From contig JAUXSN010000039.1 in the NCBI GenBank assembly GCA_030679895.1, positions 34,128-98,127 on the forward strand: DNA of 64,000 nt, written 5' to 3'. This document shows, in pieces, positions 1 through 64,000 of the stretch (positions are counted from its first letter, which is position 1; each line of letters opens with the position of its first letter). The notes under the pieces were generated by a model, which was not told where the DNA came from, made no database searches, and saw only the letters and a list, made by a program, of their open reading frames with translations. The position numbers were made by a program, and so were the translations under genes. Origin of the DNA: Candidatus Moraniibacteriota bacterium (GTDB lineage: Bacteria > Patescibacteriota > Minisyncoccia > Moranbacterales > UBA11712).

Positions 1-1167
1 AATTTTTGGTATATATACAGTCTTCTTGCCGGAACTTTTCTGGTCTCGCGTCTTCCGCTGGCTTTTATGCACAAAGATGCATATGCGAATTCTCGTGAAA
101 AAAATGACAACTATATATATCCGAATGTAAGTTTTATTATTGCTGCGAAAAACGAAGAGGAATCGATATACAAAACGATCGAGGCTTGTATGGAATCTGA
201 TTATCCTGCTGAAATGGAGTGCATTGCAATTGATGACGGATCAACCGATAAAACTCTCTCGGAAATGCAGCGGGCAAGTGTTGCGTTCGGCTCTGACGAG
301 GTAAGGGCAGTAACCCTCGGTGTTAATAAAGGAAAGCGCGAGGCTATGTTTGAAGGGGTGAGACTTTCAAAAAATGAAATTATTGTCTTTGTTGATTCCG
401 ACAGTTTTCTGGAAAAGGGGGCTTTGCGGTTGCTTATTCATCATTTCTCTGATGATAAGGTCGGAGCAGTTTCGGGAAATACCGGGGTTGCAAATCACTG
501 TTCAAATCTATTAACGAAAATGCAATCTATACGGTATGCGGTTTCATTCGATATCTTTAAATCCTCCGAAAGTTATTTTGGAGTTGTAACTTGCTGCCCC
601 GGCTGTTTTTCCGCTTATCGCATGAAAGCGATCACGCCGGTGCTTTCCTCGTGGCGCAATCAAATGTTCATGGGGACACGCAGCACTTTTGGTGATGATC
701 GGAGTCTTACGAATTTTGTGCTTCGAGATTGGAAAGTAGCTTATTGTGAAAGTGCAAAAGCGACTACTATTGTTCCTGAAAAATACATGAAGTTCTTGAA
801 GCAGCAACTCCGATGGAAAAAATCATGGATTCGCGAAGGATTTGTCTCGTCTTCATTCATGTGGAAAAAGCATCCGATAGCGGCATTGTCTTTTTATGTC
901 AATTTGATTTTGCCGACTCTAGGGCCATTCGTTGTCGGGTGGGTTCTATATATGACGATTGCGCATTATAACCTGCTATTTCTTATTACATTTTTATTTG
1001 GGGTTACAACAGTAGGGTTATTGTATAGCACCTTCCTTTTTATTATTCAAAGAGAAAAATATTGGTTATATATGCCTGCCTTTTCTATTTTTTATACACT
1101 AATAATGATATGGCAGATGCCATACGCAATCCTAACGCTTAGAAAAACCCACTGGGGTACAAGATAA
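1..1167 (+). CDS. Processive family-2 glycosyltransferase (NodC/hyaluronan/chitin-synthase-like), 5' end truncated by window edge
   Basis: Frame 1 is open from nt 1 into the ORF called at 67, and the upstream residues (FWYIYSLLAGTFLV) look like a TM helix. GT-A motifs DDGSTD and VDSDS are present, as is QQLRW (the QxxRW processive-GT2 signature), followed by C-terminal TM helices. Confidence 0.8.
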   Translation, partial: NFWYIYSLLAGTFLVSRLPLAFMHKDAYANSREKNDNYIYPNVSFIIAAKNEEESIYKTIEACMESDYPAEMECIAIDDGSTDKTLSEMQRASVAFGSDEVRAVTLGVNKGKREAMFEGVRLSKNEIIVFVDSDSFLEKGALRLLIHHFSDDKVGAVSGNTGVANHCSNLLTKMQSIRYAVSFDIFKSSESYFGVVTCCPGCFSAYRMKAITPVLSSWRNQMFMGTRSTFGDDRSLTNFVLRDWKVAYCESAKATTIVPEKYMKFLKQQLRWKKSWIREGFVSSSFMWKKHPIAALSFYVNLILPTLGPFVVGWVLYMTIAHYNLLFLITFLFGVTTVGLLYSTFLFIIQREKYWLYMPAFSIFYTLIMIWQMPYAILTLRKTHWGTR

Positions 1168-1170
1168 TTT

Positions 1171-4100
1171 ATGGCTGCGCAAAATAAGAAAACAATTCTC
1201 ATGATAACAATTGCAGTTCTGATATTATTGGTAGCTGCTTTTTCGTACCCATTTGGCAAGAGAGTCCGGGACATGATGTATACAAACTCTCGTCCTGTTG
1301 AATATGGCAAGGAGGTTATATATTCATATATCGAAGAAGGTGACATTCGTGTTGCAGACGAAATTTCTGAAAATAAATATGAAGTAAGTCGTTTCCAGCC
1401 TGTTCAAATTGACGAGTTAAAATGGAAAGAAGATCCATTTTCTGATTTATATTGGCGCTTCAATTTTTATAATCTGGAGCCTGTAAGAAATCTTCTTTTT
1501 GCTTGGGGGAAAACGGATAATCCGAAGTATAAGGATAAGTTAATAGAAATCACTGAATCATTTATAGATAATGGCATGAACGGACCATATTCTTGGGATT
1601 ATCACGGCGCGTCATTCAGAACCATGACACTTATTAATGTAAGGGAAAAACTTCGCCAAAAAAACGAATTGCCGGCTGACCTGGATAAAAAAATTATTGA
1701 TGCGCTGAAAACTCACGGAGACTTTTTGGCCAACCCAGATCATTTTGAAAAGGACTATAATCACGGTCTTGATCAGGCTGCCGCGCTGTATCTTCTAGCT
1801 GTCAATTATCCAAAACTGTCAGGGGCGGATGTTTGGCTAAAGCTATCTTCTGAACGAATGGCGGGGGTACTTTCTGGAATCATTGATGATGACGGAATCT
1901 TGGTTGAAAATTCTCCCTATTATCATCTTTATGTTCTAGAAAAAATATTGGACATCGATAAATATTTGAAAAAAAATAATTTAGCTATTAAAGGTTTTTC
2001 TGACGAGAAGGTGGACAAAATGGTGTCTTATGCTGTTTATATGTTACAACCCGATTTGAATGTGCCAACAATTGGCGCTTCTATCACGAGGCAGATTGGC
2101 TTGTCGGGAATATATAAAGAAATTGCAGCATCCCATCCGAATCTACTATATGTTTTGACACAAGGCGCCTACGGTGAAAAACCTTCGAACCTGAATGTCC
2201 AGTATCCAGTCAGTGGCGAGACCATAATGCGTTCTGGATGGGGAAGAGGAAAAGATTATATAAATCAGACCCAGCTTATTTTTGATGCAGGCAATTACAG
2301 GACCAATCACAGTGATCTTGATGCGCTTAGCTTCAATTTATTCAGCAAGGGTGTTGCATTGATGCCTGACGCAGGTCTTTATTCCTATGAACCGGGACCG
2401 TATCGCTCATATTTTCATGGTACAAAATCTCACAATACCGTCGTTGTTGATGGAAAAGATCAGAGTGTGGGAGATATAGCAACCTCGATGAAGGCTTCTC
2501 ACGGCTCTTTTCAGGAAGGACCTGGCTATGTTTATCAGTCTGGAGAGAGCAATCTTTACGCCGGAGTTTCTCATGAAAGAGCTGTTGCAATGATTGAGGA
2601 TTCCACGATACTTATATTTGACAACCTTAGATCATCTTCTGACCATACGTATGAGCAAATGTTTCACATTTTTCCAGATGCTAAAGTAAGTTCAGATGGG
2701 TTGACTTTCACAGCGCAAGGAGATAAACCCGAGCAATTATTAACTATAAAGCAATTTATTACTGACGGAGTCGAATTGCATACAACCATCGGTGATCAAA
2801 ATACGCCAAATAGCCTTTGTTCGTCTGAGTATAATAAGGCGCTTCCTTGCCATGCCCTTTCATATACTCAAAAAGGAAAACATGTCTCTTATGTAACAGC
2901 AGTCAGTATTGGCAAAAAAAAGACAGAAATTAAAGCAGAAAAAGACGGAGAAACTTTGACTATTAAGACAGATAAAGGTGAATACACTATAAAAATAAAC
3001 GAAGTGATGGGCGCGGAAAGAAAAACAGAAGTAGATAAAAAAAATGATGCATCTGCGATTTATTCAGAAGCTCAATCGAGTAGCTCGCTGAATATACCAA
3101 ATGAATGGAAAAATGTTACTGGATTTAATGGAGGTTCGGTGGCTGTCGACGGGAAGGAAAATAGTTTGGAAATAATGACACCCTTGGATGGATCAATAAT
3201 TGATGCGGTGAAAACTGCCAATCTGGATTTATCAAACAAAAATATATACTTCAAAATTAAAATTGACAAAACTTCAAACTTGCAAGGGATTGATATTGGC
3301 CTTTCAAATAATAATTGGAAAACAGATGCCAGATATAATATTGACGAAGTATTCAACTACCAATTTGCAAACAGAGAAAGCGATTGGTTACAATTCGGAG
3401 TCGGAAAGAGCGGTTTGCGGAAAGAAGAATTGGGGGGTTGGATAAAAAGCTCCCCATATTTTGACTGGTCAAGAGTTGACGCTGTAAAAATCACTGCTAG
3501 ATCAAAGCAGGGGCAACAATCCACAATAAATATCAAGGAATTCATATTGGTTCCTGATCAAAAGGAGGCTCGCGCGGTTATTGTATTTGATGATGGTTGG
3601 TCTTCAGTTATGGATGCGGCTACGAGTATGAACAAATATGGCATCAAGGGTAATGTCGGTGTTATAACTAACAGCATTGGAAAAAACAGCTATCTGACGC
3701 TGGATAATTTAAAAGAGCTCCAAAATAATTATGGCTGGAACATAGCGAACCATTCAAGTCTCCATAAAAATGCCTTTAACGATTATGAGTCTAACAATAA
3801 TTTGCAGGGGCTTGATGACGATGTGGTCGATGCCCTCCAATATTTGATTCAAAATGATATCAACTCTGCCCCCAACTGGTATATTTACCCAGATGGCAGT
3901 ACTGATGGTTCTATCAAAAAGATAATTAGTAAGTATTATAAATTTGGACGGGCGACATCGGGCATAACGCAATTATTCCCTTTTTCTGAGCCGCTCGAAG
4001 TGGGAGTATTTCCAGTATACAGTGATCGGGCTACGCCCGCCGATGTTCATAGCGCCATTAGCGATGCTATAAAGTACAACCAAACAATTTTCCTAATGTT

Positions 4101-4455
4101 TCACAAAATTTCAGAAGAGCAGCCCTCAATGTTCACAGAAGTTTCACAAAATGATTTTGACACAATTATAAACGACATAAATGCGCAAGGCATAAAAGTA
4201 GTTACTTTATCTGAACTAGATAAAGAAAATAACATACCGGAAACAGAATTTATGCTGCATTCCGCTGTTCCGGGGCAGATTAAATTAGATGTTTCCTCAA
4301 AGCGCATGTCCAATATATTCAGTTATGCTATACTCCAAATATGGGAATATCTAACAAATTCCGGAAAAAGCCTGGCTCAAGGCTTAAAATATATTTATTT
4401 TTTCTCTTTGTTGGGATTATATTTGGATCATCCTACTTTATTTTCATATTTTTAA
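1171..4455 (+). CDS. Multidomain exopolysaccharide-modifying protein: N-terminal TM anchor, heparinase II/III-like (alginate-lyase-like) domain, C-terminal polysaccharide deacetylase (CE4/NodB-like) domain
   Basis: The N-terminal hydrophobic segment is ILMITIAVLILLVAAF. DYNHGLDQAAALYLLA and NHSDLDALSFNLFSKGVALMPDAGLYSYEPGPY match the Hepar_II_III signature H.H.D..SF....G. The C-terminal VIVFDDGWSS...NHSSLH resembles CE4 deacetylase motifs. The gene starts 4 nt after the GT2 stop. Confidence 0.7.
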   Translation: MAAQNKKTILMITIAVLILLVAAFSYPFGKRVRDMMYTNSRPVEYGKEVIYSYIEEGDIRVADEISENKYEVSRFQPVQIDELKWKEDPFSDLYWRFNFYNLEPVRNLLFAWGKTDNPKYKDKLIEITESFIDNGMNGPYSWDYHGASFRTMTLINVREKLRQKNELPADLDKKIIDALKTHGDFLANPDHFEKDYNHGLDQAAALYLLAVNYPKLSGADVWLKLSSERMAGVLSGIIDDDGILVENSPYYHLYVLEKILDIDKYLKKNNLAIKGFSDEKVDKMVSYAVYMLQPDLNVPTIGASITRQIGLSGIYKEIAASHPNLLYVLTQGAYGEKPSNLNVQYPVSGETIMRSGWGRGKDYINQTQLIFDAGNYRTNHSDLDALSFNLFSKGVALMPDAGLYSYEPGPYRSYFHGTKSHNTVVVDGKDQSVGDIATSMKASHGSFQEGPGYVYQSGESNLYAGVSHERAVAMIEDSTILIFDNLRSSSDHTYEQMFHIFPDAKVSSDGLTFTAQGDKPEQLLTIKQFITDGVELHTTIGDQNTPNSLCSSEYNKALPCHALSYTQKGKHVSYVTAVSIGKKKTEIKAEKDGETLTIKTDKGEYTIKINEVMGAERKTEVDKKNDASAIYSEAQSSSSLNIPNEWKNVTGFNGGSVAVDGKENSLEIMTPLDGSIIDAVKTANLDLSNKNIYFKIKIDKTSNLQGIDIGLSNNNWKTDARYNIDEVFNYQFANRESDWLQFGVGKSGLRKEELGGWIKSSPYFDWSRVDAVKITARSKQGQQSTINIKEFILVPDQKEARAVIVFDDGWSSVMDAATSMNKYGIKGNVGVITNSIGKNSYLTLDNLKELQNNYGWNIANHSSLHKNAFNDYESNNNLQGLDDDVVDALQYLIQNDINSAPNWYIYPDGSTDGSIKKIISKYYKFGRATSGITQLFPFSEPLEVGVFPVYSDRATPADVHSAISDAIKYNQTIFLMFHKISEEQPSMFTEVSQNDFDTIINDINAQGIKVVTLSELDKENNIPETEFMLHSAVPGQIKLDVSSKRMSNIFSYAILQIWEYLTNSGKSLAQGLKYIYFFSLLGLYLDHPTLFSYF

Positions 4456-5336
4456 ATTTGAACCATCGGCTCTCAAATTCAACTACTGTTGATTCCGTAA
4501 CTCAAGGTTTAGTAGGCGCGGATTATATCATTGATCCAATTAATGAAAATAACATTAAAATGTTGTATCCAACGAAAGAAAATGGACGCGTCTGGAGCGC
4601 AAAATGGTCAAATGGAAATAAGGAGACCATTGCAAGCGGAGAACGCGATCCTTTTGATTCGGAGTTTATTGCGCGGGGAAACGGCGATGTCTCTATCGAT
4701 GGTGACGGTGTAGCGCAACTTCAAGGAGATTCTCCAAGAATGTATATCTACGATCCTGCCAAGGATAAAAAATGGAATAATGTTGAAGTTACCGTTTATG
4801 CCAAACGCATATCGGAAACGGAGTCGGTGAGCTACCAGGGGATAGTAATCGGTGCGAGAAGCGAACATCAGGATGCAACCCTAAAAAAACCCTGTCTCGG
4901 CGCGACATATTATGGAAGATTGCTCTATGATGGTCGGGCAGTTTTTCAAAAAGAAGTGATTCATGAAGGCGCATATAGCACCAATAAGCCATCAGAAAAT
5001 AATAAAGCGAAATGGAATACCCCCAATGGAACAATGCCAAAAAATGAGTGGATTGGAGTCAAATTTATTGTAAAAACTAACCCAGACGGAAAGTCAGTAA
5101 AACTAGAGCTCTATAGGGATTTAACAGATGGAAAAGATGGAGGAACATGGGAAAAAGTTGCTGAATATAATGATAACGGGAAATGGTCGCAAACAAACTC
5201 TGGCGCTGATGTCAAAGAAAAGTGCGGTTATCAGGCAAATAAAGTACTCTTAAAATCTGGCACCTCGGTATTTATTAGAAATGATAAAATAAAAAATGCG
5301 GAATATAAGTTATTCAGTATTAGAGAAATAGATTAG
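4341..5336 (+). CDS. Hypothetical membrane-anchored/secreted protein
   Basis: There is an N-terminal TM segment (IYLFFLFVGIIFGSSYFIFIFL) and no recognisable catalytic motif. The called start overlaps the upstream gene by 115 nt, and the next in-frame ATG (4560) lies after the TM segment, so the start is uncertain. Confidence 0.5.
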   Translation: MGISNKFRKKPGSRLKIYLFFLFVGIIFGSSYFIFIFLNLNHRLSNSTTVDSVTQGLVGADYIIDPINENNIKMLYPTKENGRVWSAKWSNGNKETIASGERDPFDSEFIARGNGDVSIDGDGVAQLQGDSPRMYIYDPAKDKKWNNVEVTVYAKRISETESVSYQGIVIGARSEHQDATLKKPCLGATYYGRLLYDGRAVFQKEVIHEGAYSTNKPSENNKAKWNTPNGTMPKNEWIGVKFIVKTNPDGKSVKLELYRDLTDGKDGGTWEKVAEYNDNGKWSQTNSGADVKEKCGYQANKVLLKSGTSVFIRNDKIKNAEYKLFSIREID

Positions 5337-5362
5337 TTTTTCTAAAGCTTCGCCTTAATGAC

Positions 5363-5390
5363 GCTTCCCAACATCCGATGTTGGGAAGCG
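5363..5390. terminator. Perfect palindromic hairpin (cgcttcccaacatc|cgatgttgggaagcg) immediately after gene 4341-5336
   Basis: A 13-bp inverted repeat sits 27 nt after the stop codon. Its stem sequence CCCAAC..GTTGGG is related to the dispersed REP-like palindromes. Confidence 0.5.
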
Positions 5391-5841
5391 ATTCAGATTC
5401 TTCTTGCAGCTTCTCTTAATTATGCCATAAAATTGGTGAAGGGGTGAAGTTATCCACATATTGGCTTGCTTTTTGCGGCACAGTTTGCTTTTATAAAGAC
5501 AGAAACAAAAAAGAAAAAAGAAGATTTTCAGGAAGAGGACTTCTTTTTATTTTGCAAAAACAATAAAAACAATGCTTATGCTCAATAAAAAGCATAACTT
5601 AAAAAAGGCCGGTCTAAAGTTGTCACAATAGTGGCGGGTTTGGATTGGCTTTTTTGTTTTCTCAAAATTCAAATGGGAAAATAAAAATTAAGCAGCTGAA
5701 TAATTTATGCCCTCTTAACGAGGGCGGTCTGGAGGAGGGCCTAAAAGATTTGTTGCTTATCAAAAAAAAGCCTTGAAAGGTCGAAGGCGACTGGCTGCCT
5801 CAAATGCGGGAAATAATAATTGGTAAAAATTAATTAAAACT

Positions 5842-6408
5842 ATGAAAAATATAATCAAAAGTCTGGTGATTGTCTTCGCCGTCGCGGCGGTGGCAAGCGT
5901 TGCGACTTATGCTTACTTTTCAAGTCAAGCAACGGTAACAGGCAATACTTATTCTACTGGAACGCTAGAAATTAGAGTAAATGGGCAGCCTTCAATAGCT
6001 GGATTTACTGCATCAAATATGGCGCCTGGCGATTGTAAAGCAGGAGAATTTACAGTAATGAATTATGGAGCGCCTTGGTTTGGTGGCCCAAGCACATTAA
6101 CCGCTGAAGAGCTTGTTATAAGCACCAATAATTTTGGTGGCGATACGAGTGGTTTATGTAATGCGCTAACAGCTGAAATTCAGAACTGTGCAGGGCCATG
6201 CGAAACCGCATATGCTACCGGACCAGTAAACGCTGTAAGTGAGGAAGATCTGCTAATGTCATGGTTTTCAAGTGGATTGGCTGCTGGAAATTCTGAAATT
6301 ATAAAATACGATGTGTGCTTGCCAGATACAGGTTCTGCTCAAGATTCATTACAGGGCAAAACTTGTACATTTGACTTTGTAGTTGACGCATACAACCCAA
6401 AAAGATAA
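5842..6408 (+). CDS. TasA/camelysin-like secreted fibre subunit with SipW-cognate-type signal peptide
   Basis: The N-terminus MKNIIKSLVIVFAVAAVASVATYAYFSSQATVTGNTYSTGTLEI fits the A.F.D....N.F..GTL pattern of TasA/CalY signal regions. An AGGTG-like RBS lies upstream. A paralog is at 6505 and a SipW peptidase at 7178. Confidence 0.65.
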   Translation: MKNIIKSLVIVFAVAAVASVATYAYFSSQATVTGNTYSTGTLEIRVNGQPSIAGFTASNMAPGDCKAGEFTVMNYGAPWFGGPSTLTAEELVISTNNFGGDTSGLCNALTAEIQNCAGPCETAYATGPVNAVSEEDLLMSWFSSGLAAGNSEIIKYDVCLPDTGSAQDSLQGKTCTFDFVVDAYNPKR

Positions 6409-6421
6409 TCCAATCTCTTTT

Positions 6422-6447
6422 CTCTCCGCGTGGCAGGGAACGGAGAG
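6422..6447 (+). terminator. Hairpin between the two TasA-like paralogs (ctctccg..cggagag)
   Basis: A 7-bp stem with a 12-nt loop sits 14 nt after the stop and upstream of the RBS (aaggaggtg) of the next gene. This placement suggests a partial terminator or attenuator. Confidence 0.35.
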
Positions 6448-6504
6448 ATGAGAGCGAGGATTTTGAAGCTCGCGAAACAAAAATAAAAGAAAGGAGGTGA
6501 AAAA

Positions 6505-7113
6505 ATGAAAAATATAATTCGAAGCTTGGTAGTTGTCTTTGCCGTTGCGGCGATTGCCGGAAGCGCGACATATGCGCTTTATCACGCGGAAGGCACAGTT
6601 TCTGGCGTAACCGCTTCAGCCAGCGATATGGATCTGAAGATAGATTCAAATCCGGATCCGAGTGGGTATAATTGGTCGGATGGCTTTGCCGTCACCAACG
6701 CGCAACTTGAAGCGCTGGGGCTTGACAGCTTGAAGCCGGGCAGTCATGGCCAGCAGATATTCGACATCAAAAATGTTGCAGGCGATGTTGATGGCGCTGC
6801 CTCAATAAAGTTGCATAGGACGTCTGCATGGAGCGATCTTGTGAACAACCTAAGGTTCACTGTATATTTCGATCCTGATAACAACGGAGCCTTTGGATCA
6901 GCTCTTGTGTCAGGCACTCTGGGTGAATTCGAGGGCAATACTTATACTCTCGGTCAGATCGTAGGTACTGCAACCCAAGAAAATACAGGTGGCGTTTTGG
7001 GAAAAAATGCTAGTGTCAAAATAGAATGGGACATTCCGAGTACTGCCGGAAACGAGATAATGGGAGACAGCGTCACATTTGACATCACTTTTGGTCTTGA
7101 TCAGACTCCATAA
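6505..7113 (+). CDS. TasA/camelysin-like secreted fibre subunit (paralog)
   Basis: MKNIIRSLVVVFAVAAIAGSATYALYHAEGTVSG is near-identical to the signal region of 5842. A strong RBS (aaaggaggtg) lies upstream. Confidence 0.65.
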   Translation: MKNIIRSLVVVFAVAAIAGSATYALYHAEGTVSGVTASASDMDLKIDSNPDPSGYNWSDGFAVTNAQLEALGLDSLKPGSHGQQIFDIKNVAGDVDGAASIKLHRTSAWSDLVNNLRFTVYFDPDNNGAFGSALVSGTLGEFEGNTYTLGQIVGTATQENTGGVLGKNASVKIEWDIPSTAGNEIMGDSVTFDITFGLDQTP

Positions 7114-7177
7114 TTCCCTTTCAGATCACATCTCTTGAAGGTGTGGTCGATAAAGGAAAATATTATCAAATTAATCC

Positions 7178-7783
7178 ATGAAATCAATCGGAAAAATATT
7201 CAAGTATGCCGTAAATACGATCTTGGTCTTGCTGGTTCTTCTCGGCGTGTTTGTCGTGTTCTCCTTTGTTCCTTTTCCGGGGAATTACAAGGTTTTCACG
7301 GTTATGTCGGGGTCAATGGAGCCGACGATCAAGACGGGGAGTTTGATTTTCGTGAAGCCGATGGCGGATTATGGCGTTGGAGACATCGTGACGAGGCGGA
7401 CGACCGATGCCAAAGTGACGATCACGCACAGAATTGTTTCCAAGGAAGAAATTCAGGGGAAAATTGCATTTGAAACGAAAGGCGACGCGAACGACGCGCC
7501 GGACGGGGAAAAATTCACGGCCGAGGGAATTGTCGGAAAATCAATCTTGAAAATTCCGTGGCTGGGGTATCCGGTGGGATACGCGAAGACCACGCCTGGA
7601 TTGATATTGCTGATAGTGATTCCGGCGGTGATCATCATCTATGACGAGATGAACAAGATAAAAGATGAGATCAAGAAGAAGTTCAGATATCGAAAAGCGG
7701 TTGCCGCAAGAAATGATAACAAAAATAGTGAAGATGTGATCGAGGAAATTAAAAAGGAAGAGACACCCCGTAAAATCATTTAA
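7178..7783 (+). CDS. sipW: Signal peptidase I, SipW/archaeal type (S26)
   Basis: An N-terminal TM segment is followed by the MSGSMEPT motif containing the catalytic Ser (S26 box B) and a C-terminal TM. The gene sits between the TasA-like genes and a large SipW-cognate protein. Confidence 0.75.
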   Translation: MKSIGKIFKYAVNTILVLLVLLGVFVVFSFVPFPGNYKVFTVMSGSMEPTIKTGSLIFVKPMADYGVGDIVTRRTTDAKVTITHRIVSKEEIQGKIAFETKGDANDAPDGEKFTAEGIVGKSILKIPWLGYPVGYAKTTPGLILLIVIPAVIIIYDEMNKIKDEIKKKFRYRKAVAARNDNKNSEDVIEEIKKEETPRKII

Positions 7784-7788
7784 ATCAG

Positions 7789-9795
7789 ATGAAGCGAATA
7801 ATCAGAAAAAAATTCAGGAGGTTCTGGAGGTCGGTGATCAACAGGCGATTAGTAAAGTACGCCTCTCGTTTCGGTCTGGCCGTTTTCCTGCTGGCAATGG
7901 TTTTGAGTTTTGGAAAAATCCAGGGGACAAATTCTTTTTTCATGGACACGGCGACTGTGGCAGGAAATGAGATTTCAGCCGGATATTGGATTCCGGTTTT
8001 GACGATGACCGTTTCGCCAAAAAATCCCGATGGGCAGAACAATTTTTATGTTTCTCATCCCTGCGTGACACTTGAAGCGAAATTGGGAGGCTCTGTCGCG
8101 TCGCTTTCGGAAGTGGATATATTTTATGAATTCTCGAACGACGGCAATCCGGTTTCGGGCGGAACGAAATACGACGGAACCTGTGTTTCGATTCCCGACG
8201 GAAACCCGACTTATTTTCAGGCGATTGCCGTGAACAAATTGAATTCCGACTGGAAAAGCAATGTCGTGAATGATCAGTTCAAGGTTGACACGCAATGTCC
8301 GGTTGTTGAAATCACAAATCCTGACAGCGGTGACGATTTGAGCGGTTCGGTTGAAATCCGCGGCACTGTGACGGACGCCAATCCGCACCACTACTGGCTG
8401 GTGATCGAAAATTCATCCGGCGCGAAAGTCGCGGGTCCGGGAACGGTGAACGATGCGAATTCTTTCACGGACAAGAAATTTTTCGACTGGGACACGACGG
8501 CGGTTCTGGACGGAGATTATAAAATAAAGCTCGAAGCGCGCGACGCCGCGGGAAACAAATGCCCGAATCAGGCGCCGGTTCTTGCCGATCCGAATGATCC
8601 AAACGATTCAGTTGATTGGATTGATGTGACTGTGGCCAACACGCCGGTTGTTTCTGCCGGTGATGTGATCATCAATGAAGTGATGTGGATGGGAAGCTTT
8701 GCGCATCCACATGATGAATGGATTGAACTCAAGAATACAACCGGACATCCGATAAACGTGAAAAATTGGAATATCGAGGGAGCAGTTGAAGGAAGCGGCG
8801 GGCATCTCGAAATTGCCGGAAACACGGGACACGAAGGCGACGACATGATCATCCCCGCGCACGGATACTTTCTTATTGCAAACTATAACCGAGATTCATC
8901 GGATATAAATGTTGATGTGGATTTGGTGAAAACTAGTATAAGCCTCAATGATGAATATGACGACAACGGCCCGTTGGTTTTGAAAGATACTTCAGATCAA
9001 ACGATTGACGCGACTGCGGCGCCGACAGGACACAGTTGGCCGGCGGGCATTCATGGACTTGTCGTTCCCGGCGGGATATTGCATTGGTCAATGGAAAGAA
9101 ACAACACTCCGTCAAGCGGCTGGCACACCTGCGATCCTACGGCGATGACGCCAGCCCAATTTCTAACGATGAAAAGCTATTGGGATTGGGACGCCTTATT
9201 GTTCAACTGCGGCACGCCGGGGCATGCCAATCTTTCCAAAAACGATCCTTCCAAAAGTGACATTGAAGAATATTTCAATAAAAGTGAAATAAAAGAGGAT
9301 GTGGTTTTGGAGCCGCTTGAGAAAAGTGGAAATGATGGTGTTGAAGCGTTGAAAATAACGAAAAAAGTCCCGATAAAAGTTGTTGGCGCGCCGGATGTTG
9401 CGGAGGGCTTGAAATACAAAATCGACCAGCGGATAAAAAAAGTCAATCTTTCCGGAGATTTTCCGGACAAGGAAATAATCGTAGATTTAGCCAAACTGGG
9501 ACTCATTGAAAAAACCGGCGAGATCAAAATCAGGATCAGCGACCTCGATTTACCGGATGGTGTGGAAGTCGTTTCGCAGAAAGACAACGGGCTGGTGCTT
9601 TTGATTACGGTTGAAAAGCAAAAAGACAAGGTTGCGAAAGTCGCGAAGAAAAACAATAAGTCCGGAAAAAAGTCGAAGAAAAAAGGAAAAGCCGAGCTGA
9701 AACAGGCGGAGCAGGCCGCTCTTCCCGATAGTGGAAAAGAAAGCGGGAGCGGAGACGGCGATCCGAATAACAATAATAAAAATCCCATTACATGA
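7789..9795 (+). CDS. Large secreted protein with SipW-cognate-like signal region and a lamin-tail domain (LTD)
   Basis: An N-terminal TM is followed by GTNSFFMDTATVAGNEISAGYW, which resembles the TasA signal pattern. VIINEVMWMGS...DEWIELKNTTGHPINVKNWNIEG matches the LTD signature. The C-terminus is lysine-rich. Confidence 0.55.
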   Translation: MKRIIRKKFRRFWRSVINRRLVKYASRFGLAVFLLAMVLSFGKIQGTNSFFMDTATVAGNEISAGYWIPVLTMTVSPKNPDGQNNFYVSHPCVTLEAKLGGSVASLSEVDIFYEFSNDGNPVSGGTKYDGTCVSIPDGNPTYFQAIAVNKLNSDWKSNVVNDQFKVDTQCPVVEITNPDSGDDLSGSVEIRGTVTDANPHHYWLVIENSSGAKVAGPGTVNDANSFTDKKFFDWDTTAVLDGDYKIKLEARDAAGNKCPNQAPVLADPNDPNDSVDWIDVTVANTPVVSAGDVIINEVMWMGSFAHPHDEWIELKNTTGHPINVKNWNIEGAVEGSGGHLEIAGNTGHEGDDMIIPAHGYFLIANYNRDSSDINVDVDLVKTSISLNDEYDDNGPLVLKDTSDQTIDATAAPTGHSWPAGIHGLVVPGGILHWSMERNNTPSSGWHTCDPTAMTPAQFLTMKSYWDWDALLFNCGTPGHANLSKNDPSKSDIEEYFNKSEIKEDVVLEPLEKSGNDGVEALKITKKVPIKVVGAPDVAEGLKYKIDQRIKKVNLSGDFPDKEIIVDLAKLGLIEKTGEIKIRISDLDLPDGVEVVSQKDNGLVLLITVEKQKDKVAKVAKKNNKSGKKSKKKGKAELKQAEQAALPDSGKESGSGDGDPNNNNKNPIT

Positions 9796-10871
9796 AAATG
9801 CTTTCAGAAAAAAAATTTGAAAATAGATTTTATATTTTTGGGCTCGCTATCTTGTTTTGTGGGTTGATGTTTTTCAGTTTTTCTGAAAAAGCCGAAGCAA
9901 AAACCGTGACTGACGGAAATCTTGCCATAACTTATAGCGATCCTTTGTTTGCAGTTACGAACGCGGTGCCGGGACAAACCTATTTTTCAGATATGACAGT
10001 GGAAAATTTGGGCGGAGCGGACAGAAAATTCCAATTTGAACTGAATATTGCGGCGAGTTCCAGCAATCTGACGGAAAGGCTTTTTCTCAAAATATACAGC
10101 CTTGACGAAATCGGCAAGGAATATTGCGAATACGGCTGCTTGGCAAACGAGGACATTAAGAGTCTTGACGGAGGCGAATTTGAAATAAAGACAATGCCTG
10201 GAAATTCCACGAAAAATTTCCGCTTCGCGCTGGCTTTTGATCCCGACGCGGGAAATGATTTTCAGAACGTGAGCGCCGGGTTTGATATGAAAATAGGATT
10301 TGAGGATGAATTTCAGGGAGTTACTGGCGGCGGAGGGGGAGGCAATGGAGCTACCGCGGCCGGAACAGCTCCGACGGGATTTTTGACATCGCTGTTTTCT
10401 GCCGTTTCCACGGGGACGACAGCCGGAGCAGAAACAGAAGGAGAAATGCCGCAAGGGCAGGAAGGCGAAGTTAAAGGTGAAGAAACAACGCCGGGACAAG
10501 TCGAGGGTATTTCAGTGTCATCCTGCCAAAGTTGGCCGAAATGGATTTGGGTTTTGATGCTGATTGCTTATTTCGCCGCGTTTTTGTGGCGGACATTTTC
10601 GAATTTATCGGGGCAGATTGAGAAGCGCGAAATGAGATGGGGATGGCAGGCAATTTTGGCAGGCGTGGCGTTTCTTGTCTGGTATTTCTTTGACAAGTGC
10701 CGTGAGTTTCAATGGTTTGTGATCATCGCTCTTGTCGGCGGCGCAGTGGTTTATCTTTTTTATCTTTATTTGTTCAGGAATAATATTCGCGAAGAGCACG
10801 CGGATATAGAAAGCGGATCCGGCCAAGAACCGCCGGAAAATCCAACTGATCAGGCGTCGCCGATTGTATAG
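9792..10871 (+). CDS. Membrane-anchored TasA-like beta-sandwich protein (possible fibre anchor)
   Basis: The start overlaps the upstream stop (ATGA). A signal-like N-terminus is followed by AVTNAVPGQTYFSDMTVENLG (TasA-body-like), a Gly-rich linker and three C-terminal TM helices. Confidence 0.45.
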   Translation: MKMLSEKKFENRFYIFGLAILFCGLMFFSFSEKAEAKTVTDGNLAITYSDPLFAVTNAVPGQTYFSDMTVENLGGADRKFQFELNIAASSSNLTERLFLKIYSLDEIGKEYCEYGCLANEDIKSLDGGEFEIKTMPGNSTKNFRFALAFDPDAGNDFQNVSAGFDMKIGFEDEFQGVTGGGGGGNGATAAGTAPTGFLTSLFSAVSTGTTAGAETEGEMPQGQEGEVKGEETTPGQVEGISVSSCQSWPKWIWVLMLIAYFAAFLWRTFSNLSGQIEKREMRWGWQAILAGVAFLVWYFFDKCREFQWFVIIALVGGAVVYLFYLYLFRNNIREEHADIESGSGQEPPENPTDQASPIV

Positions 10872-10907
10872 ATAACCAGCCAAAAATTAGTTTTATAAAA
10901 TAAATTT

Positions 10908-10947
10908 CAAGAAAAACAACCCCGACGTTGCATCGGGGTTGTTTTTT
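10908..10947. repeat. Repeat family C copy 1: caagaaaaacaacccc-N-ggggttgttttt terminator hairpin
   Basis: A long GC stem is followed by a T-run. The conserved flanks are shared with copies at 12627-12660 (degenerate), 14688-14734 and 15710-15749. Confidence 0.7.
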
Positions 10948-11099
10948 GTTAACCTTGTAAAAAATCCCCACCAGGGGCGGGGATTAGTTTAGAGGATTGG
11001 GAATTCTGTGATATATTTGGATTAGCAATGGCAATGATTTGATGCTATAGTTAAATCTGCCTTGTATTTAAGGCTAAACTCTAGCGAGAATGCAATTCT

Positions 11100-12590
11100 A
11101 TGAATGATGATTTGAATATTTTTTTAGCAAAATTTGATATATCGGAGAAGGACTTTGAATCCACAAATTTGAAGTGGGAAGATCTGCAATCCATAAAAGA
11201 AGATTATAAAAAAATCAAAAAAGAATTATATCTTATCGCCAGGTATATAGAGGAAAAATTGCACACTTTGGACATAGTGCATTCAGTCAGATATAGGATA
11301 AAAGACTCCGAACATCTTTTAGCCAAGATCATAAGAAAGAAAATTGAGGATCCGCATCGCGAGATCACGATCCGCAACTATAAATCTTCGATAACGGATC
11401 TAATCGGGATAAGAGCCATTCATCTGTTCAAGGAAGACTGGGTGTTTATTCATAAATTCATAGAGGAAAATTGGGATTTGAACGAGCAACCACTTGCTTA
11501 TATTAGGGAAGGAGACGCAGCTCCTTGTGTCGAGGAATACGAAAAGTATAAATGCAATATCGAATTGCATCCCCATGGCTATAGGTCGGTTCATTACCTG
11601 ATCCGCTCATGTCCCGGCAAGGATCCCTATATTGCTGAAATACAAGTCAGAACTATTTTTGAAGAAGGATGGAGCGAAATAGATCATACGATAAAATATC
11701 CCAGTAACATCGTTAATCCTCTATTGAATAAATTTCTTGATACATTCAATGTGCTGGCCGGGAATTCTGATCAGATGGGATCTTTTGTGAGGCGCTTGAA
11801 AGATGATTTGCTGAAAGGCACAGAAAAGATTGAAGAGTATGAAAAATTGACCGAAAAGAATACGGAAATAATCAATGATCTGCAGAAAAGAATCGCGGGA
11901 ACCATTGGCGAACTCAATTCCAAGATCCGAAATGCCGAATCAAAAATAAATGCTTTGACCTCTCGCGGAATTGCCGCGGAACCATTCAAGAATATTCTCA
12001 GCGAAGTGAGGGTCAAAGCTTCCAGATTTGAGCTAATGATGGCCGCCAATCCTCATGAAGCGGCAAATCTTCTCGAATCAGCCGAACAAAAACTGGAACG
12101 ATTGGAAAAGTTGCTCGAGATGACTATCGAAGAAGATAATCATGCAAATAATACTGATGATAATAGCGAAGAAGAAGCCGGTTCTTATAAAAATAATGTC
12201 AATCGCTTCATTCATAACTTGAAAACCATAGCGGAGCTGGAGGGAAGCATTGCGCCCAAAACGCTAACGAATGTGGAGGGGCAGGCTGATTCAGGGGCAA
12301 AAATTGAAAACGCAGTCAATGAGATCAGCAGTAGAAGCGGATTTGCAAAATTTCTTATCGGGCCAAAATATAAAGGCATCAAATCTTTGAATGTTGAGAT
12401 AGTTGCCAATCAAGCAAGAATCAAGACTCTGACTGACGCAGCGAATTCGATAACTGATCCTGCCGTGAAGTTTGTTCTGCAGAAGCAAATTGGTCTGTTC
12501 ACTCGCGAGAACAATAAGCTGCGGGCGTTTGTTGCCAAAAGAAAGCGAAGCGCAAGTTTGTTCGGGTGGGCGGCCAAGCTATTTAATTAA
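11100..12590 (+). CDS. RelA/SpoT-domain nucleotide pyrophosphokinase (small alarmone synthetase / toxSAS-like) with ~270-aa C-terminal coiled-coil extension
   Basis: The synthetase-domain motifs are intact: HSVRYRIKDSEHLLAKIIRK, ITDLIGIRAIHLF (Asp retained), HGYRSVHYL and AEIQVRTIFEEGW (catalytic Glu retained). The C-terminal half has heptad-like K/E-rich repeats. Confidence 0.7.
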   Translation: MNDDLNIFLAKFDISEKDFESTNLKWEDLQSIKEDYKKIKKELYLIARYIEEKLHTLDIVHSVRYRIKDSEHLLAKIIRKKIEDPHREITIRNYKSSITDLIGIRAIHLFKEDWVFIHKFIEENWDLNEQPLAYIREGDAAPCVEEYEKYKCNIELHPHGYRSVHYLIRSCPGKDPYIAEIQVRTIFEEGWSEIDHTIKYPSNIVNPLLNKFLDTFNVLAGNSDQMGSFVRRLKDDLLKGTEKIEEYEKLTEKNTEIINDLQKRIAGTIGELNSKIRNAESKINALTSRGIAAEPFKNILSEVRVKASRFELMMAANPHEAANLLESAEQKLERLEKLLEMTIEEDNHANNTDDNSEEEAGSYKNNVNRFIHNLKTIAELEGSIAPKTLTNVEGQADSGAKIENAVNEISSRSGFAKFLIGPKYKGIKSLNVEIVANQARIKTLTDAANSITDPAVKFVLQKQIGLFTRENNKLRAFVAKRKRSASLFGWAAKLFN

Positions 12591-12592
12591 AG

Positions 12593-12622
12593 TTTCGCCA
12601 AGGTCGAACCTTGGCGGGAAAT
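12593..12622. repeat. Repeat family A copy 1: tttcgccaaggtcgaaccttggcgggaaat hairpin directly after a stop codon
   Basis: The stem is 8 bp (cgccaagg/ccttggcg). Copies at 14555-14584 and 17401-17431 carry a compensatory base change that preserves pairing. Confidence 0.7.
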
Positions 12623-12733
12623 CGAAACAACTCTGTCACTCGCGCGATGGGGTTGTTTTTTCATTTCCAAAAATTAAAATATCTTGAAGATAAAAATTTG
12701 CTTTTGCATAATAGAATATAGGCTTGTATCCCG

Positions 12734-12754
12734 CCCCAACATTCAATGTTGGGG
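12734..12754. repeat. REP-like palindrome ccccaacattcaatgttgggg
   Basis: A 10-bp inverted repeat belonging to the same family as the CCTAACATT(C/G)AATGTTAGGG copies at 15760 and 63808. Confidence 0.7.
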
Positions 12755-12826
12755 TAATGAACTCTGGGAATTCACCTGCCAAGTTATCCACAGTATGCAA
12801 TTTAGACAGGACAAGCGAAAAGGAGT

Positions 12827-14551
12827 ATGATACATACAGCGATAAAAATTAAAAATAAAAGCATGAAAAAAACAGCAATGTTTGCGCTTGCGTTTGTTTT
12901 TCTCCTTGGGACAACAGGCGTAATCGCAAAAAACAACGGAGACGGCAAGAATTTTCACAAGCCTCTCCAAGTGAACAAGGAGAAAGTGAAGCATTTTGCA
13001 AAGAAACCGATTTCTAACAGCGACCGGAAAAGAGGGGATTTGCTCGAGGAGATGATAATCAAGGAAAAACCCGCCAACGTTAAACCGGCACCCACCGATC
13101 CCACTTCCGGAGGAGTGACCGGAAATCTGGGTGACCAAATGGAACCTGGCGAAGGCAAAAAATATGCCATCGTGATCGGGCTTGCCAACTATCCCGGGAC
13201 GAGCATAGTCGAAAGCGACGAGATCCTCCCTGATTTGTGCGTATCGCCAATCGCGGAAAATGACGCTTCGGTATATGAAGGGACGAACGAAGTAAAAGCC
13301 AACTGCAAAGACGGTGACAGCGTGAATATGGAAAAGACTTTGATCGAAAAATACGGCTTCGCGCCGAGCAATGTTTTTCGCTTGAGCGATTCAGAAGCCA
13401 CATTTTCTGCAATCGAAGAAAAAATAATGTACTTAGTCGGAGGAATAGATAGCAAGGAATTTAATCACACAGGAATTTTGAAACCGGAAGACGAATTAGT
13501 ATTCTTTTTCAGCGGTCATGGAGCTTTGAGTGAGGATGATAGTATTGATGGGGACATTGACGAAAATGACGATGGAGGCATTGTTGTCTATGACGAAGAG
13601 TATAGTGATGATTCATACATGAGCACAGATCCTGCGTCTACGTACGCAGCAGACTATAACAAAAATGGCTATAGTGACAGTGCCTACATCTGGGACGGCC
13701 AATTGCGAGCGTGGTTTGCGAACGCTGCCACTGACCGGATTTTCTTCGCCTTTGACACCTGCCGCGCGGAAGAAATGGATGATTTGGTATGGACGGATAT
13801 CTATAGGACCACAAAGGAACCAGACCGCGTTCTCGCTTTCTCCAGCGGGAAAGAAGAAAGTTCCTATACCTACTATCTCGGTGGGGCCAATAATAGTGGC
13901 AATATTCACGACAGCGAAGGCCTATTCTCGCACTATTTCGTTTTGCGGGCGATGTATGACGGATATGCGGACGGATTCAATCCCATCAATAAACGGAGCA
14001 AGGATCCTCTCAAATACGACGGCAAGGTGGCAGTGGAAGAAGCTTTCAGCTATGCCTATCCGCTGGTGAGAGAAGCGTCAAGCAATAACCAAACGCCGCA
14101 TCTCGATGATCTTTTCACAAATGACCTTCTGTTGGGAACGCCGCCGGAATTGGTGAAAACTGTGTATGTTTACGCAAACAATAGCGAAGAAACAGCACCT
14201 TATACTTTGAAGAGCGGCGTGAAATATCTTCTGGAAGCAAGCAAAGTTGCCGCAGCCGACGAAACTAACACGATTCGTTTTGACGCCAAATATTCAACCA
14301 ATACCACGACTGGTCTTTGGACAGATCTGGTTGATCAATCTTATGCGGACGCTACAATCTATCCAACGCTTTTGGAATTGTTTATGAACGACGCATCTGT
14401 CGATTGGGGAGAATACAACGACGAACATAAGTACAGAAAGGAAGTGACTGGCAGCGACTCTTTGCTCCCCTCCGTGAACTTCAAAATCAACGACACTGAT
14501 TATTCTGACAACAGCGAAGAGTTGCTAGTTAAAATTTATCAATTAGACTAA
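12827..14551 (+). CDS. Secreted clan-CD cysteine peptidase (caspase/metacaspase-like, C14)
   Basis: A signal peptide (MKKTAMFALAFVFLLGTTGVIA) is followed by KKYAIVIGLANYP, FFFSGHG (catalytic His) and FAFDTCRAE (catalytic Cys), which are typical of Peptidase_C14. The start may instead be the internal Met at 12863. Confidence 0.6.
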   Translation: MIHTAIKIKNKSMKKTAMFALAFVFLLGTTGVIAKNNGDGKNFHKPLQVNKEKVKHFAKKPISNSDRKRGDLLEEMIIKEKPANVKPAPTDPTSGGVTGNLGDQMEPGEGKKYAIVIGLANYPGTSIVESDEILPDLCVSPIAENDASVYEGTNEVKANCKDGDSVNMEKTLIEKYGFAPSNVFRLSDSEATFSAIEEKIMYLVGGIDSKEFNHTGILKPEDELVFFFSGHGALSEDDSIDGDIDENDDGGIVVYDEEYSDDSYMSTDPASTYAADYNKNGYSDSAYIWDGQLRAWFANAATDRIFFAFDTCRAEEMDDLVWTDIYRTTKEPDRVLAFSSGKEESSYTYYLGGANNSGNIHDSEGLFSHYFVLRAMYDGYADGFNPINKRSKDPLKYDGKVAVEEAFSYAYPLVREASSNNQTPHLDDLFTNDLLLGTPPELVKTVYVYANNSEETAPYTLKSGVKYLLEASKVAAADETNTIRFDAKYSTNTTTGLWTDLVDQSYADATIYPTLLELFMNDASVDWGEYNDEHKYRKEVTGSDSLLPSVNFKINDTDYSDNSEELLVKIYQLD

Positions 14552-14554
14552 CGC

Positions 14555-14584
14555 TTCGCTAAGGTTCGACCTTAGCGGGAAAAT
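14555..14584. repeat. Repeat family A copy 2 (cttcgctaaggttcgaccttagcgggaaaat)
   Basis: Lies 4 nt after the stop of 12827-14551. The stem cgctaagg/ccttagcg covaries with copy 1. Confidence 0.7.
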
Positions 14585-14664
14585 AGCCGAAAGAGTTCCG
14601 ACATGGGGTCGGGACTCTTTTTCTACTTGGAAACTCGGTTTCCAAGTAAATCGTCCTTGATTTT

Positions 14665-14683
14665 CCTAAAGTTAAGCTTTAGG
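14665..14683. repeat. REP-like palindrome cctaaagttaagctttagg
   Basis: CCTAA..TTAGG arms surround a 9-nt loop. The same family occurs at 39538/39561 with the loop in both orientations. Confidence 0.7.
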
Positions 14684-14687
14684 AATT

Positions 14688-14734
14688 CAAGAAAAACAAC
14701 CCCTTTGCTCGCGAGCAGAGGGGCTGTTTTTGTT
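14688..14734. repeat. Repeat family C copy 3 (caagaaaaacaacccctttgctcgcgagcagaggggctgtttttgtt)
   Basis: The flanks are conserved, the middle varies with compensatory changes, and a T-run follows. A TATAAT-like -10 box lies about 15 nt downstream. Confidence 0.7.
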
Positions 14735-14779
14735 ACCCGCTATTTATGATATAATATAAAAAAAATCGAATAATAAACT

Positions 14780-15478
14780 ATGTCCGATGACAATCAAAAG
14801 ATAATTGAAGAAGCTGAAGCGTTTATCAAAGAGCACAAGAAAAGTCTGATTGCTCGCTTTGCTGATCCGGAAAAGTATCATTCAGTTGAACATCCGATTT
14901 CGCTTTTTATGGCTGGCTCCCCAGGCGCTGGCAAGACCGAAGTTTCCAAGCGGCTCATTGAGCAGTTCGCTGACAACGCTCCTGTAAGAATTGATGCGGA
15001 TGATATCCGCGAAATGTTTCCGAGCTACACTGGCGTCAATTCGCATATTTTCCAGCGCGCCTGCACGACAGGCGTCAATAAGCTATTCGATTATGTTTTG
15101 GATCACAAGCTCAATGTCATCCTGGATGGAACTTTCGCCTATGAGCGGGCGATGGAAAATATCGAGCGGTCTTTGAAGCGCGATCGGCGCGTTATCATCT
15201 ATTATCTTTTTCAGGATCCGGTCATCGCTTGGAAATTCACCAAAATTCGCGAGGAAACCGAGGGTCGCCGGGTTTCAAAAGAAGTTTTTATTTGCTCTTT
15301 TCTCCGTGCTCGTGAAAATGTAAATGAGGCCAAAGCGCATTTTGGCGAAAAAATTGAATTAAACATGATTATCAAGGATTTCACCAACAATTTCGAGAAA
15401 GTTTTTTCGAATATTGGGAGTATTGATAAATATCTGCCAAGGGTGTATACTAAAAACGAACTTGAAAAAATATTATGA
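14780..15478 (+). CDS. Zeta-toxin family P-loop kinase
   Basis: The Walker A motif MAGSPGAGKT, the RIDADDIRE region and DGTF match the Zeta_toxin (UNAG kinase) fold. The protein is 232 aa long. Confidence 0.7.
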   Translation: MSDDNQKIIEEAEAFIKEHKKSLIARFADPEKYHSVEHPISLFMAGSPGAGKTEVSKRLIEQFADNAPVRIDADDIREMFPSYTGVNSHIFQRACTTGVNKLFDYVLDHKLNVILDGTFAYERAMENIERSLKRDRRVIIYYLFQDPVIAWKFTKIREETEGRRVSKEVFICSFLRARENVNEAKAHFGEKIELNMIIKDFTNNFEKVFSNIGSIDKYLPRVYTKNELEKIL

Positions 15479-15660
15479 TCAAGAAAATAAAAAGCTATTT
15501 TTGCCCCAAACGCGAAGAGAAAAAGGATTTTTCTTCTTTTTTTAACCGTGCCTCAGAAGCGGAAAAGCGAAAATTGATGGAAGATGTCGCCCGAAAAGCC
15601 AACGAAGATCAGCGGAATTTGATCGAGCGATACGAACGAACCAACCACAAAATCGCCTAA
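15475..15660 (+). CDS. Small K/E-rich protein translationally coupled to the zeta-toxin gene (candidate antitoxin/partner)
   Basis: The ATG overlaps the zeta stop (ATGA). The product is a 61-aa charged, predicted helical protein with no homology I can recognise. Confidence 0.35.
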   Translation: MIKKIKSYFCPKREEKKDFSSFFNRASEAEKRKLMEDVARKANEDQRNLIERYERTNHKIA

Positions 15661-15685
15661 GATATTCTTTTTGACATTAATTTTT

Positions 15686-15705
15686 CCTAAGTATTTAGCT
15701 CTAGG
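15686..15705. repeat. REP-like imperfect palindrome cctaagtatttagctctagg
   Basis: CCTAAG..CTAGG arms; directly abuts family-C copy 4. Confidence 0.5.
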
Positions 15706-15709
15706 AATC

Positions 15710-15749
15710 CAAGAAAAACAGCCCCGCCTCACCGGCGGGTTGTTTTTTT
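15710..15749. repeat. Repeat family C copy 4 (caagaaaaacagccccgcctcaccggcgggttgttttttt)
   Basis: Conserved flanks and a T-run. Confidence 0.7.
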
Positions 15750-15759
15750 ATTAACCCAT

Positions 15760-15779
15760 CCTAACATTCAATGTTAGGG
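15760..15779. repeat. REP palindrome cctaacattcaatgttaggg (plus adjacent half-copy aatgttagggtg)
   Basis: A perfect 9-bp inverted repeat with near-identical copies at 63808-63827 and 12734-12754. Confidence 0.75.
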
Positions 15780-15877
15780 TAAATAATGTTAGGGTGAATA
15801 GGTGAAAATCTTGATATTTTGGCTCGGACGTGCTATCAAGTGTCTATCAAACCTATGCCGGGGAGGGCAAATTCATT

Positions 15878-16621
15878 ATGAAAGTAAAGGCGGTTTTGGC
15901 CGGATTCTTCGTGATTTGCGGCTTATTGTTCTTTAACAAGCCCGTAATGGCGGGTTATCAACTCAATAAAGGCCAGCTGGAGCGGGAAATCAGCGCGGCT
16001 GGGCTGCGGCTTATCGGCGAAACTGATTATTATGGCGTTCCGTGCCTTGAGGTGGAGCTTCCGCTTGACGAAGCGATTTTTCAGATCTGCCGGAAAGTTC
16101 CGACGCTGAACGCGTTCTATCTTGAAACGCGGGAAGCGATCGCCATTATGAATGGCCTCAATCCTTTTTATCCGCGGAGCCAGCGAGGCCGTCAGTTCGA
16201 TACGGTCAGAAAAACCATCCTGATTCCGCTGGATACGACCATCCAGCCCAAGCTTTTTCCTTCATCCAACGGGAACTTCGCGTCATACGCCCAGGCTATT
16301 TTTGTGGACCGGGAGAAACAAGCGCTGGCTTATTATGAACACGGCCAATTGGTTGCCTGCTTTCCCGTTTCCACGGGCCGTTCCGGAAAGGGAACTCCAG
16401 CCATGCAAGGCTGGATAAAGCTCAAGGACGAGGACCATATTTCTTCAATCTATGACGTCCTTATGCCGTTTTCACTATTACTGGCAAGCCCCTATTTTGT
16501 TCACGCAGGCGTAATGCCGGGGATGCCGGATTCAGCCGGATGCATTAGGATGTTCACGGAGCATGCCAGATGGCTTTTTGACCGAATTGAAAGCCGGAAA
16601 ACGCGGTTCAAAGTGGCTTGA
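15878..16621 (+). CDS. L,D-transpeptidase (YkuD-domain) protein, secreted
   Basis: VSTGRSGKGTP, HAG and SAGCIRM (catalytic Cys) are present. The start was moved to MKVKAVLAGFF (signal peptide), which follows GGAGGG. Confidence 0.65.
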   Translation: MKVKAVLAGFFVICGLLFFNKPVMAGYQLNKGQLEREISAAGLRLIGETDYYGVPCLEVELPLDEAIFQICRKVPTLNAFYLETREAIAIMNGLNPFYPRSQRGRQFDTVRKTILIPLDTTIQPKLFPSSNGNFASYAQAIFVDREKQALAYYEHGQLVACFPVSTGRSGKGTPAMQGWIKLKDEDHISSIYDVLMPFSLLLASPYFVHAGVMPGMPDSAGCIRMFTEHARWLFDRIESRKTRFKVA

Positions 16622-16655
16622 GAACAAAATCTCAATTTTGATCCGGAGGAAACAT

Positions 16656-17399
16656 ATGAAAGCAAGACTGATGATTTTTTTGTTCGCTGTCATCGCAGTA
16701 GCGCTTCCGGCCACCAACTCGCTGGCCGATTACCAACTTGACCCGAACCGGCTCCGGGCGGAACTGGCCGCGGCGGGCATCAAAGCGGGGAAACTGGGGA
16801 AAATCAGCAACATTCCCTATTTGGAAGTAGCCTTTCCAGACGGGAAAAGCGTTGACGATCTCTGCGAGATAATTTCCTCGCTCAAGGAAAATATGCCCGA
16901 GACGCGGTTGGTCATCGCCATTTCCAACCGGCTTCATCCTGATCTTATCCGGGGAAAGGAAGGCGAGCCTTTTACCACCGAACTCCGGTGGCTGAAGGTC
17001 GTTCTGGACACGAAGGTCAAGTCCAAAAATATCTTTCCCGAGTTTGACGAAAAACTGGCCGGGAAAGAGAGTCATTTCATCATTGACTTGTCGAAGCAGG
17101 TTATGACCCTCTATGAATTCGGGCAGATGACGCTCTTTCTTCCTGTGTCAACCGGAAAACCGGGCCGGGAAACGCCCAAAATCAGCGGGGTGGTTCAGGG
17201 AAAGGCCGCGGATCTCTGGATCGAAAAGTATCAGGTCGCGATGTCCTGGGTGGTGAAGCTTTCTCCAACAATATGCGTTTACGGCGGGCTGATGGACGGG
17301 ATGTTCACCACTGCCGGCAGCGTCAAGACCTACCCCAGCGAAGCGGAAAAGCTTTTCCGTCTGGCGAAGGTGGGCGTAACCAGCTTTGAAGTCCGCTAG
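16656..17399 (+). CDS. L,D-transpeptidase-like paralog with Cys-to-Ser substitution at the catalytic position
   Basis: GGAGG lies 6 nt before ATG 16656. The N-termini align with the paralog (DYQLDPNRLRAELAAAGI versus GYQLNKGQLEREISAAGL). VSTGKPGRETP is conserved, but the SAGCIRM position reads TAGSVKT. Confidence 0.55.
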   Translation: MKARLMIFLFAVIAVALPATNSLADYQLDPNRLRAELAAAGIKAGKLGKISNIPYLEVAFPDGKSVDDLCEIISSLKENMPETRLVIAISNRLHPDLIRGKEGEPFTTELRWLKVVLDTKVKSKNIFPEFDEKLAGKESHFIIDLSKQVMTLYEFGQMTLFLPVSTGKPGRETPKISGVVQGKAADLWIEKYQVAMSWVVKLSPTICVYGGLMDGMFTTAGSVKTYPSEAEKLFRLAKVGVTSFEVR

Positions 17400-17400
17400 A

Positions 17401-17431
17401 TTTCGCCAAGGTCGAATCTTAGCGGGAAAAT
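17401..17431. repeat. Repeat family A copy 3 (tttcgccaaggtcgaatcttagcgggaaaat)
   Basis: Lies 2 nt after the stop of 16656-17399 and has the same 30-nt consensus as copies 1 and 2. Confidence 0.7.
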
Positions 17432-17486
17432 AAAAAAACTATCAGGGAGGTGCGGATCGTTGAAGGACGAATGCCATCCATGTTGC

Positions 17487-17518
17487 GGGGGAAGCCGAGT
17501 CTTCCCCTGTTTTTTTTT
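17487..17518 (+). terminator. Rho-independent terminator (ggggaagccgagtcttcccc + T9)
   Basis: A 7-bp GC stem with a 6-nt loop is followed by nine T residues. Confidence 0.6.
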
Positions 17519-17661
17519 AGCAGCTCGTTTTTCGGCGGGCTGTTTTTTTGTTCTTTAATTTAGGGAGGGAAAAATATTGTTTATTTTATTTTCGCGTGCT
17601 ATTATATTTTCGTTATAAATATTGCAAAAATATTTGAAAGTTGCCGTATTTATGCTAAGAT

Positions 17662-17734
17662 GCCGTTGTAGCTCAGTTGGCAGAGCGCATCCATGGTAAG
17701 GATGAGGTCCGCGGTTCGATTCCGCGCAACGGCT
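17662..17734 (+). tRNA. tRNA-Thr (anticodon GGU)
   Basis: The cloverleaf was folded by hand: acceptor gccgttg/caacggc, D arm gctc-agttggca-gagc, anticodon arm catcc-atGGTaa-ggatg, T arm cgcgg-ttcgatt-ccgcg. The 3' end has no encoded CCA. Confidence 0.8.
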
Positions 17735-17779
17735 CATGCGGAAAGATTTAATAAATAATTAATAATAACTAATAAAAAA

Positions 17780-18670
17780 ATGCTAAAAAAAGGAAAAACA
17801 ACGACGGTAATAATGATTGTTTTGATTGTAGCGGTGGCTGGATTTTTGTGGTATCGCAGTTCCGTCCAAAAAAGGAATACGATCCAGCCGGAGAACAGTA
17901 CCGGCGAAGCGGAAAAAAGCATTCAGGACGAGAGTTTGGCCAACAATTTGTCCAATGAAACGGACGCCAACAGCGAAGAAGCGGATCTGGAAGATACGGA
18001 TTTCAACGCCCTTTGCGAGAACGGGGAATGGATGAAAATCGCGGATTTGTCAGGAGAGATGTCAACTGCTTCCGGCAAATTGAGGAAAATTTATCCGGAT
18101 GACGAAGCCGCCGCAGAATTCGCGAGCTATTTGTTTTATCTGGAAGGAAATGACAGGATCGCCCTTTCCGGAAAAGACTTGACGAATCTTGATTATTTCG
18201 AAGACCGGGAAGTCGAGGCGCAAGGCGTGAAGGCCTCCGGCGGAAAAGCGCTTGAAGTTTCCCAGATCCGATGCGCCGGTAAAGAAACGGACAAAGATTT
18301 GATCAGCCAAAGGAACAAAGTGCTGGATTATATATCCGCGAACATCAATTCGATCGCTCCCAAAAAAGCGCCTTACCAGAAGTGGACGGTTGACATAGTT
18401 GACTTTGCGGATGAGAATAACGCGTATGTTGAATATTATGATGTAGCGGAGGATGAGGAAGATGCCGACGTACCAGTGGACACGGGCCGGAATATTTTGG
18501 TGGAAATAAGCGCCAAAACAGCCGGGAGCTATTCAGCCAAAGTGCTGGCCTATTGGGAGATGGGAGAAGACGATTATGTCTTGAAAAGCGGAACCGACAA
18601 ATTTGAAGATGTTGAAGACGTTTCTTCCTATCAATATGATTCGGAAACCAAAAAGTGGGAGAGGATATAG
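17780..18670 (+). CDS. Hypothetical membrane-anchored acidic protein
   Basis: N-terminal TM (VIMIVLIVAVAGFLW) followed by an acidic, D/E-rich body. No motif recognised. Confidence 0.45.
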   Translation: MLKKGKTTTVIMIVLIVAVAGFLWYRSSVQKRNTIQPENSTGEAEKSIQDESLANNLSNETDANSEEADLEDTDFNALCENGEWMKIADLSGEMSTASGKLRKIYPDDEAAAEFASYLFYLEGNDRIALSGKDLTNLDYFEDREVEAQGVKASGGKALEVSQIRCAGKETDKDLISQRNKVLDYISANINSIAPKKAPYQKWTVDIVDFADENNAYVEYYDVAEDEEDADVPVDTGRNILVEISAKTAGSYSAKVLAYWEMGEDDYVLKSGTDKFEDVEDVSSYQYDSETKKWERI

Positions 18671-18694
18671 TCTTAAATTTTAATTTAAAACATT

Positions 18695-18850
18695 GTGTCA
18701 CAAGAAAATATAGCCAAACTGCGCTGCGACGTCTGTAAGAGAGTGAATTATCAATCGACGCGCAACAAGAAAAAAATCAAGGAGAAACTGCAGCTCAAGA
18801 AATATTGCTCGAAGTGCAAAAAGCATACGCTGCATAAGGAAGCGAAATAA
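18695..18850 (+). CDS. rpmG: 50S ribosomal protein L33 (GTG start; below ORF-track size cutoff)
   Basis: Translation from GTG 18695 gives (M)SQENIAKLRCDVCKRVNYQSTRNKKKIKEKLQLKKYCSKCKKHTLHKEAK. This carries the C-x2-C...C-x2-C zinc ribbon and the KHTLHKE motif of L33. Confidence 0.75.
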   Translation: MSQENIAKLRCDVCKRVNYQSTRNKKKIKEKLQLKKYCSKCKKHTLHKEAK

Positions 18851-18910
18851 ACATAGGCTGTATTTGCATAATATTCAAAGTATGTGTAACATACAGAGTT
18901 TTCGATGTAT

Positions 18911-18984
18911 GCGGGTGTCGTATAGTGGCAGTACGGAGGTCTCCAAAACCTTTAGCGGGGGTTCGATTCCCTCCACCCGTGCCA
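18911..18984 (+). tRNA. tRNA-Trp (anticodon CCA), CCA end encoded
   Basis: Folded by hand: acceptor gcgggtg/cacccgt (G1-U72), D arm gtat-agtggca-gtac, anticodon arm gaggt-ctCCAaa-acctt, T arm ggggg-ttcgatt-ccctc, discriminator G, then CCA. Confidence 0.75.
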
Positions 18985-19033
18985 CAATAGATATTTTTTA
19001 CAATTTGAGTTAAAAAGCGCATAATAAACACAG

Positions 19034-19807
19034 ATGAGAAAAATCATCCTAATTTTTCTTTTTATTCTTTTTTTCGCGGGGCTGGCGACGCTGGTTTTCG
19101 GTTTTTATAATGCCGGAAATATCCGCCATTTCGCGGTATCGGCGGAAGCTTTGAACGCCAAATATGACGGAGCGCTGCGCCTCAAGGAAGTCGAAAAAAA
19201 CTATCAAAAAAGCGGAACGCGGGACGTGCTCCAGCTGAAAGTTGAATCCGAAAATTTCATTTCAAAGCTTGATGAAATGGCGGCCAGCGCCGAATCGGCC
19301 ACGCGGGAAATAGATCAGTTGAATATTCCGCTCACTGAAATGGGAATAAAAAAGGAAATGAAGGATTATTATACGAAAGCGGGAACACAGATAAGAGACG
19401 CCAAAAACATTTCCGAGTTCAGGAAACAGATATTTGAAGTCGCGGTGATTTTTGGTAAAATAAAAGAAGACGTGGCTCTTGACGAAATGAAAAATCTGAT
19501 TGCCGAGGCGAAGCAGGAAAATGCCAAAGTTGATGCCAGCCGATTGCCGAAAAATCTTCGGGAAAACGGGCAAGCGCTGAATGACGCTATGGATAAATTC
19601 CTGGTCGAAATGGAAAATGTGGCCGGCGGATCAATTGAAAATCCGGATCAGCTGAATGAAGCTTACGCGGAATTTTCAGCCAAAGAAGATGAGTTTTCCG
19701 TGAATTCGCGCGGCTTCATAAACTCGCTCGAAGATCTCAAGCCTCTCCAGGATAAAATCAGGGCGGATCTCGCGGGGATTGAGAAAATATATTTTAAGAT
19801 AAAATAA
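19034..19807 (+). CDS. Hypothetical membrane-anchored coiled-coil protein
   Basis: N-terminal TM (IILIFLFILFFAGLATLVFGF) followed by a helical K/E-rich body. Confidence 0.4.
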   Translation: MRKIILIFLFILFFAGLATLVFGFYNAGNIRHFAVSAEALNAKYDGALRLKEVEKNYQKSGTRDVLQLKVESENFISKLDEMAASAESATREIDQLNIPLTEMGIKKEMKDYYTKAGTQIRDAKNISEFRKQIFEVAVIFGKIKEDVALDEMKNLIAEAKQENAKVDASRLPKNLRENGQALNDAMDKFLVEMENVAGGSIENPDQLNEAYAEFSAKEDEFSVNSRGFINSLEDLKPLQDKIRADLAGIEKIYFKIK

Positions 19808-19845
19808 ACTCCCGCACCCAATTCGGTGAGAGAGCAGATATAATT

Positions 19846-21159
19846 ATGTCGCAGAAAAAAACCATAATCTGGACAATAATCGCCTTTGCCATAATCGGCG
19901 GGATTGTTTATTTTTCGTTTCTTCGAAAACCAAAAGTACAGTACGTAACAACGGACGCAAAAACGGAGGATCTCAAGGAAACAGTTTCCGTGACCGGAAC
20001 GCTGAAGGCTAATGACACCCTATTGCTAAATTTTGAAACCACCGGGCGAGTCAGATCGGTGGATGTCAGGGTTGGCCAAAAAGTGGGAAAGGGCGACGTA
20101 GTCGGATATCTTGACAATGCCAACTTACAGCTGGCGACTGACCAAGCTAAGGCTAATCTGGAAAAAGCGCAGGCTGATGCCGGTATAAGTTATGATACCA
20201 TCAACAGCGCCGAGGTGGGCGCAGACAACGCGGATAAATATCTTGACGACACAAAGAGCCTTAATAAAAGAAATATTACGGCCGCCGAACAGAAAGTCAG
20301 CGATGCAAAAAATTATTCCGAAGACGCCCAAAGCTACTATGATAAGGTGAAAGACGACAATGGCGCGGACAGTTCAGCGACCAAGCTGGCGAAACTCACG
20401 CTTGACACGGCCGAGGCCAACTACGAACAAGCCAAAAAAGCCCTGGACGTGGCTGATCAGACAGCCGATCTTTCTGAAACATCAGCGGAAAATTCCCTCG
20501 AAACGACCGAAGCGACACTCTCCGCGGCAAAATCGAAATATGTCACGGCTTCAAAAGACGCAACGGTAGCGAGTTTTGAAGCCGCGTATCAGACAGCGCT
20601 CAACAATCTTGACAAAGCCGTGCTTCGCGCGCCCGCGTCCGGCATGATCAAAGAAGTGAACTACAAGGCTGGAGAAGTTCTTGGTTCGACCGCGACAACA
20701 TCTTTTGCCAAAATGATTTCCTATGACTTTATTCTTGAGGCGAAAGTTTCCGAATCGGACATTGCCAAAATAAAATTAGGCCAGAAAGCGGCTCTTTCCT
20801 TTGACGCTTTTGATCCGGATGAGAAATTCACGGCCTCGGTCGTTTCGATTGATCCTTCAGCCACAGTCGTTCAGGACGTGGTGGATTATGTCGTGAAACT
20901 TTCGATGGAAAAAGACGATTTGCGCCTTAAGGACGGCATGAGCGCCGATTTGGATATCCTTATTTTTGAAAAAGATGACGTTTTAGCCATTCTGGAACGG
21001 GCGATAAAAGATGTTGACGGGAAAAAGATCGTGCAAATTCTTGAAAAAGGAAAGCCGATTGACAGGGAAGTGAAAACGGGGACGAAGGGCGATGGGGGAA
21101 TGATCGAAATCATTTCCGGGCTGAAGGAAGGGGAATTAGTAATCACTTCGCAAAAATAG
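19846..21159 (+). CDS. Efflux periplasmic adaptor (HlyD/MacA-family membrane fusion protein)
   Basis: An N-terminal TM is followed by a biotin-lipoyl-like hairpin (TGTLKANDTLLLNFETTGRVRSVDVRVGQKVGKGDVVGYLD), a long coiled coil and a C-terminal beta-barrel region. An ABC ATPase and two FtsX permeases follow. Confidence 0.7.
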   Translation: MSQKKTIIWTIIAFAIIGGIVYFSFLRKPKVQYVTTDAKTEDLKETVSVTGTLKANDTLLLNFETTGRVRSVDVRVGQKVGKGDVVGYLDNANLQLATDQAKANLEKAQADAGISYDTINSAEVGADNADKYLDDTKSLNKRNITAAEQKVSDAKNYSEDAQSYYDKVKDDNGADSSATKLAKLTLDTAEANYEQAKKALDVADQTADLSETSAENSLETTEATLSAAKSKYVTASKDATVASFEAAYQTALNNLDKAVLRAPASGMIKEVNYKAGEVLGSTATTSFAKMISYDFILEAKVSESDIAKIKLGQKAALSFDAFDPDEKFTASVVSIDPSATVVQDVVDYVVKLSMEKDDLRLKDGMSADLDILIFEKDDVLAILERAIKDVDGKKIVQILEKGKPIDREVKTGTKGDGGMIEIISGLKEGELVITSQK

Positions 21160-21245
21160 CGCAAAGCTCAAAACTCAAAGCTCAAAACCACAGCGTAAAA
21201 TTCAAAGCTAAAAATAAAAAAGTTCTACGCTTTAAGTTGTAGTTT
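21160..21245. repeat. Low-complexity imperfect inverted repeat (gctcaaaactcaaagctcaaaacc ... gttttgcgttttgcactttgcgttttgag)
   Basis: The two arms are roughly reverse-complementary and could form an extended hairpin between the adaptor and ATPase genes. Related motifs occur at 39061-39120 and 45151-45176. Confidence 0.5.
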
Positions 21246-21280
21246 TGCGTTTTGCACTTTGCGTTTTGAGTTTTTTTATT

Positions 21281-22006
21281 ATGTTGATCAGCGTAAGAAA
21301 TTTGTGCAAGGAATACGACAACGAAGGCGTCAAAACCAAGGCGCTTTGCGGCGTTTCTTTTGATATTGATAAGGACGAATTCGTGGCTATTATGGGCCCG
21401 AGCGGCAGCGGAAAATCAACCCTGATGCAGCTTTTGGGATTTTTGGACCGGCCGTCGGACGGACAATATTTTTTTGAAGGGCGCGACACGAAAGATTTTT
21501 CCGACGATGAGCTGGCATATTTTAGAAATCAAAAAATCGGTTTTGTTTTTCAGTCTTTCAATCTTTTGCCCAGAACGACCGTTTTTGAAAACGTGGAATT
21601 GCCACTCTTATATGACGAGCGGAAGGAATCGTCCGGCCTTATAAACAAGAAAGTCCACGAGGCTTTGAGAGCGGTTGATCTTGAGCATCGCGTCAACAAT
21701 TTATCCAACCAGCTTTCCGGAGGAGAGCAGCAGCGTGTTGCGATTGCGAGAGCTTTAGTCAATGATCCGGCGCTAATCTTGGCCGACGAGCCGACTGGAA
21801 ATCTTGATTCAAAAAACGGTCTTCAGATAATGCGGATTCTCCAAAATCTTAACAGGGATGGTCATACTATCATCATGGTTACCCACGAGACCTATACTTC
21901 CGAACACGCCAAGCGCATCATCCAAATGCTGGACGGGAAAGTGGAAGATGATTATTTGGTGAAGAAGAGAAGGATCGCGGACGGAGAAGAAAGACTTTTG
22001 AAATAA
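21281..22006 (+). CDS. ABC transporter ATP-binding protein (MacB/LolD-type)
   Basis: Walker A (GPSGSGKST), the ABC signature ([15 protein letters not shown]), Walker B ([11 protein letters not shown]) and the H-loop are present. The start is set at [12 protein letters not shown] (21281); the ORF-track start at 21245 lies inside the hairpin repeat. Confidence 0.8.
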
Positions 22007-22150
22007 TTTTCAATTTTCAAGTCTCAATTTACAATCAATTTTCAATGATGCAATTTTCAATTATTAAAAGGCTCCAAAGTTTTGAAATTGATCATTGATA
22101 AATTGAAAATTCATTGAAAATTGTAAATTGGTAATTGAAAATTAAAACGC
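22007..22150. repeat. AT-rich inverted repeat built from caattttcaa / ttgaaaattg units
   Basis: The left arm is tttcaattttcaagtctcaatttacaatcaattttcaatg and the right arm cattgaaaattgtaaattggtaattgaaaatt. They are approximately reverse-complementary across about 140 nt. Confidence 0.5.
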
Positions 22151-23395
22151 ATGCGTTTTAGTGATCCCGTAAAAATAGCCTATGGCAATATCAAGGGGGC
22201 GAAATTCCGCTCTTTTTTGACTATTCTCGGGATTGTGATCGGGATCGCGTCCGTAATCATAATCATCGCCATCGGATCCAGCGCCCAGGAGCTGATTTTG
22301 GATCAGGTGAAGGGAGTCGGGTCGAATCTCATTGGAGTTCTTCCCGGAGCCTCCGAGGAAAAAGGGCCGCCGGCGAGCGCGATGGGCGTCATAATCACCA
22401 CCCTCAAATATAATGACCTCAAAGCTATTCTTCAGAAAAGCAATGTTCCTGACGCGGTTGACGGAGCGGCTTATATCAGCGGAAACAATACTGTCCAATA
22501 CGAAGACAAGGACAAAAATTTCACTTTCCAGGGAACGACTGCCAGCTATGTAAACGTCGAGAATGCTGAAATCGACAAGGGGCGCTTTTTCACCAAAGAA
22601 GAAGAAACAAGTTTGTCCCGTTTCGCCGTGATCGGCGCTGAAGTGGCGACAGACCTTTTCGGGGAAGGGGGCAATCCGGTCGGAAAAAGAATAAAGATCG
22701 GAAAACAAAACTTCGAAGTGATCGGTGTTTTCACCAAGCGCGGTTCGGCCGCTTTTTCCAATCAGGATACGGCTATTTTCATACCTCTGTTCACGGCGCA
22801 AAAAGTGATGCTCGGAGTGGACTATCTCAACTTCATCCGCGTCAAAGTTGACAGCGAAGCGAATATCGATCGGGCAAAGCTGGACATCACTGCGACGCTT
22901 CGCGAGCAGCATGACATCAAAAAAGCAATCGATGATGATTTTTCGGTGCGCGACCAAAAGGCCGGCCTTGATGCCATTACAAATATCACCGGGGCGATAA
23001 AATATTTTTTGGCGGCGATCGCGGCTATTTCTCTCCTTGTCGGCGGAGTGGGCATAATGAACACGATGCTCATTTCCGTCAACCAAAGAATTCGCGAAGT
23101 GGGGCTTCGAAAAGCGATCGGAGCCAAAAATTCCCTGATCATGCTCCAGTTTCTGGTTGAGTCGATTTTTGTGACGCTTTTGGGCGGTGTCATTGGAATC
23201 ATCATTGGAATTCTGGTAACTTTTCTGGCGGCAGTGATCATTCAAAAGCTGGGATATCATTGGCCGTTTATCGTCACGATGTCGTCGATTTTGCTCGCGA
23301 CCGGAATCTCACTGCTTATCGGAGTATTTTTCGGAATTTATCCCGCCCGCAAGGCCGCGAAGTTGAATATCGTGGAAGCGCTGAGATATGAATAA
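22151..23395 (+). CDS. ABC transporter permease, MacB/FtsX family
   Basis: The N-terminal TM with KFRSFLTILGIVIGIASVI, a periplasmic MacB-type domain and three C-terminal FtsX TM helices (LLVGGVGIMNTMLISVNQRIREVGLRKAIGA) are present. Confidence 0.8.
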   Translation: MRFSDPVKIAYGNIKGAKFRSFLTILGIVIGIASVIIIIAIGSSAQELILDQVKGVGSNLIGVLPGASEEKGPPASAMGVIITTLKYNDLKAILQKSNVPDAVDGAAYISGNNTVQYEDKDKNFTFQGTTASYVNVENAEIDKGRFFTKEEETSLSRFAVIGAEVATDLFGEGGNPVGKRIKIGKQNFEVIGVFTKRGSAAFSNQDTAIFIPLFTAQKVMLGVDYLNFIRVKVDSEANIDRAKLDITATLREQHDIKKAIDDDFSVRDQKAGLDAITNITGAIKYFLAAIAAISLLVGGVGIMNTMLISVNQRIREVGLRKAIGAKNSLIMLQFLVESIFVTLLGGVIGIIIGILVTFLAAVIIQKLGYHWPFIVTMSSILLATGISLLIGVFFGIYPARKAAKLNIVEALRYE

Positions 23396-23400
23396 AAAGT

Positions 23401-24696
23401 ATGGGTCTAGATCATAAAACAATTTTCAGATTCGGTATCAGATCTCCCCACGAATGGGCGGTTGTTTTTCGCTTGGCGCTTCGCAATCTGCGCATGAATA
23501 AGATCCGAACCGCGCTTACGGTAATTGGGATTGTAATTGGGATTATGTCGGTGATAATAGTAATGGCCGGCGGAACCGGCCTCAAAAACTATGTTTTGGG
23601 GCAGGTCGATGTTTTTGGAACGGATTATATCCAGGTGGAGGTGAAGGTTCCCGGTGTTTCGGAAATGTCGTCGGAAAATATTTCCGGCAGAGGAACGGGT
23701 CTTGCCATCACAACGCTCAAAGAAAAAGATGCCGAAGCGGTCGCAAAAATTCCCAATGTCAGAACTTGGAGCGCGGGAAATATGGACCAGGAGCTGGTAA
23801 GCTATAGCAGCGTGAACAAAAGAGTGATGATCTTCGGCGTGAATCCCGCGTATGTCGAAATTGACCGCCAGATCCAGCCGGTTGAAGGAACCTTTTTCTC
23901 CGAGAGCGATGAAGCCGGAGCCGCCCAGGTGGCGGTTATCGGCGCCGGGGTTAAAAAAAGTTTTTTCGGAGAAGGGGATGCCGCGGGAAAAAATATCAAA
24001 ATAAAGGACCAAAATTATCGGGTCGTCGGAGTGCTCAAAGAAAGGGGAGCCGGCGGATTTTTCAATTTTGACGATGTTGTCTATATTCCCTTCAAAACGC
24101 TCAATAAAAAACTGCTCGGAATTGACTATGCCCAGTTCATCACGTTTAAGGTCAAAGATACGGCGCGCATGGAGGAAACAGCCGTTGATATCCGGGAAAC
24201 GATGCGGCGCGAGCATGATATAACTGATCCCGCGAAAGAAGATTTCATAGTTATGTCCGCGGCGGAAGGGAAAGATATGATCGACAAAGTTTTTGGGACG
24301 ATCAACTATCTGCTTTTGGCTCTCACCTCCATCTCTCTTTTGGTTGGGGGAGTTGGTATTATGAATGTCATGTATGTGGCCGTCACCGAGCGGACGCGCG
24401 AGATCGGGCTTCGCAAAGCGCTCGGCGCGACAAACTCGGGAGTTCTGCGGCAATTTCTTTTTGAAGCCGTTATTGTGACATTCATCGGCGGAGCGGTTGG
24501 AATTCTTTTCGGGGTGATTTCGACCTATCTTCTTAATAATTTTTTGATCCGGCTCGGATATATGCTTCAATTTTCCGTTCCCGCGAAATCCATCATCACC
24601 GCGGTCGGATTTTCCGTTTTCACCGGCCTCATTTTCGGCATCTATCCCGCGTGGAAAGCCTCGCAACTCTCGCCAATCGAAGCGTTGCGAAAATAA
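23401..24696 (+). CDS. ABC transporter permease, MacB/FtsX family (second copy)
   Basis: Same architecture as the first permease. The FtsX signature reads LLVGGVGIMNVMYVAVTERTREIGLRKALGA. Confidence 0.8.
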   Translation: MGLDHKTIFRFGIRSPHEWAVVFRLALRNLRMNKIRTALTVIGIVIGIMSVIIVMAGGTGLKNYVLGQVDVFGTDYIQVEVKVPGVSEMSSENISGRGTGLAITTLKEKDAEAVAKIPNVRTWSAGNMDQELVSYSSVNKRVMIFGVNPAYVEIDRQIQPVEGTFFSESDEAGAAQVAVIGAGVKKSFFGEGDAAGKNIKIKDQNYRVVGVLKERGAGGFFNFDDVVYIPFKTLNKKLLGIDYAQFITFKVKDTARMEETAVDIRETMRREHDITDPAKEDFIVMSAAEGKDMIDKVFGTINYLLLALTSISLLVGGVGIMNVMYVAVTERTREIGLRKALGATNSGVLRQFLFEAVIVTFIGGAVGILFGVISTYLLNNFLIRLGYMLQFSVPAKSIITAVGFSVFTGLIFGIYPAWKASQLSPIEALRK

Positions 24697-24736
24697 GCTT
24701 CCATCCTAAGATCCGATCTTAGGATGGAATAAATCT

Positions 24737-25402
24737 ATGCGAAAAGAGCGATTTTTTGAAGATCAATATTACCACATATTTAACAGAGGAACAGACAAGA
24801 GAAAAATATTTCTGGATGATTTTGATTATCGCCGCTTCTTACTTTCTATGCGGCTTATGAATGACGAAAAAGACGGTTTAATGATCCGATGGAGAGATTA
24901 TAAAAAAACTTATTCCAGTTCGACGGTCGAAGCTTTCCTAAGATCGGATCTTAGGAAAAGAAATTCACTGGTTGAAATTGTTTGTTTTTCTCTTCTTCCT
25001 AACCACTATCATTTCATTCTGAAACAGCTGGCAAGAAATGGAATTGAAAAGTTTATGCAAAGAATTGGAATAGGATATACGATGTATTTTAACAAAAAAT
25101 ATGATCGCAGCGGAGTTTTGTTTCAGGGAAAATGCAAATCTAGTCTTATCAAAGCGACTCATCACCTTCTTTACCTTTCTGTCTATGTGAATTGCAACGC
25201 GGAAGTGCACGGTATCGCGAAAGCTGAAAATTATCGTTGGAGCAGTTTTTCTAATTCTATAAATAGAAGCAAGGATAATATCTGCAACGGAAAAGTGATA
25301 TTTGATAATTTCAAGGAAAGTGAAGATTATAAAATTTACGCAAAGGAAAATGTAGAAGCGATGAAACAAAAAAAAGAGGACGAGAAATTAGTCTTGGAAT
25401 AG
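24737..25402 (+). CDS. REP-associated tyrosine transposase (RAYT; IS200-like HuH Y1 transposase, COG1943-like)
   Basis: YYHIFNRGTDKRKIFLDDFDYRRFL matches the COG1943 N-terminus. LLPNHYHFIL carries the HuH motif. The downstream GYTMYFNKKYDRSGVLFQGKCKS contains the candidate catalytic Tyr and an RxG..Q motif. Confidence 0.7.
   Translation: MRKERFFEDQYYHIFNRGTDKRKIFLDDFDYRRFLLSMRLMNDEKDGLMIRWRDYKKTYSSSTVEAFLRSDLRKRNSLVEIVCFSLLPNHYHFILKQLARNGIEKFMQRIGIGYTMYFNKKYDRSGVLFQGKCKSSLIKATHHLLYLSVYVNCNAEVHGIAKAENYRWSSFSNSINRSKDNICNGKVIFDNFKESEDYKIYAKENVEAMKQKKEDEKLVLE
24937..24955. repeat. REP palindrome cctaagatcggatcttagg located in-frame inside the RAYT ORF
   Basis: The 25-nt string agctttcctaagatcggatcttagg is identical to the copy at 25401-25425. 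It encodes AFLRSDLRK within an extra segment of about 25 aa, relative to typical COG1943 proteins, between the N-terminal motif and HuH. Confidence 0.65.
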
Positions 25403-25608
25403 CTTTCCTAAGATCGGATCTTAGGATGGAATTTGCCAACAAAAAAAGCCTTCTTTCGAAGCGCTTGAAAAATAAAGATGTGATCCGGAAGAGCCTCATG
25501 GCTCTCCCGGATCGGAACTGCAAGACAGGAAGGATTTTGAGATGTTATCTCTGCCCGGAAGTCGGTTCTCCGGAAAGATTCCTTACCGTCTTTTACTTCG
25601 GCAGGGTG

Positions 25609-26034
25609 TTACTGCAGCATGACCTCGAAGGGAACCGCCGTCGCTGTCAGGAGAGCGTAGGCGGGGGTGCCCCGGGAGGTCGCGATGATGGCCATGCAGG
25701 TCCGGGGATCAAAGATGGCGCCTTTTGCCTTCTTAGCATCGGCGAAATCCTGGATTTCCCAGGGGATCCCCTTGCAGAACTCGGCGGGCAGAGCCTGATC
25801 GGCGCGCTTTTTTTGCCCATAGTCCGCTTCCGCCAGCAGGGTATTGTTGGCCGGATGGAAATGGTAGACGCCACGTGGCGACCCCAAATTTACCTTGATC
25901 GTGAACTCATCCATCCGCTGCCCCGCCGGCATTGCCAGCATACGTGGGCTTTTTTCTTTTCCGCACTGGGGGACGTAACCCATGAGCTCGATGGGTGCCG
26001 CCCTCGGGTCTGCCAAAGGGTGCTGGTTGAACAT
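25609..26034 (-). CDS. Hypothetical protein encoded in a GC-rich (foreign-looking) segment
   Basis: A 141-aa ORF with a GGAGG RBS 7 nt upstream of its ATG (minus strand). Its codon usage and GC are clearly higher than in neighbouring genes. I recognised no family. Confidence 0.4.
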   Translation of the reverse strand: MFNQHPLADPRAAPIELMGYVPQCGKEKSPRMLAMPAGQRMDEFTIKVNLGSPRGVYHFHPANNTLLAEADYGQKKRADQALPAEFCKGIPWEIQDFADAKKAKGAIFDPRTCMAIIATSRGTPAYALLTATAVPFEVMLQ

Positions 26035-26847
26035 AGAAACCTCCGTTAAGCGGTGGTTGTTTTTCGCGCAAGTGAAGGCGGGACACGCTAGCCTTCTCTC
26101 GCACAGCCATAGCCGCGTACATATCGGGGAATAGATTTTTTAGGTACTTCTCCTCCTTTGTGATGGGTTGATATTTGTCCCCGTCTGCCATCTCTTTAGA
26201 AAATTATAACAAAAATAAAAAAAATACACAATTATTTCCCGTATAGAACCATTTGGAACTCTAAAATTAAAAACCCCAGGCAAGTGAGCTTGGATGGAAT
26301 GCGGGGCGGCATCCACAAGACATCACTCGCCTGGGGCCAGCCAGGAGGAAGGTGAAACATGGCCTCCGAGGTAAGTTTTTTCTAATATCGATCTTAGAAC
26401 AGCCTCGAACGCATCTAAAAATTTTAGACCTTTCTGCTTCATAAAGAACAAATATTGATCATGTAAAAAGGATCCACGGGCGGTCTAGGCTCCAAAACAA
26501 AAAAATGTATTGGTGGCGCGGAGTTGAAGCGTCGTTTGGCGAATCGCTCGACCATGCATGGTGTCGGGTTCTCCCCGGAGCAACTCCGACCATGAAATTG
26601 CCCAAAAAGGCGCAAATAATGGCCTTCTTAGCCGGACGGCGCATTTTCACCCTCCGCGTTGCCGTTTCTCCTTTTCCACCCGTGGATTTTGGATATTAAC
26701 AAAATTTTGTAAACTTGTCAAATTTAAAAAAGCCCAGGAAACTGCTATTGACGGGGGATAACATTCCTGCTACAATTTAAAGTTAAAAAATTAAGAAGAA
26801 AGCGTATTACTAAACATATAAATATTTACCTTATTTAAAGCAAATTT

Positions 26848-28239
26848 ATGGCTAATGAAGTAAAAACTTTGCGCGAAAAAGAAGGAAAGAAAACGTGGAA
26901 ATTTTGGTTGGCCTTTTGGTTTATTGCGGCCATTTTGCTTTTTTCCTGGTATGTATTTTTGCAAATAAGAAACAAAAATATTCAAAATCTGAAATCTTTG
27001 ACAAGTTTTTTGCCGGTAGGGAGCGAACGAAGAAATGAACTCACGGTTCTGGCTGATATATATGACAAGGCCGGCGGATTTGATCGCGAACAAACTTTTC
27101 TCATTCTTTTCCAAAACGACATGGAGCTTCGCCCGGGCGGCGGCTTTATCGGGTCATTTGGAATTCTCAAAGCAAAAAATGGAAAGGTGGGCGATATTCA
27201 GATTCACGATACGGGCGTTTTTGACGGCCGCGTTCCTGACACAGAGCAACCCCCGTATCCCATGGCGGAAATGCTCCATATAAAAAGCTGGCAGATGAGA
27301 GATTCCAATTGGTCGCCTGATTTTCGCGTGAACGCCGAAAAGGCGGAATATTTTTATAAGCTGGGACAAGGCGGTGAAAATTTTGACGGAGTGATCGCTA
27401 TCAATACCAAGGTTCTGAATTCCATCCTTGAAATCACAGGGCCGGTCAAAATCGCCGATTATCCCGGTGAATATAACGATGAAACGGCCATTCTTCAGCT
27501 TGAATACCAGGTGGAGAAAGGCTATCAGGAACAGGGAATCATGAAGGGAGAGCGGAAAAGCGTCATGAAAGACATGGCTAAAGTCTTGATTGAAAAAATA
27601 CATAACTTGAATGTTTCGCAGCAGTTGGAGCTGGCGAAAAAAATAGAGGAAAATCTCAAACAAAAGAATATCCAGATGTTTTTCAAGGACGAAAGTCTGC
27701 AAGCGGAAGCGGAAGAAATAAACTGGGCGGGGCGGGTGAAAAATTATAAGGGAGATTATCTGATGGTTGTTGACGCGAATCTCAATTCCTTGAAGAGCGA
27801 TCTTTGCATAAAACGGGAAATTAAATACGAAGTCGACTTGAGCGCTGAAAAACCGCAAGCAGAGCTCGCGCTCACCTATGATCATACTTGCCGCACACGC
27901 GACTGGATGACGGCCAATTATAACGATTGGCTGCGGGTTTATATTCCGGACGGATCGTGGCTGGCGGATTCCAGTGTTCCTCAAGAAAATCTTCGCTTTG
28001 GTAACGATTTAGGCAAGAAAGTTGTCGGTGTGCCGGTTTATGTTGAAATCGGAAAAAAAGAAACTATCACCTTGAAATATGATTTGCCTGCTGAACTAAA
28101 AAACAATAATTACAGTTTGTTTATCCAAAAACAATCCGGATCAGGGGAGGTGCCGGTCAGCATTTCGGTGAAAAAAGCGGACGGATCAGTCAGTGAAATA
28201 AACGAGGTGCTGCTGGAAGACAAGATGTTCAGTTTCTAG
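26848..28239 (+). CDS. DUF4012-family protein (membrane-anchored, polysaccharide-locus associated)
   Basis: An N-terminal TM is followed by FLILFQNDMELRPGGGFIGSFGILKAKNGKV. This matches the characteristic LxQNNAELRPTGGFIGSY motif of DUF4012 from memory. Confidence 0.6.
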   Translation: MANEVKTLREKEGKKTWKFWLAFWFIAAILLFSWYVFLQIRNKNIQNLKSLTSFLPVGSERRNELTVLADIYDKAGGFDREQTFLILFQNDMELRPGGGFIGSFGILKAKNGKVGDIQIHDTGVFDGRVPDTEQPPYPMAEMLHIKSWQMRDSNWSPDFRVNAEKAEYFYKLGQGGENFDGVIAINTKVLNSILEITGPVKIADYPGEYNDETAILQLEYQVEKGYQEQGIMKGERKSVMKDMAKVLIEKIHNLNVSQQLELAKKIEENLKQKNIQMFFKDESLQAEAEEINWAGRVKNYKGDYLMVVDANLNSLKSDLCIKREIKYEVDLSAEKPQAELALTYDHTCRTRDWMTANYNDWLRVYIPDGSWLADSSVPQENLRFGNDLGKKVVGVPVYVEIGKKETITLKYDLPAELKNNNYSLFIQKQSGSGEVPVSISVKKADGSVSEINEVLLEDKMFSF

Positions 28240-28313
28240 AGCCTGACTTCGGGATTGACAATTTCTCCGGGATGATGTATAATTATCGGTTAATTTAATA
28301 AATAAGCATTACT

Positions 28314-29036
28314 ATGAATTATTCTCAATTTAGGTCCATTTTATCAAGAAAAATAGGTCTTATGCTGCTGGCCGGCCTTCTTCTCGCGGCTATTTCGTTT
28401 TGGGGAATAATGCTTCTTTCTCCGCGCTATCAATCTAATTTCGACGTTCTGGTGATTCAAAACCAGGAAAGTTTTGTTGATTCCTATACGCTTGCCAAAT
28501 CAACGGAGCATTTTTCAAAGTTGCTTTCGGAGAGCGTCTATACGGAAACTTTTCTCAATAAAGTCATAGAAGGCGATCCGGAACTTTCGAAAATTTTGCC
28601 GATTGAAAGAGAAGATCGCATGAAAGCCTGGGGGAAAATGGTTCAAACTTCCATCAATGCCGAGTTGGGAATGATTCACCTCAAAGTTTTGTCGAATGAC
28701 AAAGGACAGGTTGAAAGATTGTCGAAAACGGTCGCGAGCGTCCTTGCGGAAAATAACAATTTGTTCATCAGCGAAAACCAAAAAATTGAAGTGCGCATGA
28801 TAAACGCGCCGCTGATCAAGAATAATCCCGGAATGAATATGCTGTCTTTCACTGTCGTGGCTTCTTTCCTTATCGGGGTACTTCTGGTGTTTATTGCCTC
28901 ATTTTACAAAAATTTCATTGATCAGGAGAAATCAAAAGTTGATAGAACGGCGGAAATAAATAATTGGAATCGAACCGTGGCGGAGGATGACCTTGGAAAT
29001 ATAATTGACGCTGAAACCGGAGAAATTATTTTGTGA
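28314..29036 (+). CDS. Polysaccharide chain-length determinant / CpsC-YveK (Wzz-family) protein
   Basis: The protein has the two-TM topology of CpsC-like proteins, about 230 aa long. The N-terminal TM (LMLLAGLLLAAISFWGIML) is followed by PRYQS, and the C-terminal TM reads MLSFTVVASFLIGVLLVFIASF. Confidence 0.55.
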   Translation: MNYSQFRSILSRKIGLMLLAGLLLAAISFWGIMLLSPRYQSNFDVLVIQNQESFVDSYTLAKSTEHFSKLLSESVYTETFLNKVIEGDPELSKILPIEREDRMKAWGKMVQTSINAELGMIHLKVLSNDKGQVERLSKTVASVLAENNNLFISENQKIEVRMINAPLIKNNPGMNMLSFTVVASFLIGVLLVFIASFYKNFIDQEKSKVDRTAEINNWNRTVAEDDLGNIIDAETGEIIL

Positions 29037-29268
29037 TGATTGCCGGCTTGGAACTTTTTCCAAGCCTTTAAATCCTCATAAATGAGGTGGAAACAGTTTT
29101 TTTAAAAACTGAATACGTGAATAAATGAACAAATTCTCCCCGCCAAAGTGGCGGAGGAGGATTGAGTATAAGTCAAACCATGGCTCCGCCTGCGGCGGAT
29201 GCCTAAAAAATTTCTTGCGACTCGTTAGTTTTTCCAAAAAGAAAACAAAAGCAAGGTTTTTCGCAGAA

Positions 29269-29341
29269 AATTCAGTGGGAGCTCACTGACTGCGAAAGCG
29301 GAATTTTTCTATTCAGATATTCAGTGGGAGCTCGCTGACTG
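29269..29341. promoter_or_regulatory. Two 23-bp direct repeats (aattcagtgggagctcactgactg / attcagtgggagctcgctgactg) upstream of the GC-rich gene 29410
   Basis: The copies differ by one mismatch and are spaced about 50 bp centre to centre. Each contains a cagtGGgagctcactg dyad and looks like an operator or transcription-factor site. They lie 70-140 nt upstream of an ATG preceded by aaggag. Confidence 0.45.
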
Positions 29342-29409
29342 TATAGGACTTTCAAGCCGAGTTTTGTTCAGGAAAACAAAAAGAGAAGCGAGAACAAAGG
29401 AGTTCGACC

Positions 29410-31746
29410 ATGGTCATCAGAAAGTTTTTAGTAACTGCGCTGGTTGGCCTTTCGCTGTTTTTCTTCAGCGGCCAAGCGCAAAGCGCAGACCCGATCCCCG
29501 CTGAAGAGTCCGGTGAGAAGACGGGTTGGTATAGGTGCTCCGGCGGCGGAGGAGAGGCTCCAGAAGCCGCTTCCGCCGAAAAATCCGATCCGAGTGTGAT
29601 CCGCGAGTGGAAAGACGCCCGCGACGGCCACACTTATCAGGAACGGAGAAACCAGGAGAGCGGGCATCTTTACACGGCTCGCAAACCCAACAAGTGGGAA
29701 AGCGCTAAGAACGAGGACAGAGAAGACGGGAAGTTTTGGAAATCCCCGTTCTGTAGTCCTCGTGACTCCTGGTCGGCCAAAAAACCGCCAAAAGAGTCGA
29801 AAAAGGTTACGGCGGTCAAGGGTTTCATCCCCACTCCGGCACTCAAGTTTGCCAAGGGGAAAACCATGAAAGTCGTGGCGGTTAATGCCAATTTGGGCCG
29901 GATCGAGGATGGTTTTGTCCTGCCGGCTGGCGGCGACCAAAATGGGAAAGTCCCCGTGGTAGTCTGCTTCAATTCCGAACTCCCCGGCTCTGGCTGGAAA
30001 GTCGTGAGTGGCGACCGCTATTTCAACAACGCGCTTGGCGGCAGCAAGCGAGGCGAGTTGATTGTTTGGGGACTAGACGGCGCAAGCTATGCCAAGATGC
30101 AGGGCGGGATGTTCGAGGAAAGAGACCCTGCTTATATGGCATTGGTCGCCGAAACTTATGGCAGCGACTTGGATAAGCTCGAAAGAGCATCCCTGATCAA
30201 CAAGGGACAGCTGGATGGGGTTATTCAGGCTTGCGGTCTCAAGAAGTTTGATGTCCCGATGGACGGCATCCGCTACGCGGCCGATCGCGGTGAACTGGTT
30301 CAGGCTTGCAAAAAGGCGGATCGGCGCCGGGGTTACATTCGCTTTGCGGATGATGGTGGTCTAACCATTAGTCCTGAGCCGATCGGAATGATTATGAGTG
30401 CTGGATCGGCATTATTCACGTCCACGGTCCTGCGTAACCACAATACCCCTTGCCTCTCGACTGAGAGCAATGGCGTGGAGCTTTTCGAAAAGGATTTTGC
30501 CTTCTGGCAATCTTTCCGGAAAGACGAAAAAGTCGGTGCATACCCAAATCCGGCTCAAGGCGCAAGAAGATATACCTCCCAAGGAACCGAAGCTCCCGTC
30601 AATAACGGCGGTGAGGTTTCTTACCAGCAGTTCGCGGCTGGTTTGGGCGGGGGATACAGCGACTACCTTGACCTCCCCGGACGCACCCGCTGGTGGGTGA
30701 ACCCGAAGCGGGTGGAGATTCCGATCGGCGGCGGAATAAGCCGCGATCCGAATTTCCGCGGACGGTTTGCATGGCATAATATCGCCTTGCGGCCGTTTGA
30801 TTTCGAGCTGTCCCCGGATGCTTTTCTCGGGGTTGGCCCGGCGGCGAAGTTTGGCTGGTATAAGTATCAGGTACTGCCATCTAGATTTTCGGGGCACGGC
30901 CAAAGCCGATCCTTTGGGATTTGGCCCGAGCTGATAACCAGAGAATCCTGGGGCGGGACGGATACGACCATCGGTTTGCTTTTCGGCCGCCGATGGGAAA
31001 AAGGCGACTTTAATTTTTCCGCTAGCCGTCGTTTTGGCACAATCGATGCCGCGACGGAGTGGTGGTGGAATCCGGTTGCCAGTGGAAAATGGGGAAAGCT
31101 CCTCCCCGGCGCGAAGGCTTTTGCGCTCTGGGAAACTGACGGGTTCTTTCATGCAGGTTTGATGCCGGTGATCTACCAATCCCCGTGCGATGACCTGTTC
31201 AAGATCTCCGCCGGTCCGGCTTTCATGCGTTTCCGCCATGGGCCCATGGGAGGCGGGGTGAAGGTTCAGGCTGAAGTTTTCGGCGGCGTGTATCTGTCTT
31301 ACGGCCGCTATTTCGGCAAACGGAATTTCTTTATGGGTTCTGTCGACCCCTATCGCGTATACTGGACGCTTCAGAATGCGATGGTGGAATGCGGAACCAA
31401 GGAGGTTCCCTGGGACGTGCCAGAAATCGAGCCGATTGTTCCACAAATTTCACCTCCGGCTCCGGTAATCCCAGCCGCGCCGAAGTTGATCTCTCCTCCT
31501 CCGGCGATTGAAACACCGCCGGTTAAAATAAAAAAACTCAAGCTGCGTAAAAAGCAGTTAAGGGAGCGGTGCCTAGTGACACAGCCGGAAGCGCCGATCC
31601 AGGTTCCAAAACCGCCCGAAAAAGGGTGGCAGGAGACCGTAAAGGAGTGGTGGATTTCTCTCACTGCTTCCCCTTCGGCGGATCCGAACAAAACCGAGGC
31701 TAAGCCGGTGGAAACACCCGCAACAGCGCCTCCAAAAACGATGTGA
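29410..31746 (+). CDS. Large secreted protein of unknown function encoded in a GC-rich segment; Pro-rich C-terminal tail
   Basis: A signal peptide (LVTALVGLSLFFFSGQAQSA) is followed by an aromatic/Gly-rich central region and a C-terminus with PPAPVIPAAPKLISPPPAIETPP. The coding GC is far above the window norm, and many overlapping antisense ORFs appear, as expected in high-GC DNA. Confidence 0.55.
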   Translation: MVIRKFLVTALVGLSLFFFSGQAQSADPIPAEESGEKTGWYRCSGGGGEAPEAASAEKSDPSVIREWKDARDGHTYQERRNQESGHLYTARKPNKWESAKNEDREDGKFWKSPFCSPRDSWSAKKPPKESKKVTAVKGFIPTPALKFAKGKTMKVVAVNANLGRIEDGFVLPAGGDQNGKVPVVVCFNSELPGSGWKVVSGDRYFNNALGGSKRGELIVWGLDGASYAKMQGGMFEERDPAYMALVAETYGSDLDKLERASLINKGQLDGVIQACGLKKFDVPMDGIRYAADRGELVQACKKADRRRGYIRFADDGGLTISPEPIGMIMSAGSALFTSTVLRNHNTPCLSTESNGVELFEKDFAFWQSFRKDEKVGAYPNPAQGARRYTSQGTEAPVNNGGEVSYQQFAAGLGGGYSDYLDLPGRTRWWVNPKRVEIPIGGGISRDPNFRGRFAWHNIALRPFDFELSPDAFLGVGPAAKFGWYKYQVLPSRFSGHGQSRSFGIWPELITRESWGGTDTTIGLLFGRRWEKGDFNFSASRRFGTIDAATEWWWNPVASGKWGKLLPGAKAFALWETDGFFHAGLMPVIYQSPCDDLFKISAGPAFMRFRHGPMGGGVKVQAEVFGGVYLSYGRYFGKRNFFMGSVDPYRVYWTLQNAMVECGTKEVPWDVPEIEPIVPQISPPAPVIPAAPKLISPPPAIETPPVKIKKLKLRKKQLRERCLVTQPEAPIQVPKPPEKGWQETVKEWWISLTASPSADPNKTEAKPVETPATAPPKTM

Positions 31747-31836
31747 ACCCCGTTCCGCGCCAGAAGCAAAAAAGCTGACGGCGCGGGACACAACTTCCCT
31801 GCGTGAAGTGGGGATAACACTGAAAAGGAGTGAATT

Positions 31837-32208
31837 ATGAATGCGAAGAGATTGGCAAACCGGATGTTGTTTCTCATTTTGGTCCTGGCCATTGCGGTTC
31901 CGGCCACGGCTCTGGCGGCAACCTATCTGCCTCACGGCGCCACGATTACGGCGACCGTTTCCGGAGACACTGCCACTATCACCGTTACTGGGATCTCCGG
32001 AGCTTCCGTGGAGCGCTATTATTGGGAGCGTATTGACAAGTCTCCCGGGATGACCATGGACCTCAAGCAAGGCCGGCGATTCCAGGTGATGTCCGGGGGC
32101 AAGTACCTCCTGATCACTCCTGAAATGGCCTCGGGCGGGCCCTATAAGCTCATCGGAGTCGGCATCGACTGCTCCAATGAAAAGGGCTGCTGTCTCATCG
32201 TTAAGTAA
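31837..32208 (+). CDS. Small secreted protein (GC-rich segment)
   Basis: A signal peptide (MLFLILVLAIAVPATALAA) is followed by 123 aa with paired Cys near the C-terminus. A GGAG lies upstream. Confidence 0.45.
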   Translation: MNAKRLANRMLFLILVLAIAVPATALAATYLPHGATITATVSGDTATITVTGISGASVERYYWERIDKSPGMTMDLKQGRRFQVMSGGKYLLITPEMASGGPYKLIGVGIDCSNEKGCCLIVK

Positions 32209-32280
32209 AATTCCGGCCGGACCCCGGCCATCATCGCCCCCATAAGGAGGTAACAAAGGGGGCAAAGAAGTAGAAGTATT

Positions 32281-32334
32281 GAGCCGTATCAGAATGTGAT
32301 CTGCCATCGCGCAGACATGTATCTGATACGGCTC
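32281..32334. terminator. Long hairpin between convergent genes (gagccgtatcaga ... tctgatacggctc)
   Basis: A 13-bp perfect stem encloses a 28-nt loop and sits between the 3' ends of 31837-32208 (+) and 32388-32876 (-). A second small hairpin, agcgagc..gctcgct, lies at 32364-32386. Confidence 0.55.
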
Positions 32335-32387
32335 TTAATTTTGGAAAAATTATATAAAAAATAAGCGAGCCGGATTTCAGCTCGCTG

Positions 32388-32876
32388 TCAGTCCCCGGAA
32401 CGTGTCCCGTGGATGATAATTTTGGTCTTGCCCTCCTCCGCCCAGTCGAACAGCCGGACAATCTCGGGCCGCGTGACATGGACGCATCCGTTGGTCGCGA
32501 GCGCGCTTCTTCTCTTTTTGGGATTTAGGTGCTCTTTTGGAGGCACTTCTCCCTCATGAATGGCCTTGCGGTCGCCATTCCAAATGAAGAAAAGAGAATA
32601 GGGCATCCAAGTGTTGTGGGTCTTGGAAAAATAGCGCCGTCTTTTTTGGACAACAACATATTCTCCCGGATCGGTTATTTTGACGCCATCACCCGTAATG
32701 ACGTTAAAATCGAAGAGCTTTATCCCGTTTTCGTAGGCTGTTCCCGTCTGGGTCAACTGGTTGATGAAAATCACCTTGCCTTCTTTTGGAATTGAAGGTG
32801 AATTTTCCCCGAAAGCCGGCAAAAATCCGACAAGTATGAATAAAAGAACAAAGGCTATATTCATGATTTCCCCCAA
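32388..32876 (-). CDS. L,D-transpeptidase (YkuD-domain) protein
   Basis: An N-terminal signal/TM is followed by HG...GCVHV, the catalytic His/Cys pair of the YkuD fold. Confidence 0.6.
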   Translation of the reverse strand: MGEIMNIAFVLLFILVGFLPAFGENSPSIPKEGKVIFINQLTQTGTAYENGIKLFDFNVITGDGVKITDPGEYVVVQKRRRYFSKTHNTWMPYSLFFIWNGDRKAIHEGEVPPKEHLNPKKRRSALATNGCVHVTRPEIVRLFDWAEEGKTKIIIHGTRSGD

Positions 32877-33137
32877 AGATCATAAGATATCCCCATATTT
32901 GAGGTTTGGAAATTATATTACTATATATAGGTCCAGTCAACAAAAACGCTCCTGGCTTATTAAAAATAACAAAATAATGCTTTATATAAGCCATAAAAAC
33001 ACTTGACAAAATTATTGCAAAATGATATTATACGAAGTTAAAACAAAAAGTTAACCTCTCGAAAAATGCGCTTCCATAAGCCCATTTTCCGGGAGATAAA
33101 CCTATCTTTCCCGATATCTTAAAAAAAAGGTGGTTCT

Positions 33138-33647
33138 ATGAAAAAAGGTATTTTTCTGCTGGCGTTGACGACCTTTATTCTTTTCTCCGGCAATGCTCAG
33201 GCCAAGGGAAAAGCGGTTGGCCGATTGACTGCTCTCGTCGCTACGGAGTCTCTCCGGGATAAGGGCTACAATTTTACAGGAGGTCACTGGTTTACCGAAC
33301 AGCGATCTTTCCAAAAAAAAGCCAAGGGCGGCGGTAATATAATTGTTATCTTGGGAGCAGACGAGGAAGGAAAAGAAGTCAAGTCATTTTTCATCTCCCT
33401 ACCCTTATCTGCTCAGGATGAAGTCAAGGAAGCTGTACTGACTGCGGTTTTGAGCCTGGCTTCTGCAAGAGGAGCGAAAAGTCCGGATCTGATTGAGGTC
33501 GGGACCGATTTGCTTCTTGATCTCTGGCCCAAAAAGATTGCAAAGTATTGGGGGACCAATACTAGCGGCCTAAAATTGAAAGGTTGCCAGATCGCAGTTT
33601 CGCTGAGAAATATCGGCGGCGGCAAAGTCCAAATCCAGATCAACTGA
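33138..33647 (+). CDS. Hypothetical secreted protein
   Basis: A signal peptide (LLALTTFILFSGNAQA) and an AAGGTGG RBS are present. No motif recognised. Confidence 0.45.
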   Translation: MKKGIFLLALTTFILFSGNAQAKGKAVGRLTALVATESLRDKGYNFTGGHWFTEQRSFQKKAKGGGNIIVILGADEEGKEVKSFFISLPLSAQDEVKEAVLTAVLSLASARGAKSPDLIEVGTDLLLDLWPKKIAKYWGTNTSGLKLKGCQIAVSLRNIGGGKVQIQIN

Positions 33648-33745
33648 CTGGCCGCGCGTCCGGGAGCATTCCTCTCTCGAGGAAAGGGGAATGCTTCGCT
33701 TTACAAAGTGCGTGAAAATATCATTCATTTTGTGAGAGCGAATAT

Positions 33746-35197
33746 ATGATTAAAAAATATTCTCAAAATCTCATCGAAACCTCAACCGCGATTTTCATTG
33801 TCGCGGCGGTTTCGATTTTTATTTTCGCCAATTTCATCGTCGGCTTCAGTTTGCCGCTCTATCTTTTCGCGGTCGCGTTCGGCTTTGTCCTTTCAGTCGT
33901 TTATCCAAGAAGCGGATTTTACGCCATTGTTTTTCTCACGGTTATTTTTGAAAGGTTTTTCACTCTAGTTCCGATATATTGGAACCGGGCAGAATACAAA
34001 ATATATCCGATCGACATCATTTTCGCCGGAGTGATACTGGGAATTATTTTTCAACTCATAAAAAACGGCCTGCCGAGAAAGCTGAAAATCGCTGATTATC
34101 TGGTCGCGGTGTTTATTTTTGCCGGCGCGGCTTATTTTATCGCCAGCGCATATCTGCTCCGGACGGACGCATCGATCGCCTTCAGCACGTTCAAAAATTA
34201 TTCTTTTTACGGACTTTTCTATTTTGTCGTCATATTCCTGTTCAGCGATAAAGAAAGACTCCTTAGACTTCTTAAGTTTTTTATGGCCGGCGCGGTTGTC
34301 GCGACAATCTTCATTTTCATCGGAATAATCCGCGGCGAAGGATTGTGGACCGGGTTCACCCCGCTTTCCACTCCAGGAACGCGCATTCTGGCTTTTCCGC
34401 ACGCTTTTTTCTTCACGATGGCCGTTCTGGTTTCGCTCGCTTGGATCGCTTTTCGAAAAGACAGCTATGCAACATTTCTCAAAATAATGATTCCGATCTG
34501 GGCAATCGGCATTGTCGGCTCCCTTATGCGCCATCTTTGGATAAGCCTTTTTGTCTCAATAATTTTTATCTTTTTTCTTCTGCCGAAGGAAAACAGAAAC
34601 CGGCTTAAAAAAATTATGTTCCATTACGCGTTGATCGGAGTCATCGCCATGATTTTTTTGTCATATTTGTCTTTTCTTTTTCCCGCCTCTGATTTTTCAA
34701 AAACTTTCGCGAGCGCAACAGGAATAACCGGGAAACGTTTTGTTTCCACGGTCCAGGTGACTTCCGATGAAAGTCTCAACTGGCGAAAATCCGTTTGGCA
34801 GAGCACCTGGCGGGAATATAAAGACAATTTGATTTTTGGCCTTGGATATGGAAAAAAAGTTTCGGTTGAGATCGGCACGAAATACAAAGATTTTGTTGAA
34901 ATCCGAAATATCCACAACTCGCTTCTCACTATTTTCATTCAAATGGGGCTCTGGAGCGCGCTTTTGTTCGCATCCCTCTTCTGGCTACTGGCAAAACCTC
35001 TTCTGATGAAAGTATCCCGCGCTTTTGACCCGTTTGATCTTCAGTTTCTTAAGATTGCCTTTTTAGCCATATTTTTGAATTATCTGATCGCGTTTCTGTT
35101 TCAGACATATCTCGAAACAAATCTTCTGGGAATATTTTTTTGGATAATTTTGGGCGGATTAGCCGTGTTAAATTCAAATACTAAAATCGAGTCTTAG
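33746..35197 (+). CDS. O-antigen ligase / polymerase family (Wzy-like) polytopic membrane protein
   Basis: The protein has ten or more TM helices, and NIHNSLLTIFIQMGLWSALLFASLFWLL resembles the Wzy_C signature. Confidence 0.6.
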   Translation: MIKKYSQNLIETSTAIFIVAAVSIFIFANFIVGFSLPLYLFAVAFGFVLSVVYPRSGFYAIVFLTVIFERFFTLVPIYWNRAEYKIYPIDIIFAGVILGIIFQLIKNGLPRKLKIADYLVAVFIFAGAAYFIASAYLLRTDASIAFSTFKNYSFYGLFYFVVIFLFSDKERLLRLLKFFMAGAVVATIFIFIGIIRGEGLWTGFTPLSTPGTRILAFPHAFFFTMAVLVSLAWIAFRKDSYATFLKIMIPIWAIGIVGSLMRHLWISLFVSIIFIFFLLPKENRNRLKKIMFHYALIGVIAMIFLSYLSFLFPASDFSKTFASATGITGKRFVSTVQVTSDESLNWRKSVWQSTWREYKDNLIFGLGYGKKVSVEIGTKYKDFVEIRNIHNSLLTIFIQMGLWSALLFASLFWLLAKPLLMKVSRAFDPFDLQFLKIAFLAIFLNYLIAFLFQTYLETNLLGIFFWIILGGLAVLNSNTKIES

Positions 35198-35205
35198 AAA
35201 AAAAT

Positions 35206-36378
35206 ATGCGTATTCTGGAAGTCAACAAATTCAACCACGTTCGTGGCGGAGCCGACAAGCACTTCGTGGATTTGGCAAATCTGCTTCAAGAAAATGGAAA
35301 TGAAGTGGCGGTTTTCGCGATGGATCATCCGGAAAATATCCCTTCTGAATGGTCAAAATATTTCGTCAGCCGCGTGGATTATGAAAACGGAAGCGCTCTG
35401 AATAAAATCAAAGGCGCATTGAGAATTTTTTGGTCATTTGAAGCCCGCCGTAAAATCGGAAAACTGCTTGATGAATTCCAGCCGGAAATTGTTCATATTC
35501 ATAACATCTATCATCAAATTTCTCCATCTATTTTATCGGAAATAAAAAAGCGCGGAATTCCGGTTGTGATGACAGTCCACGACTGGAAAATGATTTGCCC
35601 TAATTACCTTTTGAATTGTGGAGGAAAACTCTGCGAAAAATGCGTCGGCGGAAAATACTGGCACTGTCTCAAAAATAAATGTGTGAAAAAATCATATCTC
35701 AAAAGCTTGATCTCAATGCTGGAAATGTATTTCCATCGATTTATCAGGGTTTACGAAAAAAATATTGACCTATATATCGCTCCCAGCCAGTTTGTGAAGG
35801 ATAATCTCGCAAAAGCCGGATTTTCTGAAAGCAGAATCAAGGTTTTACCGCATTTTGCAAAAGCCGTAGACGCCCGACGTCTGCTAAATATGCAAAGCAA
35901 TAATTACGCCCTTTACCTCGGACGCGTCTCGAAAGAAAAAGGCGTCGACGAGCTGATTGAAATTTTCAAGGATCTGCCAATCGATCTTGTCCTGGCTGGA
36001 AAAAGGGACTCGGATTTTATGATTCCGGATTTGCCGAACATCAAGCACGTCGGGTTTAAGCCATCTCAAGAAATTGAAAGCTTGATTCGAAATTCTCAAT
36101 TTGTCGTTTCGGCTTCGCAACTTCCTGAAACTTTCGGCCTCATCGCGCTTGAAGCGATTGCCAATCAAAAGCCTTTTATCGGCTATAGAGCCGGCGCCTA
36201 CGGAGAGATTGTCCGAAATGGAGTAAACGGATCCTTGGCCGAAAGCAAAGGAGAACTAAAATCTAGAATTGAGGAATTTTTGGTAAATAAAAACCGAAAA
36301 TATTATTTTGACATAAGCCGATTCAGTCCTGAAAAGTATCATCAGAGCATAATTGACATTTTTCGGAGCCTTTGCTAA
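35206..36378 (+). CDS. Glycosyltransferase family 4
   Basis: The C-terminal Glycos_transf_1 motifs are present (ETFGLIALEAIANQKPFIGYRAGAYGEIV, with the E-x7-E region). Confidence 0.7.
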   Translation: MRILEVNKFNHVRGGADKHFVDLANLLQENGNEVAVFAMDHPENIPSEWSKYFVSRVDYENGSALNKIKGALRIFWSFEARRKIGKLLDEFQPEIVHIHNIYHQISPSILSEIKKRGIPVVMTVHDWKMICPNYLLNCGGKLCEKCVGGKYWHCLKNKCVKKSYLKSLISMLEMYFHRFIRVYEKNIDLYIAPSQFVKDNLAKAGFSESRIKVLPHFAKAVDARRLLNMQSNNYALYLGRVSKEKGVDELIEIFKDLPIDLVLAGKRDSDFMIPDLPNIKHVGFKPSQEIESLIRNSQFVVSASQLPETFGLIALEAIANQKPFIGYRAGAYGEIVRNGVNGSLAESKGELKSRIEEFLVNKNRKYYFDISRFSPEKYHQSIIDIFRSLC

Positions 36379-36414
36379 AATGTAAGGTCAATTTTTAAGT
36401 CTTAATTTAAACCT

Positions 36415-37014
36415 ATGAAAATCGCAAAAAGAGCCATTCCATTCATCGTCGCTGCCGGACTTCTGGCGGCTTCGACCGCGTTTGCCGGAAGCGATCCGGA
36501 GCTTTATAAGCTTTCAAAATACAAAGGTTACGCAGGTGAAAAAGTGAAAATAACGGGGATAAATTTCGGGAAAAAGTCAGGAAAAGTCATGTTCGACGAC
36601 TGGACAAAAGCCGAGATTGTCAGTTGGAGTAAAAAGAAGATCGTCATTCGCGTTCCTGATGTCGCCGTGACAAAAACGCATAAAGTGCGAGTCTGCAAAA
36701 GACACGACGACTGCACGAGGTCCCAAAAGTTTTTTGTGAAAAGAACCGGACCGGAACTTTGGAAAATCAAAAATTTGAGCGGTTCCAAAAAGTATCAGGG
36801 AAAACCGGGAGATAAATTAAAGCTGACCGGGCAAAACTTCGGCTCTGGACATGTCTCCGTTCTCTTCGGCAGCACTCCGGCAAAAATCACGTCGCGGACG
36901 AAGAAATGGATAAAAGTCATTGTTCCCGAATTGGCGCGCGACAGGACATACGCGGTCAAGGTGACCGATGGAGATCCTGATTCCAATACCCAAGATTTTT
37001 ACGTGATTCCATAA
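36415..37014 (+). CDS. Secreted protein with two IPT/TIG-like repeats
   Basis: A signal peptide is followed by tandem repeats of about 95 aa (YKGYAGEKVKITGINFGKKSGKVMFDD...IRVPDV and YQGKPGDKLKLTGQNFGSGHVSVLFGS...VIVPEL). Confidence 0.55.
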   Translation: MKIAKRAIPFIVAAGLLAASTAFAGSDPELYKLSKYKGYAGEKVKITGINFGKKSGKVMFDDWTKAEIVSWSKKKIVIRVPDVAVTKTHKVRVCKRHDDCTRSQKFFVKRTGPELWKIKNLSGSKKYQGKPGDKLKLTGQNFGSGHVSVLFGSTPAKITSRTKKWIKVIVPELARDRTYAVKVTDGDPDSNTQDFYVIP

Positions 37015-37034
37015 CTAAAGAATTTCCTAATCTT

Positions 37035-38222
37035 ATGCGCATCGCATATATCGGACAAAAAGGAATACCGGCCAAAATCGGTGGAGTCGAAAGATACGTC
37101 GACGAAGTGGCGGTTAGAATGGCAAAGAAAGGCCATGAGGTTTTTGTCTATGTGAGGAGCCACTACACCCCTCAAAATATGAAGAGCTACAAAGGAGTAA
37201 AGCTGGTTCATCTGCCGACAATCAAGACCAAGCACCTCGATGCCATCTTGCATACTTTTTTTTCGACGATCCATGCCCTTTTTCAAAATTACGACGCGAT
37301 ACACTACCATTCTCTCGGCCCGACATCTCTTTCTTTTGTTCCCAAGATTTTTTGCCGCAAGACTGCAATTATCGCAACCTATCAATCACAAGATTATTAC
37401 CAAGCTAAATGGGGATTTTTGGCGCGCTTATATTTGCGTTTTGGCGAATTTATGACGCTTCATATGCCTGATAAGGTAATCTCGGTTTCTGAAATCCTGC
37501 GCAATTATGGCCTTAAATTTTATAGGAAGGATTCAATAATTATACCCAACGGCGTGACGCTATTCCGAAAAGCAGGATCTCTTAACATTTTCAAAAAATG
37601 GGATCTTAAGCGCGGAAGATATTTTTTGACGGTGAGCCGTCTTGTGCCGCACAAGGAAATTCACACGCTTATCAAAGCTTTCGCGAGTCTTAAAACGATG
37701 AAAAAAATAGATCGTGACTGGAAGCTTGTAATTGCTGGGGGAGGCAGTTACACAGATCGCTACGTGAAAGAGCTAAAAGACATGAATCGCGGGCGGAATG
37801 ATGTGATACTCGCCGGAGTGCAGAAAGGAGAAAAACTGGCCGCGCTTCTCCAGAACGCCTACGCCTTTGTCCAGCCTTCACGGTCGGAAGGCCTGTCGCT
37901 CGCGCTTCTTGAAGCCATGGGAGCGGGGCTGGCGCCGCTGGTGAGCGATATTCCGGAAAATATGTCCGCGGTCAAGGGAAACGGTTTTATTTTCCGGACC
38001 GGAGACGTTTTTGACCTCATGAACAAAATAGAATATCTTGTCAATAATCCCGGCAAGGTTAAAAAAGCCGGTCAAAAATCCATAGAGATAACGAAAGATT
38101 ACTATAATTGGGATAAAATCGTAAAAGAGATAGAAGCGGTTTATACTGAAGCTATTGAAGAGAAATCAAGAAAAAATTTTCGTCGGGAAATTAATTTCGC
38201 GAGGAAAACTCGCATTTTTTAA
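37035..38222 (+). CDS. Glycosyltransferase family 4
   Basis: VQPSRSEGLSLALLEAMGAGLAPLVSDIPEN matches the GT4 EX7E motif region. Confidence 0.7.
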   Translation: MRIAYIGQKGIPAKIGGVERYVDEVAVRMAKKGHEVFVYVRSHYTPQNMKSYKGVKLVHLPTIKTKHLDAILHTFFSTIHALFQNYDAIHYHSLGPTSLSFVPKIFCRKTAIIATYQSQDYYQAKWGFLARLYLRFGEFMTLHMPDKVISVSEILRNYGLKFYRKDSIIIPNGVTLFRKAGSLNIFKKWDLKRGRYFLTVSRLVPHKEIHTLIKAFASLKTMKKIDRDWKLVIAGGGSYTDRYVKELKDMNRGRNDVILAGVQKGEKLAALLQNAYAFVQPSRSEGLSLALLEAMGAGLAPLVSDIPENMSAVKGNGFIFRTGDVFDLMNKIEYLVNNPGKVKKAGQKSIEITKDYYNWDKIVKEIEAVYTEAIEEKSRKNFRREINFARKTRIF

Positions 38223-38230
38223 GAGTAAAT

Positions 38231-39064
38231 ATGCCTAATACGTCCAAACTCAAAAACTTCCTCTCTCGCATAATCTTTATCGCCCTCGTCGGTGCGTTGG
38301 TCGCTTTTGTCTATTCCATGTTTCTTCCCAGATATTGGCAAGTGACCGGAAAAATCGTGGTTGTGCCGTCCGGGACATCGGTGACGGCAGGACAGAACTT
38401 ATATTTAGAAGCTGGGAATACGGCGGAAATCATGAATAGCCCGAGTTTCAAAAAAAACATTTTGGGCGATGATGCCAAGAATTATGATCATACGGAAACA
38501 GTTAAGAATTCTTCGACGGTCGCGGTAATTTTTTTAGCCACGGAAGCGGATATTAAATCAGCCGAAGATATAATCGTCACCTTACCGGAAAAAATAGCAA
38601 CCCATGCACGGGATCTGTATAGCGGCCAGCCTTTTAAATATCTTCTCGTGAGCGATCCGGAAGTCTCGGGAAGCCTGGTAAAGCCGGATGTTTATAAAAA
38701 TATTGCCTGGGGATTTTTGGCGGGCGCTATCATCTTTCTTTTATATTGGATTTTCATCGAAACTTTGCGAACGGCGCCCTCGGAAGCGGAAGAAAAATTT
38801 TCTGAAGAAAAACCGATCGTGCCGGATCTGCGGCCTGTTATTTCGCCTGCCATAGAACCGGAAATCGAAAAAGTTCCGGAGCCGGAAATTTTTTCCGCGC
38901 CGGAGCCGAAAGCGGAAGCGATTATCACTCCGCGCGATATGCAAAATGTCGCCCCTTCCAACCTTCCTATCGCCGAGGAAGATGAAACTCCGGCTGAAAT
39001 TCAGGAGCCAAGCGACGAGGAAGTGAAAGATAGACTCAACAAGTTAATGAGAGGGGAGCTATAA
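38231..39064 (+). CDS. Wzz/CpsC-like two-TM polysaccharide co-polymerase-like protein with acidic Pro/Glu-rich tail
   Basis: The N-terminal TM (IIFIALVGALVAFVYSMFLPRY) is followed by an extracytoplasmic region and a second TM (AWGFLAGAIIFLLYWIF). The C-terminus has PE repeats. Confidence 0.45.
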   Translation: MPNTSKLKNFLSRIIFIALVGALVAFVYSMFLPRYWQVTGKIVVVPSGTSVTAGQNLYLEAGNTAEIMNSPSFKKNILGDDAKNYDHTETVKNSSTVAVIFLATEADIKSAEDIIVTLPEKIATHARDLYSGQPFKYLLVSDPEVSGSLVKPDVYKNIAWGFLAGAIIFLLYWIFIETLRTAPSEAEEKFSEEKPIVPDLRPVISPAIEPEIEKVPEPEIFSAPEPKAEAIITPRDMQNVAPSNLPIAEEDETPAEIQEPSDEEVKDRLNKLMRGEL

Positions 39065-39179
39065 AAAGCTCAAAGCTAAAAGCGCAAAGCGTAAAGCCAC
39101 AGCTAAAAACTCAAAACTAACTTCATTGAAATTTTAGCTTTAAGCCGTGGTTTTATCAAAGCTTAAGGGAGGATGATTC

Positions 39180-39407
39180 ATGGCTTATCACTCGAGGAAG
39201 GGCGGCGGATTTAATAAAAAATCCGCGATAGATCACCTAGGGGAATTTAGCAAATCCCTCCAGCCGATCCAGGATGATCTATTTGATGAATGCGGTATAG
39301 AAGGGGAGGAAAAGGCCATAAACCAGCTAGCCATGCTCGTGTCGGGCGCGAGAAGCGCGATAGATATGGCGGTTGGGTTTATAAAACACCGAATGCCAAA
39401 GAAATAG
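39180..39407 (+). CDS. Small hypothetical protein
   Basis: A 75-aa ORF with GGGAGG upstream. A terminator hairpin (gaagggtaccggaatagcggacccttc + T-run) lies at 39442-39475. Confidence 0.35.
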   Translation: MAYHSRKGGGFNKKSAIDHLGEFSKSLQPIQDDLFDECGIEGEEKAINQLAMLVSGARSAIDMAVGFIKHRMPKK

Positions 39408-39537
39408 TACCATGTTCGAGGTGAAATCTCGACAAACCAGAAGGGTACCGGAATAGCGGACCCTTCTTTTCTTTATCAATTTTGATTTTTTTGATGAGAT
39501 GGGGTAATATGAAAATACTAAAAGTGCCAAGAGTTAT

Positions 39538-39579
39538 CCTAAAGTTTAGCTTTAGGAGCGCCTAAAGCTAAACTTTAGG
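39538..39579. repeat. REP doublet: cctaaagtttagctttagg + agcg + cctaaagctaaactttagg (loops in opposite orientation)
   Basis: Two 19-bp CCTAA..TTAGG palindromes lie 4 nt apart with reverse-complementary loops, a BIME-like arrangement just upstream of rfbC. Confidence 0.7.
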
Positions 39580-39587
39580 ATAAAAAG

Positions 39588-40139
39588 ATGGAATTTATAA
39601 AAACTACTCTAAAAGACGTCTATCTTATCAAGCCCAAAGTCTTTCAGGACGAGCGGGGTTTTTTTCTTGAGTCATATAGCGAAAAAGTTTTTGCCGAAAA
39701 CGGAATTGAAGCGAAATTTGTGCAGGATAACCATTCTCTTTCGGTGAAAAAAGGCGTGCTGCGAGGACTTCATTTCCAAAATCTGCCGCACGAACAGGCA
39801 AAGCTGGTGCGGGTGACGCGCGGGAAAGTATATGACGTCATTGTCGATCTGCGCAAAGATTCCGAAACTTTCGGAAAATGGGAAGGTTTTGAGCTATCCA
39901 CTGACAATTTCCAAATGCTTTTCATTCCGCGCGGATTCGGCCACGCGTACTGCACACTCGAAGACAATACGGAATTTATGTATAAAGTAGACAATTTTTA
40001 CGCTCCGGAAGCCGATTCCGGAATCATCTGGAACGATCCGGATTTAGCTATCAGCTGGCCGATCAAAAATCCGATTCTTTCGGAAAAAGACAGTAAGCTG
40101 CAAAAATTTAAAGATTTTATTTCACCGTTCAAATTATGA
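39588..40139 (+). CDS. rfbC: dTDP-4-dehydrorhamnose 3,5-epimerase
   Basis: KPKVFQDERGFFLESYSE, VQDNHSLSVKKGVLRGLHFQ and the YAPE region match the conserved RmlC cupin motifs. Confidence 0.85.
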   Translation: MEFIKTTLKDVYLIKPKVFQDERGFFLESYSEKVFAENGIEAKFVQDNHSLSVKKGVLRGLHFQNLPHEQAKLVRVTRGKVYDVIVDLRKDSETFGKWEGFELSTDNFQMLFIPRGFGHAYCTLEDNTEFMYKVDNFYAPEADSGIIWNDPDLAISWPIKNPILSEKDSKLQKFKDFISPFKL

Positions 40140-41143
40140 AATTATTAATCACCGGCGGTGCGGGGTTCATTGGAAGTAATTTCATCCGGTATATTCTAAA
40201 CAAATACCCGGACTACAAAATCGTAAACCTGGATCTTTTGACATACGCGGGGAATTTGGAAAACTTGAGGGATGTTGAAAATAACCCCAATTATAAATTC
40301 ATAAAAGGCGACATCGCGGACAAGAATTTAGCTAATGATTTGGCAAAAGACGCGGATATTATCGTCAACTTTGCGGCTGAATCGCATGTGGATCGCTCGA
40401 TTTTGGACAGCGCGGCGTTCATCCACACCAATATTCTCGGAACGCATAATCTGCTCGAAGCGGCCAGAAATAACGGCCTCAAAAGATTCCATCATATCTC
40501 CACGGACGAAGTCTACGGCCATCTCGGCCCGAATGACCCCGCGTTTAACGAGAAGACGCCCTATGCGCCTCGCAGTCCCTACAGCGCCTCAAAAGCCGCC
40601 GCTGACCATCTGGTGATGGCCTATTTTCACACGTACAATCTGCCAGTCACAATTTCGAACTGCTCAAACAACTACGGCCCTTATCAATTTCCGGAAAAAC
40701 TTCACGGATTATTTATTACTAACTTATTGGAGGGGAAAAAAGTGCCGGTTTATGGCGACGGCCGGCAAGTCCGCGACTGGCTTTTTGTTTCGGACCATTG
40801 CGAAGCCATCGATTTGATAATCCATAAAGGAAAGATTGGCGAAACATATTGCGTCGGCGGCAACTGCGAAAAACCGAATCTCGAGATAACCCAAAAAATT
40901 CTGGAACTTCTCGGAAAAGGCGAAGAGATGATAGAATACGTGAAAGACCGTCCCGGACACGATCGCCGCTACGCGATGAATTTCGCGAAAATAAAAAGCG
41001 AACTGGGTTGGGAGCCGCGGACGAATTTTGACGAAGGAATGCGAAAAACAGTCGAGTGGTATAAAAATAACGAGGATTGGTGGAAAACAATCAAGAGCGG
41101 GGAATATTTGAAATATTATGAAAAGCAGTATAAAGAAAGATAA
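40136..41143 (+). CDS. rfbB: dTDP-glucose 4,6-dehydratase
   Basis: MKLLITGGAGFIGSNF is the Rossmann motif and the YSASKAA catalytic motif is present. The start overlaps the rfbC stop. Confidence 0.85.
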   Translation: MKLLITGGAGFIGSNFIRYILNKYPDYKIVNLDLLTYAGNLENLRDVENNPNYKFIKGDIADKNLANDLAKDADIIVNFAAESHVDRSILDSAAFIHTNILGTHNLLEAARNNGLKRFHHISTDEVYGHLGPNDPAFNEKTPYAPRSPYSASKAAADHLVMAYFHTYNLPVTISNCSNNYGPYQFPEKLHGLFITNLLEGKKVPVYGDGRQVRDWLFVSDHCEAIDLIIHKGKIGETYCVGGNCEKPNLEITQKILELLGKGEEMIEYVKDRPGHDRRYAMNFAKIKSELGWEPRTNFDEGMRKTVEWYKNNEDWWKTIKSGEYLKYYEKQYKER

Positions 41144-41145
41144 TT

Positions 41146-42015
41146 ATGAAAAATAAAGTCCTCATCATTGGTTCCCACGGAATGCTTGGCCAGGATCTGG
41201 TGAAAGTTTTTGAAAAAGATATGAACTGGGAGGTTTTTGCTTATGACCGGGGAGAAATCGATATAACTTCCGAAGAAAGTTTGCGAAAAAAAATCGACGA
41301 ATTTGAGCCGAGCGTGGTCATCAATGCAACGGGATATAACGCGGTGGATAAATGCGAATCGGACGAGATCGAATATGAACTGGCGAAAAAAATAAACGGC
41401 TATGGCCCGGGAATTTTGGCAAAAATATGCAAAGAAAAAGATATTCCGGTGGTTCATTATGTCAGTGATTATATCTTCGACGGCGAAAAGGGAGAATATG
41501 CCGAAAACGACAAACCGAATCCGATCAGCAACTACGGCCGGTCAAAACTGTTAGGGGAAGAAGAAATTAAGAAAAACACAGACAAATATTATCTCATCCG
41601 CACCTCCAAACTTTTCGGAGCTCACGGAAAATCAACGATGTCCAAGCGCAGTTTTTTTGACACGATGATCCATTTTTCCAAAGACAACAGTCTTATGAAA
41701 ATTGTCGATGAAGAAAAAAGCTGTTTTACCTATACGCCGGATTTGGCGCTGGAGACCAAAAAAATGATCGAAGAGCCGGTTCCTTTCGGGATTTATCACG
41801 TGGTGAATGAAGGTCCCTGCACCTGGTACGAAGCGGCTTGCGAATTGTTCAAGCTGGCGAAAATTGAAGTGGAAGTGGTGCCGGTTCCGTCATCCGAATT
41901 TCCCCGTCCCGCCAAAAGACCGCCTTCGTCGGTGCTCGTGAACACAAAATTGAAACCGCTCCGAAACTATAAAGACGCCCTTAAGGAATATTTGGATAAA
42001 AATTATAATTTCTAA
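41146..42015 (+). CDS. rfbD: dTDP-4-dehydrorhamnose reductase
   Basis: VLIIGSHGMLGQDL is the Rossmann motif and YGRSK the catalytic motif. The length (~290 aa) fits, and the start is 3 nt after the rfbB stop. Confidence 0.8.
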   Translation: MKNKVLIIGSHGMLGQDLVKVFEKDMNWEVFAYDRGEIDITSEESLRKKIDEFEPSVVINATGYNAVDKCESDEIEYELAKKINGYGPGILAKICKEKDIPVVHYVSDYIFDGEKGEYAENDKPNPISNYGRSKLLGEEEIKKNTDKYYLIRTSKLFGAHGKSTMSKRSFFDTMIHFSKDNSLMKIVDEEKSCFTYTPDLALETKKMIEEPVPFGIYHVVNEGPCTWYEAACELFKLAKIEVEVVPVPSSEFPRPAKRPPSSVLVNTKLKPLRNYKDALKEYLDKNYNF

Positions 42016-42018
42016 ATT

Positions 42019-42831
42019 ATGAGTAAAAAGCAAATGAAAGGCATTGTGCTGGCCGGTGGCACGGCCACAAGGTTGTTTCCCCTTACCGCGACAACCAGCA
42101 AGCAATTGCTGCCTGTTTATGACCGGCAAATGGTGTTTTATCCCCTAAATGTCTTGGTTAAGGCGGGGATAAAAGATATTCTGGTCATTGTTGCTCCGGA
42201 ACATTCGGGCCAATTTTTGAATCTTTTAGGATCAATTTTCAAAAACTACGGAATCCATCTTTATTTTGAAGTCCAAAAAGTTCCGCGAGGGCTGGCGGAC
42301 GCTTTTATCCAGGGAGAATCTTTTATCGATGAAGGCAATGTGACAATGATACTGGGAGACAATATCTTTGAAGATGATTTATCGGGCCACATCAAGAATT
42401 TTGCTTCGGGCGGCATGATTTTCGCAAAACAAGTTCCGGATCCGGAACGTTTCGGAGTGGTGGACTTTGACGCGCAAGGCAAAGCGCTTTCCATTGAGGA
42501 AAAACCGGAAAATCCAAAAAGCAATTTTTGCGTGACAGGAGCGTATATCTATGACAACAGGGTGGTGGAGATCGCGAAAAATTTGAAACCTTCAACGAGG
42601 GGCGAAATAGAAATAACCAGCATCAATCAGAAATATCTTGAAATGGGGGAATTGGCAGTGAACACGATCTCGGGCGAATGGCTGGATGCCGGAACTTATG
42701 ACTCGCTTCTCGCGGCGGGCAACATCGTCAAGGACAAAGGAATTAATAAAAACTTTGATCCGCTGATTGACAAGGCTATTTCCGAATTCAATATGGAGCT
42801 CAAAGCGATCGCGAAAAAAAAGTTGTTATAG
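42019..42831 (+). CDS. rfbA: Glucose-1-phosphate thymidylyltransferase
   Basis: MKGIVLAGGTATRLFPLTATTSKQLLPVYDRQMVFYPL aligns with the RmlA N-terminus (GGSGTRLYPIT..KQLLPIYDKPMIYYPL). Confidence 0.75.
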   Translation: MSKKQMKGIVLAGGTATRLFPLTATTSKQLLPVYDRQMVFYPLNVLVKAGIKDILVIVAPEHSGQFLNLLGSIFKNYGIHLYFEVQKVPRGLADAFIQGESFIDEGNVTMILGDNIFEDDLSGHIKNFASGGMIFAKQVPDPERFGVVDFDAQGKALSIEEKPENPKSNFCVTGAYIYDNRVVEIAKNLKPSTRGEIEITSINQKYLEMGELAVNTISGEWLDAGTYDSLLAAGNIVKDKGINKNFDPLIDKAISEFNMELKAIAKKKLL

Positions 42832-42859
42832 TATTTAGTAACTATTCATTCTATATTCT

Positions 42860-43717
42860 ATGAAGATCAAAAAAGCGATTATCGCCGTGGCCGGATCAGG
42901 AACGCGTTTTTTGCCGGCCACGAAAGCCATGCCCAAAGAAATGCTTCCGATCGTCGATAAGCCGATCATTCAGCTGGTAGTTGAAGAACTGGTCGAGGCG
43001 GGGATCGAAGATATTATTTTGGTTACCAAATGGGACAAAAAACCTTTGGAGGACCATTTTGATTATAGCTGGGCTTTGGAAAATGATCTGGAAAAAAACG
43101 GCAAACTGGAACTTTTGAAAAAAATTAGAAAAGTTTCGGAGATGGCAAATTTTATTTATGTCCGTCAGAAGGGGCCGTATGGAAACGGAACGCCTGTTCT
43201 TTCCGCCGCCAGTCTTGTTGATGATGAGCCATTCGTGTTCGTTTGGGGAGACGATCTTGTGAAATCAAAAGTTTCTTTCACGAAACAAATGATCGAAGAT
43301 TACGAAAAAAACGGAAAACCGATGATTGGTGTGCAAAAAGTCGCAAAAGAAGATGTTGTGCGCTACGGAATAGTCAAACTGAGAGAAGGAACAAATGTAA
43401 TTGAGGATATCATAGAAAAGCCATCTGTTGAAGATGCGCCCTCGCAATTGGCTGACTTCGGCCGGATGATCTTAAATCAAGAAATTATTGACGTTCTCAA
43501 AAAAACAGCGCTGGGAAAGGGAAATGAGCTTTGGATCACCGACGCAATAAAGAGTTATGTAAAAAACGGCGGAATATTTCTGGCGAAAGAAATAAAAGAC
43601 GGCCAATGGCTTACGACCGGCGATCCACTCAATTATCTCAAAGCCTTATTGGTATACGCTTTTGAAAGAGAAGATATCGGGGAGGATCTTAAAAAGTTTA
43701 TAAAATCGAAAGTATAA
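42860..43717 (+). CDS. galU: UTP--glucose-1-phosphate uridylyltransferase
   Basis: KAIIAVAGSGTRFLPATKAMPKEMLPIVDKPIIQLVVEELVEAGIEDIILVT is a near-canonical GalU N-terminus. Confidence 0.85.
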   Translation: MKIKKAIIAVAGSGTRFLPATKAMPKEMLPIVDKPIIQLVVEELVEAGIEDIILVTKWDKKPLEDHFDYSWALENDLEKNGKLELLKKIRKVSEMANFIYVRQKGPYGNGTPVLSAASLVDDEPFVFVWGDDLVKSKVSFTKQMIEDYEKNGKPMIGVQKVAKEDVVRYGIVKLREGTNVIEDIIEKPSVEDAPSQLADFGRMILNQEIIDVLKKTALGKGNELWITDAIKSYVKNGGIFLAKEIKDGQWLTTGDPLNYLKALLVYAFEREDIGEDLKKFIKSKV

Positions 43718-43976
43718 TAAAAGGGCTCTGCAATGCAGCAGAGCCGGAGGGTGATAGCGCTACCGCGCAACTTAAGGGGCAAGCGCCTAGAGCTTCGGTA
43801 CATCGGCCAAAGTATTTATTGCGCTGAAGACCGCAACCTTAACTTCTAGTCAGGGTGTTACCCTTTTGTCCCTCTGCTACTTGCCGTAAGAGCTTGATTC
43901 CCGACTCACCCCTTAGAGTCAGCTGTCTTAGACAAAGAGAGGCTTTCGCGCCATCATTTAATAAAAGTATATAACA

Positions 43977-45119
43977 ATGAAAATTGCTGTCAACGCGGCC
44001 GATCTTGATCATTCACGGATTGACGGCACGCGTATTTATATCCAAAATATTTTGAAAAACTTTGGTCCCGCCTCTCGCGATCGGCGGGACCATTTTTTGA
44101 TTTACCATAAAAACAAACTCAATCCGGAACTAATTTTTCCTGTTTTTGATAATTATTCCATAAAAAAGCTGCCTTTCCCTTTCTATTGGACGCAAACCAG
44201 ATTTGCCTGGGAAATTTTCCGGACTCGGCCCGATGTTTTATGGATGCCGATGCATTCCTTGCCGTATCTTAGGAGCAAGAAAACGAAAACCGTTGTGACG
44301 ATCCATGACCTGGCCTTTAAGTTCTTCCCGCAATTTTTCAATAGAAAGGATCTGCGAAGATTGAATTTTTTTACCGACTACGCGGTTCGCAATGCCGATC
44401 GCCTCATTGCCGTTTCCAATTCGACTAAAAAAGATATTCTAAAACTTTATCCGGAGACAAAGGAAGACAAAATAAAAGTCATCTACCACGGCTATGATAA
44501 AGATTTATTTAATGAAAATATTTCGGAAGAAGAAATGAATGAAGTAAAATCTCGTTACGGGTTACCTGCCTCGCCGTCAGGCAGGCGCGTTTCACGTTAC
44601 GTGATTTATGTCGGCGCCTTGCAGCCTCGCAAAAACCTTGATGTTCTGGTTGACGCTTTTGAGTCTTTGCGCCGCGATGAATCGTATAAAGATATAGGGC
44701 TTGTAATCGCCGGTGATTTGGGCTGGATGTACAAAGATTTTCTTAAAAGGATAGAAACTAATCCCGCCATTACGGCGATCGGAAAATTTGAAACGAGAGA
44801 TCTCCCGATGCTTCTTCGAGGAGCGGAAGCGCTTATTTTCCCGTCGCTCTATGAGGGATTCGGTTTGCCGGCGCTCGAAGCTATGGCCTGCGGGGTGCCG
44901 GTTATCGCGGCGGATAATTCAAGCCTTGCGGAAATAGTTGGCGAGGCGGGAATCCTTTTTGACGCTTATTCAAGGGATAATTTAGCTAAGTCTTTGATAA
45001 AAATTCTGGAAAGTGATAAACTGCGAGATGACCTTCAGCAGAAAGGGCTCGAGAGAGTGAAAGGTTTTTCATGGGAAAAATGCGCGAGAGAGACGCTGGA
45101 ATGGTTAACAAAATGGTGA
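43977..45119 (+). CDS. Glycosyltransferase family 4
   Basis: FPSLYEGFGLPALEAMACGVPVIAADNSSLAEIVG is present. Confidence 0.7.
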   Translation: MKIAVNAADLDHSRIDGTRIYIQNILKNFGPASRDRRDHFLIYHKNKLNPELIFPVFDNYSIKKLPFPFYWTQTRFAWEIFRTRPDVLWMPMHSLPYLRSKKTKTVVTIHDLAFKFFPQFFNRKDLRRLNFFTDYAVRNADRLIAVSNSTKKDILKLYPETKEDKIKVIYHGYDKDLFNENISEEEMNEVKSRYGLPASPSGRRVSRYVIYVGALQPRKNLDVLVDAFESLRRDESYKDIGLVIAGDLGWMYKDFLKRIETNPAITAIGKFETRDLPMLLRGAEALIFPSLYEGFGLPALEAMACGVPVIAADNSSLAEIVGEAGILFDAYSRDNLAKSLIKILESDKLRDDLQQKGLERVKGFSWEKCARETLEWLTKW

Positions 45120-45186
45120 TGTCTTAACATCATATTTATGTACTCATTAAAACTATCTTTAAGTTTTGAGCTTTGAGTTTGTCTGT

Positions 45187-46128
45187 ATGAAGAAAAAAAT
45201 AATTATTTTGGTCATCCTTTTTCTTCTTGGATTATTATTTTCTGACATATCTTTGGCTGCCAAAAAATCAAAATGGCAATCGATGCTGGAACGAAACAGC
45301 GTTCCGATTATTTATTGGCAGAAATATCTTCCCAAAGTCAGCCGGGGAGAATATCGGAAAGCGGTAAAAAATTATCAAGATAAAGAAGATAACGAAGAAG
45401 TGAATATTATTGAAGGAAAATATCCATTGCCCGACCCCGAGGGAAAAATCGCCCGCGAACAGCATCTCTGGCTTAAGGATAATCAGTCTTCCTCCAGCCA
45501 TTATAAGATGACGGATACTTCAAAATCATGCCAAAATGGAATGGCTGGCGGATACGGCGCGTTTGGTGCGCTCAATAGAGGAGACAAGGGCGAAGAAAAA
45601 TATTATGTCAATATGCGCTGGGGATACGCGGATTGGGTGGAACCCGAATCCGACCTTAAGGAAAAATTGGAAAAAAAGGATAAGTCACTGCTTTTGAAAT
45701 CGGCAGAAGGCTTTCCCAAGTCCGGTTACATAAAAATAGAAAGCGAATACATCAGATATTCCTCCAAAAGCGGGGACAAACTCAAGGGACTTTCAAGGGG
45801 TTATAAAAGTTCCGCTTCAGATCACGCAAAAGGCGATAACGCAAAACTGGAATATAAATATAAAGGCGGAAACTGGGAAAGAGTCACAAAAGTGATCAAT
45901 GTTGAAAAGAAGAAAAAGGATTGGTATAAGAGGAAAAAAGTTTTGGTGACGAATAACCGAAACGGGGAAAAAGTGGTGGCTTCGATACTCGAATCCGGTC
46001 CGGCTATTTGGACAGGGCGCGTGGGCGGCTTGTCGCCTGAAGCCTATGAAGCAATCGGCGCGAAGACAAACGAAAACTGCACGTTTCAGTATGTGGACGA
46101 AAAAACAAATCTTGGTTCTGTTAATTGA
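45187..46128 (+). CDS. Hypothetical secreted protein
   Basis: The start was moved to MKKKIIILVILFLLGLLFSDISLA (signal peptide). The mature protein is K/E-rich. Confidence 0.45.
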   Translation: MKKKIIILVILFLLGLLFSDISLAAKKSKWQSMLERNSVPIIYWQKYLPKVSRGEYRKAVKNYQDKEDNEEVNIIEGKYPLPDPEGKIAREQHLWLKDNQSSSSHYKMTDTSKSCQNGMAGGYGAFGALNRGDKGEEKYYVNMRWGYADWVEPESDLKEKLEKKDKSLLLKSAEGFPKSGYIKIESEYIRYSSKSGDKLKGLSRGYKSSASDHAKGDNAKLEYKYKGGNWERVTKVINVEKKKKDWYKRKKVLVTNNRNGEKVVASILESGPAIWTGRVGGLSPEAYEAIGAKTNENCTFQYVDEKTNLGSVN

Positions 46129-46138
46129 GACACTAACT

Positions 46139-47680
46139 ATGCCATACAAAACAAAAAAAATAATCTTGCCTCTAGCGGTTTTTATTGTCTGCTTCTGCTT
46201 TTTTGGATACAGCAACTATTTTGCTTTAGCAAAAAAAGTTCAAAAAAACCAAATTGCGACGAATATTCCCACGATCTATCCTCGCTCTTCCTGGTCAAGC
46301 CTAAGCGATGACAAGAGATCAAAAAAGATTTGGCCGGCGGAAATTGAAAATCCCAAGGTGCTCATCATTCATCACACGGCGACGTCCTATAAAGGATCGA
46401 CTTCGAAACAGATCAAAAAAATATACCGGTATCATTCCTATACCCGAAAATGGGGCGATATCGGCTATAACTATATTATCGGCAAAGACGGAGCTATTTT
46501 CGAAGGGCGCTACGGAGGAAACGGGGTTATCGGAGGGCATACCTCCGGTTATAACGAAGGATCGATCGGAATTTCGGTTATCGGAAATTATCAGTCGGAA
46601 AAAATAAGTTCCGAGGCGCTGGATTCGCTTGAAAAGCTGATAGGTTGGCTGGCGGCCAACAATAGCATAGATATCTCAAACGGAATAAGTTTTCACGGCG
46701 AAAAATTGGATTCTGCCGTTATCGGCCACAAGGACGTAGCCAGCACCGCTTGCCCTGGAAAAAATATCTATAGCGATATGACGCAAATCAGAACCGCGAG
46801 CGTTGGTTTTTCCGGAACATATGCGAATTATGCTTATCAAGCGGCTGGCGACAGCCAGGTTTATGAAATAAAAAACAGCCAAAGATATTCCGGAAGCGCG
46901 AAATCGAGTATAGTTAGTATTTCAAAAACCCAGCTGGAAGCTTATTCCACGGCTGGATCGGATTCAGAAGCAATCACTTATCCCTCCGGCACGCTGGTGA
47001 AATTAAGCGCGAACGGCCGGATGGGAATTATTGATAACGGATCAATCCGGCCGGTGGAAAACAGCATTCTTTTAACCGGCTATAATGCAAAAAACATTAT
47101 TGGAATTGACCAGGCGAAATGGAACGGGTATTCAGCCGGAGATCCGGTTTCATTTCGTTCCGGATCGGTTGTCAAAAGCGCGAGCAGTTATTATTTTATG
47201 GAAAATAACCAAAAAAGGCTTCTGAAACTTCCGGACGGCCAAAATAAATACCTCGATCTAAGTTCGCCGCAAGAGGCCACCGCCGAAGAAATGCGCAATT
47301 ATCCCGACGGTCTTCAAGTTTCGGAAATATCCGATTTTCCCGCCGGGACAATCCTGACTCCAAACAATAAAAATTATTATTATATTGACGCCGGGAAGAT
47401 CAAAAGAAAAATGCCGCGAAACGTGTTTCAAGCCAGATTTTCCCGCCAAGGGGCGCTCAAGGTTTCCAGAAAACTGCTGAAGCTGTACAAAACTTCCGGG
47501 AAGGTTTCTTTTCAGGATGGATCAGTCGTGAAGTATAGAAAAAAGTATTATTTTATAGAAAATCAGAAAAAAAGGAAATTTCAAAATAAAAAACTCGTAA
47601 GCTCGATGGGCTACAAAAATGTGGTTAACGCAAAAAGAACGGAGATGAGCGGAATCGGGATCGGAGCGGACATTAAATAA
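46139..47680 (+). CDS. N-acetylmuramoyl-L-alanine amidase (Amidase_2/PGRP domain) with C-terminal repeats
   Basis: The start was set at MPYKTKKII, 8 nt after the upstream stop, followed by a TM/signal. VLIIHHTATSY, WGDIGYNYIIGKDGAIFEGR and GHTSGYNEGSIGISVIGNY match the Amidase_2 zinc site. The C-terminus has repeated SGSVVK...YYF(M/I)ENNQK(R)L modules. Confidence 0.7.
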   Translation: MPYKTKKIILPLAVFIVCFCFFGYSNYFALAKKVQKNQIATNIPTIYPRSSWSSLSDDKRSKKIWPAEIENPKVLIIHHTATSYKGSTSKQIKKIYRYHSYTRKWGDIGYNYIIGKDGAIFEGRYGGNGVIGGHTSGYNEGSIGISVIGNYQSEKISSEALDSLEKLIGWLAANNSIDISNGISFHGEKLDSAVIGHKDVASTACPGKNIYSDMTQIRTASVGFSGTYANYAYQAAGDSQVYEIKNSQRYSGSAKSSIVSISKTQLEAYSTAGSDSEAITYPSGTLVKLSANGRMGIIDNGSIRPVENSILLTGYNAKNIIGIDQAKWNGYSAGDPVSFRSGSVVKSASSYYFMENNQKRLLKLPDGQNKYLDLSSPQEATAEEMRNYPDGLQVSEISDFPAGTILTPNNKNYYYIDAGKIKRKMPRNVFQARFSRQGALKVSRKLLKLYKTSGKVSFQDGSVVKYRKKYYFIENQKKRKFQNKKLVSSMGYKNVVNAKRTEMSGIGIGADIK

Positions 47681-47689
47681 AGCTTCTTG

Positions 47690-48070
47690 CTATTTATCGC
47701 TATCTGAAACCAGCATTTTGTCGGCTGATATCATAAGAACAATTGAAAGGGCCAGGACGATCAATATTTGCCAAATCTTCATTTTATAAAGGCTTAGCGC
47801 CAGCATAACCAAGACGACAAATAAAATAATATTCAGCAAGTTGCGCGAAATTGCCCGGAACTTAATATTTTCTCTGGCGGGATATTTTTTCCCCAGCCAG
47901 GAAAAAATCAGTCCCAAAATCAAAATGATAACCAGAAAATATTTAGGATTAAAATGAGAGCTTACGATTCCCGGCAGCACCAGTTCCGGAATGAGCAGTA
48001 AAAAATAGGTTATGATAAAAGTGATAAGTAAGTCTCTGGTGATTTTATATAAAAATTTTTCCAGTGTCAT
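47690..48070 (-). CDS. Hypothetical small membrane protein
   Basis: Four predicted TM helices; convergent with the amidase gene, leaving a 9-nt gap. Confidence 0.4.
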   Translation of the reverse strand: MTLEKFLYKITRDLLITFIITYFLLLIPELVLPGIVSSHFNPKYFLVIILILGLIFSWLGKKYPARENIKFRAISRNLLNIILFVVLVMLALSLYKMKIWQILIVLALSIVLMISADKMLVSDSDK

Positions 48071-48088
48071 AAAAAGATATTATGAAGA

Positions 48089-49081
48089 TTATTTTTGTAT
48101 GTAGCGGTTAAGAATCGAAGCGAAAATTGTCCTGATAGTGTCTTTGATTGTTGCGTATGATTTCGCAGGTCTGAAATTGATAAGAGCATTATTAATGTGG
48201 ATATTTTCCACCAAACAGACGTCCTGATACTCAAGAGTGAATAAATAATATTTTCCGAGCGCTACAGGAAGGTTATCCGCATAAAAAGCGCATTTTATAT
48301 TTCCATTAGTATAATCCTTTGCTGAAATCTGGCATTGAGAGCGGTTGGCCGGAGTTATGTCATTTACGGGTATCGAATAATGTTCCGGCCATGCCTTATC
48401 CATAAAATTCGGATCAGTAATCAAGCGTTTTTGTCCGTTGAGAATGAGATAAAACGAGTGCGTTGGAAAACTTTCGAAAATAATTCCGTCCGGATGAGGA
48501 AGTGTCCAAAGAAAAACTCCCTCGTCCGCTTCCGGATATTGGTCGATCACTGATTGATCAACGTCAACCATATAATCAAAACCGTATCCAAAGGCGAGCA
48601 GTATTTCCGGTCCCGGAAAAAGGATTTTTTTGCCGTGGCTGATGAGAAAAACTCGATCCGTCGGCTTATTATGAAGCAGTGTCCCGTTGGAATATTTTGT
48701 GGAGTTGTCGATGTAGAGTAAATTTCTCAATTCATCCTGGCTGTTTATATCCGGTCCGGCGGGATAGAGAAAGGCCTGATAAGTTCTTTCGAGCGATACA
48801 ACAGGTAAATTTTCTTTACAAGATTTCTTCTCAGTCTTCTTCAGGTTCACATCCAGATTTATAATATTATTTTTCTTGAGGGGAAAAACACCGAACGAAA
48901 GTTCATTGGCGCCGGTGTCTTTTCGGATATCAAATTTGGAAAGTTTCGGCTGGCCGCTCAAATAAGCGAATTTTTCAACTGGGAAAAAGACAAGATAAAG
49001 ACCGACAATCACCACAACGACAGGAATCAGATAGATTAATATTCTTATAATTTTATAAATCTTACCAAGTGATGCTTCCAT
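48089..49081 (-). CDS. Hypothetical membrane-anchored protein
   Basis: N-terminal TM (IIRILIYLIPVVVVIVGLYLVFF); transcribed divergently from the ftsA-like gene. Confidence 0.4.
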   Translation of the reverse strand: MEASLGKIYKIIRILIYLIPVVVVIVGLYLVFFPVEKFAYLSGQPKLSKFDIRKDTGANELSFGVFPLKKNNIINLDVNLKKTEKKSCKENLPVVSLERTYQAFLYPAGPDINSQDELRNLLYIDNSTKYSNGTLLHNKPTDRVFLISHGKKILFPGPEILLAFGYGFDYMVDVDQSVIDQYPEADEGVFLWTLPHPDGIIFESFPTHSFYLILNGQKRLITDPNFMDKAWPEHYSIPVNDITPANRSQCQISAKDYTNGNIKCAFYADNLPVALGKYYLFTLEYQDVCLVENIHINNALINFRPAKSYATIKDTIRTIFASILNRYIQK

Positions 49082-49221
49082 GGCCTCATGTTAGCTAATT
49101 AGTCCGGTTTCTGTCAAAGATTAAGCGGCTCGAAAAAATAAACTTTTCGGCTTTCCAAAAAAAACTTTGCCTTTTCGTTATTTTTTAGTATAATTAAATC
49201 AAGAACAAAGAACAAAAGAAT

Positions 49222-50484
49222 ATGGGAATATTCTCGAAAATTTTTAGGCGGCGCGGGGCAGGCCATGCGTTGGCTTTGGATATTGGAACCGAAGTGGTCA
49301 AGGCTTTGATTTTTAAGATTGACGAAGAATCAGAGAAAGGGATTGTGGCCGGCGTGGGGCGGGCCCGGCAGCGCCTGGGCGATATGCAATCAGGGGCGGT
49401 GAGCGATATTTCAGGGGTTGTCAGTTCCTGCGAAGAAGCTATCGCAAAAGCGGAAGAGATGGCGGGAGCCAGGAGGGTGGAACAAACGATTATGGGAATT
49501 GCCGGAGAATTGGTCAAGGGTTCAACAACCACCGTTCATTACGAGCGCTTAAAACCGGAAATCAGGATTGATCTTCCGGAACTTAAAAATATTATTCAAA
49601 AGGTCCAGTGGAAAGCTTTTGACCGCATTCGCCAGCAGTTAGCCTGGGAAACAGGACACAGCGAAATTGATGTAAAGCTGATCAACGCCGCGATCGTGGA
49701 TGTGCGAATAGACGGTTATCGGGTGACAAATCCTCTTGGATTTCAGGGAAGGGACGTTTCTATCGGAGTTTTTAACGCTTATGCGCCGATGGTTCATCTG
49801 GGCGCTCTTCAAAAAATTGCCGAGGAACTCGATCTTGATCTCTTAAGCATTGCCGCCGAGCCTTACGCGGTAGCAAGATCTATGGGACTGGAAAATACCG
49901 TTGATTTTAGCGCTATTTTTATCGATGTGGGAGGAGGAACGACCGATATAGCGCTGGTCAGAAATGGAGGCCTTGAGGGAACGAAAATGTTCGCGCTGGG
50001 AGGAAGAGCTTTTACCAAGCGTTTGGCCCAGGAGCTGAATATCAGTTTTGAAGAAGCGGAGCAGCTGAAAATAAGGTACGGCCGGGGAGAAACGGGAAGG
50101 GACGTCAGCGCGAGAATAAACAAGCTGCTCGAGGAAGATTGCCGGGTATGGCTGGACGGGATAGAGCTTTCTTTGAGCGAATACGCGGATTCCGACTTAC
50201 TGCCGAATAAAATTCTTCTTTGCGGAGGAGGATCGGCGCTGCCGGGGATCAAAAACGCCCTTCTTGACAAGGCATGGCTAAGAAACCTCCCTTTTTCAAA
50301 AATTCCTTCGATAAGTTTTCTTCAGCCGAAAGATGTTGTTAATATCCAGGATACCACGGGGCTTCTCCGGGATCCGCAGGACGTTACTCCTATGGGACTG
50401 GCCAATCTTGCTCTTGATTTGGTAGGAGAAGAAAAAGTCTTATCGAGTATGCTCCGCCGGGCGGTTAAAATGATGCAAAATTAA
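49222..50484 (+). CDS. ftsA: Cell-division protein FtsA-like actin-fold ATPase
   Basis: LALDIGTEVVKALIF is the phosphate-1 motif, DVGGGTTDIAL phosphate-2 and LCGGGSALPGI the adenosine motif. At about 420 aa the length fits FtsA better than PilM, which is not excluded. Confidence 0.55.
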   Translation: MGIFSKIFRRRGAGHALALDIGTEVVKALIFKIDEESEKGIVAGVGRARQRLGDMQSGAVSDISGVVSSCEEAIAKAEEMAGARRVEQTIMGIAGELVKGSTTTVHYERLKPEIRIDLPELKNIIQKVQWKAFDRIRQQLAWETGHSEIDVKLINAAIVDVRIDGYRVTNPLGFQGRDVSIGVFNAYAPMVHLGALQKIAEELDLDLLSIAAEPYAVARSMGLENTVDFSAIFIDVGGGTTDIALVRNGGLEGTKMFALGGRAFTKRLAQELNISFEEAEQLKIRYGRGETGRDVSARINKLLEEDCRVWLDGIELSLSEYADSDLLPNKILLCGGGSALPGIKNALLDKAWLRNLPFSKIPSISFLQPKDVVNIQDTTGLLRDPQDVTPMGLANLALDLVGEEKVLSSMLRRAVKMMQN

Positions 50485-50488
50485 AATC

Positions 50489-52450
50489 ATGTCTCACAAA
50501 ACAATCTACATTGATATAGACGAAGAGATAACTTCTGTTATCGACAGGATGAGGAAAGCCGAGGCCGGCGAGGTGATTATTGTCGCTCCCAAAAGAGCTT
50601 TGCTTTTGCAGAGCCTGGTTAATTTAAAACTGCTGAAGAAAGAAGCTGATCGTCGGAAAAGGCGTATTATGATTGTGACCCAGGACAAGATTGGAAAAAA
50701 ACTGATAGAAAAGGCGGGAATACTGGCTCATGGCAAAGTTGATGATTCGATGGCAGACAATGGCGAGACAGAAGAACCGGCGATAAAAGGAAAACAGCTG
50801 ATTAAAAATCAGGAATTGATTGAAAACATTGAAGGCGAGCAGGAAGAAGAACCTGTCGGGTCGGACAGCTATTTTGACGAACCCTTGAAAACGGAGGCGA
50901 GCCGGGAAGCTGCCAGTCCCGGAGAAGGATTGAAAAACAGCAATATTGACAAGATTCAATTTGAAATTCCCGCTTTTGAAAAAACAGAAAATATCCAATC
51001 CAAAAGCGCGAAAAGGGACAGCGCAAGAAAGGTAAAAGATCGCGGAAAACCTGATAAATCCGTGCAAATGTCGGATATTGTCGCCGGCTCCAAACCAAAA
51101 TCCAAAAGAAAAGAAGAAAATATCGTGGAAAAAAAAGATGAGGAAAATTATGAAACTGAAAAAACGCCTTTGGGATCCGGACAATTTTATAAAAAATCAG
51201 GCCATGATCCGCATTTCGAGAATCAAACGGAAAAGTTTTTCAGCGGAACCTCGATTATGAAGGAGACAGTTTCCCGCCGAAAAGCCGGAAAATTAAACGA
51301 AAGAAGGCTCAAAGGCAAAGTTGGCCGGTACTTTGTTTTTTTCGCCATAGCCATCGTTGTTTTGGGCGGCCTTGCTCTTGCGTACTATTACTTTCCGAAA
51401 GCGAAAATAACGCTTTATTTAAAGAGCCAGGTAAAAAGCAGTTCCGTTGATATCGAGGCGAGCCTTTCAGCGGCTGGAGTCAAAGGAGAAGAAGGAATAG
51501 CGCCGGCAAAACTGGAACAGCTGGAAAAAGAAAAAAAGGAAGAATTCAACGCCACGGGAAGCAAAAACGGCGGCGGGAAAGCAATCGGAAAAGTGGTAAT
51601 ATATAATGATTTTAGCGCGGATAACCAGCCCCTTGTCAGCACTACCCGCCTGGAAACGGCTGATGGGAAAATATTCAGAATCACCAAATCAATCATTGTT
51701 CCCGGAATGACAAAAGTTGGAACGGAAACGAAGTCCGGGGCAATCGAAGTTGATGTCGTGGCTGATAAAGCCGGGCGCGAATATAATATCGATCCGGCCG
51801 ATTTCAAAATACCGGGCTTTAAGGGCGGACCGAAATTTGATAAATTTTATGCCAGATCCGCGAAAGCCATGACTGGCGGATCAACCGGAGAAACACCACT
51901 TGTATCATCCCAAGATATCAGCCAGGCGAAAGAAAAAATAATCGCGGAGGCTAAAGAGGAAGCTATCCGGGATTTGAAACAAAGCCTTCCGGCCGAAAGA
52001 AAAATTTTTGATGATTCGGTGGTTGTGGAGCTGGAAAGCGCGGCTCCTTCAGCAGCCGCGGGAACGGAAACAGATAAGTTTTTTTATACCGTTAAAGTAA
52101 GAGCGAAAACCATTTCTTTTTCAGAAGATGATGTGAAAGAAATAATCAGAATGAAAACAGATGAAAATCGGGAAGGAACGATTAGTTTCAAAACCCCCCT
52201 GAATTACATGCTTTCGGAGGAAAATCTGGAAAAAGGATACGTGAAATTTGAAGTAAAAACGGATCTGGAAACAGCCGGTGACATTGATCTTGAAAATTTC
52301 AGGAAGGGAGTGCTGGGAAAGAATTCAGATGAAATAGCGTCTTTTGCCAAGGCGTACCCGGCCGTTTTGAAAGCAGACGTAAGCTTCTGGCCTTTTTTCA
52401 CCACTCGCGCGCCGATGAATGAAAAGAGGGTGGAAATTGAGATAAAATAG
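50489..52450 (+). CDS. Hypothetical bitopic membrane protein (cytoplasmic N-domain, K/E-rich linker, one TM, ~340-aa extracytoplasmic domain)
   Basis: TM at YFVFFAIAIVVLGGLALAYYYF. The last 54 nt of the gene are duplicated at 59237-59290. Confidence 0.45.
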   Translation: MSHKTIYIDIDEEITSVIDRMRKAEAGEVIIVAPKRALLLQSLVNLKLLKKEADRRKRRIMIVTQDKIGKKLIEKAGILAHGKVDDSMADNGETEEPAIKGKQLIKNQELIENIEGEQEEEPVGSDSYFDEPLKTEASREAASPGEGLKNSNIDKIQFEIPAFEKTENIQSKSAKRDSARKVKDRGKPDKSVQMSDIVAGSKPKSKRKEENIVEKKDEENYETEKTPLGSGQFYKKSGHDPHFENQTEKFFSGTSIMKETVSRRKAGKLNERRLKGKVGRYFVFFAIAIVVLGGLALAYYYFPKAKITLYLKSQVKSSSVDIEASLSAAGVKGEEGIAPAKLEQLEKEKKEEFNATGSKNGGGKAIGKVVIYNDFSADNQPLVSTTRLETADGKIFRITKSIIVPGMTKVGTETKSGAIEVDVVADKAGREYNIDPADFKIPGFKGGPKFDKFYARSAKAMTGGSTGETPLVSSQDISQAKEKIIAEAKEEAIRDLKQSLPAERKIFDDSVVVELESAAPSAAAGTETDKFFYTVKVRAKTISFSEDDVKEIIRMKTDENREGTISFKTPLNYMLSEENLEKGYVKFEVKTDLETAGDIDLENFRKGVLGKNSDEIASFAKAYPAVLKADVSFWPFFTTRAPMNEKRVEIEIK

Positions 52451-52460
52451 CGATTGGGGG
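52407..52460. repeat. Left copy of 54-bp direct repeat (gcgcgccgatgaaTgaaaagagggtggaaattgagataaaatagcgattggggg)
   Basis: Matches 59237-59290 at 53 of 54 positions and is co-linear with the 3' end (APMNEKRVEIEIK*) of gene 50489-52450. Confidence 0.85.
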
Positions 52461-52546
52461 GCTGGTTTTGCTCATCGCGATAAGCAGATAATTGCTTGTT
52501 TAATGATACTATAAAGTTATAGAAATCATCATTTTTAACGAAAAAT

Positions 52547-53572
52547 ATGAAAACTCAAGAAACAATCAAAAAAATCGAAGAATCGAGAGGGTCAAGAGTT
52601 GTAACCTATGTCACCAGCGATCGGCAAGGGCCGGTGAATGCCCGGGTGGCAATGGATATTATTCCAATTATCAGTAATCAACTGCGGAAAATTGGAAAGC
52701 AAGACAAGATTGATTTGGTGCTGTATAGCTCCGGCGGCGACACGATGGTGCCGTGGCGCTTGGTTTCTATGATCCGCGAGTATTGCGACCACTTTTCGGT
52801 TCTCGTGCCATATAAGGCTCACAGCGCCGCGACAATGATCGCTTTGGGTGCCGATGAAATAGTAATGAGCGATATGTCCGAACTCTCGCCGATTGATCCC
52901 TCAACCGCCAATGTTTTCAATCCCGTCGATCCACAAAATCCGCAAAACAGAATTCCGATCAGCGTGGAAGATGTTATGGCATATTTCGATCTGGCAAAAA
53001 ACAAATTCGGAATCAAAAGCGATGAGGAATTGACGGAAATATTCAAAAAATTTATCGACAGCAATCCTTCAATTCATCCTCTGGCTCTCGGAAATGTCAA
53101 TCGCACGCATAATCTGATCAAAATTCTCGCGAAGCGACTCTTGAAAAGCCATAAGGCGCCGATGAAAGAGGATGAGATTGAAAAAATAATTGAATTCTTA
53201 ACGGAAAAACTTTATTCACATCAATATTATATTGGTCGCAAAGAAGCTAAAGATGATCTTGGAATAAAGTCCGTTGTTTTCGCGGACAAAGAACTTTCTG
53301 ATCTGATGTCGGAACTTTATGAGGAATACAAACAAGAAATGAAAATGACAGAAATCTGGAATCCGGAAACAGAACTCGGCGAAAATCAGGTGATGAACAA
53401 GAAAGTTTACAAAATCGCTTATGTCGAGAATGCGGAAATCAGCAATTATTTTGAGGTAAATATGGAATTTAAGAAAGTTCAACAAAACGTTGCCCAGCAA
53501 ACTACAATAGGCCCAATAAATATCCCGCAGGAGCAAATTGTGTGGAGAATGATTGGGCAGGGGTGGAAATAA
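52547..53572 (+). CDS. ClpP/crotonase-fold serine protease of the SDH (serine dehydrogenase proteinase) / S49-like family
   Basis: EESRGSRVVTYVTSDRQG, LVLYSSGGDTMVPWRLVSMIRE, AHSAATMIALGADEIVM and LSPIDPS match the SDH_sah pattern (catalytic Ser in AHSAAT). Confidence 0.55.
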   Translation: MKTQETIKKIEESRGSRVVTYVTSDRQGPVNARVAMDIIPIISNQLRKIGKQDKIDLVLYSSGGDTMVPWRLVSMIREYCDHFSVLVPYKAHSAATMIALGADEIVMSDMSELSPIDPSTANVFNPVDPQNPQNRIPISVEDVMAYFDLAKNKFGIKSDEELTEIFKKFIDSNPSIHPLALGNVNRTHNLIKILAKRLLKSHKAPMKEDEIEKIIEFLTEKLYSHQYYIGRKEAKDDLGIKSVVFADKELSDLMSELYEEYKQEMKMTEIWNPETELGENQVMNKKVYKIAYVENAEISNYFEVNMEFKKVQQNVAQQTTIGPINIPQEQIVWRMIGQGWK

Positions 53573-53602
53573 AGGAAAAAGGGCTGGACAGAAAAAACGA
53601 GA

Positions 53603-53635
53603 GTGATATAATATCACTATATCACTATGATATCA
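53603..53635. promoter_or_regulatory. Tandem palindromes gtgatataatatcac and atgatatcat (shared TGATAT half-site) overlapping a TATAAT box
   Basis: A perfect 15-bp palindrome and a perfect 10-bp palindrome lie about 35 nt upstream of ATG 53671. They look like an operator overlapping the -10 region. Confidence 0.4.
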
Positions 53636-53670
53636 TGCGAAAATCCTCTAACAATTAACATTTTATATCT

Positions 53671-54144
53671 ATGAACTATAATTTTACTATCTATTCGGAC
53701 CAAGAAAAATTATCCACGACCTCTAATATAAGCAATGGCGGGTGGGTTAATCTTAATCTTGGATATCTGCCTATTTCCATTGGAGATCGCGTCGAAGCGG
53801 CTTATGTGGCTAAAGTCGAAATAAATACAAGCTCCACTTTGGATGATGACAACACCACAAATAATATCGGTAGTTATGAAAAAATCGAAAGTGCGTTATT
53901 AAATAACAGCAATACTTTTTTTGAGAACGATTTTTTCCCCAGCTTTGTATACGGAGTCAATTATTCTTGGGATAATAACAAGCTTCTAAATTTTGATTTA
54001 ACTGAGATCGAAAAAATAGATATTTCTTGTGCCAGCGATTTGCAAGATAGAGGCAATTATGTTCGTTTTATCCTTGGAAAAAGTAATAATTCTTTGCAAG
54101 CTGCTTTGAAGTTTTGTCGGATTCCTTTTTGGATTCATAAATAA
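53671..54144 (+). CDS. Hypothetical protein (island cargo)
   Basis: A 157-aa Asn-rich product from a coding region of about 30% GC. No motif recognised. Confidence 0.4.
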   Translation: MNYNFTIYSDQEKLSTTSNISNGGWVNLNLGYLPISIGDRVEAAYVAKVEINTSSTLDDDNTTNNIGSYEKIESALLNNSNTFFENDFFPSFVYGVNYSWDNNKLLNFDLTEIEKIDISCASDLQDRGNYVRFILGKSNNSLQAALKFCRIPFWIHK

Positions 54145-54161
54145 AATTAAAACATAAATAT

Positions 54162-54851
54162 ATGGAGCCTACAATTAAAAAAATACAAACGGCGATCTTT
54201 ATTAAGAATTTTCAGATTCAGAATGAGTATGAAAAATCTAATTTATTACTTGATTCAAAAGAAAAAATTGGTGATATTTTTGATGGTCAGCCAATCTTAA
54301 TTCCTGCACCAAACGAAATGCCGCCTGAAATTCCGAGGATTGTTTTAAATAGCGCTGATAATTTGTTTTCATGCAATATCGCTCTGAATCGAACTGATAT
54401 TTTTTTTAATTCTGCTAATAGCAAAGAGAAAGATGTAAATATCATATTGGAAAAACAAAAAACAAATTCCCTTAGAGTATTTGATTTTCTGAAAGAAAAA
54501 AACGTTATCATAAATAGAATTGGTTTCGTTGTTGATGTTGAGTATGCAATTGAAAATGCCATAGAATTTTTGAAGGCAGAATTCATTAATGAAAATAAGT
54601 TTGAAAGTCCCAAAGAACTTTCATTTAGATATAATAGAAGTAGTATTATCGAGGAAATTAATATTCCGATGAATAATTTGGTAACCGTGTCAGGAAAAAA
54701 TGATAGCAATGTTATTCAAATTCAACTTGATATCAATACTGTTTCCGAAATTATGAGTTCGAGTGATTTTTCAAAAGAATATTTTGATAAGATAATTACA
54801 TATTCGGAAAATAAAATAAATTCTATTATTAAAGAATTTCCTAATTTATAA
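54162..54851 (+). CDS. Hypothetical protein (island cargo)
   Basis: A 229-aa product from a gene tightly spaced with its neighbours. No motif recognised. Confidence 0.4.
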   Translation: MEPTIKKIQTAIFIKNFQIQNEYEKSNLLLDSKEKIGDIFDGQPILIPAPNEMPPEIPRIVLNSADNLFSCNIALNRTDIFFNSANSKEKDVNIILEKQKTNSLRVFDFLKEKNVIINRIGFVVDVEYAIENAIEFLKAEFINENKFESPKELSFRYNRSSIIEEINIPMNNLVTVSGKNDSNVIQIQLDINTVSEIMSSSDFSKEYFDKIITYSENKINSIIKEFPNL

Positions 54852-54853
54852 AA

Positions 54854-55366
54854 ATGGCTGATCAAAAAAAGAAGAGGAAAACTTCTACGGTTGAAGAAGA
54901 GCCATCTCCCTCACAGACTCCACAAGCAGAAGATTCTTTGCAGGTTTTAGCGTATGAATTAGCCAAGAAAACAAAGGAAGATTTTGACGAATTTAAAATA
55001 AACTCGAAAAGCCCAGAATGGGCTCAAAAATTAATAGATTCTCAACTCAGTTTGCAGAGGGTTATGAGAATTATTTTTTGGTTATTTTTTACTTTTTTAG
55101 TGTTTGTAATAATATCTTTTATTCTCTTTTCTGTGTTCGAGCTCAATAATCTACTTAATGTCCTGGAATATATTAGAGATAGTAAAAGAATGGAACAAAG
55201 CGATGAAATATTAAAACAGTATAATCAATTATTTTTTTATTGCAAAAGCATTACGACTTTCTTCGCATCAGTAATCGGAACTCTTGGAATTATTGGCTTT
55301 TTTATTTTTATATTCACAAAAGTTTCCGAAAATTTAACAAAAAATATTATTAATAAAGATAAATAG
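54854..55366 (+). CDS. Hypothetical two-TM membrane protein (island cargo)
   Basis: A charged N-terminal region is followed by TM helices at IIFWLFFTFLVFVIISFILFSVF and FFASVIGTLGIIGFFIFIF. The stop is adjacent to the mod start. Confidence 0.45.
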   Translation: MADQKKKRKTSTVEEEPSPSQTPQAEDSLQVLAYELAKKTKEDFDEFKINSKSPEWAQKLIDSQLSLQRVMRIIFWLFFTFLVFVIISFILFSVFELNNLLNVLEYIRDSKRMEQSDEILKQYNQLFFYCKSITTFFASVIGTLGIIGFFIFIFTKVSENLTKNIINKDK

Positions 55367-56934
55367 TGCCCACACTAAACTGGATCGGCAAGGAAGCGGT
55401 TGTGAATCATGACAAAGAAGTTCCGTTCAAGCTTCTTCGGAAAGTGAAATCCGCTTCGGTCGGTGAAAATTCGCAAAACTTGATTATGCACGGGGACAAT
55501 CTTGAGGCGCTGAAAGCCCTCATGCCTTTTTATGTTGAAAAAATAAAATGCATATACATTGATCCGCCATATAATACCGGAAATGAAAAATGGGTGTATA
55601 ACGATAAATTAAATTCTCCGAAAGTCAAAAAATGGATAGGAAAAGTCGTCGGGAATGAAAAAGAAGATTTGAGCAGGCATGATAAATGGTTATGCATGAT
55701 ATATCCACGATTAAAATTACTAAAGGATTTACTTAAAGAAGATGGGGTTATATTTATTTCCATTGATGACAATGAACACTGCAATCTTAAACACGCAATG
55801 GATGAAATCTTTGGGGAGGAAAATTTTGTTTGCAATATAATCTGGCAAAAAAAATACTCACCTCAAAATGATGCTAAATATTTCTCTAATATGCACGACT
55901 TTATAGTTGTTTACGCAAAAAAGAAAAATACCAACGGATACATTGGTGGTTGGACAAGAAATCTTATGAATAGAAGCGAGAAGCAAAATGCGAGATATAA
56001 AAATCTCGATGACGATCCAAGGGGAATTTGGAAACCAAGTGATTTATCAGTAAAAACATATTCAGCTTCGACGGATTATCCTATAAAAACTCCAAGCGGA
56101 AGAATTGTTAATCCACCGGCGGGATATTGTTGGCGCGTAACGAAAGAAAAGTTTGAAGAGATGGTAAAAGATAATCGCATATGGTTTGGAAAAGAAAAAA
56201 GCAATGTTCCATCAATCAAACGATTTTTATCTGATGTTCAGCAAGGAATCGTTCCAAGCACAATTTGGTTCAGAGAAGATGTCGGAGATAATCAAGAAGC
56301 AAGCAAAGAAATAAAAGAATTATTCAAGGATTCTGATTTTCCATTTGAAACACCGAAGCCAGTTCGACTGATAAAGCGTATCATTGAAATAGCCTCACAA
56401 AATGGCGATATTTTTCTAGATTCTTTCGCCGGCTCTGGCACAACCGGACACGCGGTTTTAGATTTGAATAAGGAAGACGGCGGGAATCGAAAATTTATTT
56501 TAGTTGAAATGGAGGATAAAGTCGCGAAAGATATTACTGCCGAAAGAGTGAAAAGAGCGATCAAGAAATACGATTATAAAGACGGTTTTGAATATTGTGA
56601 ATTGGACAAGCCGCTGTTCAACGAACACGGAAATATTGAAGGGACGTGCGACTTCAGCCAATTCGCGACCTATATTTATTTCACCGAAACGCAGACAAAC
56701 ATCGACAAGAAAAAAATCAAAGGCAATCTTGTCGGAGAATATAACAATGTTGATTATTATTTGATCTATAAAGGAAAAAATAAAAATGTTTTGGACAAAG
56801 CATTTTTGAAAAAAATAAAGAAAAGCGAGAATAAAAAAGTCATCTATGCAGATTGGTGTTCGATTGACGATGATATTTTGGAAAAATACAATATTGAGTT
56901 CAAGCAAATTCCTTATGAAGTAAAAGTTTATTAA
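55366..56934 (+). CDS. mod: Type III restriction-modification DNA methyltransferase (Mod; N6-adenine, beta-class)
   Basis: HGDNLEALKAL is followed by DPPYNTG (motif IV), and then DSFAGSGTTGHAV (motif I) lies C-terminal to it. This IV-then-I order is beta-class. A Res helicase-nuclease gene starts 2 nt downstream. Confidence 0.75.
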   Translation: MPTLNWIGKEAVVNHDKEVPFKLLRKVKSASVGENSQNLIMHGDNLEALKALMPFYVEKIKCIYIDPPYNTGNEKWVYNDKLNSPKVKKWIGKVVGNEKEDLSRHDKWLCMIYPRLKLLKDLLKEDGVIFISIDDNEHCNLKHAMDEIFGEENFVCNIIWQKKYSPQNDAKYFSNMHDFIVVYAKKKNTNGYIGGWTRNLMNRSEKQNARYKNLDDDPRGIWKPSDLSVKTYSASTDYPIKTPSGRIVNPPAGYCWRVTKEKFEEMVKDNRIWFGKEKSNVPSIKRFLSDVQQGIVPSTIWFREDVGDNQEASKEIKELFKDSDFPFETPKPVRLIKRIIEIASQNGDIFLDSFAGSGTTGHAVLDLNKEDGGNRKFILVEMEDKVAKDITAERVKRAIKKYDYKDGFEYCELDKPLFNEHGNIEGTCDFSQFATYIYFTETQTNIDKKKIKGNLVGEYNNVDYYLIYKGKNKNVLDKAFLKKIKKSENKKVIYADWCSIDDDILEKYNIEFKQIPYEVKVY

Positions 56935-56935
56935 T

Positions 56936-59197
56936 ATGCAACTAAAAAAATACCAGCAAAAAGCCATTGAGAATCTCAGCGAATATTTAAAAAGGGTCGA
57001 GGAAACCGATCCAAAGACGGCTTTTATTTATGCCGCTGAAATGCCCTATAATTCCGATTTTTACGGCGACGTTCCTTTTGTTTGCGTGAAAATTCCAACC
57101 GGCGGCGGAAAAACTTTAGTCGCTTGCCATGCGGTCGCGAAGATTATGCAGACAATTCTCAAAAACAAAATGGATCGGGGAATTGTGATGTGGTTTGTGC
57201 CGTCTGAAGCCATAAAAAGCCAAACACTTCGAAAACTGAAAGACAGAACCGATTGGCACAGAAAAGCTCTGGATGAAGCTTTTGAAAATAAAGTTAGAAT
57301 TTTTTCTAACGAAGAAGCCTTGCGAATCAGGAAAGAGGATGTTTCCGACAATATTTGCGTTGTCATTTCCAGCTTGGACGCTTTTCGGAAAGAAAAGCAG
57401 AAGCGGGGAAAATATAAAGTATATCAGGAAAACGGGTCGCTCTTGAGCCATTTTGAGAATATGAAAGATGATAAGGCTTTGGAAAAAGACGAGCAGAAAA
57501 CAGTCATCAATTCCTTGGCGAATGTTGTCCGAATGAGCAACCCTCTTGTTGTTCTTGATGAGGGCCAACGAGTGCAATCCTTCATTTCAATCGAATTTAT
57601 CAAAGACTTAAATCCAAGCTTTATTATTGAATACACTGCGACTCCTCGAAGCGGAAGCAATATTTTGGTGGATATTCATTCCGGAGAATTGAAAGAAGAA
57701 GAAATGGTGAAAATCCCGATAGTTCTTGAAAGTTCGCTGCATTGGGAGCAATCAACCGAGGCGGGAATAAAAAAACGAAAAGAGCTCGAAAAAATTGTCA
57801 AAAAAAGCGGGGAATATATCCGTCCGATTGCTCTTTTCCAAGCCGAGCAGGAAAAAGAAAGTGAAAAAAAGATAACCGTTGGAAAGATAAAAGAATTTTT
57901 GATGAAAGCAGGAATTCATGAAGACGAAATCGCAATCAAGACTGCGAGCCGCAATGATATTGAAAACGTCAATCTTTTCAGCAAAAAGTGCAAAATAAAA
58001 TATATTATTACCGTTAATGCTCTGGCAGAAGGTTGGGACTGCTCTTTTGCTTACATTTTGGTTTCGGTTGCCAATATTGGCTCAAAAATTGCTGTGGAGC
58101 AGATAATCGGCCGGATTATGCGGATGCCGAATGCCAAGAGAAAGAAAGACGAAGATTTGAACAGATGCTATGTTTTTGCTTCGGCTAGAAATTTCAACGA
58201 AGCAGCCAATCAAATAATTTCCGGACTTGAGAAAAATGGATACAGCCGCGGCGATGTTATCAACGCCAACCAAAAAAATCAGAAAGACGAGTTTGTGATC
58301 GAAAGAAGGGTTCGAAAAGATTTTTCTGTTCCTATTATGTCCCTTGAGGGCGATAAATTATCTTTCGAAGATTTGGTTGGTGAAAATTTTGAACTTGCCA
58401 AGCAAAACCATGAGTTTGAATTCACGACGCACTATGACAGCGATGGCAGGGCAATTATTGATATTAAAGATGACAAATGGGTGCGAGGCATTCAGCAAAA
58501 TTTGAATTTGAATTATGGCGACAAAAATTTCACGAAAGTCGAGCTGGTCAACTGGCTGGACCGAAAACTTCACTTCACAATTCTTGAGCAGAAAGACAAG
58601 AGGGCTTTTCTTGAAAAGGCTGTTGATTATCAGCTGAAAAGTTTCAGCGTTACGGATCTTTCGGTCAATCGCTATGTTTTTATGGCAAGATTGGACGAAG
58701 TAATTCACAATCTTTTGGAGGAATACGCCAAGAAAAGGTTTGATAAATTTATTGCCAATAAGAAAATTATCTTGAAAAATTTTGATAAATTTCCGGAAAA
58801 AATAATCATCAATCAGGAAATTCCGGAGGAATTCGGCAAAAACTATTATCAAAAGATTGATAAACTGAATAAAGAGGAATTATCTTTCATTGAGAGAATT
58901 GACCTTGATTCTTTGCCGAATGTAGAATTTTGGATCAGAAATCGTGAAAAGAAAGACCCTTTTTATATCCAAGGATGGCGAAAAGGAAAATTCTATCCCG
59001 ATTTTGTTGTACTCACGAAAAAAGGAAACATTGTGGCTTGCGAGTGGAAAGGCGAGGATAGAATCAGCAATGATGATACGAAATACAAGGAAGAAATCGG
59101 AAAAATTTGGGAAAGTTTAGGAAAAGGGAAAACGCATTTCTTTCTGGCGAACAATAAAAATGTCGAGGAAGTTTTGAGTGGGATAAAAAAATTGTAG
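56936..59197 (+). CDS. res: Type III restriction enzyme Res subunit (SF2 helicase + PD-(D/E)xK nuclease)
   Basis: The helicase motifs are IPTGGGKT (motif I), VLDEGQR (motif II) and QIIGRIMR (motif VI). The C-terminal region has IDLD...EFWIRN...YPDFVV...EWKGE, which is nuclease-like. Confidence 0.7.
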   Translation: MQLKKYQQKAIENLSEYLKRVEETDPKTAFIYAAEMPYNSDFYGDVPFVCVKIPTGGGKTLVACHAVAKIMQTILKNKMDRGIVMWFVPSEAIKSQTLRKLKDRTDWHRKALDEAFENKVRIFSNEEALRIRKEDVSDNICVVISSLDAFRKEKQKRGKYKVYQENGSLLSHFENMKDDKALEKDEQKTVINSLANVVRMSNPLVVLDEGQRVQSFISIEFIKDLNPSFIIEYTATPRSGSNILVDIHSGELKEEEMVKIPIVLESSLHWEQSTEAGIKKRKELEKIVKKSGEYIRPIALFQAEQEKESEKKITVGKIKEFLMKAGIHEDEIAIKTASRNDIENVNLFSKKCKIKYIITVNALAEGWDCSFAYILVSVANIGSKIAVEQIIGRIMRMPNAKRKKDEDLNRCYVFASARNFNEAANQIISGLEKNGYSRGDVINANQKNQKDEFVIERRVRKDFSVPIMSLEGDKLSFEDLVGENFELAKQNHEFEFTTHYDSDGRAIIDIKDDKWVRGIQQNLNLNYGDKNFTKVELVNWLDRKLHFTILEQKDKRAFLEKAVDYQLKSFSVTDLSVNRYVFMARLDEVIHNLLEEYAKKRFDKFIANKKIILKNFDKFPEKIIINQEIPEEFGKNYYQKIDKLNKEELSFIERIDLDSLPNVEFWIRNREKKDPFYIQGWRKGKFYPDFVVLTKKGNIVACEWKGEDRISNDDTKYKEEIGKIWESLGKGKTHFFLANNKNVEEVLSGIKKL

Positions 59198-59236
59198 ACT
59201 TTCCTTACACTTAGTAAACCACAATAATCCGGAAAA

Positions 59237-59290
59237 GCGCGCCGATGAACGAAAAGAGGGTGGAAATTGAGATAAAATAGCGATTGGGGG
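59237..59290. repeat. Right copy of 54-bp direct repeat
   Basis: Identical to 52407-52460 except T to C at position 14. It retains the ...APMNEKRVEIEIK* coding remnant. Confidence 0.85.
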
Positions 59291-59320
59291 CGCTATTTCC
59301 GCCTGTTGGGATAGTCTGGG

Positions 59321-59350
59321 TTGACAAAAAAAAATAAAACCGTTAATATA
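59321..59350 (+). promoter_or_regulatory. Candidate sigma70-type promoter for the infA-rpmJ-rpsM operon (TTGACA-17-TAATAT)
   Basis: TTGACA at 59321-59326 and TAATAT at 59344-59349 are 17 nt apart. Confidence 0.45.
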
Positions 59351-59482
59351 CATAAAGAGATCAAAAAAAGCCGAAAAATACAGTCATTCAAGCAATCGGA
59401 TTGAAGTGCCCTATAAAATCGCTTTTAAAAAAGCAGGGCATTGGCCTTTGTTTTAATATTGGGCGTTTCAGACAACGCAACT

Positions 59483-59701
59483 ATGTCAAAAGAGAAAGAA
59501 ATTATAAAACTTCAGGGCTTGGTCAAGGAGACTCTGCCCAATACAACCTTTCGGGTTGAACTGGAAAACGGCCATGAGATACTGGCCCATATATCAGGCC
59601 GAATGAGGGTGAATTATATCCGGCTTCTCCCCGGTGACGGGGTTATGGTTGAAATGAGTCCGTATGATCTTACTAAAGGAAGAATAGTCAAAAGATTGTA
59701 A
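59483..59701 (+). CDS. infA: Translation initiation factor IF-1
   Basis: [69 protein letters not shown] is a canonical IF-1 S1-fold sequence. The start was set at the internal Met, because the track start at 59441 adds 14 non-conserved residues. Confidence 0.8.
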
Positions 59702-59716
59702 TTTACAGAAAATTTT

Positions 59717-59830
59717 ATGAAAGTTCGCGCGTCCGTCAAAAAAATTTGTAATAAATGCAAAGTCATAAAAAGGAAAGGAAAACTTTTTGTTATTTGCAGT
59801 GTGCCAAAACACAAGCAAAGGCAAGGATAA
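59717..59830 (+). CDS. rpmJ: 50S ribosomal protein L36 (below ORF-track cutoff)
   Basis: The translation [37 protein letters not shown] is a canonical L36 zinc ribbon. Confidence 0.85.
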
Positions 59831-59849
59831 TTTTTACGCGACATAGTTT

Positions 59850-60239
59850 ATGGCAAGAATCGCCGGGGTATCCATACCTGATGACAAAAGAATAGAAATT
59901 TCCCTGACTTACATACACGGGATAGGGAAATCAAGAAGCGGCAAAATACTGGCTGCTTTAAAATTGGATCCGAACACGAGAGCTAAGGATCTTGACGAAA
60001 GCGTGGTTAACAGCCTGAAGGATTATATTGAGAAAAATTTTACCATCGAAGGCGAACTGAAGCATCAAAAACAGACGAATATAAAAAGATTGAAAGATAT
60101 CGGATGCTATCGCGGAACGAGACATATGAAAGGATTGCCGGTACGAGGGCAAAGGACAAAGACCAACACAAGAACGGTCCGCGGCAATATCAGAAAGACG
60201 GCCGGAAGCGGACGAAAATCGTCAACGGAAAAAACGTAG
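59850..60239 (+). CDS. rpsM: 30S ribosomal protein S13
   Basis: [30 protein letters not shown]...[15 protein letters not shown] is present. Confidence 0.9.
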
Positions 60240-60272
60240 TCTCTGCGAATTTATTTGTAAAATTTTTAAATA

Positions 60273-60818
60273 GTGACCAAGAAAGAAGAGAAAATCAATA
60301 ATAAACCGGAACTAATTGATGAAAAATCAGAGGTTGTTGTTATTGAAAAAAACGCGGCGGAAGTAAAGAAAGATGCTGGAAAAAAAGAATCCGCCTCTTC
60401 GGCGGACATGGCGGAAGGGGAAACCGCGGAAAAGAAACCGATTGTCAAGAAAAAGAAAAAAATTCGCCGGCAGATTCTCAAAGGCCAGGCTCATGTAAAA
60501 TGCAGTTATAACAACACAATCGTCGCTTTTTCGGATCTTAGCGGAAAAATTTTATCCTGGTGCAGCGCCGGATCGCTCGGATTCAAGGGGGCGAAAAAAG
60601 CGACTCCTTATGCCGCCACTCAAATAGTGAACACGGCCGCTGAAAAGGTCGCGAAATACGGATTGCGCGACATTGATGTTTACGTAAAAGGGGTGGGATC
60701 AGGAAGGGAAGCTTCAATCAGGGCTCTGGCTAACAATGATTTTGAGATAACATTAATTAAGGACATAACCCCGATTCCGCATAACGGATGCCGGCCTAGA
60801 AAACCGAGAAGGGTATAA
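60273..60818 (+). CDS. rpsK: 30S ribosomal protein S11 with ~50-aa K/E-rich N-terminal extension
   Basis: The core GQAHVKCSYNNTIVAFSDLSGKILSWCSAGSLGFKGAKKATPYAA...RPRKPRRV is present. The alternative start at Met46 (60408) would remove most of the extension. Confidence 0.8.
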   Translation: MTKKEEKINNKPELIDEKSEVVVIEKNAAEVKKDAGKKESASSADMAEGETAEKKPIVKKKKKIRRQILKGQAHVKCSYNNTIVAFSDLSGKILSWCSAGSLGFKGAKKATPYAATQIVNTAAEKVAKYGLRDIDVYVKGVGSGREASIRALANNDFEITLIKDITPIPHNGCRPRKPRRV

Positions 60819-60825
60819 AAAAATA

Positions 60826-61464
60826 ATGAGCAGTAATTCCAATAAAAAATGCCGGCTTTGCCGCCGAGCCAAAGAAAAGCTTTTTTTGAAAGGCGATCGT
60901 TGCGGCACGCCTAAATGCGCCATGGTTCGGCGCGCTTATCCGCCCGGCGTCCACGGAGCCAAAGGAAAGAAAGCGCTTAGCGAATTCGGCCAGCAGCTTC
61001 TTATGAAGCAAAAAATCAAAAGGATATATAATGTCCTGGAGAGGCAGTTCAAGAAATATTTTAAAGAAGTCCAGAATAAACCGGGTGTTACCGGAGATTT
61101 ATTGCTGCAAAAACTGGAAATGAGGCTTGATAACGCGGTCTATAGAGCAGGTCTGGCAGCGAGCAGAAGGCAAGCCCGCCAAATTGTTATGCATTCCCAT
61201 TTTTTTGTTAACGGCAAGCGAGTGAATATACCGTCTTATGAAGTGAAAGCCGGGGATCTAGTGGAAGTGAAGCAAAATAAGATAAATAAAGGATATTTTC
61301 TCAAAACAGCCGAGATCCTAAAAGGCAAGAAAGGGATGAAATTGCCTTCCTGGTTCGAAGTGAATACTGAAAAAATGTCGATTTTGATCAAGTCAAAACC
61401 CGCCAAGGAGGATTTGAATATAGATGTTGACGCCCAAATGGTAGTTGAATATTATTCAAGATAA
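60826..61464 (+). CDS. rpsD: 30S ribosomal protein S4
   Basis: The CRLCRRAKEKLFLKGDRCGTPKC zinc finger and the S4 domain (LDNAVYRAGLAASRRQARQIV) are present. Confidence 0.9.
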   Translation: MSSNSNKKCRLCRRAKEKLFLKGDRCGTPKCAMVRRAYPPGVHGAKGKKALSEFGQQLLMKQKIKRIYNVLERQFKKYFKEVQNKPGVTGDLLLQKLEMRLDNAVYRAGLAASRRQARQIVMHSHFFVNGKRVNIPSYEVKAGDLVEVKQNKINKGYFLKTAEILKGKKGMKLPSWFEVNTEKMSILIKSKPAKEDLNIDVDAQMVVEYYSR

Positions 61465-61488
61465 CTCTAAATTGCTTAAGATAAAAAA

Positions 61489-62475
61489 ATGATAAAGGTA
61501 TCAATGCCCAAAAAACCAAGCTATATTGAAATTCGTGACAATATGGCAAAAATTGAAATAGACGGCTGCTATCCCGGATACGGAACAACGCTGGGAAACG
61601 CGATAAGGCGGGCTCTTTTATCATCGCTTACCGGAGCGGCCGTGACATCGGTTAAGATCAAGGGAGTTTCGCATGAATTTTCGACTCTTCCCGGAGTGCT
61701 GGAGGATGTTATCCAGATAATATTGAATCTCAAAAAAGTGAGGTTTAGGGTCCACAAGGATGAACCGATAAAACTTACGCTCAAGGAAAAAGGGATAAAA
61801 GAAATTACAGCCGCTCATATCCAGTGTCCGGCCGACGCGGAGGTTGTTAACAAAGAGATGCCCATAGCCACCATCACCGACAAAAAAGGAGAACTGGAAA
61901 TAGAAATCGAAGTGCAAAAAGGCCTGGGTTATGTGCCGGTCGAACAGCAAGAAAGAGAAAAAAAGGAGATCGGGCTGATTGCTATCGATGCTATTTACAC
62001 CCCGATAAGGAGAGTCAATTATACGGTCGAGAACACGCGTGTCGGAAAAAGAACTGACTATGACAAAATAACGTTTGAAGTTGAAACAGACGGAACGATA
62101 TCTCCCAAAGAGGCATTTGAGAAAGCGATGCAAATAATCATTGAACAATTTGAAGCAGTGAGCAGTTTCGAAGAGGAAACAAAAAAGCAGGAGAAAAACA
62201 TAAAGCCGGAAGAGACGGGGGAAAAGGATCTGGAGGAAACAGCAAGGAAATCGAAAGAAGAGTCGGATAAGGGCGACGTAATGGCCAAAAGAGTTGAAAC
62301 AATCGCTTTTTCCACAAGAACGGCAAATGTGCTGGAGAAAAATAATATTGAAACAGTTGCTGATCTGGTTGAATTAAGCGAAGAAGATCTGATGGAAATG
62401 GAAGGCATGGGAGGAAAAGGAGCGAAAGAAATTAAAAAAGCGATCGGAAATTTCGGACTAACATTGAAGTCATAA
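61489..62475 (+). CDS. rpoA: DNA-directed RNA polymerase alpha subunit
   Basis: The N-terminal domain (GYGTTLGNAIRRALLSSLTGAAVTSVKIKGVSHEFSTLPGV) and the C-terminal alpha-CTD helix-hairpin-helix (TANVLEKNNIETVADLVELSEEDLMEMEGMG) are present. Confidence 0.9.
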   Translation: MIKVSMPKKPSYIEIRDNMAKIEIDGCYPGYGTTLGNAIRRALLSSLTGAAVTSVKIKGVSHEFSTLPGVLEDVIQIILNLKKVRFRVHKDEPIKLTLKEKGIKEITAAHIQCPADAEVVNKEMPIATITDKKGELEIEIEVQKGLGYVPVEQQEREKKEIGLIAIDAIYTPIRRVNYTVENTRVGKRTDYDKITFEVETDGTISPKEAFEKAMQIIIEQFEAVSSFEEETKKQEKNIKPEETGEKDLEETARKSKEESDKGDVMAKRVETIAFSTRTANVLEKNNIETVADLVELSEEDLMEMEGMGGKGAKEIKKAIGNFGLTLKS

Positions 62476-62479
62476 CAGG

Positions 62480-62857
62480 ATGAAGCATCTAAAAAAGGTC
62501 AGAAAATTTAGCCGGGAGAAAAAGCAGAGAGAAGCAATGCTGAAAACTATGCTGGGAAGCTTTATTTTGAAAGAAAAAATCACAACAACGGAAGCGAAAG
62601 CGAAAGAGCTGAAAAGAATATGCGACCGGCTGTTTGGAAAAGCCGTAAAAGCGATTTCTCAAGGAGAAAAAAAAGACAAACTGGCGGCTCTGCGGCTTTT
62701 GTCTTCCCGCCTGCCGAGAAATATCAGGGTTGATAAGATAAGAAAACTAGCCGAAAGTTTTTCCGCGAAGAAAAGCGGTTTTACCAGAATAATAAAAAAA
62801 GGAGCCCGGCGTTCGGACAGCGCGAAAATGGCAATAATCGAAATAATCAAGGATTAA
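62480..62857 (+). CDS. rplQ: 50S ribosomal protein L17
   Basis: MKHLKKVRKFSREKKQREAMLKTMLGSFI...TTEAKAKELKRICDRL is present. Confidence 0.85.
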   Translation: MKHLKKVRKFSREKKQREAMLKTMLGSFILKEKITTTEAKAKELKRICDRLFGKAVKAISQGEKKDKLAALRLLSSRLPRNIRVDKIRKLAESFSAKKSGFTRIIKKGARRSDSAKMAIIEIIKD

Positions 62858-62880
62858 TTCACCAAGACGTTTATCTTTTT

Positions 62881-63297
62881 ATGAAAAGCAAGAAACCAAA
62901 AGCATCAAGAAAATATTTCCTTTTTGACTGCGATGATTTTATCCTCGGAAGAATGTCGACGCGAGCCGCTTTCCTTCTACAAGGGAAGCATAAACCCGAT
63001 TATCTCCCGAATAACGACCAAGGCGATTTTGTTGTGGTGATAAACAGCGACAGAGTCCGTGTTACCGGGAATAAACAGGAAAAGAAGATGTACCATTCTT
63101 TTTCCGGTTATCCGGGAGGGATTACGTCCCGCACGCTGAAAGACAAGATAAAGCTGGATTCACGCGAAGTTATATCCGGATCGATCTATGGCATGCTGCC
63201 GAAAAATAAGCTAAGAGACCGGATGATGAAAAGGCTTCTGATATTCAAAGATAAGGAGCATGGCCTCAAGGAGAAACTGGAAATAATAGATAACTAA
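62881..63297 (+). CDS. rplM: 50S ribosomal protein L13
   Basis: ILGRMSTRAAFLLQGKHKPDYLPNNDQGDFVVVINSDRVRVTGNK...GMLPKNKL is present. Confidence 0.85.
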   Translation: MKSKKPKASRKYFLFDCDDFILGRMSTRAAFLLQGKHKPDYLPNNDQGDFVVVINSDRVRVTGNKQEKKMYHSFSGYPGGITSRTLKDKIKLDSREVISGSIYGMLPKNKLRDRMMKRLLIFKDKEHGLKEKLEIIDN

Positions 63298-63317
63298 CTA
63301 GCGGTTAATAATTACCA

Positions 63318-63743
63318 ATGGCGGAAAAAAAAGAATCAAACAAGTATTTTAAAGGGATCGGCCGGAGAAAATCATCTGTGGCGCAAGTCAGGCTTTTTGT
63401 TTCTCCGGGAAAGAAATCTTCTCCGGGAGATATTTCAATCAATGGGCGGGCAGTTAATGATTTTTTCGGGTTAAGCGAGCTTCGAAGTATCGCCTCTATA
63501 GCCCTGGAGAGCGTTGGGACGACGTCAGCCTTCAAAGTGACTGTAAACGTAAAAGGAGGCGGAATACGCGGCCAGGCGGAGGCTATTCGCCTGGGAATCG
63601 CGCGAGCTCTGGTCGTCTTCGACGAATCCTTCAAAAAACCGCTGCGAGACCTCGGATATTTAACGAGGGACGCGAGGATTGTGGAAAGAAAAAAACCGGG
63701 CCTCAAAAAAGCGAGAAGAGCTCCACAGTGGGCCAAACGATAA
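63318..63743 (+). CDS. rpsI: 30S ribosomal protein S9
   Basis: YFKGIGRRKSSVAQVRLF...GGGIRGQAEAIRLGIARAL...DARIVERKKPGLKKARRAPQWAKR is present. Confidence 0.9.
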   Translation: MAEKKESNKYFKGIGRRKSSVAQVRLFVSPGKKSSPGDISINGRAVNDFFGLSELRSIASIALESVGTTSAFKVTVNVKGGGIRGQAEAIRLGIARALVVFDESFKKPLRDLGYLTRDARIVERKKPGLKKARRAPQWAKR

Positions 63744-63766
63744 CTCTTTTTTTCGTGTCTTACTCA

Positions 63767-63797
63767 AAGCCTCATCCCCGCGGTGAGGCTTCTTTTA
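63767..63797 (+). terminator. Rho-independent terminator after rpsI (aagcctcaccgcggggatgaggctt-like hairpin + T-run)
   Basis: The stem aagcctca/tgaggctt encloses the loop tccccgcgg and is followed by ttttattt. Confidence 0.65.
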
Positions 63798-63807
63798 TTT
63801 GAACTTT

Positions 63808-63827
63808 CCTAACATTGAATGTTAGGG
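63808..63827. repeat. REP palindrome cctaacattgaatgttaggg
   Basis: A perfect 9-bp inverted repeat. Compared with the copy at 15760 the loop is inverted (C/G centre), i.e. the opposite orientation. Confidence 0.75.
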
Positions 63828-64000
63828 TAATATTAAATTTACTCAAAATTACCCTCCAAAGAAGCCAGTTTTTTCGGGCAGTTGCATTTGAAACAAAGTA
63901 TTCGCGGAGTTTCCGCTGCCTGTAAAATAATAGTATTCATTTCTTGAATCATAAGCCGCCGGAAAAATGTCCAGATTGTTTTCGAAAATATTTGCCGAGA

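Follow-up and report, generated by a model that had tools for sequence, protein, structure and literature searches.

A repeat-flanked island of Candidatus Moranbacteria that carries a ClpP-fold protease gene, a widespread gene pair and an orphan gene beside a Type III restriction-modification system

In a contig of Candidatus Moranbacteria four co-oriented genes run straight into a Type III restriction-modification (R-M) operon, which raises the question of whether they make up one system or are separate genes that have come to lie side by side. The window we analysed is the whole 64,000-nucleotide stretch of this contig that contains them. A sequence-only reading of it had described the four genes as a tightly packed cassette that might follow the logic of a sensor, a protease and a membrane effector. 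Their open reading frames are present at the positions it had given, all in the same orientation, and encode an SDH-family protease and three smaller proteins of 157, 229 and 170 residues, here p157, p229 and p170. We conclude that the four genes belong to separate modules not described before, of which one is a conserved protease, one a widespread pair and one an orphan, and which occur repeatedly beside R-M genes.

A 6.8-kb insertion between direct repeats

The island is delimited by two direct-repeat copies of ~57 bp. The left copy (52407-52463) shares the last 44 nt of a 653-residue host gene whose stop codon is at 52450, and the right copy (59237-59294) lies 40 nt past the res stop codon and is followed by infA and its promoter-like site (TTGACA-17-TAATAT, 59321-59349). 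Aligned over ~57 nt the copies differ by one mismatch and one indel, and a 40-nt core (52421-52460 and 59251-59290) is fully identical, a match for which 100 shuffles gave no counterpart. Since the repeats bracket all six genes (protease, p157, p229, p170, mod and res), the sequence-only reading was right to place the cassette inside an island: a single insertion of 6.8 kb took place at a housekeeping gene's 3' end and has infA on its other side. The flanks are housekeeping in content (an FtsA-like gene; infA and rps genes). No recombinase or integrase was identified by Pfam or PADLOC among the six genes between the repeats, and no tRNA was found near the island. When flanking repeats were sought at other loci the sole clean case was L016 (27 nt), and a general pattern was not found.

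The assignment of the two downstream genes as Type III mod and res held up. Mod (55366-56934, + strand) starts with a GTG that overlaps the p170 stop codon by 1 nt, and it matched PADLOC MTase_III (1e-191, over residues 1-521) and Pfam N6_N4_Mtase (3e-43). Res (56936-59197, + strand) matched PADLOC REase_III (3e-87) and Pfam ResIII, and has a helicase domain and a C-terminal PD...(E)xK motif that we read in the translation as YPDFVV...ACEWKG. The two genes are adjacent, co-oriented and 1 nt apart, as expected of a Type III R-M system.

Tight packing and an AT-richness shared with mod and res had been claimed for all four upstream genes, and both claims proved true of three of them. From p157 to res the genes are closely packed (17 nt between p157 and p229, 2 nt between p229 and p170), but between the protease and p157 there is a 98-nt spacer with its own promoter-like site. 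Similarly, the GC contents of p157 (0.34), p229 (0.27) and p170 (0.30) go with those of mod (0.36) and res (0.39), whereas that of the protease (0.418) is near the window mean of 0.432. The palindromic sites that had been noticed ahead of the genes are present. In the spacer between protease and p157 (53573-53670, + strand), a promoter-like site at 53585-53612 (TGGACA-16-TATAAT, 11/12 match, with an extended -10) overlaps GTGATATAATATCAC, a perfect 7+1+7 palindrome at 53603-53617 of which 0.04 would be expected by chance, and a second palindrome, TGATATCA, follows. At L012 a 15-mer identical to GTGATATAATATCAC precedes the protease gene by 40 nt. The spacer 5' of the protease in the window (52464-52546, + strand) carries the weaker palindrome TGCTCATCGCGATAAGCA (52469-52486) and also CTATAAAGTTATAG, the latter found by direct reading of the sequence. 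A promoter of the type TTGAAA-17-TAAAAT is conserved 5' of the protease in many homologous loci.

A conserved protease with changing neighbours

The first gene of the island (52547-53572, + strand) encodes a protein of 341 residues, predicted to be a cytoplasmic serine protease with a ClpP fold. In line with the SDH class proposed for it, it scored 56.9 bits against Pfam SDH_protease (PF01972; cut-off 31.3), while its score against the NCBIfam equivalog NF047768 was 68.4 bits with a cut-off of 250; judged by these profile scores the protein belongs to the Pfam family and not to the NCBI equivalog. The good Pfam alignment is confined to residues 2-123, the N-terminal catalytic core. Nearest to the predicted fold were ClpP, SppA and NfeD, and the model has an extra C-terminal region of ~140 residues that ends in a β-meander; residues 112-231 were poorly modelled and were left out of our conclusions. 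Three residues, S93 (of the HSAAT motif), D117 and H177, do not vary across 42 homologues and are a putative catalytic triad, assigned by motif position and not by structural superposition. The maximum 19-residue hydropathy was 1.04, giving no hydrophobic or transmembrane (TM) segment. A PDB sequence search with the protease gave no match, scans of IMG/VR gave no relatives, and phage genomes gave seven matches only, all distant.

The protease itself varies little (72-89% identity in more than 100 homologues). Between its loci the nucleotide homology runs to the protease stop codon and no further, and 22 unrelated gene families were found directly downstream. Our 90 comparison loci are skewed to close protease homologues (71-86% identity), and their genes were called by a longest-ORF heuristic and their TM segments by a Kyte-Doolittle threshold, both crude; with this sampling, the gene after the protease was co-oriented in 48 of 49 non-redundant loci (median gap 10.5 nt), and a small TM protein was encoded within three genes downstream of the protease at 39/49 loci, as against 9/31 upstream (Fisher p = 1.5e-5). 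A remnant fragment of the protease suggests recombination through the conserved gene. A DNA methyltransferase gene lies near the protease in 20 of 32 loci, and across dozens of loci the neighbours of protease homologues include R-M, Phd/ParE, Fic/Doc, AbiEii, PIN, NYN and Bro-N genes. A 39%-identical protease stands alone between Q and the holin gene in lambdoid prophages of E. coli (47 E. coli genomes); one such prophage protease is WP_086714419. The searchable literature on PF01972/SDH_sah and on ClpP-like proteases in defence or in Patescibacteria does not describe such a protease as the head of hypervariable defence-island operons.

A two-gene unit and an orphan

The soluble protein p229 (229 residues; 54162-54851, + strand) was modelled with high confidence as a duplicated β-α-β3-α pseudo-dimer, TBP-like or guanidino-kinase-like, and its family has an invariant polar cluster of Arg, Asp and Asn. 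This family is large (~1,255 clusters at 50% identity); its only family-level matches were to PHROG families of unknown function. A PDB sequence search with the p229 profile found no match, IMG/VR scans gave one marginal relative, and phage genomes yielded none by tblastn with p229-family proteins. A candidate for 'half p229', DUF6941, was rejected when HMM/HH comparison gave no link, and a literature search on DUF6941 and four RefSeq protein accessions turned up no relevant paper.

The next gene, p170 (170 residues; 54854-55366, + strand), encodes the two-TM protein that had been predicted, with a charged, cytoplasmic N-terminal tail of ~70 residues ahead of two predicted TM helices (strongly hydrophobic segments at ~72-95 and ~132-155, hydropathy peaks 2.7-3.0). 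At L103 a 37%-identical homologue of p170 directly follows p229; p170 is unrelated to the membrane families TM3c, C9 and C26, which occupy the same slot at other loci. A p229 gene is nearly always followed by one for a small membrane protein, as in the window and at L001, L005, L007, L008, L016, L027, L034-37, L075, L093, L096, L103 and L105. The order protease, p229, small membrane protein recurs in ~11 distinct loci, and at L007 and L109 an unrelated, proteasome-like protease adjoins p229 in the place of the SDH protease, a substitution that argues for a real link between protease and p229.

The pair also occurs without the SDH protease. At L103 it lies, with no protease at all, between mreC and mreD beside an MmeI-type R-M system, and at L010 it is part of a prophage, with tail genes on one side and lysis genes on the other. 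It is found as well, again with no protease, on enterobacterial plasmids of 2.8-3.0 kb (in E. coli, Salmonella, Klebsiella and Shigella), where the two genes overlap by their stop and start codons and the other annotated genes are for replication, Rop or Mob functions, a VbhA antitoxin and small hypothetical ORFs. On these ~3-kb plasmids the pair is apparently the sole cargo besides replication and mobilisation genes; one example is NZ_CP041118, with the p229-like gene at 41-718 and the TM-protein ORF overlapping it downstream. We conclude that p229 and its membrane-protein partner are a self-contained, widespread two-gene unit.

The soluble p157 (157 residues; 53671-54144, + strand) fills a variable slot between protease and p229, which at L105 is taken by an unrelated gene of 237 residues. 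Its sole homologue is at L108, in another gene context; codon comparison of the two (106 identical, 21 synonymous and 22 non-synonymous) indicates purifying selection, and we regard p157 as a lineage-specific orphan or add-on. No motif, family or PDB match was found for it with Pfam, PADLOC, NCBIfam and a PDB sequence search, Pfam gave no domain in any of p157, p229 and p170, and HMM/HH comparison linked neither p157 nor p170 to other gene families of the 90 loci. The sequence-only reading had been unable to place the 157- and 229-residue proteins, and in this it stands. Its picture of the four genes as one unit does not: p157 has a single homologue elsewhere, the pair occurs apart from the protease, and the protease occurs alone or with 22 families of partners.

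A defence setting and what the modules may do

R-M genes of at least four kinds lie directly beside the pair (Type III, a methyltransferase with a PD-(D/E)XK gene, MmeI/Eco57I, and D12/MutH-like). Together with the repeat-flanked insertion, the R-M, toxin-antitoxin and Abi neighbours and the prophage slot in E. coli, this agrees with a mobile or defence setting, as had been supposed, and not a housekeeping one. PADLOC-DB v2 gave no match at E<=0.1 for protease, p157, p229 or p170; homologues and partners from other loci, E. coli included, gave only weak matches, with E between 3e-6 and 0.011, to families of which none names these proteins. PADLOC-based searches found no sequence or profile link to a validated defence protein, and the combination matched no named system in PADLOC, Pfam, NCBIfam or the literature, much as the sequence-only reading had failed to recognise one. 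The defence context of the loci is well supported and the modules probably act in defence; that function, the role of each protein, any proteolytic step and the sensor/protease/effector logic are what we infer.

The reading we put forward, on which we are evenly poised, is of a composite island: a Rex-like p229-p170 pair co-transcribed with the R-M genes, an optional regulatory protease, and p157 as an add-on. In it p229 would probably bind a ligand or nucleic acid as sensor or regulator, and p170, with its disordered charged tail and two helices, would probably be the membrane effector. A phage-derived signal would lead p229 to release or activate p170, and the resulting membrane damage would abort the infection, as in RexA/RexB-type modules; since the pair shares transcription and translational coupling with mod-res, it would form a second line behind restriction. 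The SDH protease is a highly conserved, mobile head gene that in Patescibacteria stands before ever-changing sets of small soluble and membrane proteins. We propose it as an optional regulator, one that would set the trigger through processing or turnover of the membrane proteins' unstructured tails or of their soluble partners, and it may also be able to work alone. Because the pair can do without the protease, and the protease has many unrelated partners, its link to the pair could be no more than clustering on islands. For the cargo of the small plasmids, addiction or bacteriocin-like roles fit equally well as phage defence. A bolder version, which we hold to be distinctly unlikely, makes these loci a new class of modular, protease-centred immune systems in Patescibacteria, with a near-invariant protease and interchangeable cassettes of sensor and membrane effector wired to R-M, p229 as a new ligand-binding or enzymatic sensor, perhaps a guanidino-kinase-like enzyme marking targets for the protease in the way McsB marks them for ClpCP, and the pair as a widespread, unnamed anti-phage system that extends from the CPR to E. 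coli plasmids.

Clustering with no functional coupling is the core of a rival that we think unlikely, in which the protease is a stand-alone exclusion gene and p229-p170 a toxin-antitoxin-like addiction module that stabilises island or plasmid. It would account for the lone protease in the prophage moron slot, for the homology break at the protease stop and the 22 families beyond it, and for small plasmids whose other annotated genes have no known function beyond replication, mobilisation and antitoxin. It sits poorly with the near-constant co-orientation and ~10-nt gap of the gene after the protease, with membrane proteins enriched downstream and not upstream, and with the recruitment of a second type of protease beside p229; ColE1-type high-copy plasmids, moreover, rarely need addiction modules. 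At the other extreme, the idea of one obligate four-gene system, with p157 and p229 sensing, the SDH protease transducing and p170 killing, draws on the co-orientation of the genes on one inserted island and on the recurrent protease-p229-TM order, L105 having an extra gene in the p157 slot. We find it very improbable, given the single p157 homologue in a different context, the pair lacking a protease, the protease lacking p229 or any partner, and the promoter-bearing spacer and sharp GC shift between protease and p157.

The small genes and the protease might instead be accessories of R-M, controlling restriction at establishment or DNA damage, or tethering the R-M enzymes to the membrane where DNA enters. 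ClpXP degrades HsdR in restriction alleviation, and the tight translational coupling to mod-res here and to other R-M kinds elsewhere, the methyltransferases near most protease loci (20/32) and a palindrome overlapping the -10 of the operon promoter, like the operators of controller proteins, would all suit such a role. Both pair and protease are nevertheless found with no R-M (plasmids, prophages, L005, L008, L016), Pfam detected no C-protein-like HTH in the window cassette, and a single conserved protease would hardly recognise R-M enzymes as dissimilar as these, which makes this account quite improbable. Scarcely credible is a housekeeping role in membrane-protein quality control, in the style of SppA or NfeD/stomatin, or a remnant phage head-maturation protease. 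The ClpP/SppA/NfeD-like predicted fold and weak NCBIfam matches to head-maturation proteases (36 bits, cut-off 120) speak for it; against it, the block is inserted, repeat-flanked and patchy in distribution, the protease has no TM segment, the surroundings are toxin-antitoxin, Abi and R-M genes, and neither the neighbours covered by annotation or Pfam scans nor the clusters of recurrent neighbours included an SPFH, stomatin, capsid, portal or terminase gene. Both the head-protease and the quality-control versions were rejected on gene context.

To our knowledge, few defences beyond R-M are recognised in Patescibacteria (CPR). If the composite reading is right, the two-gene module of a TBP-like-fold protein and its small membrane partner would count as a new and widespread conflict system, directly testable in a model organism by way of the ~3-kb enterobacterial plasmids; Patescibacteria would gain a common second-line module around a hyper-conserved ClpP-fold protease, and the recurrent operon fusion with four R-M kinds would add a new case of layered or guarded immunity. 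Should it fail, the loci still document a recombination hotspot with a conserved gene and a hypervariable tail in very small genomes.

Among known systems, RexA/RexB of phage lambda is the closest in layout to the pair, with a ~230-residue cytoplasmic protein followed at once by a small membrane protein of several helices; each is a self-contained pair, and each travels on mobile elements, be it a prophage, small plasmids or islands. The two are not alike in sequence or profile and PADLOC gave no match; p229 differs in its TBP-like duplicated α/β fold, its membrane partners come from several unrelated families, and the pair is co-transcribed with R-M, often with a protease ahead. The window protease shares its core (PF01972 above threshold) with SDH-family proteinases and its predicted fold with ClpP, SppA and NfeD, and it has invariant Ser, Asp and His residues as a putative triad, but it falls far under the NF047768 cut-off, has the extra C-terminal region and is without a membrane anchor. 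NfeD/STOPP operons of membrane quality control join an anchored ClpP-fold protease to an SPFH/stomatin gene; they differ in that anchor, and no SPFH match was found in the cassette or in the scanned neighbours. In the logic of a protease gene beside a latent membrane-acting protein the island recalls bacterial gasdermins with their proteases, and in that of an abortive-type module embedded in and co-expressed with R-M it recalls PrrC within EcoprrI hsd. Here, however, the protease has a ClpP fold and its cleavage is putative, the R-M partner is Type III or another kind and not Type I, and Pfam, PADLOC and NCBIfam gave no gasdermin, CHAT, trypsin-type or anticodon-nuclease domain in the cassette. 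P2/P4 defence hotspots and integron-like arrays likewise have a conserved gene followed by variable content, with a homology break at the gene end. We recognised no integrase or att-type recombination sites, and the conserved gene here is the protease, which travels with its cassettes to different chromosomal sites.

Boundaries and layout of the island

The sequence-only reading had proposed a four-gene cassette ahead of a Type III mod-res pair as a possible abortive-infection module, and we found all four ORFs exactly where it had placed them, on the + strand: the SDH-family ClpP-fold serine protease (52547-53572), p157 (53671-54144), p229 (54162-54851) and p170 (54854-55366), followed by mod (55366-56934, +; PADLOC MTase_III, 1e-191) and res (56936-59197, +; PADLOC REase_III, 3e-87). 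The window belongs to a metagenome-assembled genome of Candidatus Moranbacteria (Patescibacteria/CPR), and NCBI lists its identical proteins under locus tags Q8L09_03795 to _03805. On the upstream side the island is preceded by an FtsA-like gene, then a 653-aa gene without a family, and downstream are infA, rpsM, rpsK, rpsD, rpoA and rplQ. The six genes from protease to res are bracketed by a direct repeat of ~57 bp (52407-52463 and 59237-59294), of which the left copy comprises the final 44 nt of this 653-aa gene and the 13 nt that follow it, and the right copy begins 40 nt past the res stop; its 40-nt core is identical in both copies and occurred 0 times in 100 shuffles. Since this repeat lies on both sides, all six genes entered together as one 6.8-kb segment, which has no recombinase among its genes and no tRNA nearby. 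The 653-aa ORF (50489-52450), whose 3' end is the insertion target, starts 4 nt past the FtsA-like gene, has one hydrophobic segment and no Pfam family, and may be a CPR-specific division protein.

The cassette had been described as tightly packed and as sharing the AT-richness of mod-res. This held for p157, p229 and p170, which have GC contents of 0.34, 0.27 and 0.30 and are more AT-rich than mod (0.36) and res (0.39), but not for the protease (0.418, versus 0.432 for the window); likewise, the gaps from p157 to res are 17, 2, -1 and 1 nt, but the spacer between the protease and p157 is 98 nt long. Within it, embedded in a perfect 15-nt palindrome, GTGATATAATATCAC (53603-53617), is a promoter-like site (11/12, extended -10). 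The identical palindrome was seen in locus L012 (6961-6975), there 40 nt ahead of the protease gene, with variants in L014, L021 and L025; its recurrence reflects either a shared island operator/promoter or a trace of rearrangement.

We found one homologue of p157, with 88% nucleotide identity and an upstream context unlike the window's. The 21 synonymous and 22 non-synonymous changes between them are a pattern of purifying selection, and p157 is therefore a real gene. Its slot between protease and p229 is occupied in another locus, L105, by an unrelated 237-aa gene.

The p229 family and its membrane partners

p229 belongs to no named family and matched two PHROGs of unknown function. We found 17 close homologues and, at E<=1e-3, 1,255 representative clusters. 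Its confident AF2 model (pLDDT 91) is a duplicated β-α-β3-α unit. In 159 diverse family members, whose median identity is 24%, the conserved positions are Q9, F13, the Pro-rich loop P44-R59, R77, D79, R119, N171, D190, N192 and T193, a pattern typical of a ligand-binding or catalytic site.

Almost always, the gene following p229 encodes a small membrane protein whose N-terminal tail is hydrophilic or coiled-coil. This partner is of the TM3c/C26 family (motif ETLGIFVALFTFIS), a 139-aa one-helix protein (L016), or a member of the p170 family (the window and L103, 37% identity), and we detected no kinship between these families. p170 itself has a charged 70-aa tail (12 K/R, 13 D/E) and two helices, and its stop overlaps the mod start. 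The pair occurs without a protease in L008 and in L103, where it lies between mreC and mreD and is followed by an MmeI-type R-M system; in L010 it is located in a prophage, between tail and lysis genes. In E. coli, Salmonella, Klebsiella and Shigella it is also carried by ColE1-type plasmids of 2.8-3.0 kb (23 records), on which the remaining annotated genes are for replication, for Rop or Mob functions or for a VbhA antitoxin, or are small hypothetical ORFs. The second gene overlaps the first in both plasmids examined, NZ_CP041118 (3005 bp) and NZ_CP055028 (2845 bp). The pair is thus autonomous. In both plasmids this overlapping gene encodes a small two-helix membrane protein; in NZ_CP041118 the ORF is missing from the displayed PLSDB gene table.

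The best argument that a protease works with the pair, in loci that have one, is a non-homologous swap: in two CPR loci (L007 and L109) a proteasome-like Ntn-hydrolase (PF00227, 24-26 bits; cut-off 22.4) stands next to p229 in the position of the SDH protease. The closest relative of p229 (71% identity) is located in L109.

Distant p229 homologues (27% identity) in L003 (8001-9793) and L009 (5983-7731) have downstream of them, in place of a membrane protein, a soluble protein of 205-216 aa and another protein of ~141 aa, an arrangement that may represent another effector type for this candidate sensor family; a Fic-domain gene lies upstream in L003.

The protease and its neighbourhoods

The protease matched Pfam SDH_protease with 56.9 bits, with good alignment limited to residues 2-123 and a score far under the NCBI equivalog cut-off. 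It has no hydrophobic segment. There were 2,490 homologues, the best 119 of which (query excluded) have 72-96% identity and come mostly from Moranbacteria and Parcubacteria; S93, D117 and H177 do not vary, nor do most of residues 1-235.

Comparison loci were 80 metagenomic loci plus others, with genes called by a simple longest-ORF script, so that counts are approximate. Nucleotide similarity to >90 loci has exactly the extent of the protease ORF (median 52557-53573); right past the stop it is zero. Among 49 non-redundant loci the following gene is co-oriented in 48 (median gap 10.5 nt) and belongs to 22 unrelated families, and a small membrane protein is found within three genes downstream in 39/49 loci and within three genes upstream in 9/31 (p = 1.5e-5). 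In L014, the protease, Mod and Res are 82%, 59% and 70% identical to the window's, and the genes between them are unrelated to those of the window. A DNA methyltransferase cluster is present near the protease in 20 of 32 loci with at least 4 kb downstream, and in many cases Res-type helicases or other nucleases come after it; Phd/ParE, Fic/Doc, AbiEii, PIN, NYN and Bro-N genes also occur in the neighbourhood. Insertion sites vary (ftsK|rpoC, polysaccharide genes, beside dnaK).

Several otherwise different downstream membrane proteins (L001 8689-9567; L005 7298-8209; L084 5549-5935; L039 3595-4017) have in common a terminal Cys-x(7-10)-Cys motif, e.g., FKDCIWYNGLSNCLK, which may form an extracytoplasmic disulfide loop and is absent from p170. 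The third gene past the protease in L045-L049 (e.g., L048 2163-2813) encodes a 216-aa protein with no Pfam or PADLOC match, whose NGHGSDD and AISCRSA motifs are reminiscent of a caspase/CHAT His-Cys dyad. In L047, 37 nt from the 5' part of the protease ORF are present a second time (5308-5344 versus 7046-7082), in what looks like a remnant of a second protease copy. This fragment precedes a module of three genes, the last with a PIN domain, that follows a full protease in three other loci, and it suggests tandem protease-module units recombining through the protease gene. In L016, and the same in L017, perfect 27-nt AT-rich direct repeats (6606-6632 and 9575-9601) enclose exactly a 61-aa gene, the protease, a p229 homologue and the 139-aa membrane protein, possibly a mobile three-gene unit.

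In E. coli, a lone SDH-family protease 39% identical to the window's is encoded on the opposite strand between the genes for antiterminator Q and holin of lambdoid prophages, which is a classic moron or defence slot. It is present in 47 of 5,426 complete genomes; examples in prophages or phage-plasmids are L099 2229-3224 and L107 3501-4496. This lone protease offers a convenient experimental model.

A proposed composite island and its alternatives

The defence or mobile context was well supported, and homologues did not fall consistently into housekeeping contexts; a housekeeping or prophage-remnant role is most improbable. Yet the four genes do not make up one conserved system. We favour, with about even confidence, a composite island of separable parts: the pair and Type III R-M, with an optional protease and p157. 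It is rather unlikely that the protease and the pair are neighbours without functional coupling and that the pair serves for addiction; the swap of proteases beside p229 speaks against the first half of this reading, and the pair's presence on small plasmids would fit addiction as well as phage defence. Doubtful, and less probable still, is that the cassette genes are accessories for R-M control; the methyltransferase genes near many proteases speak for it, and the pair's occurrence on plasmids that have no R-M speaks against it.

The functions suggested for the cassette proteins are ones we infer. In the composite island, p157 would be an orphan add-on, and the protease an optional, highly conserved ClpP-fold regulator of such pairs, probably targeting unstructured tails or soluble partners. 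Just as no named defence system had been recognised in the sequence-only reading, no such system was matched by the cassette components in PADLOC v2, Pfam and NCBIfam or in the literature that could be searched, and they appear undescribed. Among known systems, p229-p170 would resemble Rex, as a sensor and membrane-effector pair that, co-transcribed with the Type III R-M genes, would serve as a second line of defence.
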